A program made the translations under genes and the position numbers. Source: a virus (Duplodnaviria; Caudoviricetes). Taken from it: 30,306 nucleotides of DNA. The notes under the pieces were generated by a model. It was given only the letters and a program-made list of their open reading frames with translations, did no database searches and had not been told where the DNA came from. Shown piece by piece: positions 1 to 30,306 of the stretch. The DNA lies in the IMG/VR virus record IMGVR_UViG_3300025296_000083, positions 1-30,306 of that record. One strand, 5' to 3'. Numbering within the stretch: the stretch's first letter is position 1; every line of letters starts with the position of its first letter.

Positions 1-2
1 GT

Positions 3-110
3 TCTAGACAATTCCGAGATTTAATAAGATTAAATATAAACAACCAAACCAGTTCAGCAAACTGGAACCAGTTTGGGTTCAGTTCAAACCAAAACCGAAA
101 AGTTTAAGTT
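3..110. other. Putative cosN/cosB region (packaging initiation, terminase small subunit binding sites)
   Basis: Non-coding, directly upstream of terS. Partial dyad TCTAGACAATTCCGAGA (3-19), AT-rich 20-40, perfect inverted repeat CAAACTGG-aa-CCAGTTTG (58-75), repeats AACCAGTT (47-54, 66-73) and CAGTTCA (50-56, 80-86). Continues from the cosQ-like motif at the other end of the window. Confidence 0.55.
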
Positions 111-112
111 CG

Positions 113-643
113 ATGGTCGAAGAATTAGTAACCAACCGAAGGGTTTCCGAACACTTAGGAATTACGCAAGAGTACGTTTCAAAATTAAAGAGCCAGGGAA
201 TTTTACCTGGTGGAAGGGGCCGACAGAAGATGAACTTGCGTGATTCCCGCCTGGCTTATATTAACTTCCTTAGAACTAGGGCCAGATTGTCTCCAAAAGG
301 TACAGATACGTCTATTAGTGAAGAGAAAACCCGTTTAACGAAAGCTCAAGCTGACAAAGCAGAGATGGAAGTCGAAGTTATAACCAGGGGAATGATCAAA
401 GCAGAAGAAGTTAGAGATGGTTGGATTGGATTCGTTAGTAATGTTAGAGCCAAACTTTTAAACCTGCCATCGAAGGTTGCACACCAGGTAGTCGGACTTG
501 AGACTTACGCAGAAGTTGAAGGATTAATTAATGAAGAAATATATGAGGTGTTAAATGAACTCGCAGGAAGTGAATTACCAGAATCCGTTAGAGGTAGTTT
601 GGAACCAGACAGTGAGAGCCTTCAAGCCGCCGCAGAAACTTAA
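113..643 (+). CDS. terS: Terminase small subunit (lambda Nu1-like)
   Basis: N-terminal winged-HTH-like VSEHLGITQEYVSKLKSQGIL; EKTRLTKAQADKAEMEV and VRAKLLNLPSKVA segments typical of Nu1/DUF1441-type TerS; overlaps the GpA gene. Confidence 0.85.
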   Translation: MVEELVTNRRVSEHLGITQEYVSKLKSQGILPGGRGRQKMNLRDSRLAYINFLRTRARLSPKGTDTSISEEKTRLTKAQADKAEMEVEVITRGMIKAEEVRDGWIGFVSNVRAKLLNLPSKVAHQVVGLETYAEVEGLINEEIYEVLNELAGSELPESVRGSLEPDSESLQAAAET

Positions 644-2408
644 AGTAAGTGAGTGGGCCGATAGGCACAGAGTATTAAGTTCTGAGTCTAGTGCTGAACC
701 TGGTAACTGGCGAACCAGTAGAGCCAACTATCAAAAGGAAATAATGGACGTGGTGTTGGATCGCAACATTGAATCCATTGTGCTTATGTCCAGTTCACAG
801 ATCGGCAAGACTGAGATACTCAATAACATACTTGGATATTACATATCGCAAGACCCCTGCCCTGTTCTGGTTATGCAACCGACTTTAGAGATGGCTAGAA
901 CCTGGAGCAAGGACAGATTAAATCCAATGCTCAAAAGCAGTAAGGTCTTAAAAGGTAAAGTAAAGGAACCAAGAGCGAAGGACAGCGAGAATACAGTTTT
1001 GCATAAGAAGTTCGATGGCGGCTTTATCGCAGTTGTGGGAGCGAACAGTGCAAGTGGATTAGCAAGTAGGCCCGTTAGAATTTTGTTAGCAGACGAGATA
1101 GATCGCTTCCCATTAAGTGCAGGAGCCGAGGGCGATCCTGTTTCATTGGCTCTAAAAAGAACAACTACGTTCTGGAATAGAAAGATAGTTATGGCTTCAA
1201 CTCCGACTATCGATGGACTGTCAAGAATACAAACAGCGTGGAATCATTCAGACCAACGTCACTATTGGGTTCCGTGTCCTGAGTGCGAAGAGATGCAAGT
1301 ATTGGAATGGGCGAATGTTAAATGGGAAGAAGATAAACCCGAAACGGCTCGATATTTATGTACGAGCTGTGGGTCGTTACTGGAAGAGAAGGACAAGATA
1401 ACCATGATTAGAAATGGCGAATGGCGAGCCGAAGGAGAAACAAAAAAGACAGCAGGCTTTCATATTAACGAACTGTACTCGCCCTGGTCTACCTGGGCGA
1501 CAATGGCAGTTAACTTCTTAGAAGCTAAACGACACCCAGAGATATTAAAGACATATGTTAATACTAGCTTGGGTCAATGTTGGACTGACGAAGGAGAGGA
1601 AATAGAATCAGAAGGTTTAATGGCAAGACGGGAAAACTACGATGAAAGTTGTGTCCCCGATGATGTGTTAGTTATTACAGGTGGAGCCGATATACAAGAT
1701 GATCGAATAGAATTACAAGTTATCGGGTGGGGACTCGAATCTCAAAGCTATGTTTTAGATTATCAGATATTCTGGGGCGAGACTTCACAGAACCAAGTGT
1801 GGCAAGACCTAGATGATTATTTAAAGCGAAGGTACAGCAGGGACACACTACCCTCTTTACCGATTGCTTGTGTTGCGATTGATTCGGGTTATCAAACAAG
1901 TTCTGTTTACAACTACGTCAAAGTCAGAAGAGGACGAAGGATATTTGCGATTAAAGGTCAAAGTCAAAGTTCCAAACCAATAGCAGGTAGACCCACAGTA
2001 GCGGGCCGACAAAGAATACAACTGTTCCCCGCAGGAGTTGATTCAGCTAAAGAAGTTATCTTTCAGTGGTTGCAAGTGGAAGCACAAGGACCAGGCTATA
2101 TTCATTTTCCCAATACTTGTGATGAAGAATACTTCAAACAATTAACAGCAGAAAAAAGAGTTATCAAATACATTAAAGGAAATAAAACTATCGTCTGGGT
2201 TAAGCAGTACAAAAGAAATGAATCACTAGACTGTTTCGTATATGCGTTGGTTGCGTTAAACATATTGCAACCGAACCTGGAATTAATTGCATCGAACACT
2301 AACCAGGAACCAAAAGATCAAGCGATTGAAAGAACCAATCCAAACCCTATCCCATCATTGAGACAACCCAAAAGACCAAGAAAGACTTTCGTAAATAGTT
2401 GGAAGTAG
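555..2408 (+). CDS. terL: Terminase large subunit (lambda GpA family)
   Basis: VSEWADRHR N-terminus, Walker A SSQIGKT, Walker B ILLADEID, STPT coupling motif, CPEC...CTSC Zn finger, GFHINELYSPW, nuclease GADIQDDR and RNESLDCFVYA. Confidence 0.97.
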   Translation: MNSQEVNYQNPLEVVWNQTVRAFKPPQKLKVSEWADRHRVLSSESSAEPGNWRTSRANYQKEIMDVVLDRNIESIVLMSSSQIGKTEILNNILGYYISQDPCPVLVMQPTLEMARTWSKDRLNPMLKSSKVLKGKVKEPRAKDSENTVLHKKFDGGFIAVVGANSASGLASRPVRILLADEIDRFPLSAGAEGDPVSLALKRTTTFWNRKIVMASTPTIDGLSRIQTAWNHSDQRHYWVPCPECEEMQVLEWANVKWEEDKPETARYLCTSCGSLLEEKDKITMIRNGEWRAEGETKKTAGFHINELYSPWSTWATMAVNFLEAKRHPEILKTYVNTSLGQCWTDEGEEIESEGLMARRENYDESCVPDDVLVITGGADIQDDRIELQVIGWGLESQSYVLDYQIFWGETSQNQVWQDLDDYLKRRYSRDTLPSLPIACVAIDSGYQTSSVYNYVKVRRGRRIFAIKGQSQSSKPIAGRPTVAGRQRIQLFPAGVDSAKEVIFQWLQVEAQGPGYIHFPNTCDEEYFKQLTAEKRVIKYIKGNKTIVWVKQYKRNESLDCFVYALVALNILQPNLELIASNTNQEPKDQAIERTNPNPIPSLRQPKRPRKTFVNSWK

Positions 2409-2410
2409 TA

Positions 2411-2438
2411 TTGACATAAGATAGATGGAACGTAATGT
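2411..2438 (+). promoter_or_regulatory. Putative promoter, copy 1 of conserved motif (TTGACA-N16-TAATGT with ATGGAAC in spacer)
   Basis: TTGAC-ataagatag-ATGGAACGTAATGT in the terL/gpW gap; same motif and spacing at 15946 and 20184. Confidence 0.65.
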
Positions 2439-2465
2439 CTTTTTGCAGTTGCAAAAGGACATAAA

Positions 2466-3053
2466 TTGGCTAATAGATTCGATTCAACAAACTATCCAAC
2501 CATAACGCCTGACGTGCTTTATGTCGGGGACAATTGGTTATGGAAGCGAGACTTAACGGATTATCCGATTGCTGATTACACTTTAACTTATTCGTTTAGA
2601 TTATTAAGTTCTACGGCAACAGAAATAGAGTTGACTTCTTCTGTTATTACAGAAAGCGATACGAGCCTTTACACAATATCAGTTCCTAGTGCTACGACAA
2701 CTGGATATACCAAAGGCGACTACACCTACCAGGAATACATCACTAATACTTCAAGCGAAAGATTGGTTTTAAACAAGGGACTTACAACAGTTAAATCCAA
2801 CTTAGATGCTGACACTGGCGATCCACGTTCACATAATCGAATCGTCTTTGACGCTCTTGAAGCTACTTTGGAGAACCGAGCAAGTATCGATCAAATGTCC
2901 ATGAGTATTGCAGGACGTTCTTTATCAAGAATGTCTCCCGAAGAACTCAATAAATGGTATTCACAATATAAACACCTGGTAATAAATGAGGACAAAGTTT
3001 CAAGAAGAGACAAAGGCGAAGCAACAGGAAACCAAGTAAAGGTTAAATTCTAA
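2466..3053 (+). CDS. Head-tail adaptor, gpW-like C-terminus with an N-terminal beta-rich extension
   Basis: Between terL and portal; TTG start after AAAGGA; C-terminal SMSIAGRSLSRMSPEELNKWYSQY resembles gpW-type head completion proteins. Confidence 0.7.
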   Translation: MANRFDSTNYPTITPDVLYVGDNWLWKRDLTDYPIADYTLTYSFRLLSSTATEIELTSSVITESDTSLYTISVPSATTTGYTKGDYTYQEYITNTSSERLVLNKGLTTVKSNLDADTGDPRSHNRIVFDALEATLENRASIDQMSMSIAGRSLSRMSPEELNKWYSQYKHLVINEDKVSRRDKGEATGNQVKVKF

Positions 3054-4534
3054 TGGCATGGTATAACAATATTTTAAAAAGAAAGGTTAGAACTCAAACC
3101 TGGAAGAGACTCTATACAGGAGCAACGGGTGGTCGTTTATTTGCTGATTGGCAAACGTCAGGCAACAGTGCGGATCAAGAAATATCAGGATCACTGAGTA
3201 CATTAAGAAATCGGAGTCGAGCATTAGCCAGAAATGATAGCTACATAAGTCGTTATCTACAGATGTTGATTACTAATGTTATTGGGCCTACTGGAATCCG
3301 TATCGCTTCAAAAGCCAGAAATGATAATGGGGAGTTAGATTTACAAGGCAACGCAGAAGTTGAAACTGCGTTTGCGGAGTGGGGACAGGTGGGAAGCTGT
3401 ACCTTAAACGGAATGCAATCTTTTTTAGATTGCCAGAAGCTATTTGTTTCATCCGTAGCCAGGGATGGCGAAGCATTAATCAGAACTGTACGATCAAACG
3501 AAAACCGATTTGGTTTCGCTATTCAGTTCTTAGAAGCCGATCATCTGGACGAGAACTATTCCGTCAAGAATGAAGAGACAGGCAATTCAATCAAGATGGG
3601 AGTTGAAGTTAATAAGTTTGGTAAACCGATTGCTTATTACTTATTAAGAAATCATCCAGGGGGAGCAGGAAGTTATCTTTATGGTGGTAACAATTACATT
3701 AAAGTTCCTGCCGATGAATTGATCCATGCTTACCTGGCTAGTAGAGCAGAACAAACCAGGGGTGTACCCTGGACATCTTCGGTCTTAGCTAGGGCCAAGA
3801 TGTTAGATGGACTTGAAGAGAGTGCAGTAGTAGCAGCAAGGGTAGGCGCGGCGAAGATGGGATTTATTGTTTCTCCTGATGGCGATGGCTATGTGGGCGA
3901 AGAGACAGAAGATACCTATACGCAGATTATGGATGCAACACCTGGAAGCATGGAACAGTTGCCATCTGGAAGTACGTTCCAAGAGTTTAAGCCAGAATAT
4001 CCAAATATGGTATTCGATCCATTTCAGAAGGCTATTCTTCGAGGTATTGCATCTGGTCTGAATGTTTCTTATGTCGATTTGGCTAATAATCTGGAAGGCG
4101 TTAATTATTCCAGTATTAGGCAAGGCGTTATGGAACAAAGAGATTATTACAGAACAGTACAAAAATTCGTTATTCAACACATGGTCAGACCTATTTATTT
4201 GAAGTGGCTTAACTATGCCATGACAACTAGACAGGTCAGCATACCAATAACGAAGTATGAGAAATTTGCTAACCAAGTTACCTTTATTCCGAGAAGTTGG
4301 AATTGGATTGATCCCCTTAAAGAGATGAATGCCAATGTTGTCGGCTTACAGAATGGTCAGGTAACTATGACTGATATTCAGTCGTCTATGGGCCGTGATC
4401 CCGAAGAACTTTTCGAGGAGTTATCCAGAGAAAAGGCTTTGGCAGATCAATACGGAATCGAGACGGCCTTCTCCCCTTATGGAGCAACTAAGACACCAGT
4501 TGAACCAGAATTAACGGGAGAAGGAGATGAATAA
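3053..4534 (+). CDS. Portal protein, lambda family
   Basis: LRNRSRALARND, DGEA, LEADHL, GVEVNKFGKPIAY, QTRGVPW, NYSSIRQG and WIDPLKE motifs; 493 aa; synteny. Confidence 0.96.
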   Translation: MAWYNNILKRKVRTQTWKRLYTGATGGRLFADWQTSGNSADQEISGSLSTLRNRSRALARNDSYISRYLQMLITNVIGPTGIRIASKARNDNGELDLQGNAEVETAFAEWGQVGSCTLNGMQSFLDCQKLFVSSVARDGEALIRTVRSNENRFGFAIQFLEADHLDENYSVKNEETGNSIKMGVEVNKFGKPIAYYLLRNHPGGAGSYLYGGNNYIKVPADELIHAYLASRAEQTRGVPWTSSVLARAKMLDGLEESAVVAARVGAAKMGFIVSPDGDGYVGEETEDTYTQIMDATPGSMEQLPSGSTFQEFKPEYPNMVFDPFQKAILRGIASGLNVSYVDLANNLEGVNYSSIRQGVMEQRDYYRTVQKFVIQHMVRPIYLKWLNYAMTTRQVSIPITKYEKFANQVTFIPRSWNWIDPLKEMNANVVGLQNGQVTMTDIQSSMGRDPEELFEELSREKALADQYGIETAFSPYGATKTPVEPELTGEGDE

Positions 4535-4652
4535 GGCCTGGCAGATTGGCGGGAATCACGGCAACGTGATAGAGCCACAAGTTAGAAACGAAACCACCCT
4601 TGTTTCTAAAAGGTGTCCAAAAGTGGGTGTGGCAACTATGCCAGTAAACTAA
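4527..4652 (+). CDS. Possible 41-aa leader ORF (MNKAWQIGGNHGNVIEPQVRNETTLVSKRCPKVGVATMPVN)
   Basis: ATG at 4527 after GGGAGAAGGAG, overlapping the portal stop; open to TAA 4650-4652. It coincides with a structured RNA candidate, so it may not be functional. Confidence 0.3.
   Translation: MNKAWQIGGNHGNVIEPQVRNETTLVSKRCPKVGVATMPVN
4538..4644 (+). ncRNA. Candidate structured cis-regulatory RNA in the capsid-gene leader
   Basis: Nested stems: CTGGCA/TGCCAG, ATCACG-GCAA-CGTGAT (GNRA loop), GCCACA/TGTGGC, TTAGAAAC/GTTTCTAA; loop CACC can pair with downstream GGTG. Confidence 0.5.
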
Positions 4653-4663
4653 AAGGAAAAACA

Positions 4664-6604
4664 ATGGAAGAAGAAAACATTGAAGTAACCGAAGAAGAAG
4701 TAACCGAAGAATCTCAAGAAGAGACTGAGGAATCTGAATCTGAGGTAGAGCAAACTGAGGACGAAGAACGCAGTTTTGCTTCTGAAAAGCAATTCCGTTC
4801 TGCGGCTATCCGATCTGAATTCATAGATGAAGCTAGCAGAAGAGTAAGAGTTGCTCTTACAAGTGAAGCTCCCGTGAGTCGATCCTTTGGTTTGGAAATA
4901 TTAGATCATTCCGAAGAATCTATTGATACGTCATTTATGGGACAGGGGCGATCCCCTCTCCTATTGGATCACGACATGACTAAGCAAATAGGAGTGGTCG
5001 AAAACTACTACATTGACAGTAGTGCGAAAAGAACAATCGCAGAAGTACGCTTTGGAAAAAGCGACTTAGCCAATGAAGTATTTAATGATGTAAAAGATGG
5101 CATTCGTCAAAATGTCTCAGTCGGTTACAACATCAACAACATGGAAAGAGACGACTCTTTCGATGAACCAACTTATCGTGTTTCCTGGACTCCTCTCGAA
5201 AGTTCGATTGTGAGTGTTCCTGCGGATCAAAGTGTGAACGTAGGTATAGCCAGAAGCGATGATGCGGCAAAAGAATTACCAGATTTTGAAGTGGTAAGTG
5301 TAAAAACTGAAACCAAAGACTCTGGTGTAATAATAAATAAAAACATAGGAAAAACTATGGAAGAAAAACAAGAAATAAATGTTGAGGAAGTTAAGACTGT
5401 AACGGAATCTGAAACTAGAAAAAGAATCGCAAAGCAAAACGATGAGATTCTTGAACTAGGATCAAGACACCAACAGCAAGACTTGGCTCGACAAGCAATT
5501 AAAGATGGAACTGATCTTGAAACATTTAGAGGACAACTTCTTAATGCTATACCTTCTGGACAACCCTTAGAAACAGTCGACATTGGTTTGACTAAAAAAG
5601 AATCCAGAAACTTTAGTATCTTGAAAGCGGTCTATGCTATGAGTAATCCTTATAACAGGAAGGCCCAAGAAGAAGCCAAATTTGAATTTGAAGCGTCACA
5701 AGCGGCGAAAGACAAATACGGCAGAAATTCAGAAGGTCTTACATTACCAAGCGAGGTAATGGGTACATGGACTAGGGATATTAATACCTCAGATGATTCA
5801 GGTGGGATCGGAGAAGATTTCCGAAGAGGAGACTTCATCGATGCACTAAGAGATGCGTCTGGTGTTATTAGAGCAGGGGCAACTATATTCCCTGATTTAG
5901 TAGATAACGTGAAGATTCCCAAACAGACTGGTGTTTCAACTGCGGCATGGATCGCAACTGAAGGCGGTGCTGTAGGAGAATCTGAACTGACTCTAGGTTC
6001 GGTAACTATGTCTCCTAACACTATCTCTGCTTATACAGATATTACAAACAAGATGCTTGCTAATTCCTCTCTATCAATAGAGACGTTAGTAAGAAACGAT
6101 CTTGCGGCGGGTATCGGTAAAGTAGTAGATACAGGAGCTATGACGGGTTCTGGAAGTTCTGGCGAACCAACAGGAATCAATAGTGCGACTGGTGTTAATT
6201 CAGTGACATTGACAACAGCTTCAACTCCAACGTGGGCCGAAACAGTTGAAATGGAATCATTGGTTCTAGCTGACAACGTACCATTTAATAGACCTGGTTA
6301 CTTAACTAACTCAACTGTAGTTGGCAATTTAAAAACTACAGCAAAAGCAAGTAATACAGCAATCTTTATTATGGACGGGGACGGCAGAGTAAACGGCCAT
6401 GACGTAACTATCAGTAATGCAGTTGCGGCAGGTTACGCTTACTTTGGAATGTGGTCTGATTTATTGATTGGCTTTTTTGGCTCAATCGATATTTTGGTCG
6501 ACCCTTATACAGGAAGCGGAAATAATTTGACTCGCATTAGAGCGACTCAATTTTGTGATGTAGCAGTTAGACATGGACAATCGTTCACGAAGGCAACAGC
6601 TTAA
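4664..6604 (+). CDS. Fused HK97-type prohead protease / major capsid protein (646 aa; probable internal start at 5357 giving a 415-aa capsid protein)
   Basis: ATG 4664 has an AAAGGA RBS (preferred over GTG 4613). Protease motifs LLLDHD, VSVGY and LESSIVSVPAD; then HK97-fold capsid motifs IPKQTG..AAWIATEG, LVRNDLAAGI, DPYT, DVAVRH. Confidence 0.93.
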   Translation: MEEENIEVTEEEVTEESQEETEESESEVEQTEDEERSFASEKQFRSAAIRSEFIDEASRRVRVALTSEAPVSRSFGLEILDHSEESIDTSFMGQGRSPLLLDHDMTKQIGVVENYYIDSSAKRTIAEVRFGKSDLANEVFNDVKDGIRQNVSVGYNINNMERDDSFDEPTYRVSWTPLESSIVSVPADQSVNVGIARSDDAAKELPDFEVVSVKTETKDSGVIINKNIGKTMEEKQEINVEEVKTVTESETRKRIAKQNDEILELGSRHQQQDLARQAIKDGTDLETFRGQLLNAIPSGQPLETVDIGLTKKESRNFSILKAVYAMSNPYNRKAQEEAKFEFEASQAAKDKYGRNSEGLTLPSEVMGTWTRDINTSDDSGGIGEDFRRGDFIDALRDASGVIRAGATIFPDLVDNVKIPKQTGVSTAAWIATEGGAVGESELTLGSVTMSPNTISAYTDITNKMLANSSLSIETLVRNDLAAGIGKVVDTGAMTGSGSSGEPTGINSATGVNSVTLTTASTPTWAETVEMESLVLADNVPFNRPGYLTNSTVVGNLKTTAKASNTAIFIMDGDGRVNGHDVTISNAVAAGYAYFGMWSDLLIGFFGSIDILVDPYTGSGNNLTRIRATQFCDVAVRHGQSFTKATA

Positions 6605-6615
6605 TCAGCTAAATA

Positions 6616-6648
6616 GTGTGAAGGGGCCAATAACCCCTTCCACTTTTT
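6616..6648 (+). terminator. Rho-independent terminator/attenuator after the capsid gene
   Basis: GTG-t-GAAGGGG-ccaataa-CCCCTTC-CAC followed by TTTTT. Confidence 0.75.
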
Positions 6649-6652
6649 GAAT

Positions 6653-6865
6653 ATGGCAAATAAATATGAAGTTCTTAAAAATTGCGTAATTGAAGGAAGC
6701 GACTATCTTATTGGCGACTCCGTAGAATTAGAACAACCTGTAGCGGCAGGACTATTAGCCGCAGGGCAAGTAGCCGAACACGGCGAATCTAAATCAGCAG
6801 ATCGTTCAGTAGGATTAGATTCTTCTGACAGTAAACCAGTTAAGAAAAGAAGTAAGAAGAAATAA
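6653..6865 (+). CDS. Small basic-tailed head-associated protein (gpFI-position)
   Basis: 70 aa after the capsid gene; GDSVEL....AAGLLAAG motif and Lys-rich tail common at this position. Confidence 0.6.
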   Translation: MANKYEVLKNCVIEGSDYLIGDSVELEQPVAAGLLAAGQVAEHGESKSADRSVGLDSSDSKPVKKRSKKK

Positions 6866-6867
6866 TT

Positions 6868-7176
6868 ATGGTTCTCGAAACTGCCGCAGACTTAGCGGGA
6901 TTTTTTGATACAGACGCACACGGAGTTAGTGCGACTATTACTATTGGCGGTTCCAGTTCCACGATCAACGTTATTCTTAATAAAGAATACTTTGCGATTG
7001 ATCCAGGACTCGGAATCGATGTAGAAGGAACTCAACCTGTAGTAACAGGCAGAACGTCTGATATGTCTGGGGTAGATAACGAGGACACTATAGTTATTGA
7101 TTCAATAACGTATAACATCGTAAGCACACAACCTGACGGCACAGGAGTTACAGCTTTAGTATTGGAACAACAGTAA
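6868..7176 (+). CDS. Head-tail joining protein (gpFII-like)
   Basis: 102 aa, beta-rich; EDTIVIDSITYNIVSTQPDGTGVTALVL matches the head-closure pattern; synteny. Confidence 0.75.
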   Translation: MVLETAADLAGFFDTDAHGVSATITIGGSSSTINVILNKEYFAIDPGLGIDVEGTQPVVTGRTSDMSGVDNEDTIVIDSITYNIVSTQPDGTGVTALVLEQQ

Positions 7177-7619
7177 TGGCCCATGTTAGACAACAGATTA
7201 GAGAAAGAGCCGCAAGTACATTAGGCTCATTAACGACTACTGGCTCTCGTGTTTACCAAAGCAGAGTCTATCCCCTGGGATCGAATAATCTGCCTGGACT
7301 GTTAATTTATACAAAGAGCGAAGATTCAATGCCTGAGACGATGGGAACATCACGATTAATAATGCGAAATTTATCTCTGGTGGTTGAAGGATATGTTAAA
7401 CAAGTTTCAGACTTTGACGACAAAGTAGATTTAATTTGTAGCGAAGTTGAAACGGCTATGGCAGGAGACATTACGTTGAATGGTTTAGCTAAAGATTCAT
7501 TTCTGGAATCAACAGAGATTAATTACGATGCCGAAGGAGATCAACCAGTGGGCGTTTGTGCTATGACTTATTCAGTCAGATACGCAAATGCGGAAGCTGA
7601 TCCAGACACGGCGGTATAA
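7176..7619 (+). CDS. Tail terminator (gpU-like)
   Basis: MAHVRQQIRE N-terminus, SRVYP, LPGLLIY, DLICSEVETAM; acidic; just upstream of the tail tube. Confidence 0.75.
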   Translation: MAHVRQQIRERAASTLGSLTTTGSRVYQSRVYPLGSNNLPGLLIYTKSEDSMPETMGTSRLIMRNLSLVVEGYVKQVSDFDDKVDLICSEVETAMAGDITLNGLAKDSFLESTEINYDAEGDQPVGVCAMTYSVRYANAEADPDTAV

Positions 7620-7629
7620 AGGTAAAGAT

Positions 7630-7794
7630 ATGGCAAGAGTAATTTTATATTCTCCACAAGGTCAAGACCCTATTGAAGTGTCTGAGCATCGTGTGGAGTA
7701 TTTAAAAAGCAAAGGTTGGACTGAGAAAGGTATTTCTAAAGAGAAAACATCCAAGTCTGTAAGTAAAACAAAAAAAGATAAAGAGGAAAAATAA
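7630..7794 (+). CDS. Hypothetical small basic protein (54 aa)
   Basis: ATG 7630 after AAAGGT; VEYLKSKGW motif and Lys-rich tail; stop abuts the next ATG. Confidence 0.6.
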   Translation: MARVILYSPQGQDPIEVSEHRVEYLKSKGWTEKGISKEKTSKSVSKTKKDKEEK

Positions 7795-8184
7795 ATGGCA
7801 ACACATAGTGGAATTAGTGGCTTAGTAAAAGTCGCATCAAACACTGTAGCGGAAGTAACAAGTTGGACATTGGATCAATCCAATTCCCTAATTGAAGATA
7901 CATCTATGGGCGATACGTCAAGAACGTATCTCTCAGGACTCGATGAATTTTCAGCTTCGGTTGAAGTTTTTTGGGATGAAACCGATACGAATGGACAGGT
8001 CGCATTGTCTCCTGGTAGTTCTGTAACTCTAGTGCTGTACCCCGAAGGGGCAGAAAGTGGAGATACTTACTACACGGGAACAGCATTAGTGACTTCGCAT
8101 TCGATTACAGGTTCTTTCGATGGAATGGTTACTGCTAGTATAGGGGCAACTTATACTGGAGACGTAACAACAACAACAGTCTAA
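7795..8184 (+). CDS. Major tail (tube) protein
   Basis: GAGG RBS; VAEVTSWTLD, EDTSMGDTSRTYLSGL, LYPEG, YTGTALVT motifs of small siphophage tube proteins. Confidence 0.85.
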   Translation: MATHSGISGLVKVASNTVAEVTSWTLDQSNSLIEDTSMGDTSRTYLSGLDEFSASVEVFWDETDTNGQVALSPGSSVTLVLYPEGAESGDTYYTGTALVTSHSITGSFDGMVTASIGATYTGDVTTTTV

Positions 8185-8185
8185 C

Positions 8186-8521
8186 GTGAAGGCGATAGAT
8201 AGGGCGGCGGCACACTTTGACTCGATAGACGTAAGAAAACTAACAGTCGAAGAGTGGGCCGATGAATCAGGGCCTTTCGTTTTATATGCGAAACCATTAA
8301 CTTTGCAGGAATCGCAAAAGCTATATCGTTTATCGAAGAACGATGATTTGGCTTTGTTAGCCTATGCCTTAATACACAAGGCATTGGATGATAACGGAGA
8401 CAAGATGTTTACGATGGACGATAAGTACAAGTTAATGAACGGCGTTGATGTCGGTGTTCTAACCAAGATCGGAACCTGGATTATGGGTGTCGATGATTTG
8501 GAGACTTCTGAAAAAAAATAA
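8186..8521 (+). CDS. Tail assembly chaperone (gpG-like)
   Basis: Between tube and tape measure; ends GAA AAA AAA TAA (slippery run). Confidence 0.85.
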   Translation: MKAIDRAAAHFDSIDVRKLTVEEWADESGPFVLYAKPLTLQESQKLYRLSKNDDLALLAYALIHKALDDNGDKMFTMDDKYKLMNGVDVGVLTKIGTWIMGVDDLETSEKK

Positions 8522-8670
8522 GAGCTGATGCGGATTTATTCGCACAATACGCATTGGCAGAAAGGTTAGGCAAAACTCTTGAAGAGTTGAGTGCGATAAC
8601 AGTTGACGAATTTGTTGGTTGGATAGCTTATATGAAGATATTAGAGGATAAGAAGAGTGGAAAAATTTAA
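8518..8670 (+). CDS. gpT-like extension reached by -1 ribosomal frameshift (gpGT ~161 aa)
   Basis: The -1 frame after the A8 run (8511-8518) reads IRADADLFAQYALAERLGKTLEELSAITVDEFVGWIAYMKILEDKKSGKI*, with no convincing independent start; LAERLGKT..EL...EF..W.AY is the typical gpT pattern. Confidence 0.85.
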   Translation: MRADADLFAQYALAERLGKTLEELSAITVDEFVGWIAYMKILEDKKSGKI

Positions 8671-10327
8671 GATGGTCATAACGGCGGTGGACAAGTTCAC
8701 TAAGCCGCTTAAAAAAGCTACTGCTATGGTAAAAAAACTCGGATCAGTCGCCGCAGGGATTGGGAAGGGTTTAGCAAAAATAGCAGTTGGCATAGCGGCC
8801 ACAGTGGGAGCAGTATCACTTGTTGTTTCTAAATATGTTTCGATGCTCGACAAGATAGGCAAGACGGCAGAAAAACTTGGTATTGATCCCGAATTTTTAC
8901 AAAAACTAAGATTCGCCGCCGAACAAACGGGGGTAAAAGTCGAAGCCTTAGATATGGGTCTGCAAAGATTCATAAGAAGAACGGCAGAAGCCGCTAAAGG
9001 AACAGGAGAAGCAAAACAAGCTTTAAGTGATCTTGGTATAGCTTTATTCGACCAAAACAACCAACTAAGAAACATTGAAGAAGTGTTTTTTGATGTTGCA
9101 GATGCAATAGCCAACACAACCGACAGTGCCGAACAAGTTAGATTAGCCTTTAAATTTTTTGATTCAGAAGGTGTGGCTTTAGTGGCAACACTAAAAGAAG
9201 GTTCTGAGGGTTTACGCAATTTCTACCAAGAAGCTGAGAATTTAGGCATTATAATTAGTAGAGATACCATTAAAAAAGCCGAAAAAGCCGCAGACGCATT
9301 CAATAGGATCAAGAAACAAATCAACGCACTGGTTTCAGGAATTATAGGAGCCTTCTTACCTGCCTTAGAAGAGGTGTCTGGAAAATTGTCTACTGTTTTA
9401 GCAGACGCAAGAGATGTCGAAGGAACTTTTGATACATTAGGAGAGACAATATCTAATAAATTTGTTGTTGGATTGGCGAACTTAGTGGAGTCGTTTGGTG
9501 TCTTTCTTGATTTTGTTGACAGGGCATCAATTAAACTAGATATTTTAGGAAAAAAACTTGCAGTTGTTTTTGCCCCAAATCCGTTTGGATCAGTTAAAAA
9601 ATTACGGGAATTAGAGGAAGAACTACAAAAAAGGTTAGACGCAGTCGGAAAATTCGGAGACGAAGCCAAAAAAGCGGCGGATAAAATTCGCTTATTTTGG
9701 GAAGAATTGAAAACAGGCGAAGAAGAAACAGGTAAGTTAAAAGAAAAATTAGAAGAAACCATTATTTTATTCCCAGAGTTAGCAAAATCTGTTGAGGGTT
9801 TTGGTATAGGATTTAAAAAAGTATTTCAAAACAATGAAACAACTTTATTAAAATTTGAAAAATTAGGAGAAAGTGTAGCCAAAAAATTAGAAGATGGATT
9901 GGTTGATGCTTTTATGAATATCAGATCGGGAGTGGAAGGATTAAAAGATGTAATGGATCAAATTCTTAAAGACATAATTGCACAGTTAATTAGGGTGTTT
10001 ATAGTTCAAAAAGCAATAGGAGCAGTAACAGGTTTCTTTGGTGGTAAAACACCAACAGGAGAAGCAACGGGTGGACCCGTTCTTGGTGGTACTCCATACA
10101 TTGTAGGAGAGAGGGGGCCAGAATTATTCGTTCCACACGGCAACGGGACTATTGTTCCTAACAATCAGCTTGCAGGAGCAGGAGCAAACGTTAATGTGAG
10201 TTTTAATATTACGTCCTGGGATTCAAGAGATACTTTGCAAGCCATATCACAACAGGCTCCCGCTATTGTGGGAATCGTAGAACAATCATTTAGAAAGCGT
10301 GGACGTAGAGGGCCACTAGGGCCATGA
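8657..10327 (+). CDS. Tail tape measure protein
   Basis: ITAVDKFT start, long helical Ala/Lys/Glu-rich body, C-terminal ATGGPV..GTPYIVGERGPELFVP motif. Confidence 0.93.
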   Translation: MEKFKMVITAVDKFTKPLKKATAMVKKLGSVAAGIGKGLAKIAVGIAATVGAVSLVVSKYVSMLDKIGKTAEKLGIDPEFLQKLRFAAEQTGVKVEALDMGLQRFIRRTAEAAKGTGEAKQALSDLGIALFDQNNQLRNIEEVFFDVADAIANTTDSAEQVRLAFKFFDSEGVALVATLKEGSEGLRNFYQEAENLGIIISRDTIKKAEKAADAFNRIKKQINALVSGIIGAFLPALEEVSGKLSTVLADARDVEGTFDTLGETISNKFVVGLANLVESFGVFLDFVDRASIKLDILGKKLAVVFAPNPFGSVKKLRELEEELQKRLDAVGKFGDEAKKAADKIRLFWEELKTGEEETGKLKEKLEETIILFPELAKSVEGFGIGFKKVFQNNETTLLKFEKLGESVAKKLEDGLVDAFMNIRSGVEGLKDVMDQILKDIIAQLIRVFIVQKAIGAVTGFFGGKTPTGEATGGPVLGGTPYIVGERGPELFVPHGNGTIVPNNQLAGAGANVNVSFNITSWDSRDTLQAISQQAPAIVGIVEQSFRKRGRRGPLGP

Positions 10328-10926
10328 GTGGTACATTTCCTAGTACACCAACCCCAGAGTCGATTGAGGTTCAATCTATTGAACCGACTTTGGTTTCCGT
10401 TACCAGTAATCTAACCCGACAAGTACGTTCCAGGGGCGGTCAACGATGGGGATTTTCTGTTAGATTTGCTCCAATGACCAGAGCCAATTTTGACCCTATT
10501 TTTGCCTTTTCTGTAAAACAACGGGGCCAGTATGAGACGTTTACCTGGGTTCCAACCACTATAGGAACTACTAGCGGAGTGACCACTGAATCTCCAGTAG
10601 TAGATGGAGCCGCCAGTGTTGGAGCCAGTTCTTGTTCAGTTGATGGCTTAACAGTCTCAACATCAAGCATTTTAAAAACAGGAGATTTCTTTAAATTCTC
10701 AGGCCAAAATAAAATTTATATGTGTACTGCCGATATGGGTAGTGACGGATCGGGAGATGCGACTTTGAATTTCGCTCCGAAGTTAGCAACTGCGGTAGCT
10801 GATAATGAAACAATTACGATAAACAGTGTGCCTTTTAATGTCTCTTTTAGTTCAGATATTAGAAGTTACGCTACCAATGCAACAGCATATTATTCATACG
10901 AAATAGAGTTGGTTGAGGTTGCGTAA
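10324..10926 (+). CDS. Distal tail protein (Dit)-like
   Basis: ATGA overlap with the tape measure gene; RQVRSRGGQRWGFSVRFAPM, QRGQYETF and LKTGDFFKF pattern; synteny. Confidence 0.75.
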   Translation: MSGTFPSTPTPESIEVQSIEPTLVSVTSNLTRQVRSRGGQRWGFSVRFAPMTRANFDPIFAFSVKQRGQYETFTWVPTTIGTTSGVTTESPVVDGAASVGASSCSVDGLTVSTSSILKTGDFFKFSGQNKIYMCTADMGSDGSGDATLNFAPKLATAVADNETITINSVPFNVSFSSDIRSYATNATAYYSYEIELVEVA

Positions 10927-12689
10927 TGACAAACAGGGGGAGTACATCTGCCTTTCAAACAGAGATCGTTAAAAGCCAGAACCAACCAATACATCTAGTT
11001 AAAATATATTTTGATTCCCCAACGGGAACTCAATATTTAACGGATTCATTTATTCCCATTACCTACGATTCCAATACTTATTCTCCATTGGGATATTTTT
11101 TAAGTTTCAGTGATATAGAAGAAACAACGCAATTAATAATTAACAGCTTAACTTTAAGTATCTCAGGGGTGGATCAGGTTTATATTAATCACGTTTTATC
11201 AGAACGCTTCATTGACCGAAAGGTGGTTATTTATAAAGGTTTTTTAAGTACCTCAGACGATTCACTAATTGCTGATCCTGTTTTAATTTTTCAAGGCAAC
11301 ATGAATACCCCTTCAATTCACGAAGCGGAAAATGAAGGTATGTCCACTGTTTCAATATCCGTAGCCAATCAGTTTGTTGATTTTGAAAAAACATCAGGTC
11401 GTTACACCAACCAGGCATCACAACAGTCAGTTTACCCAGGGGATTTAGGCTTTAACTATGCGTCTGAAATAATCAAAGACATAGTGTGGGGAGCAGAGTT
11501 TGATCCAGGAACCAGGGTAACGGGAGCAGGAAGTTTAGCGGGAGAATTTGGTTCGGTTATTGATACCAGGGATGTAGGCTCAGAAGAAATTTACGATTTA
11601 GATTTAGTCGGTAACAACGTCACGATTAACGATGATGAAACGGCTACTGTTTATGACATAGACCATAATGTCGTAGTTGACGATGTAATAGTTATAACAA
11701 ACGCTACAGGTACTTACATGGACGATTTAAACGGAACTCATGTCGTAGTATCAATCGGGTCAAACAGTTGGGACATCCCTTTTATCAGTTCCCCTGTCAT
11801 TGTTCCCTATGAAGGTGGAGCAGAAATTCAAGTTAATGATGAATCAATATCCCCTGGTATAACGACAGTCGATACCAGTAATAAAACAAATCAAATAATA
11901 ATTCCCTCAAAAGAAGGGGCGATTAAAAATAAAATTCATCCAGGCGTAACAGTGACCATAGAAGACGCTGATAGTGTGGGTGGTATTCCTGCTGATAATA
12001 TAAATGATAGTCATGCGGTGGTAGAGGTTAACGATACAAATTATGTAATAGAAATCGTAGAAGATGTTGAGACTACGGCTCCACCTATAAGCACTGACAC
12101 TTCGGTTACGGATGCAGTAACAGTCAACGAAACCGATCATGGTCTATCTACTGGCGATTCGGTAGTGATTGCAGGATCAACCGATGTCGGTGGCGTTCCT
12201 GCGGATGAAATTAACGATACTCATACAGTAGGAGATGTTATTGATATAAACTCTTTTGAAATAGCGGTAACAACCGAACCCACCTCAACTGTTACTTATG
12301 GCGGCGGGGCCAGTGTTACTTTTGATGCGGTTGATCCTAAACCACCACCGATCTCAACAACTTCTTCTTCGGCTACTGTTACTGTTTATCAAACAGGACA
12401 CGGCTTAGTGGTGGATGATACCTTTTCAATAGCAGGGACAATGGATGTGGGTGGCATTCCTCAAAATGTTTTAAATGATAATCACACAGTGGTCAGCGTT
12501 CCAGACACCAACAGCGTTACCTTTACAGCTTCCGAGACAGCTACGGAAACAACAACGGGTGGTGGTAAACAGGTCATTATTAAATTACCCGTTAAGGCCA
12601 CCAGTGCAACAACAGGCGGTGGGCCTAATATAAAAACACAGCTTCCTGTCAAAAATAAAAAGCCGTTTTCAGCTTCGAGTACAGCATGA
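10926..12689 (+). CDS. Tail-tip hub protein (gpL/DUF2163-like N-terminus) with four C-terminal beta repeats
   Basis: First ~190 aa: YLTD, LTLSISGVDQ, DPVLIFQG, GRYTNQASQQSVYPGDLGFNY, IVWG. Then repeats of HGL..GD.V.I.G..DVGG.P...IND.H.V. Confidence 0.7.
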   Translation: MTNRGSTSAFQTEIVKSQNQPIHLVKIYFDSPTGTQYLTDSFIPITYDSNTYSPLGYFLSFSDIEETTQLIINSLTLSISGVDQVYINHVLSERFIDRKVVIYKGFLSTSDDSLIADPVLIFQGNMNTPSIHEAENEGMSTVSISVANQFVDFEKTSGRYTNQASQQSVYPGDLGFNYASEIIKDIVWGAEFDPGTRVTGAGSLAGEFGSVIDTRDVGSEEIYDLDLVGNNVTINDDETATVYDIDHNVVVDDVIVITNATGTYMDDLNGTHVVVSIGSNSWDIPFISSPVIVPYEGGAEIQVNDESISPGITTVDTSNKTNQIIIPSKEGAIKNKIHPGVTVTIEDADSVGGIPADNINDSHAVVEVNDTNYVIEIVEDVETTAPPISTDTSVTDAVTVNETDHGLSTGDSVVIAGSTDVGGVPADEINDTHTVGDVIDINSFEIAVTTEPTSTVTYGGGASVTFDAVDPKPPPISTTSSSATVTVYQTGHGLVVDDTFSIAGTMDVGGIPQNVLNDNHTVVSVPDTNSVTFTASETATETTTGGGKQVIIKLPVKATSATTGGGPNIKTQLPVKNKKPFSASSTA

Positions 12690-15600
12690 GTTGGATTTGG
12701 AGTGCAATAGTTAATGCCGCTTACTGGATAGCAGTAAGGCTTATGGGAGCGGGTGTGGGGTCAACACTAGCCGTAGCTATTGGTTATGTGGTTGCGGGAA
12801 CTGCCGCCATCGGGGCGGCAAAATGGTTGGGTGGTTATTTAAGCAAGATTCCAGACATAGGGTTAGGACAACAAGGGGCCACGATACTTGCAAATGCTCC
12901 GTCTAATACGGCTCCCATACCCGTTGTCTATGGGGCAAGAAGAGTGGGTGGAACTAGGATATTTATGGGAACCTCAAACGGCTATGACGATGATGGAATT
13001 GTGCAAACTCATAATGCTTATCTCAATATGGTATTTGCATTGTGTGAAGGCCCAATTTCAGAAATTACAGCAGTTTATTTAAACAACGTAGAGGCGTGGC
13101 CCAATAAAGACCCCAGGTTTGAAATACACAATACGGGTGGAACCAATAAAGAATTTTGTTACATAGAGCCGCAGGTTGGAACAGAGGATCAAACTGTTTC
13201 TCAAGAATTAAAATATGTAGCGGGGTTCGGCGGTGGCACTTGGAGTTGGACAGACGATTATAGATTAAGGGGTGTTGCTTACGTTTATGTAAGACTTCAA
13301 TATGACCCCGAAACATGGGCCTCTGGTGTTCCAACTGTTTCTGTAGATATAAAAGGAAAAAGGGTTCAAGACCCCAGACAAACGGCTACTTCTGACGGCT
13401 TACCCATTGAGAGGTTTTCAAACAACCCTGCTCTCTGTATTCGTGATTATTTAATTAGTAGCAACTACGGAAGGGCCATTGATTCAACTTTAATTGATGA
13501 TACTACTTTTGAATCTGCCGCCGATTATTGTGATGAAGTGGTTACTTTTACTCAGACTGTCAGTGGTACTTATTCCGAGGTATCTCAAAAAAGATATACC
13601 TTAAACGGAGTTATTAATACAGCAGAAACAAGCATAAACATTCTCGATAAAATGCTAACTTCTTGTAGAGGGTCTTTAATCTTTAGCGGTGGTAAGTACA
13701 AATTAATATTGGATAAACCCACAACTGCCGCCCTTACTTTTGATGAATCAAACATCATGCCCGATTATGAAATTATATTGGGTGGTAAAGAAACTTTAGC
13801 TAACAAAGTAACAGCAGAATTTTTTAATCCTGATCGGGAATGGCAAGCGGATTTCTCTATAGTTGAATCCTCAAGTTATAAAGAATTCGACAACGATTTA
13901 CTCTTACACAAAAAAATAGAACTGCCCTTTACGGCAGATATGCTCATGGCTAAATACATAGCCAATCAGAATTTAAAAATATCACGACAAAACGTAATGA
14001 TTAATTTTAAAACCACCCAGGACGGATTGTTAGCAGAAGTAGGAGACACGATTTACATTAAATTAGCGAGTCCTGGTTGGGACACAATTAACGCAGGAGC
14101 AGGAAAGATATTTAGAGTTTTACAGATTGGAATAGAAGCCACCGATGAAATAAATATAACGGCAGTAGAATACGACAGTGAAGTTTACACAGTGGCGGCG
14201 GCTTCCTGGGAAGGCTCTCCCAATACTCAGCTTCCTTCTCTTCATTCCGTCCTGGCTCCCGCTAATATTACAGTCAGTGAAGAATTATTATTTAACAATC
14301 CAAAAATAACCAATCGTATATCAATCAGTTGGGATAAATCTTTATCCCCGTTTGTCTCTGCTTATGACATAGCTTATAAAAAATTAAATGATGAAGATTT
14401 AATTAATGTAGGAGATGTCAACGGAACCCAATTTAATATTGATAATTTAAAGCCTGGGGTTTATACCTTCAACGTGAGGGCCAGAAACAATCCTGGTTTC
14501 ACTTCAACCTATGCCGCTAAACTCTTTACAGTCAAAGGAACTTCTGTCCTTCCTGCCATTAATCCACCTGGTATCACGGGTGTAACCGAAGTATTGACCA
14601 GTTCTTTTGTTGGGTCGGGAGTAAAGGCCAAAGCGACTTTATCTTGGGTGGCGGTAGCGAATGCAGATTGGGAAGCGTTAGGAATTACTATTGACCATTA
14701 TGAAGTGCAATTCAAACTTACTTCTGAAAGTACCACCTGGGAATCGCCAGGTACTTCAACAGGAACTTTCTTTGAGTTTTTTGATATAACACCTGGTAAC
14801 TATAATTTCAGAGTTAAAGCAGTTAATGATGCCAATATAGCCAGTGCTTATGCTGAAACCACAGCAGAAATAACAGGTTTAACGGCGGCTCCTGCTGATG
14901 TAACCAATTTCTATTTACGAGTCGATAGTAACGAAGCCAGTTTATCCTGGACTCCTGCAACCGATCTGGATGTGAAGGTAGGTGGTACGTTTGAAATAAG
15001 ACATTCAGACGTTACCAGTGGGGCCACCTGGGAGCAATCAATACAAATAGGAGAGGATGTAAGCGGTATCAGTAACAGTGTGGTTATGCCGTTATTAAAA
15101 GGAACGTATTTAATTAAAGCAGTTGATTCAACGGGACACAAATCAGACAGTGCTACCACGATAGTTAATACCATCTCCCCTCAACTTTTTGACTACAGAT
15201 CATTTGGTACCATTACCGATACCACTTTCGCAGGGACTAAAACAAATATGATTGTGGATGATGATACAGGTTATCTAAAATTTGAAGCCGATACCTTAAT
15301 TGATTCCATGACAACTGACATAGATGATTGGGGATTGTTCGATTCGATTGGTGGGGTTGATACTTCTGGCTCTTATGAATTTGCCGACAAGATAGACGTT
15401 GAAGTGGTGGGGTCAGTTAATCTAAACGGAGCCATTACTTTTACTGTTGTTAATCGCTCCGACTTATGGGATTTAAGAGAAGGCAATATAGATACCTGGT
15501 TATCCATTGATGCAACAGATTTTGATAATGTATTGGCTCAACTGTATGTGGCAACGACCAACGATGATCCTGCCAGTGGTGGGGCCACTTGGAGTGGTTG

Positions 15601-15949
15601 GCAATTATTCACTATAGGAAACTACCACGGAAGAGGATTTAAGTTTAAACTCGAAGCGTCAACTGCTGATAACAATTATCAAATTAATGTCAGTCAGTTG
15701 AAAGCGGTTGCCGATATTTATTATCGAATACAAGCTGAAAGTTCTGGTATTGATGCGGGTGGTTCTACGATTACGTTTGACACTTCATTTAGAGCGACAC
15801 CCGTTCTAGGAATAGCGGCTCAGAATATGGCTACAGGAGATTACTACACCCTTACCGGTTTAAGCAAAACAGGCTTCACGTTGCAGTTCTTTAACTCAAG
15901 CGGCACAGGAGTCGCTAGAACTGCTGATTATATTGCACGGGGTTATTGA
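12686..15949 (+). CDS. Central tail fibre / host-specificity protein J-like with FN3 domains
   Basis: PIPVVYG.RRVGG, ALCEGPI, LRGVAY, NPALCIRDYL, EVGD; FN3-like LKPGVYTFNVRARN and ITPGNYNFRVKAVN; GTYLIKAVD. Confidence 0.9.
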   Translation: MSWIWSAIVNAAYWIAVRLMGAGVGSTLAVAIGYVVAGTAAIGAAKWLGGYLSKIPDIGLGQQGATILANAPSNTAPIPVVYGARRVGGTRIFMGTSNGYDDDGIVQTHNAYLNMVFALCEGPISEITAVYLNNVEAWPNKDPRFEIHNTGGTNKEFCYIEPQVGTEDQTVSQELKYVAGFGGGTWSWTDDYRLRGVAYVYVRLQYDPETWASGVPTVSVDIKGKRVQDPRQTATSDGLPIERFSNNPALCIRDYLISSNYGRAIDSTLIDDTTFESAADYCDEVVTFTQTVSGTYSEVSQKRYTLNGVINTAETSINILDKMLTSCRGSLIFSGGKYKLILDKPTTAALTFDESNIMPDYEIILGGKETLANKVTAEFFNPDREWQADFSIVESSSYKEFDNDLLLHKKIELPFTADMLMAKYIANQNLKISRQNVMINFKTTQDGLLAEVGDTIYIKLASPGWDTINAGAGKIFRVLQIGIEATDEINITAVEYDSEVYTVAAASWEGSPNTQLPSLHSVLAPANITVSEELLFNNPKITNRISISWDKSLSPFVSAYDIAYKKLNDEDLINVGDVNGTQFNIDNLKPGVYTFNVRARNNPGFTSTYAAKLFTVKGTSVLPAINPPGITGVTEVLTSSFVGSGVKAKATLSWVAVANADWEALGITIDHYEVQFKLTSESTTWESPGTSTGTFFEFFDITPGNYNFRVKAVNDANIASAYAETTAEITGLTAAPADVTNFYLRVDSNEASLSWTPATDLDVKVGGTFEIRHSDVTSGATWEQSIQIGEDVSGISNSVVMPLLKGTYLIKAVDSTGHKSDSATTIVNTISPQLFDYRSFGTITDTTFAGTKTNMIVDDDTGYLKFEADTLIDSMTTDIDDWGLFDSIGGVDTSGSYEFADKIDVEVVGSVNLNGAITFTVVNRSDLWDLREGNIDTWLSIDATDFDNVLAQLYVATTNDDPASGGATWSGWQLFTIGNYHGRGFKFKLEASTADNNYQINVSQLKAVADIYYRIQAESSGIDAGGSTITFDTSFRATPVLGIAAQNMATGDYYTLTGLSKTGFTLQFFNSSGTGVARTADYIARGY

Positions 15950-15973
15950 CAATTCAACTATGGAACTTAAGGT
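15946..15973 (+). promoter_or_regulatory. Putative promoter, copy 2 of conserved motif (TTGACA-N16-TAAGGT)
   Basis: TTGAC-aattcaact-ATGGAACTTAAGGT overlapping the J stop codon, upstream of the fibre gene. Confidence 0.65.
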
Positions 15974-16012
15974 AATTAATCGTAAATTTACAAACACTAA
16001 AAGGAACTTTTA

Positions 16013-17884
16013 ATGGCTCAACATGATTACGTTATAGCTAATGCCAACGGGGCCACAGTTAGAGCAGATATAAACAATGCCCTGTTAGCAATCAGTTCAA
16101 CCAACTCTGGAACCTCGGAACCTTCCACCATGTACGCATTCATGCTATGGGTGGACACAACTAATAATTTATTAAAACTCAGGAATGCGGCTAACAATGC
16201 CTGGATCACTTTAGGCTTATCAGTCACAGCTTCTAATACAGTCGATATAAATGGTGGAGCAATAGACGGAACGGCGATAGGAGCGTCCAGTGCAACCACA
16301 GGGGCATTTACCACTTTAACGACAACCGACAACCTAAGTATTGGTGGTAGTAACAAAGAATTAAGATTTTACGAAGGCTCTAACTATGTTGGCTTTGAGG
16401 CCCCCGCCCTAACAGGCGATCAAATATGGATTTTACCCATAGAAGATGGAGATGCAGACCAGGTACTAGCAACCAATGGATCGGGTACTCTTTCGTTTGC
16501 TACAGCGAGTGGTACTACAATTAATAACAATGCAGACAATCGCGTAATAACAGGTAGTGGCACAGCAAATACATTAAATGGAGAAACTAATTTAACTTTC
16601 GATGGTTCTACTTTAACTGTTAGTGGGAATGTTTCAGTCGATAGTGGAACCATTAAACTTGATGGAAACTACCCAACAGGAACAAGCAACATAGCACTAG
16701 GAGATACCGCTTTAGACGATGGCAGTTTAAGCGGTGGTTATAATAGTGCCGTGGGTTCTGGTGCTTTATCGGCTTGCACATCAGGATCAGATAATGTCGC
16801 CGTCGGTTTTGATGCTTTAAAACTAAATACAACAACTTCAGCTAATACAGCATGTGGATCAGAAGCATTAAGAGCTAATATTGGAAATAGTAATACTGCT
16901 GTCGGCAACGAAGCTATGTATGGAAACACGTCAGGCACTCTTTGTACTGCTGTTGGTGCTTTAGCTTTAGATGCTGTTAATACGGGCGAATCTAACACCG
17001 CAATTGGGGCCGGAGCTATGACTGTAAATACCTCAGGTGCTTTTAATACATCCGTTGGTGGTGCGTCTTTAGCGGCAAATAGCACAGCTTCATATAATGT
17101 TGCTACGGGATATCAAGCGTTAGAACAAAATTCGTCAGGGCATAGTAATGTGGCCATCGGGGTGGCCGCTATGAACGCCTGCAGTACGGGAACTCATAAC
17201 GTAGCAGTTGGTCGTGGTTCTTTAGACGCTTTAACAGACAGTGCATTAAATGTCGGAGTTGGTCATAATGCTCTTGGTGGACTTACTACTGGCGATTTTA
17301 ATGTCGGAATTGGTTCAGATACAGGCAATTACACTGTGATCCTTACAACCGGTACTAGAAATATATGTATGGGTAGTTATTCACATACTTCGGCTTCTGG
17401 TTCTATAAATCAACATGTTTTTGGTTATAACGTAGTAGGAGCAGGAGACTCGACTTTTACGTTTGGATACAACCAAACTGATTCTTCCATAGCCTTTGGT
17501 GCTACTTCTATTACTGCTCCTTCTGATGTAAGACTTAAAGAAGATATCCAAGACGAAAAAGTTGGTTTAGATTTTATTAACGAACTAAGACCAGTTACTT
17601 TTAGATGGAAGAAGGAAAAAGATATATCTGAAGAACTGAGTGCATATAAAGCTGATTCTGAAGAAAGAACCATGAATGGTAAATATAATCATGGTTTCAT
17701 AGCACAAGAAGTTAAAGAAGTTATAGATAATAACCCAGATATTAAAGAAGGCTTTGATATGTGGTATGAAGATGATTTTGATGGCAGACAGAGAATAGGC
17801 GAAAGTGCTTTAGTTCCTATGCTTGTAAAATCAATCCAAGAACTTTCAGCAAAAGTCGAAGATTTAGAAAATAATAAGGAGTAA
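16013..17884 (+). CDS. Tail fibre/spike with beta-roll repeats and C-terminal intramolecular chaperone (peptidase S74)
   Basis: MAQHDYVIANANGATVRADIN anchor; ~14-aa N.A.G..AL repeats; SDVRLKEDI, GLDFINELRPVTFRW, GFIAQEV and a terminal coiled coil. Confidence 0.92.
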   Translation: MAQHDYVIANANGATVRADINNALLAISSTNSGTSEPSTMYAFMLWVDTTNNLLKLRNAANNAWITLGLSVTASNTVDINGGAIDGTAIGASSATTGAFTTLTTTDNLSIGGSNKELRFYEGSNYVGFEAPALTGDQIWILPIEDGDADQVLATNGSGTLSFATASGTTINNNADNRVITGSGTANTLNGETNLTFDGSTLTVSGNVSVDSGTIKLDGNYPTGTSNIALGDTALDDGSLSGGYNSAVGSGALSACTSGSDNVAVGFDALKLNTTTSANTACGSEALRANIGNSNTAVGNEAMYGNTSGTLCTAVGALALDAVNTGESNTAIGAGAMTVNTSGAFNTSVGGASLAANSTASYNVATGYQALEQNSSGHSNVAIGVAAMNACSTGTHNVAVGRGSLDALTDSALNVGVGHNALGGLTTGDFNVGIGSDTGNYTVILTTGTRNICMGSYSHTSASGSINQHVFGYNVVGAGDSTFTFGYNQTDSSIAFGATSITAPSDVRLKEDIQDEKVGLDFINELRPVTFRWKKEKDISEELSAYKADSEERTMNGKYNHGFIAQEVKEVIDNNPDIKEGFDMWYEDDFDGRQRIGESALVPMLVKSIQELSAKVEDLENNKE

Positions 17885-17887
17885 AAA

Positions 17888-18235
17888 ATGGCAGTAACGA
17901 AAACCCTAACCACAGCGATACCCTATAAGTTAAACAGTAAGGTACAACAGTGGGATTTGGGTATGACGTACAATCAGGGCAGTAAAAGTGCAAGTCCCGC
18001 GACTTACTATGAAAGTAGCTTTAATACGAGCATCCCTGCGAGTTATGCGGATGCAGATGGCGAGACTGTAAATAACTTCACACCCAAAGCGGTAGGCAGT
18101 TGGACTTTAGCTGAATTGACGGCTTTATGCCCTACGTCAACGTGGGATGACATATTTGCAAGTCAGTACGACAGCGTAATCACGAATCCCCCTGACAATC
18201 CAGTACCCGACCCAGATTACGTTATTCCAGAGTAA
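17888..18235 (+). CDS. Hypothetical protein (possible fibre-associated)
   Basis: AAGGAG RBS; 115 aa; directly after the fibre gene. Confidence 0.6.
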   Translation: MAVTKTLTTAIPYKLNSKVQQWDLGMTYNQGSKSASPATYYESSFNTSIPASYADADGETVNNFTPKAVGSWTLAELTALCPTSTWDDIFASQYDSVITNPPDNPVPDPDYVIPE

Positions 18236-18258
18236 GGACTCATAATAAGGAGAGAATT

Positions 18259-18495
18259 ATGAACGACAGAATTGAATTTGATATTGAACTTCCTAATGGA
18301 GAAGAAACTGAAACCATTAACTCAGTTGATTTAAACGATGAACAGTATGCGTTGGCTACTCAAATGCAACAAATACAAATCCAGGTACAAAATCTAGCGG
18401 CTTCGGTTAATGAATACACCATGAAACAAGATCATTTCAGATTGAAACAAAAAGAATTAATGGAATTACTAGAAAATCAGGAAGATGGAAGTTAA
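18259..18495 (+). CDS. Hypothetical acidic coiled-coil protein
   Basis: AAGGAGAG RBS; Gln/Glu-rich heptads. Confidence 0.65.
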   Translation: MNDRIEFDIELPNGEETETINSVDLNDEQYALATQMQQIQIQVQNLAASVNEYTMKQDHFRLKQKELMELLENQEDGS

Positions 18496-18748
18496 TGCGT
18501 ATCTAATATGGAACGTGGTCGTGACCCTAGTATTGGCTCCGATTTGGTTTTCAATACGCCGAAACGAAAAGATGATTGATGAAGCCAAAACTTCGATATC
18601 ACACGGACAAATAGAGGTAGCTAAATTGTATGTAACAAAAAGAGACCTGGCAGAAGATGTGTCCAGGATATTAACTCAACAAACTTCAATTATAGATTCA
18701 ATAAATCGTTTAGATGCAAAGGTAGATTCTTTATTACTGGAAAAGTAA
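18485..18748 (+). CDS. Single-TM coiled-coil membrane protein (lysis-module, holin/antiholin-like)
   Basis: N-terminal TM YLIWNVVVTLVLAPIWFSI followed by RR; YVTKRDL and INRLDAKVD coiled coil; upstream of the holin. Confidence 0.6.
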   Translation: MEVNAYLIWNVVVTLVLAPIWFSIRRNEKMIDEAKTSISHGQIEVAKLYVTKRDLAEDVSRILTQQTSIIDSINRLDAKVDSLLLEK

Positions 18749-19141
18749 ATGAGTATCGCTGAATCCGTTATCGGAATCGCTGATAAAGTATTGGGAAAAT
18801 TCATTCCCGATAAGACTTTAAGAGATCAACTTCGCCATGAAATGAACATGGCCTTTCATGAAGCTAATTTGGCTCAAGTGGAAGTTAATAAACAGGAAGC
18901 GGCAAGCCAAAATATGTTCGTTGCGGGATGGCGGCCCTCAGTGGGTTGGATATGTTCAATCTCAATGGCCTATCACTTTATTGTTCAACCTCTTTTGGTG
19001 TTCATTTTAAAAGCCAACGGAATTGAGGTTGATTTACCTGAGTTTGAATTTGCACAGCTTTCAACAATTCTGATGGGGATGTTGGGCCTGGGTGGTTTGA
19101 GAACGTATGAAAAAATGCAAGGGGTTAGTAGGGAAAAATGA
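18749..19141 (+). CDS. Holin (3TM, GTA-holin-like family)
   Basis: DKVLGKFIPD, EVNKQEA, FVAGWRPSVGWIC and LMGMLGLGGLRTYEK signature. Confidence 0.88.
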   Translation: MSIAESVIGIADKVLGKFIPDKTLRDQLRHEMNMAFHEANLAQVEVNKQEAASQNMFVAGWRPSVGWICSISMAYHFIVQPLLVFILKANGIEVDLPEFEFAQLSTILMGMLGLGGLRTYEKMQGVSREK

Positions 19142-19203
19142 ACGAAGCCATCTGCGTTTTTGTAATTTTAATTTTAATGATTTTAGTAATAGCAAGGAGA
19201 TAA
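19138..19203 (+). CDS. 21-aa hydrophobic microprotein (MNEAICVFVILILMILVIARR)
   Basis: ATGA overlap with the holin stop; single TM with basic C-terminus; absent from the ORF track because of size. Confidence 0.5.
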   Translation: MNEAICVFVILILMILVIARR

Positions 19204-19204
19204 A

Positions 19205-19321
19205 ATGGAAATTTTATTTTGGATAATACTTGGATTTGCTTTAGGTTTATTCGTCTATCATAAATGGTTTCATATCATTGATGATGGTATCGAATGGATT
19301 AAGGGCAAATTCGGTAAATGA
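19205..19321 (+). CDS. 38-aa membrane microprotein (MEILFWIILGFALGLFVYHKWFHIIDDGIEWIKGKFGK)
   Basis: AAGGAG RBS; TM plus amphipathic tail; ATGA overlap with the lysozyme start. Confidence 0.7.
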   Translation: MEILFWIILGFALGLFVYHKWFHIIDDGIEWIKGKFGK

Positions 19322-19761
19322 TTGAAGCTTTAAAAGCACACCTGATCGCCAGAGAAGGTTTAAGGCTAAAACCCTATAAATGCCCCCAGGGTAAATTAAC
19401 TTTGGGTGTAGGCCGCAACATTGAAGATAATGGCATAACCACTGAGGAAGCCATGTATCTTTTAACCAACGATATTCACAACACGATTGAAGAGTTGGAA
19501 AATGTGTTTGAAGATTTCCCCGATCTGCCCGTAAACGCTCAATTAGTATTAGCGGATATGTGTTTTAACCTGGGTCTGCCTACCCTCTTAGAATTTAAAA
19601 AAATGCTTAAAGCCATTGAAGAAGAAAAATGGGAAGAAGCGGGAAAGCAAGTTCTTGATTCCCGTTACGCAAAACAAGTGGGAGAACGTGCTACTTATAA
19701 CGCTCATTTATTGGAAACGGCAGACAAGGATGTATGGGAAACAAAACTAAAACTAAAATAA
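19318..19761 (+). CDS. Endolysin, GH24 phage lysozyme
   Basis: EGLRLKPYKCPQGKLTLGVG (E-x8-C-x5-T), DMCFNLG, FKKML, DSRYAKQVGERA. Confidence 0.92.
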   Translation: MIEALKAHLIAREGLRLKPYKCPQGKLTLGVGRNIEDNGITTEEAMYLLTNDIHNTIEELENVFEDFPDLPVNAQLVLADMCFNLGLPTLLEFKKMLKAIEEEKWEEAGKQVLDSRYAKQVGERATYNAHLLETADKDVWETKLKLK

Positions 19762-20183
19762 ACAATCACAATTCCAGGTTAGGAGCGTTGGGCGAGAGTT
19801 ATGTGCAAAGTGTGTTGATTGAATGGTGTGATTTTGTTACGAATTGCTCACATACCACCCCTTACGATCTAATCCTGGATCACACTAACCGACTCTATAA
19901 AGTGCAAGTTAAAACAGTCTCACAAACTAAGACTAAAAGCGGTTTAAGGTATCGTTTTCATGCCAACAGACCCCAACGAACAGAACAGTATTACAAATCC
20001 AGAAATGATATTTATGCCCTGGTATTTTATCCAGAGAAGGTGTGCTTATTTGTAGCTAATACGGGCCATCAAAAGCATTATACTTTTGTGATTCCACCCA
20101 CTAAAGAAGAAGAATTTGAATCGTTACAAAAGACGTTGGAAGAGTTGAATAACGCTCCCGTATTAAAACCGATAGAAGATTAG
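19734..20183 (+). CDS. PD-(D/E)XK endonuclease (PDDEXK_5 / homing-endonuclease-like)
   Basis: GALGE, PYDLILD, YKVQVKT and DIYALV motifs. Confidence 0.8.
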   Translation: MGNKTKTKINNHNSRLGALGESYVQSVLIEWCDFVTNCSHTTPYDLILDHTNRLYKVQVKTVSQTKTKSGLRYRFHANRPQRTEQYYKSRNDIYALVFYPEKVCLFVANTGHQKHYTFVIPPTKEEEFESLQKTLEELNNAPVLKPIED

Positions 20184-20211
20184 TTGACTTTTGGTGTATG
20201 AAACTTAAGGT
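20184..20211 (+). promoter_or_regulatory. Putative promoter, copy 3 of conserved motif (TTGACT-N16-TAAGGT)
   Basis: TTGAC-ttttggtgt-ATGAAACTTAAGGT; no credible + strand gene downstream. Confidence 0.6.
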
Positions 20212-20217
20212 CTATTA

Positions 20218-20297
20218 GGAATTTGGGGCAACTATCATTCTCTCCAAGAATAAAAAATCTATCAAAACGAGTTGCCCCTCTCCCCTTCCGGATAAGA
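20218..20297 (+). ncRNA. Candidate small RNA (9-bp stem, large loop with anti-RBS sequence)
   Basis: Downstream of promoter copy 3; GGGGCAACT (20225-20233) pairs with AGTTGCCCC (20270-20278); loop contains ATTCTCTCC. Confidence 0.4.
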
Positions 20298-20495
20298 CTA
20301 CTTAGAAACCAATCCCACTGTATAAAGACCATCGGCTTGTTTTAACATCGTTGGTTTACAGTTCTGTTTGTACAAAGCACCCCTCAAGCCATACGCTGTT
20401 TTATAATCCAGATCAGCAATAGCTTTACCTGGTTCTAAGGCTTCCAGGTATTCAGCGTATTTAGATCGTTTAGGTATTTTATTCAGTATTTTCAT
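20298..20495 (-). CDS. Hypothetical small basic protein (possible DNA-binding)
   Basis: GAGGTGG RBS; IPKRSKY...LEALEPG pattern; last gene of the leftward operon. Confidence 0.6.
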   Translation of the reverse strand: MKILNKIPKRSKYAEYLEALEPGKAIADLDYKTAYGLRGALYKQNCKPTMLKQADGLYTVGLVSK

Positions 20496-21486
20496 AAACC
20501 ACCTCTTTGATATTTAAGGTCTTTTGACGTATGGAATAAGCGTCCTTCGCAGGAACTACTTTTTCCTCTTGGGCCTTGTAATGTCTCATGGGCCAACGCA
20601 CTTGATAACAGACCCTTTCGCCCTGTCTGTCCTTCCACAGTTCCCCGTAAGGATTTTCTTCCAACATAGCCATCACTTTAGCCGTTGCTTCTTTTTTAAT
20701 ATCCGTCCATTTCTTCATGGATTCAGTAGCCAGTTCAATCAATTCAATTTGATCTTCGGCTTCTTCGGGTAACTCAACGGGTTCAGCGTTAACTTCTGCC
20801 TGTTGCCAAATAGTCAAGGCTTCACTTGGATTAACGGGTGGATAGGGGTCTTTATTTTTGACCCTACGATCAAAGTCTTTAACCAGTTTATGAATTTCTT
20901 TTACCATCACTTCGTCCCGATGATAAATGAACATTCTTAAGGTGGTGGACTGATAAAGCACACACAAAACACCCCATTTCGCCCCTTCTATGTCCATTAA
21001 GCCTTGCAGTTGCATAGGCCCACGAAACAGCTTGGGTTCTTCTTCGGGGTAATCCCTGGTTACTTTGCATTCCAGGATAACCTTGTCTGACATTTCAGCT
21101 AGATTAGACCCCATGACATAAATGCCTTTAGCGGGATCGTGTTCTATACGCAGTTTTTCTCCTGCGAAGGCAAAGCCGTCCATTGAGCCTTGAAGCGGTA
21201 TCTCCTGATGCTGTACGGCATAATCCACAGTTAAGTCGGGCATGAGTAGTCCCAAAGTGGACACACAACGCTCCAGAATGACGTTCTCAAATAAATCTCC
21301 CAACTCCATAGCCATCTTCTGTCCAGGGTTAGGATCAAATTCGTCTCTTACATTCTCTCCGTCTTTTGCTCTTATGGCCTTACTCAATAAGTTTGCCCTA
21401 CTCATGTTTTCATAAGGACTTATCCCTGCAATACCAGAAAGGATTGAACAACTGGCCCCATAGTCCCATGTTTTCTTACCTACCAT
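20479..21486 (-). CDS. YqaJ / lambda-exonuclease-family nuclease
   Basis: GAS......GISPY, MELGDLFE, GSMDG, ILECK and QLQGLM motifs. Start moved to ATG 21486 behind GGAGAG. Confidence 0.85.
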   Translation of the reverse strand: MVGKKTWDYGASCSILSGIAGISPYENMSRANLLSKAIRAKDGENVRDEFDPNPGQKMAMELGDLFENVILERCVSTLGLLMPDLTVDYAVQHQEIPLQGSMDGFAFAGEKLRIEHDPAKGIYVMGSNLAEMSDKVILECKVTRDYPEEEPKLFRGPMQLQGLMDIEGAKWGVLCVLYQSTTLRMFIYHRDEVMVKEIHKLVKDFDRRVKNKDPYPPVNPSEALTIWQQAEVNAEPVELPEEAEDQIELIELATESMKKWTDIKKEATAKVMAMLEENPYGELWKDRQGERVCYQVRWPMRHYKAQEEKVVPAKDAYSIRQKTLNIKEVVYENTE

Positions 21487-21664
21487 TTTTCTCTCCATAC
21501 ATTTCTTCGGCTATTTCATCTGCACTTGCACATGCTAGAAATGGCCTGGTTCTTAAATTAGTATAAATAGCGGTGTAGCCATTTTCGTAGCCATAACTAA
21601 ATATACTGCTAACAGGGATTGTTTTTACTTTCTCCCCATAGAGAAAGGGTTTTATATACCTCAC
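21476..21664 (-). CDS. Hypothetical protein
   Basis: 62-aa ORF tightly packed in the leftward operon. Confidence 0.55.
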   Translation of the reverse strand: MRYIKPFLYGEKVKTIPVSSIFSYGYENGYTAIYTNLRTRPFLACASADEIAEEMYGEKNGR

Positions 21665-21666
21665 TG

Positions 21667-21957
21667 TTACAGTGAGTAATAAAGTAAAACTGCAAATCCA
21701 GTTAAGGAACCTGCAATTTCAAGGGTTGATAAATTAGCCTTAAATGATTTAGTAAATCTAGTTAATTTACTTGGCTTAATATATCTAGAATAGTTAATTC
21801 GCCTAGTAATGTAGGCACTTTTAACTTGATATATATTATACGAACCAAATAAGGCTAGCCATAGCGTATCAAACAGGTTTTTGCTACTAGATATGGAATC
21901 TTGGTATCTAGCAAAATCAACCACTTGGGACGCTTTATAGTAAGTACGTTTTTTCAT
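21667..21957 (-). CDS. Hypothetical basic protein with C-terminal hydrophobic anchor
   Basis: AGGAGAG RBS; ends IAGSLTGFAVLLYYSL. Confidence 0.6.
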   Translation of the reverse strand: MKKRTYYKASQVVDFARYQDSISSSKNLFDTLWLALFGSYNIYQVKSAYITRRINYSRYIKPSKLTRFTKSFKANLSTLEIAGSLTGFAVLLYYSL

Positions 21958-22029
21958 CGTCTCTGTCTCTCCTATATATGTAATTAAGTTTTAAGTATTA
22001 ATAGCAGTTAACTGACTAGCTTTTAGCAG

Positions 22030-22308
22030 TTAAACGGCCCCTTTATAATAATTTTCCTCTTTTGTGTGACGATTAGCTTTTGATTTTAATAAATAACTGC
22101 ATTCTGCAATTAGCATACGAGCATGAAGCAACCGAAGATAAAGTGGAACTCTCTGCTTAGAAATTCGTTTAAATTGATCCAAACAGTGTTCCAGGACTTC
22201 TATCGTGTTCGTTATATGCTCTTTTTCTTCTAACGGGATCGTCAAACGTTTTGATCCCATCGAAGCGTGTTGACGCATAAAGAACTCTTGATCTGAATTA
22301 TTCTTCAT
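22030..22308 (-). CDS. Hypothetical protein
   Basis: GGGAG RBS; 92 aa, helical. Confidence 0.65.
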   Translation of the reverse strand: MKNNSDQEFFMRQHASMGSKRLTIPLEEKEHITNTIEVLEHCLDQFKRISKQRVPLYLRLLHARMLIAECSYLLKSKANRHTKEENYYKGAV

Positions 22309-22380
22309 TTTTATTCTCCCTTAAAAATACAAATAAACACATAAACACAATTGATTATTTTTTGGCAAAACAATCTATTT

Positions 22381-23070
22381 TTATTTTCTCCTTTTTAATA
22401 AATTACGAACTGAGGAAGGGTGCCAAATGCCCCCTCGCCTACTGGGGATATTGCGTTCATTCAAACGATGTGCAATTTCAACCAAAGTGGTTGCCCCTTT
22501 TGCTTCTATCTCGGCCACAATCGGCAAGATAGTTTCAGCAAAATCTTTTGCCAACTTTCGATTCTCTTGATAGGCCAATTCCCTAGTCAAATCGAGTGAA
22601 GGCGATCCGAGTAAAACACCCTGCTCTTTTAATTCAGCGTGTTTCTTCTTAACGGATTCTGAAATCTTTTTTCTATTTTGTTCAGATAAACGAACCAACA
22701 ACCCCATTTCAATGTGGTTGTGTCCACCGATATCGCAACCAATAATAGGAACTCCTGATTTTAAGCAAGGAATAATAAAGTTTATGGTCGATGCTAAATG
22801 CCCCATTTTAGGTAAAATTAATTTGGCTTTTTCGGCTTGGCATAAATTTAAAGCATCTGTGAGTTCTGGCCTAACGTGAGTTCTTTTTACAATTTCTTCG
22901 GTATAACGCTTGATAACTCTCCAGGTTCCTTTAGGTTTGCCGTTAAGTGTTAAACCCAATGTATGCCCTACTATGCTGTCAGCTTCCACCATACATATTC
23001 CGTTGGCTAGATACATGACGTGCTTACCATAAGACCGAATGGCCGTTGGTGGTTGATATGATATCTCCAT
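22381..23070 (-). CDS. Serine recombinase homologue with degenerate catalytic domain and intact C-terminal recombinase DNA-binding domain
   Basis: RPELTDALNLC..EKAKL, RKKISE, GVLLGSP and IAHRLNERNIPSRRGGIWHPSSVRNLL match resolvase+recombinase proteins, but YxRVS reads YLANG and KLDRLxR reads KMGHLAS. Confidence 0.8.
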   Translation of the reverse strand: MEISYQPPTAIRSYGKHVMYLANGICMVEADSIVGHTLGLTLNGKPKGTWRVIKRYTEEIVKRTHVRPELTDALNLCQAEKAKLILPKMGHLASTINFIIPCLKSGVPIIGCDIGGHNHIEMGLLVRLSEQNRKKISESVKKKHAELKEQGVLLGSPSLDLTRELAYQENRKLAKDFAETILPIVAEIEAKGATTLVEIAHRLNERNIPSRRGGIWHPSSVRNLLKRRK

Positions 23071-23174
23071 TATTCTCTCCTAAAGAGAGGGTTTGTTTCT
23101 TAATGTCCCTCTTTGTTCTTGTAATTCTAAACACTTTTCTATAATTTACAATAATTATTACTACTATTTGATAA
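23071..23174. promoter_or_regulatory. Divergent early control region
   Basis: Between divergent genes. Minus-strand TTGTAA(23151-23146)-N16-TAGAAT(23129-23124); plus-strand TATAAT at 23140-23145; imperfect inverted repeat TTGTAATT...AATTTACAA; AGAGGG/CCCTCT stem next to the leftward RBS. Confidence 0.6.
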
Positions 23175-23375
23175 ATGGAAGAAAATAAAAACATACCCAA
23201 AAGCAGACAGTTATACGTTGATCCTGCTTTACACACCGAATTAAAGGCTCTGGCACACTTTAGACAACAAGACATAAAGGTCATTGTTTGTAACTTATTG
23301 CGTAACGCTTTAGATAATTTAGAAAGAGACAGCGAGAATGGAGAAATTACCCACCTGGACAATAGCGGTCAGTGA
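23175..23375 (+). CDS. Ribbon-helix-helix (Arc/CopG-like) DNA-binding protein
   Basis: SRQLYVDPALHTELKALA.....IKVIVCNLLRNAL beta-alpha-alpha pattern; first gene of the rightward operon. Confidence 0.65.
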   Translation: MEENKNIPKSRQLYVDPALHTELKALAHFRQQDIKVIVCNLLRNALDNLERDSENGEITHLDNSGQ

Positions 23376-23592
23376 CGACCCATCTTATATAGCCAGGTCA
23401 AGTTCGCCCTGGTCTAAAGTTTGTGATATTGCTAAAGATACCACCCCTGCCCTTATATTGACTCATTTTAAACGCACTAAGGTTTGCATACCTTATTACG
23501 CATACAAGGGTTGTTTTCAAAACGACAATCGCATCACAGCGTTAATTCCTTTAGAGAATTTTTTACCAATTTTAACGGGGAAAGAAATATGA
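23338..23592 (+). CDS. Hypothetical; resembles the C-terminal half of a phage Hjc-type resolvase lacking catalytic residues
   Basis: LPTWTIAVS...WSKVCDIA...PALI......KVCIP...LENF follows the WAIEVK...W.QAC.AA...PVLI...W.V.VP...L.F pattern; similarity judged by eye. Confidence 0.45.
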   Translation: MEKLPTWTIAVSDDPSYIARSSSPWSKVCDIAKDTTPALILTHFKRTKVCIPYYAYKGCFQNDNRITALIPLENFLPILTGKEI

Positions 23593-23822
23593 CTGAATAT
23601 ACCGACTTAGTAGATAGGGCCAGATTAGAACTGGAAGCGGAAGAATGGGCCAAGAGTGTTAAATATCTACACTTAAATAATGGAGTGATTGAAAGAAAGT
23701 ATCTGAATGGCGATACAGATTATTTGGACTGTAAAACAAACAAACAATGGAAAATCTTTAAGAATTTACCCAAACAAACGCTCATAGATCGCTTTAGAAG
23801 AAGGAATAGGAGTCATGGCTAA
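23589..23822 (+). CDS. Hypothetical protein (77 aa)
   Basis: ATGA overlap with the previous stop and GGGG upstream favour ATG 23589 over the track start at 23484. Confidence 0.65.
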   Translation: MTEYTDLVDRARLELEAEEWAKSVKYLHLNNGVIERKYLNGDTDYLDCKTNKQWKIFKNLPKQTLIDRFRRRNRSHG

Positions 23823-24039
23823 CTACAGTGAGTCATTGGCCGACAATCCTTGCACTGGTCGTTGTAGTAATTTGGCTATCCCTGGCGATTCATATTGCTC
23901 TGGTTGTGGCCGAACCAGAGCCCAGATTGATACCTGGGATTCTATTTCCAAACACAAGAGAACAATGATTAATTGGCGAAATTGGGACAAAGGGTTCGAT
24001 TTAAAACAAAAAATCAGGAAATTAAATGGTTCGGGTTAA
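23815..24039 (+). CDS. DUF1289-family Cys-rich (putative Fe-S/Zn) protein
   Basis: NPCTGRC......DSYCSGCGRT..QI..W signature; AGGAG RBS. Confidence 0.85.
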   Translation: MANYSESLADNPCTGRCSNLAIPGDSYCSGCGRTRAQIDTWDSISKHKRTMINWRNWDKGFDLKQKIRKLNGSG

Positions 24040-24059
24040 ACGGCATAAGATTTTTGTAT

Positions 24060-24200
24060 ATGACGAAAGAGCAAGACGAAAAAGAAAAAACAAAAAGACC
24101 AGTATCGGGAGTGGCCCTCGGTCTTTCGGTGGTGGCAGAAATAAACGTAAACCGAACCGCAAGAAATATAGGGGCCAGGGATAAGGTTAAAAAGAATTAA
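24060..24200 (+). CDS. Hypothetical small protein (46 aa)
   Basis: Fills the gap between neighbours; weak RBS. Confidence 0.4.
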   Translation: MTKEQDEKEKTKRPVSGVALGLSVVAEINVNRTARNIGARDKVKKN

Positions 24201-24202
24201 AG

Positions 24203-24439
24203 ATGCCACAAAGTAAAACCATCACTATTGAAGAAAACGAAGAAGAAGGAACTGTAGTCACAGTAGAACAGACTATGATTCAAGACCCACCCGAAGAGAG
24301 TTTAGAAATAGGCGGGGTTAGATTAAATACTGATCTGCCCTGGTATGCGGATGCTTCGATCCTGTTGGTTTTAATTGCCCTTATTTATATTGCTAAGAAA
24401 AACATTGATAAATGGTTCGACAAGAAAAAGAAAAAATGA
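24203..24439 (+). CDS. Small membrane protein
   Basis: Acidic N-terminus, TM ASILLVLIALIYIA, basic C-terminus. Confidence 0.65.
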   Translation: MPQSKTITIEENEEEGTVVTVEQTMIQDPPEESLEIGGVRLNTDLPWYADASILLVLIALIYIAKKNIDKWFDKKKKK

Positions 24440-24699
24440 TCGCCGAACAAAGATTGTGGATAGCCGTAATAACTTTAGCCTTAAAGGATGCTTTAGGCAT
24501 ACATGCTAATAATGTTAATGAAACACAAAAGGCCAAGCGATGGCTTAACTTAAATAATAAAACTTTCGTGTTGGCTTGTGCGTTGGGTTTGTTAGAACCC
24601 GAATGGGTATTGCGTAAATACATTCAAGCAAAAGAAAAGAGAAAAGCTAATAACTACAAGACTATAACTTTAAAAAAAGATTTTTTAACCACTAGATAA
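24436..24699 (+). CDS. Hypothetical phage protein
   Basis: ATGA overlap; EQRLWIAVI..ALKDA, AKRWL and F..AC.L..LEP pattern of a recurrent small phage protein. Confidence 0.65.
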   Translation: MIAEQRLWIAVITLALKDALGIHANNVNETQKAKRWLNLNNKTFVLACALGLLEPEWVLRKYIQAKEKRKANNYKTITLKKDFLTTR

Positions 24700-24710
24700 T
24701 AAAGGAGAAA

Positions 24711-25283
24711 ATGATGATTGATCTAGGAATAAACGTAGGCGGTTCAGGTAACAACTGGATAACTTACAAACCTCAAGCCGATAGGTGGGATTATCCCGAA
24801 GGCGAAATTGATTTAAAGCACTTTGTTTTAGATCACAACAGTATGAAAGCAGGTTGGGGCAAATTAGGCCCAGGTATTGCTCCGAGTTGGATATGGGATA
24901 AAAAGTTAGGTTTACCCGATCCCAACCCAGGCGGTACACCCGAAGAAAAAGATGAATGGTCAAGAGGACTAAGCATTGAATTGTTTGTTAAGGGCGAAGA
25001 ACCTTTTACCTGGCAAACTACGGCGAAAGGACCGATGAACGGCTTAAATGACATCTTTGCCGATGTGTGGGCTATTAAAGACGACAACCCAGGCAAGTTA
25101 CCCGTACTTGAATACACGGGGTCGAGTAAGACTACCTGGAACTCTCGCATTCCAGAATTTAAGATACTTAAATGGGTGGATAGACCCGAAGAATTTACCT
25201 CTTCTCAATTAACTAATGGAGAAGATACAAGTTCTGAATTAAAGATAGAAGCTAAACAAAGCGAAGAAGAAATTCCATTTTAG
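24711..25283 (+). CDS. Putative single-stranded DNA-binding protein
   Basis: AAGGAG RBS; aromatic-rich; P.F.I..WVDRP then acidic tail ending EEEIPF; directly upstream of the primase-helicase. Confidence 0.6.
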   Translation: MMIDLGINVGGSGNNWITYKPQADRWDYPEGEIDLKHFVLDHNSMKAGWGKLGPGIAPSWIWDKKLGLPDPNPGGTPEEKDEWSRGLSIELFVKGEEPFTWQTTAKGPMNGLNDIFADVWAIKDDNPGKLPVLEYTGSSKTTWNSRIPEFKILKWVDRPEEFTSSQLTNGEDTSSELKIEAKQSEEEIPF

Positions 25284-25291
25284 TTTCCCCT

Positions 25292-27319
25292 ATGAATGGA
25301 ATCATTGAAGCGGCTAAGAGTTACTCTGCAATAGGGTTTCACTTAGTCGCTATGAAGGAAGGGACTAAAGGCCCGACTACTGCAAGTTGGCACACTAAAG
25401 GAATTGATGTTGATAAATTAACCGAACATCAAAATATCGGTTTAATTCACAATTTATCTAGTACCTGCTCAATAGACATTGACAGTCGGGATGATGCAGT
25501 AAAGGTATTTAAAAGCTATTTGGGATTAGACCCAATAGAAATGAAGAAGGTTTATCCCTGTTATCGGGGTAAACGAGATGGGATTAAGTTCCTTTTTAAA
25601 ATGCCTAATATTGAGCATGTCGGGATCAAGAAGCTTACTTATAAGAACGATGCCGATATTGTTACAGTCTTTGAGTTGCGAGGGAGTACAACGGGAACGG
25701 GAGTAATGGACGTTCTGCCACCTAGCGTTCATACGCAGGGCCACAGATACGAATGGATCAATCCCCTACCCTCTCAATTCGCTGATATACCCGAATTACC
25801 CGAAAGATTGGTGGAACTTTGGCAGAACTTTGATGTTGAAGAACAGGGAATGTTGAATTGCCTGGGTTACTTTAAACCAGAGACAGTCAAGCGACAGCTA
25901 GAGCCTAATGTGGATTCAATAGATATTATTGAACGATTCAATTCTACTTATAGTGTTGAACAGATATTGGTTAAGCATGGTTACGAAAAGAAAGGCGAGA
26001 ATCGTTTTTTATCTCCTCACAGTCAAACTAAAACACCAGGGGTTATTGTCCTGGAAGATGGCAGTATTTATTCCCATCATGCAGGAGACTTATTGGGCGA
26101 TGGACATTCTCACGATGCGTTTGATGTAGAACGTATATTAAATGCTAACGGAGATTGGAAAAAAGCTTTTAATAATGCTCGAAGTGATTTGGGAATACCC
26201 TTAGTTACCTATGAAAAACCCATTGATGTCAGAGCCTTTAAGTTCTTCCATGCAAGCGAAGCGATAGAGCAAGCAACAGTGCCTAAATGGGTCATAAAAG
26301 GGGTCTGCGAGGAAGATTCTTTAATAGGTGTATTTGGCCCTGCCAAGAGTGGTAAGTCCTTTATAACAGTCGATATGGCCTGTTGTGTGGCTACTGGAAG
26401 AGATTGGCATAAGAATAAAACAAACGAAGGATTGGTTTTGTATTTAGCAGGAGAAGGCCATAGAGGTTTAAGCCGGAGATTATTAGCCTGGGAAAAAGTA
26501 AACGACCCTAACCCAATTACTGATCCTGGTTCAATATTAAAAGATTCTAAACTGCATTATTCAGAGCGAGGAGTACAGATATTAGACGAATTAGACGCAG
26601 AAATGATGCGTAATGAAGCCTTAACTCTGGTCGATACTTATGGAGAACCACCTAAGTTAGTGGTGGTTGATACGTTAGCCAGGAACTTTGGCCCAGGTAA
26701 TGAGAACAGTACCGAAGATATGAACCGATTTGTCGCCCAAATAGATCGTTATATTAGAGAAGAATTTAGATGTGCTGTAATTTTAGTGCATCATACGGGT
26801 CATGGTCATTTAACCAGGGGACGTGGATCGAGTGTCTTACCTGCCGCTTTAGATTGGGAGTATAAGGTTGAAAAAGTAGATGATAATGAAGAACAAGAAT
26901 GGTCTTTAAACTTTGAACAGACTTTAGTTAAAGATGGTCGTCCTTTACCACCCATGCGATTTAACTTCCAAGAGACAGAGTTTCATCATTTATTAGACGA
27001 AGAAGGCCAACCCACTACGTCAGGAGCGTTGGTTTCGGGGACATGGAGTAAGCCTAAAACAAAACGAGAATTGGGTAAGAACCAACAGATAATATTAGAC
27101 ACATTAAAGAATATCTACGGCAGTAAGGTTAGAGAAGCCAGAGCCAGTAAAGAAGATGTGTTTGAGGTGTTTGTTACACAAAAAGAACTCAAAGAAGCTC
27201 TTAATGATATGTCGAGTGGTGGTCTAGCTAGTGCAAAAAAATCATTAATAGAGGATCACGAATTGATCGAAGAGGTTGGCAGAGAGCAATACGTTCCGAA
27301 GGATAGAGAGGTGTTTTAA
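25292..27319 (+). CDS. PrimPol (bifunctional primase-polymerase) fused to SF4/RepA-type (AAA_25) helicase
   Basis: N-terminal KGP...W, NIGL, IDID, ELR, LPPSVH..G.RYEW; C-terminal Walker A GPAKSGKS, YLAGEG, Walker B VVVDTLAR, LVHHTG, RGSS. Confidence 0.92.
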   Translation: MNGIIEAAKSYSAIGFHLVAMKEGTKGPTTASWHTKGIDVDKLTEHQNIGLIHNLSSTCSIDIDSRDDAVKVFKSYLGLDPIEMKKVYPCYRGKRDGIKFLFKMPNIEHVGIKKLTYKNDADIVTVFELRGSTTGTGVMDVLPPSVHTQGHRYEWINPLPSQFADIPELPERLVELWQNFDVEEQGMLNCLGYFKPETVKRQLEPNVDSIDIIERFNSTYSVEQILVKHGYEKKGENRFLSPHSQTKTPGVIVLEDGSIYSHHAGDLLGDGHSHDAFDVERILNANGDWKKAFNNARSDLGIPLVTYEKPIDVRAFKFFHASEAIEQATVPKWVIKGVCEEDSLIGVFGPAKSGKSFITVDMACCVATGRDWHKNKTNEGLVLYLAGEGHRGLSRRLLAWEKVNDPNPITDPGSILKDSKLHYSERGVQILDELDAEMMRNEALTLVDTYGEPPKLVVVDTLARNFGPGNENSTEDMNRFVAQIDRYIREEFRCAVILVHHTGHGHLTRGRGSSVLPAALDWEYKVEKVDDNEEQEWSLNFEQTLVKDGRPLPPMRFNFQETEFHHLLDEEGQPTTSGALVSGTWSKPKTKRELGKNQQIILDTLKNIYGSKVREARASKEDVFEVFVTQKELKEALNDMSSGGLASAKKSLIEDHELIEEVGREQYVPKDREVF

Positions 27320-27324
27320 GTATG

Positions 27325-27438
27325 AAACGCTAAAAAAGGACGCTAAAACGCTAAAAAAAGTGGGTTCGGTTTTAGCGTTTACCGCTTAAACGCTAAAAAA
27401 CCCTAAAGGGTTTTAGCGTTTTAGCGTTAGCAAACCCA
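27325..27438. repeat. Iteron-like ACGCTAAAA array in both orientations; probable replication origin
   Basis: Forward copies at 27327, 27340, 27348, 27390; reverse copies (TTTTAGCGT) at 27370, 27411, 27419; palindrome AAAACCCT-aa-AGGGTTTT (27397-27414); directly after the primase-helicase stop. Confidence 0.75.
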
Positions 27439-27467
27439 TATTTGTAGTTTATGCAAAAGTTAGAATT

Positions 27468-27707
27468 ATGAGCAAGAATAGTGAGAAAGGTTTAGAACTG
27501 ACGGATCAGTCATGGGCGAGAGCGTTGCTTTGGTTAGATATTGAGATATTGGCTAGACAAGGCTCATACAAACCCGAATTGCATTACCAGGCTACTATTA
27601 TGGGTAAACCTTTAGTGGACTACAGAACTGTTAGTGATGATGAAATCATTACGACCAGGGATTTCTTAGCGAATAAAGCCATGAAGGAACAGCTTAGTGA
27701 GAATTAA
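27468..27707 (+). CDS. Hypothetical protein
   Basis: 79-aa ORF with plausible composition. Confidence 0.6.
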   Translation: MSKNSEKGLELTDQSWARALLWLDIEILARQGSYKPELHYQATIMGKPLVDYRTVSDDEIITTRDFLANKAMKEQLSEN

Positions 27708-27768
27708 AGAATGAAAACAGAAGAAGATGTAAAGAACGTGGGGCCAATAACTCCATTACTAGGGTGAT

Positions 27769-28326
27769 ATGGAACAAACAGATTTTTTTTCAAAAACACA
27801 AAACAAAATAAATATAAAAAAAGAAAATGACAAAAAAAAAGTAATAGACAAAGTTACGGTTGGAGTTTTTGGAGAAGATTTAGTGTCAGCATATTTAAGA
27901 TCAAAAGGGTTTTTTGTATTAGCAAGCACAACCCCAAACAACGAAATAGATTTAGTTGTACAAAATGCAAAAAACAAGGTCTACAAACTGCAAGTAAAAA
28001 CTAAATCAACTCAAAGAGCTTACAGGAAATATGTAGGGACAGGAATGAAAGATCATAGATATATAACTATAAAAGACAAAAAGACAAAAAGTGTTGAATT
28101 TTTTTTAAGAAGAGAAATAGCAGGGAAATACACAGGTTACAAAAATATAGATGTGTATTGTTTAGTTTGGTTGCCTACAAGAAGAATTATTTTTTTTAAA
28201 AATGAAACTAATAAACCATTTTCACGAACTATGTGTGTTGATGATTTTAATGCAAAAAAAGAAAATTTATCTTATGAAAATTGTTTTGAAAAAAACACAA
28301 TAACAAAAATAGCAGAAACACAATAA
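27769..28326 (+). CDS. Second PD-(D/E)XK endonuclease (PDDEXK_5-like)
   Basis: GVFGE, IDLVV, YKLQVKT and IDVYCLV motifs; visibly more A/T-rich than its neighbours. Confidence 0.8.
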   Translation: MEQTDFFSKTQNKINIKKENDKKKVIDKVTVGVFGEDLVSAYLRSKGFFVLASTTPNNEIDLVVQNAKNKVYKLQVKTKSTQRAYRKYVGTGMKDHRYITIKDKKTKSVEFFLRREIAGKYTGYKNIDVYCLVWLPTRRIIFFKNETNKPFSRTMCVDDFNAKKENLSYENCFEKNTITKIAETQ

Positions 28327-28348
28327 GGAAATAAAAAACAGCTTAGTG

Positions 28349-28918
28349 ATGGTCAGACCTAAGAAATACACCCCACCTAAGAACCCTCATAAAGAGCGAG
28401 CCAATCAACTATGTGCTGATGTGGTTAAACGTAAGGCCGAGATCAATATGAATTGGGGAGAATATCGCTTCCCTAACTTAATAGATGTGGATTTAAAGAA
28501 TCGGTTAGAGATCATGGAGAATAAGTTTAATGAGTGTAGAGCCAGTGTTAATTACCCTGTCATTATTCAGAACGCAGAAGGTATGTTGCGTGGTCTGGAC
28601 ACATGCGAGAAGAATGCTAAAGATCGAGGGCATATAGAATTAGATGGGTATATATGGAGTTACTACTACAAAAGAAATGATACTAAGTTCTTAATCGTTT
28701 GTGATGATGCTTATTTCGCTAAAGCAGTAGCCATGAGCAGAAACGAAAAGCCAGAGCCAGTAGTGGTATCGTTGGTTGAGATATTCAGATTAATACCCAG
28801 GGATAATTGGATATTCATTTTAAACATAAAGAAAGAGTTCCCTGGTAGTGAAGTCATTGAACCCACCCCACAAGAAGAGATTGATAACATGGGGCCAGTG
28901 TCGAGTTTTTCAGTATAG
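28349..28918 (+). CDS. Hypothetical protein (189 aa)
   Basis: Long ORF with normal composition; WG..R.P.L segment; function not recognised. Confidence 0.7.
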   Translation: MVRPKKYTPPKNPHKERANQLCADVVKRKAEINMNWGEYRFPNLIDVDLKNRLEIMENKFNECRASVNYPVIIQNAEGMLRGLDTCEKNAKDRGHIELDGYIWSYYYKRNDTKFLIVCDDAYFAKAVAMSRNEKPEPVVVSLVEIFRLIPRDNWIFILNIKKEFPGSEVIEPTPQEEIDNMGPVSSFSV

Positions 28919-28927
28919 GAGATAAGA

Positions 28928-29140
28928 ATGAAAGATATGGTTAATAAACCACCCCATTACACCAATAAGATTGAGTGCTTAGATATTATTGAGCAACAGG
29001 TTAAAGATCCTGCTTCTGCTTATGAAGCACACATCTGGCGTTATCTTTATCGACACAAAGATAAGGGAGCCAACATAGTAGATTTAGAGAAGGCCGAGTT
29101 TTATTTGAAAAGATTAATTAAACATTATAAGAATCTTTAG
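28928..29140 (+). CDS. DUF3310-family protein
   Basis: DMVNKPPHYT..IECLDII, YLYRH.DKG...DLEKAEFYL; AGGAG RBS. Confidence 0.88.
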   Translation: MKDMVNKPPHYTNKIECLDIIEQQVKDPASAYEAHIWRYLYRHKDKGANIVDLEKAEFYLKRLIKHYKNL

Positions 29141-29175
29141 TAAAAAAATTTGTATAATAATTACACATATAAAAT

Positions 29176-29352
29176 ATGACTGATAGAAAATGTAATGACG
29201 AAGTAAAGACGATCATTGAGGAAGCTATCCGTGATGGTAAGACCTTACACGATGTGGCTCTCAAATTAGGTACGTCTAAGACGACAGTATGGCGTTGGGC
29301 CAGTGAATATAATCTATCTTTTAAAAACAAATCGCCCTGGAGAAATATATAA
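29176..29352 (+). CDS. 58-aa helix-turn-helix protein (missing from the ORF track)
   Basis: MTDRKCNDEVKTIIEEAIRDGKTLHDVALKLGTSKTTVWRWASEYNLSFKNKSPWRNI; GKTLHDVALKLGTSKTTVWRW is a canonical HTH. Confidence 0.8.
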   Translation: MTDRKCNDEVKTIIEEAIRDGKTLHDVALKLGTSKTTVWRWASEYNLSFKNKSPWRNI

Positions 29353-29357
29353 AGAAA

Positions 29358-29957
29358 ATGTTAAACGTAAGTGTAAAAACAAATATCAAAGAAATATCTA
29401 AGGGTTTAAAAAGAAAACAAAAAAGATATTTACCAAGAGCAACGAAAGATGCCATAAACGCAACGGCTTTTGGGTTAAGAAAGGTATACAAGAAACAGGC
29501 AGAACATATATTTAATAACCCAACTGCCTTTACTGTTAATAGTTTTCAAGTAAAACAAGCAACATTAAAAAAAATGGAAGGTGTTGTCTTTATTGAAAAG
29601 AAGAGAGAAAAGTATTTGGCTCCACAAATAAAAGGTGGAACTTATACAGCTTTTGAAACTGGTAAAAAAAGTGACTATGCCGTACCTACTCAGAACGTAG
29701 CCTTGAATCCACAGGGTAATTTAAAATTTAGAAGAAATTTAACTTCGGCGGGTAGAAATATAAGAAAAACCAAAACTGGATATGGTGTTTATTCAAAAGG
29801 AACAAAAAGAAAACAACCGATGTTATTAGCTGTATTTAAGAAGGTAATTAACTACGACAGCATATTTCCTTTTTATAAGATCGGGGAGAATGTTATTAAG
29901 AGCAAGTTCCCTAAGAAGTTAAGAGAGAAGATAAATAAGGCCATAGCAAAACCATGA
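29358..29957 (+). CDS. Tail completion protein (lambda gpZ / HK97 gp10-like)
   Basis: Very basic; RATKDAINATA, IFNNPTAFT and YLAPQIKGG motifs. Confidence 0.65.
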   Translation: MLNVSVKTNIKEISKGLKRKQKRYLPRATKDAINATAFGLRKVYKKQAEHIFNNPTAFTVNSFQVKQATLKKMEGVVFIEKKREKYLAPQIKGGTYTAFETGKKSDYAVPTQNVALNPQGNLKFRRNLTSAGRNIRKTKTGYGVYSKGTKRKQPMLLAVFKKVINYDSIFPFYKIGENVIKSKFPKKLREKINKAIAKP

Positions 29958-30250
29958 ACATAGCTATTGATTATGACGACACATACAGCAGGGACAAAAA
30001 AATGTGGTCGTCAGTATGTCAATCTATGATAAAGAATGGTCATAAGGTTTTCTGTATAACCAAGAGACGTAAACAATTAGGGAAAGAAATAAGAAAAAAT
30101 ATCCTTAGGGAGATACCAATTATATTTGTAGAGACTAGATATAAGAAACAAACTACTTTAAAAATGAGACTCCCTATAGACGTATGGATAGATGATAAGC
30201 CTGAGAGCATTACCCCTACTCTCCCGCTTTTTTATGGGCGAAAAAAATGA
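29954..30250 (+). CDS. Minimal HAD-superfamily phosphatase-like protein
   Basis: Motif I IAIDYDDT, motif II CITKR, motif III K, motif IV WIDD. Confidence 0.8.
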   Translation: MNIAIDYDDTYSRDKKMWSSVCQSMIKNGHKVFCITKRRKQLGKEIRKNILREIPIIFVETRYKKQTTLKMRLPIDVWIDDKPESITPTLPLFYGRKK

Positions 30251-30282
30251 TTGCTCTGAAACCCTTATATCATAAGGCTTGT

Positions 30283-30289
30283 GGGTCCT
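30283..30289 (+). other. cosQ-like packaging termination site GGGTCCT
   Basis: Identical to the lambda cosQ heptamer, 17 nt from the window end, in a phage with a GpA/Nu1 terminase. Confidence 0.65.
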
Positions 30290-30306
30290 TCCTGAACCGC
30301 CGAAGG

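Follow-up and report, generated by a model that had tools for sequence, protein, structure and literature searches.

Background

Small serine recombinases of about 215-235 amino acids, which join a resolvase domain to an HTH_62 or Recombinase-fragment domain (PF00239 + PF20552/PF07508) and have Tn3/gamma-delta resolvase, Sin and Gin as solved relatives, depend on Ser and Arg residues that are essential for catalysis; resolvases, that of Tn3 being an example, also repress their own promoters. The consulted parts of the literature on inactive or degenerate members of this group (PMC4304020; 10.1101/2025.10.07.681051) describe poxvirus F16, a nucleolar protein of a eukaryotic virus that is predicted to be an inactive serine recombinase, and no such family in phages. 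The gene described here resembles vaccinia F16 in that a virus appears to have kept an inactivated serine recombinase for another role, but it belongs to a bacteriophage clade, carries a prokaryotic DNA-binding domain and has intact orthologues at the same locus.

The other systems closest to this locus are the TLC-type elements that exploit the host Xer recombinases, represented in our comparison by the TLC phage attP with XafT, VGJ with XafV, the gonococcal genetic island, dif-type inoviruses and double jelly-roll phages. Their design, according to excerpts of the reports, is a poor XerD arm needing a phage activator that is encoded beside attP (PMC9226527, PMC6744903, PMC12715192, 10.64898/2026.06.12.731946). 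The parts of the Xer literature consulted, mostly from non-subscription papers, cover inoviruses, TLC, double jelly-roll phages, microviruses and islands and mention no tailed phage at dif, although relevant entries may stand in the DUF3653 tables of PMC6744903.

The window (the whole stretch of DNA analysed) is a linear tailed-phage record of 30,306 bases, estimated to be 94% complete. The features on which the following sections draw are these:

20479..21498, minus strand: RecE/YqaJ-like exonuclease (phrog_434), the fixed anchor on the downstream side of the locus whether the recombinase is dead or intact
21476..21664, minus strand: 62-aa gene, also kept in relatives without the module
21667..21957, minus strand: 96-codon ORF overlapping the dif-like site, with a CTAG cluster in the window's subclade
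21819..21846, minus strand: dif-like site, probable attP (XerC arm, core, degenerate XerD arm)
22030..22308, minus strand: 92-aa helical protein of the 'RLTIP' family, by its position a candidate Xer activation factor
22381..23070, minus strand: dead recombinase P0001, with resolvase-type domain, helix E and C-terminal winged-helix DNA-binding domain (Pfam, AF2/Foldseek, profile alignment, tree, dN/dS)
23075..23080, minus strand: ribosome-binding site GGAGAG, inside a hairpin at 23072-23092
23071..23174, no strand: divergent intergenic region of 104 bp, candidate operator region
23175..23375, plus strand: divergent 66-aa gene, RHH-like by eye only
L013:8675-9196, L033:5359-5892 and L047:4965-5552: MarR-like winged-helix gene behind the dead recombinase in related loci

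We take the left of the window to carry terminase, portal, capsid and tail genes and the right to carry replication genes, labels assigned by reading the ORFs, some of which were also scanned.

A serine recombinase without its catalytic residues

The reading frame at 22381-23070 (minus strand) runs for 229 aa without a break and has the strong ribosome-binding site reported in the first-pass annotation, GGAGAG at 23080-23075, 4 nt ahead of the ATG. Pfam assigns the product to Recombinase (PF07508) at 24 bits, over the cut-off, and to Resolvase at 16.8 bits, under it. Its AF2 model (pLDDT 85) gives five Foldseek matches with E<=0.001, all of them serine integrases, followed by Sin and Tn3 resolvase, the family profile also matches serine recombinases in the PDB, and a profile alignment (hhalign) with the intact recombinase P0043 reaches a probability of 99.8 at 34% identity. 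The serine-recombinase fold first read from sequence motifs thus agrees with the structure model, and all of these comparisons place in P0001 a resolvase-type catalytic fold with helix E, which together with the RP motif is shared with the small serine recombinases carrying HTH_62 or Recombinase-fragment domains. Retention of the scaffold and the C-terminal DNA-binding domain, likewise proposed at the outset, is supported by the PF07508 match and by conserved core columns among the dead relatives; this domain is the same winged helix, with RRGGxWxxSSVRN, as in Tn3/gamma-delta, Sin and Gin.

The claim that the catalytic motifs had been erased stands for the Ser and Arg residues, E-S-G and D-R-L-x-R, but not for the manner in which the nucleophile was lost. 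This motif had been described as substituted, whereas the alignment with P0043 shows a deletion of the 8 residues that form the loop with the catalytic Arg and Ser. In place of E-S-G stands E58..V61-K62 and in place of D-R-L-x-R stands G90-H91-L-A-S94, and neither YxRVS nor any other missing motif is restored in another frame of 22381-23070. On its sequence, then, P0001 is a serine recombinase without any catalytic residue.

The hairpin that holds the ribosome-binding site (23072-23092) is terminator-like on the plus strand (region 23072-23099). In the window and in L002 only, an AGAGGG further upstream might take up pairing with that CCCTCT strand and so release the ribosome-binding site, and hairpin and AGAGGG together are possibly a translational switch.

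The dead clade and its selection

Relatives of P0001 lacking the Ser span identities from 98% to about 30% in sequence searches and loci, and its cluster at 90% has 65 members. In a tree of hand-picked rows, computed from columns of helix E and the DNA-binding domain only, which prevents the lost sites from grouping rows, a branch with support 97/93 separates 20 dead rows from 19 intact and two partly degenerate rows. The R and S of the catalytic loop occur in 19/19 intact rows, while the commonest state in the 20 dead rows is a gap; more generally, the catalytic R, S, Q, E-S-G, D-R, R, E and R are retained in 17-19 of the 19 intact rows and are the consensus at none of these columns in the dead ones. 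The clade therefore differs from active small serine recombinases in lacking the catalytic loop, E-S-G, D-R-L-x-R and also the Glu/Arg of helix E. The structural core and the WxxxxVxN helix are common to both groups, G155, A200, L203, G213, W216, V221 and N223 being retained in 18-20 of 20 dead rows. Against the possibilities that another set of residues has taken over the active site, or that the homologues are all active, stand the 20 dead relatives and the absence of any replacement nucleophile common to their aligned rows.

Several proteins without the Ser (P0073, P0135, P0076, P0158, P0178, P0191 and P0193) fall outside the main dead clade, which suggests from the sequences further independent losses. 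Proteins related to this family of small recombinases, carrying resolvase or invertase annotations, are common in large phages (H2-H70; e.g. Phapecoctavirus, Justusliebigvirus).

Between the window and L011 the dN/dS ratio of the dead gene is 0.117 (39 synonymous and 18 non-synonymous changes; Nei-Gojobori), with 0.121 for the N-terminal domain and 0.081 for the C-terminal part, like the 0.115 of the exonuclease used as control. Ten pairs from the L003-L016 subclade give ratios of 0.03-0.13 and ten from the L025-L038 subclade 0.10-0.23 (pairs inside one subclade not being independent); L045-L046 gives 0.13, and the window against L002 gives 0.26 on 16 changes. The conserved, catalytically dead lineage that the first-pass annotation had anticipated is thus recovered as a single 97/93 clade with dN/dS of about 0.1, and these ratios indicate a gene that marine tailed phages keep under strong purifying selection rather than one in decay. 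All 16 differences between L002 and the window over 22381-23070 lie in the C-terminal half and none in the N-terminal domain, and the reverse pattern separates L015 from L016; the L002/window pattern is suggestive of a recent domain swap by recombination.

Genetic context of the recombinase

The locus consists of a conserved run of genes: recombinase, an optional MarR-like winged-helix gene, a gene of 79-126 aa, a spacer and the RecE/YqaJ-like exonuclease. Intact small serine recombinases of aquatic phages occupy the same locus. A search with intact P0043 gave 44 loci, in 43 of which the recombinase has both motifs (that of L091 is cut), and the same exonuclease follows wherever the contig extends that far. 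In L051 and L061 the intact recombinase also faces a small divergent gene. Since intact orthologues sit at the same locus, the recombinase slot is ancestral and says little about a cI role. The argument that the gene lies where cI normally sits is accordingly weak: intact orthologues head the same operon in related phages, and members of the dead clade vary in whether they have the divergent arrangement, the dead gene being separated from the small divergent gene in L003 and L016 and having no small gene directly upstream in the L025/L033 clade. As in the lambda cI/Cro switch, divergent early operons carry a small putative DNA-binding gene on one side, but the lambda arrangement differs in that no HTH_3 match is present here and the divergence is not conserved across the dead clade. 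The RHH label of the facing 66-aa gene (23175-23375) was given by eye, the gene having no relevant Pfam or PHROG match. A promoter-like match lies at 23151-23124 on the minus strand, and the region 23071-23174 has 7 such matches against 6.0 expected, which is chance level; no operator conserved across clades was found.

The statement that the record has no other integrase or CI is in line with Pfam profile searches of this linear, 94% complete record, which detect neither a PF00589 integrase nor an HTH_3 repressor. PF00589 matches number 0 in G000, G005, G674 and G675 and 1 in G676 (again with the window record 94% complete). Two of these, G674 and G676, have recombinase and exonuclease in common with the window and almost no structural genes, so the early module appears, from gene content, to move between unrelated virion modules.

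Behind the dead gene stands a MarR-like winged-helix gene in every dead subclade with loci other than that of the window; it is translationally coupled to the dead gene in most of them and was hit in 0/44 intact loci. Phage tyrosine integrases adjoin the dead-recombinase operon in L045/L046 (5008-5856) and L044 (3395-4480); L046 has the integrase together with a dif-like site, and L044 has the dead gene, its winged-helix neighbour and the integrase with no dif-like site. In L019, whose exonuclease is 94% identical, the small divergent gene is present and the recombinase, the 92-aa gene and the spacer are absent, as they also are from L021 and L023. Other genes stand in place of the block of recombinase, 92-aa gene and attP (L019:1157-2367, L021:185-565, L023:2876-3256). 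These are possibly non-integrating variants, and the joint absence of gene, 92-aa gene and site could be simple linkage.

A dif-like site and a candidate activator

The site at 21846-21819, 535 bp downstream of the dead gene and 183 bp beyond the 92-aa gene, reads GGTTCGTATAA-TATATA-TCAAGTTAAAA, with XerC arm and core intact and a degenerate XerD arm; we take it to be dif-like from its resemblance to the dif consensus. Its 15-mer occurs once in the window against 0.02 expected, a descriptive figure because the pattern was taken from the site. Among positions 3-17, 13 are invariant across 16 loci, while flanks and XerD arm vary. The dif-like 13-mer lies 107-183 bp past the 92-aa gene in 23 of the 24 dead-recombinase contigs that reach that far (a count that includes many near-copies and leaves out L008, which is the same record as the window), is present in 6/6 loci cut upstream and has 0 other matches in 239 kb of flanks. 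Sites with other cores are found in 11 of 13 intact loci having the 92-aa gene; none of the 26 intact loci without that gene (L066-L091) has a site at that position, one stray match aside.

Strain variation is concentrated in the first bases of the XerD arm (window 21828-21829; L004, L005, L011), the XerC arm and core being fixed. The 96-codon ORF over the site (21667-21957) combines low dS with dN/dS of 0.36-0.68 in most pairs (range 0.18-0.94), which suggests that the conserved thing is DNA rather than protein. In L029, L033 and L041 the frame over the site reads TKQLxLxF just ahead of it, in our view resembling a sliding-clamp motif, and this frame may be a by-product of the conserved DNA. 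A long terminator-like hairpin lies at 21685-21721 (minus strand), about 100 bp beyond the site. Elsewhere, L215/L219/L222:3999-4026 is a fully canonical, intergenic dif site with a TATATA core in an unrelated tailed phage, with a terminase-like gene nearby.

The 92-aa gene (22030-22308, minus strand) is the next gene after the dead recombinase and stands just upstream of the site. Its product models as a helical hairpin, and the family has no DUF3653, Pfam, PHROG, Atlas or PDB match, hence none to an activator of the XafT/DUF3653 type; by its position it is a candidate Xer activator. The window resembles TLC-type elements in its dif-like attP, of which the XerC arm and core are good and the XerD arm is degenerate, and in the small gene right beside attP; in addition, no PF00589 integrase was found in its 94% complete record, and one side of a junction, here that of the relative L048, restores canonical dif. 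It differs from them as a tailed dsDNA phage of 30-36 kb without a DUF3653/XafT match, whose module carries a dead or intact serine recombinase. In its XerD arm position 1 is T and position 5 is G, both features being favoured in XafT-driven integration in the part of the TLC study consulted (PMC9226527). If there are Xer activators unrelated to DUF3653, as the accessible part of PMC6744903 considers for the gonococcal island, the 92-aa family is a candidate that can be tested.

Probable integration at the host dif

The dead-recombinase phage probably integrates at the host dif, and a dif-like attP would explain the absence of an integrase. At least 120 chromosomal loci have a site in which the same XerC arm and core are joined to a canonical XerD arm, many of those listed belonging to SAR86, Halomonadaceae, Methylophaga and Pelagibacteraceae; the window's 17-bp arm and core is exact in one of the loci listed. 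L048, a relative with an intact recombinase, and L049 share 86% identity as far as the final base of the 6-bp core, past which L049 continues with a degenerate arm and phage genes and L048 with a canonical XerD arm. Among 401 genomes of the order of G002, two have the 23-mer of L048, once each, and the L048 tail matches chromosomal DNA from the dif site on (89% over 197 bp, G1082). At least the site of this tail is matched by 78 of 151 relatives, several of which have it about halfway along their first contig; the L048 sequence ahead of the XerC arm has no host match.

The switch from phage to host at the core makes L048 a prophage end at a chromosomal dif, in a phage with an intact recombinase. 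As the crossover lies at the dif core, integration was most likely carried out by the host XerCD, like that of the TLC phage, and not by the phage's own recombinase. This sole junction comes from one contig of one intact-recombinase phage; none was seen for the window's phage in 8 runs, no recombinase-family match at E<=1e-20 was found in 266 SAR86-order genomes, and the dead gene was not found among the genome contigs searched.

What the dead recombinase may do

The reading that we prefer, and hold with about as much confidence as doubt, is that the dead recombinase is a DNA-binding regulator, dimeric in form, and that the lysogeny operon which it heads would insert the phage at dif through the host XerCD. 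The product of 22381-23070 would bind DNA as a dimer and regulate the operon that it heads; the window's phage would integrate at the host dif through XerCD, as L048 seems to have done, with the 92-aa protein activating XerD as XafT does. Catalysis would have become dispensable once Xer did the integration, and selection would have kept the promoter-binding, self-repressing side of resolvases, a self-repression that may time the activator and the early genes. A regulator is favoured because the DNA-binding domain is kept, the gene is the first of its operon, resolvases repress themselves and a winged-helix gene accompanies it. Use of Xer evidently does not force catalytic loss, since intact recombinases persist beside the same module in 11/13 loci.

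The linkage of the gene to the dif-like site in 23/24 contigs would also fit an architectural accessory factor, a possible though rather unlikely role in which the dead resolvase binds near attP and either builds a synapse or topological filter for XerCD or controls excision; by analogy with non-catalytic resolvase subunits at regulatory sites, such a filter might let XerCD recombine a poor XerD arm. Synapsis at the Sin regulatory site does run through the DNA-binding domains and can block Cre-loxP recombination (consulted part of PMC2428073), and seven CTAG-centred words lie no more than 450 bp from the site, compared with a density of 1.6 per kb in the rest of the window, but the CTAG cluster is limited to window-related subclades and no cross-clade motif accompanies it. 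XafT, moreover, needs no accessory DNA according to the part of PMC6744903 consulted, and the 26 intact loci L066-L091 have neither 92-aa gene nor site. L044, which keeps the dead gene beside a tyrosine integrase without the site, argues for a regulatory role over an att-specific one. The dominant-negative partner proposed in the first-pass annotation belongs to an improbable group of protein-interaction roles, in which the dead protein would be a decoy subunit poisoning the intact recombinases of co-infecting phages or host elements, or else would pair with XerD, the 92-aa protein or the winged-helix protein. Purifying selection acts alike on the N-terminal domain and the C-terminal part, intact relatives abound in phages and the winged-helix gene is coupled in most dead subclades; yet the record has no second serine recombinase to partner with, helix E has changed in dead rows at surface residues that do not vary among intact ones, and the window's own subclade lacks the winged-helix gene.

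Still more doubtful is a new catalytic or ligand-sensing function of the old active-site pocket: N23, G24, E29, E58, R63 and H91 are invariant in the window's 8-row subclade, but across the 20-row clade only E58 is conserved, being structural in intact rows too, and H91 occurs in 13/20 dead rows. A decaying pseudogene or assembly artefact, with which the lack of the gene in the close relatives L019, L021 and L023 might agree, is highly improbable given its many cluster members and the full-length frames even of proteins about 30% identical, and is ruled out by dN/dS far below 1 in four subclades.

Implications

The module as a whole is best read as a tailed-phage Xer-hijacking lysogeny module. 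A wider scenario, that widespread tailed aquatic phages lysogenise streamlined hosts (SAR86-type, small Burkholderiales) without an integrase, hijacking XerCD by means of the 92-aa activator family while the dead resolvase gives architectural or directional control, is speculative and in our opinion unlikely as stated. The dead clade provides an example from bacteriophages of a recombinase turned by domestication into a non-enzymatic protein, and intact and dead orthologues can be tested side by side because they occupy one locus; the surroundings of the gene point to integrase-free lysogeny at dif by tailed phages. Predictions of temperate versus lytic lifestyle that are based on integrases would miss such phages or mislabel the serine recombinase as an integrase, so that lysogeny in streamlined aquatic bacteria may be undercounted.
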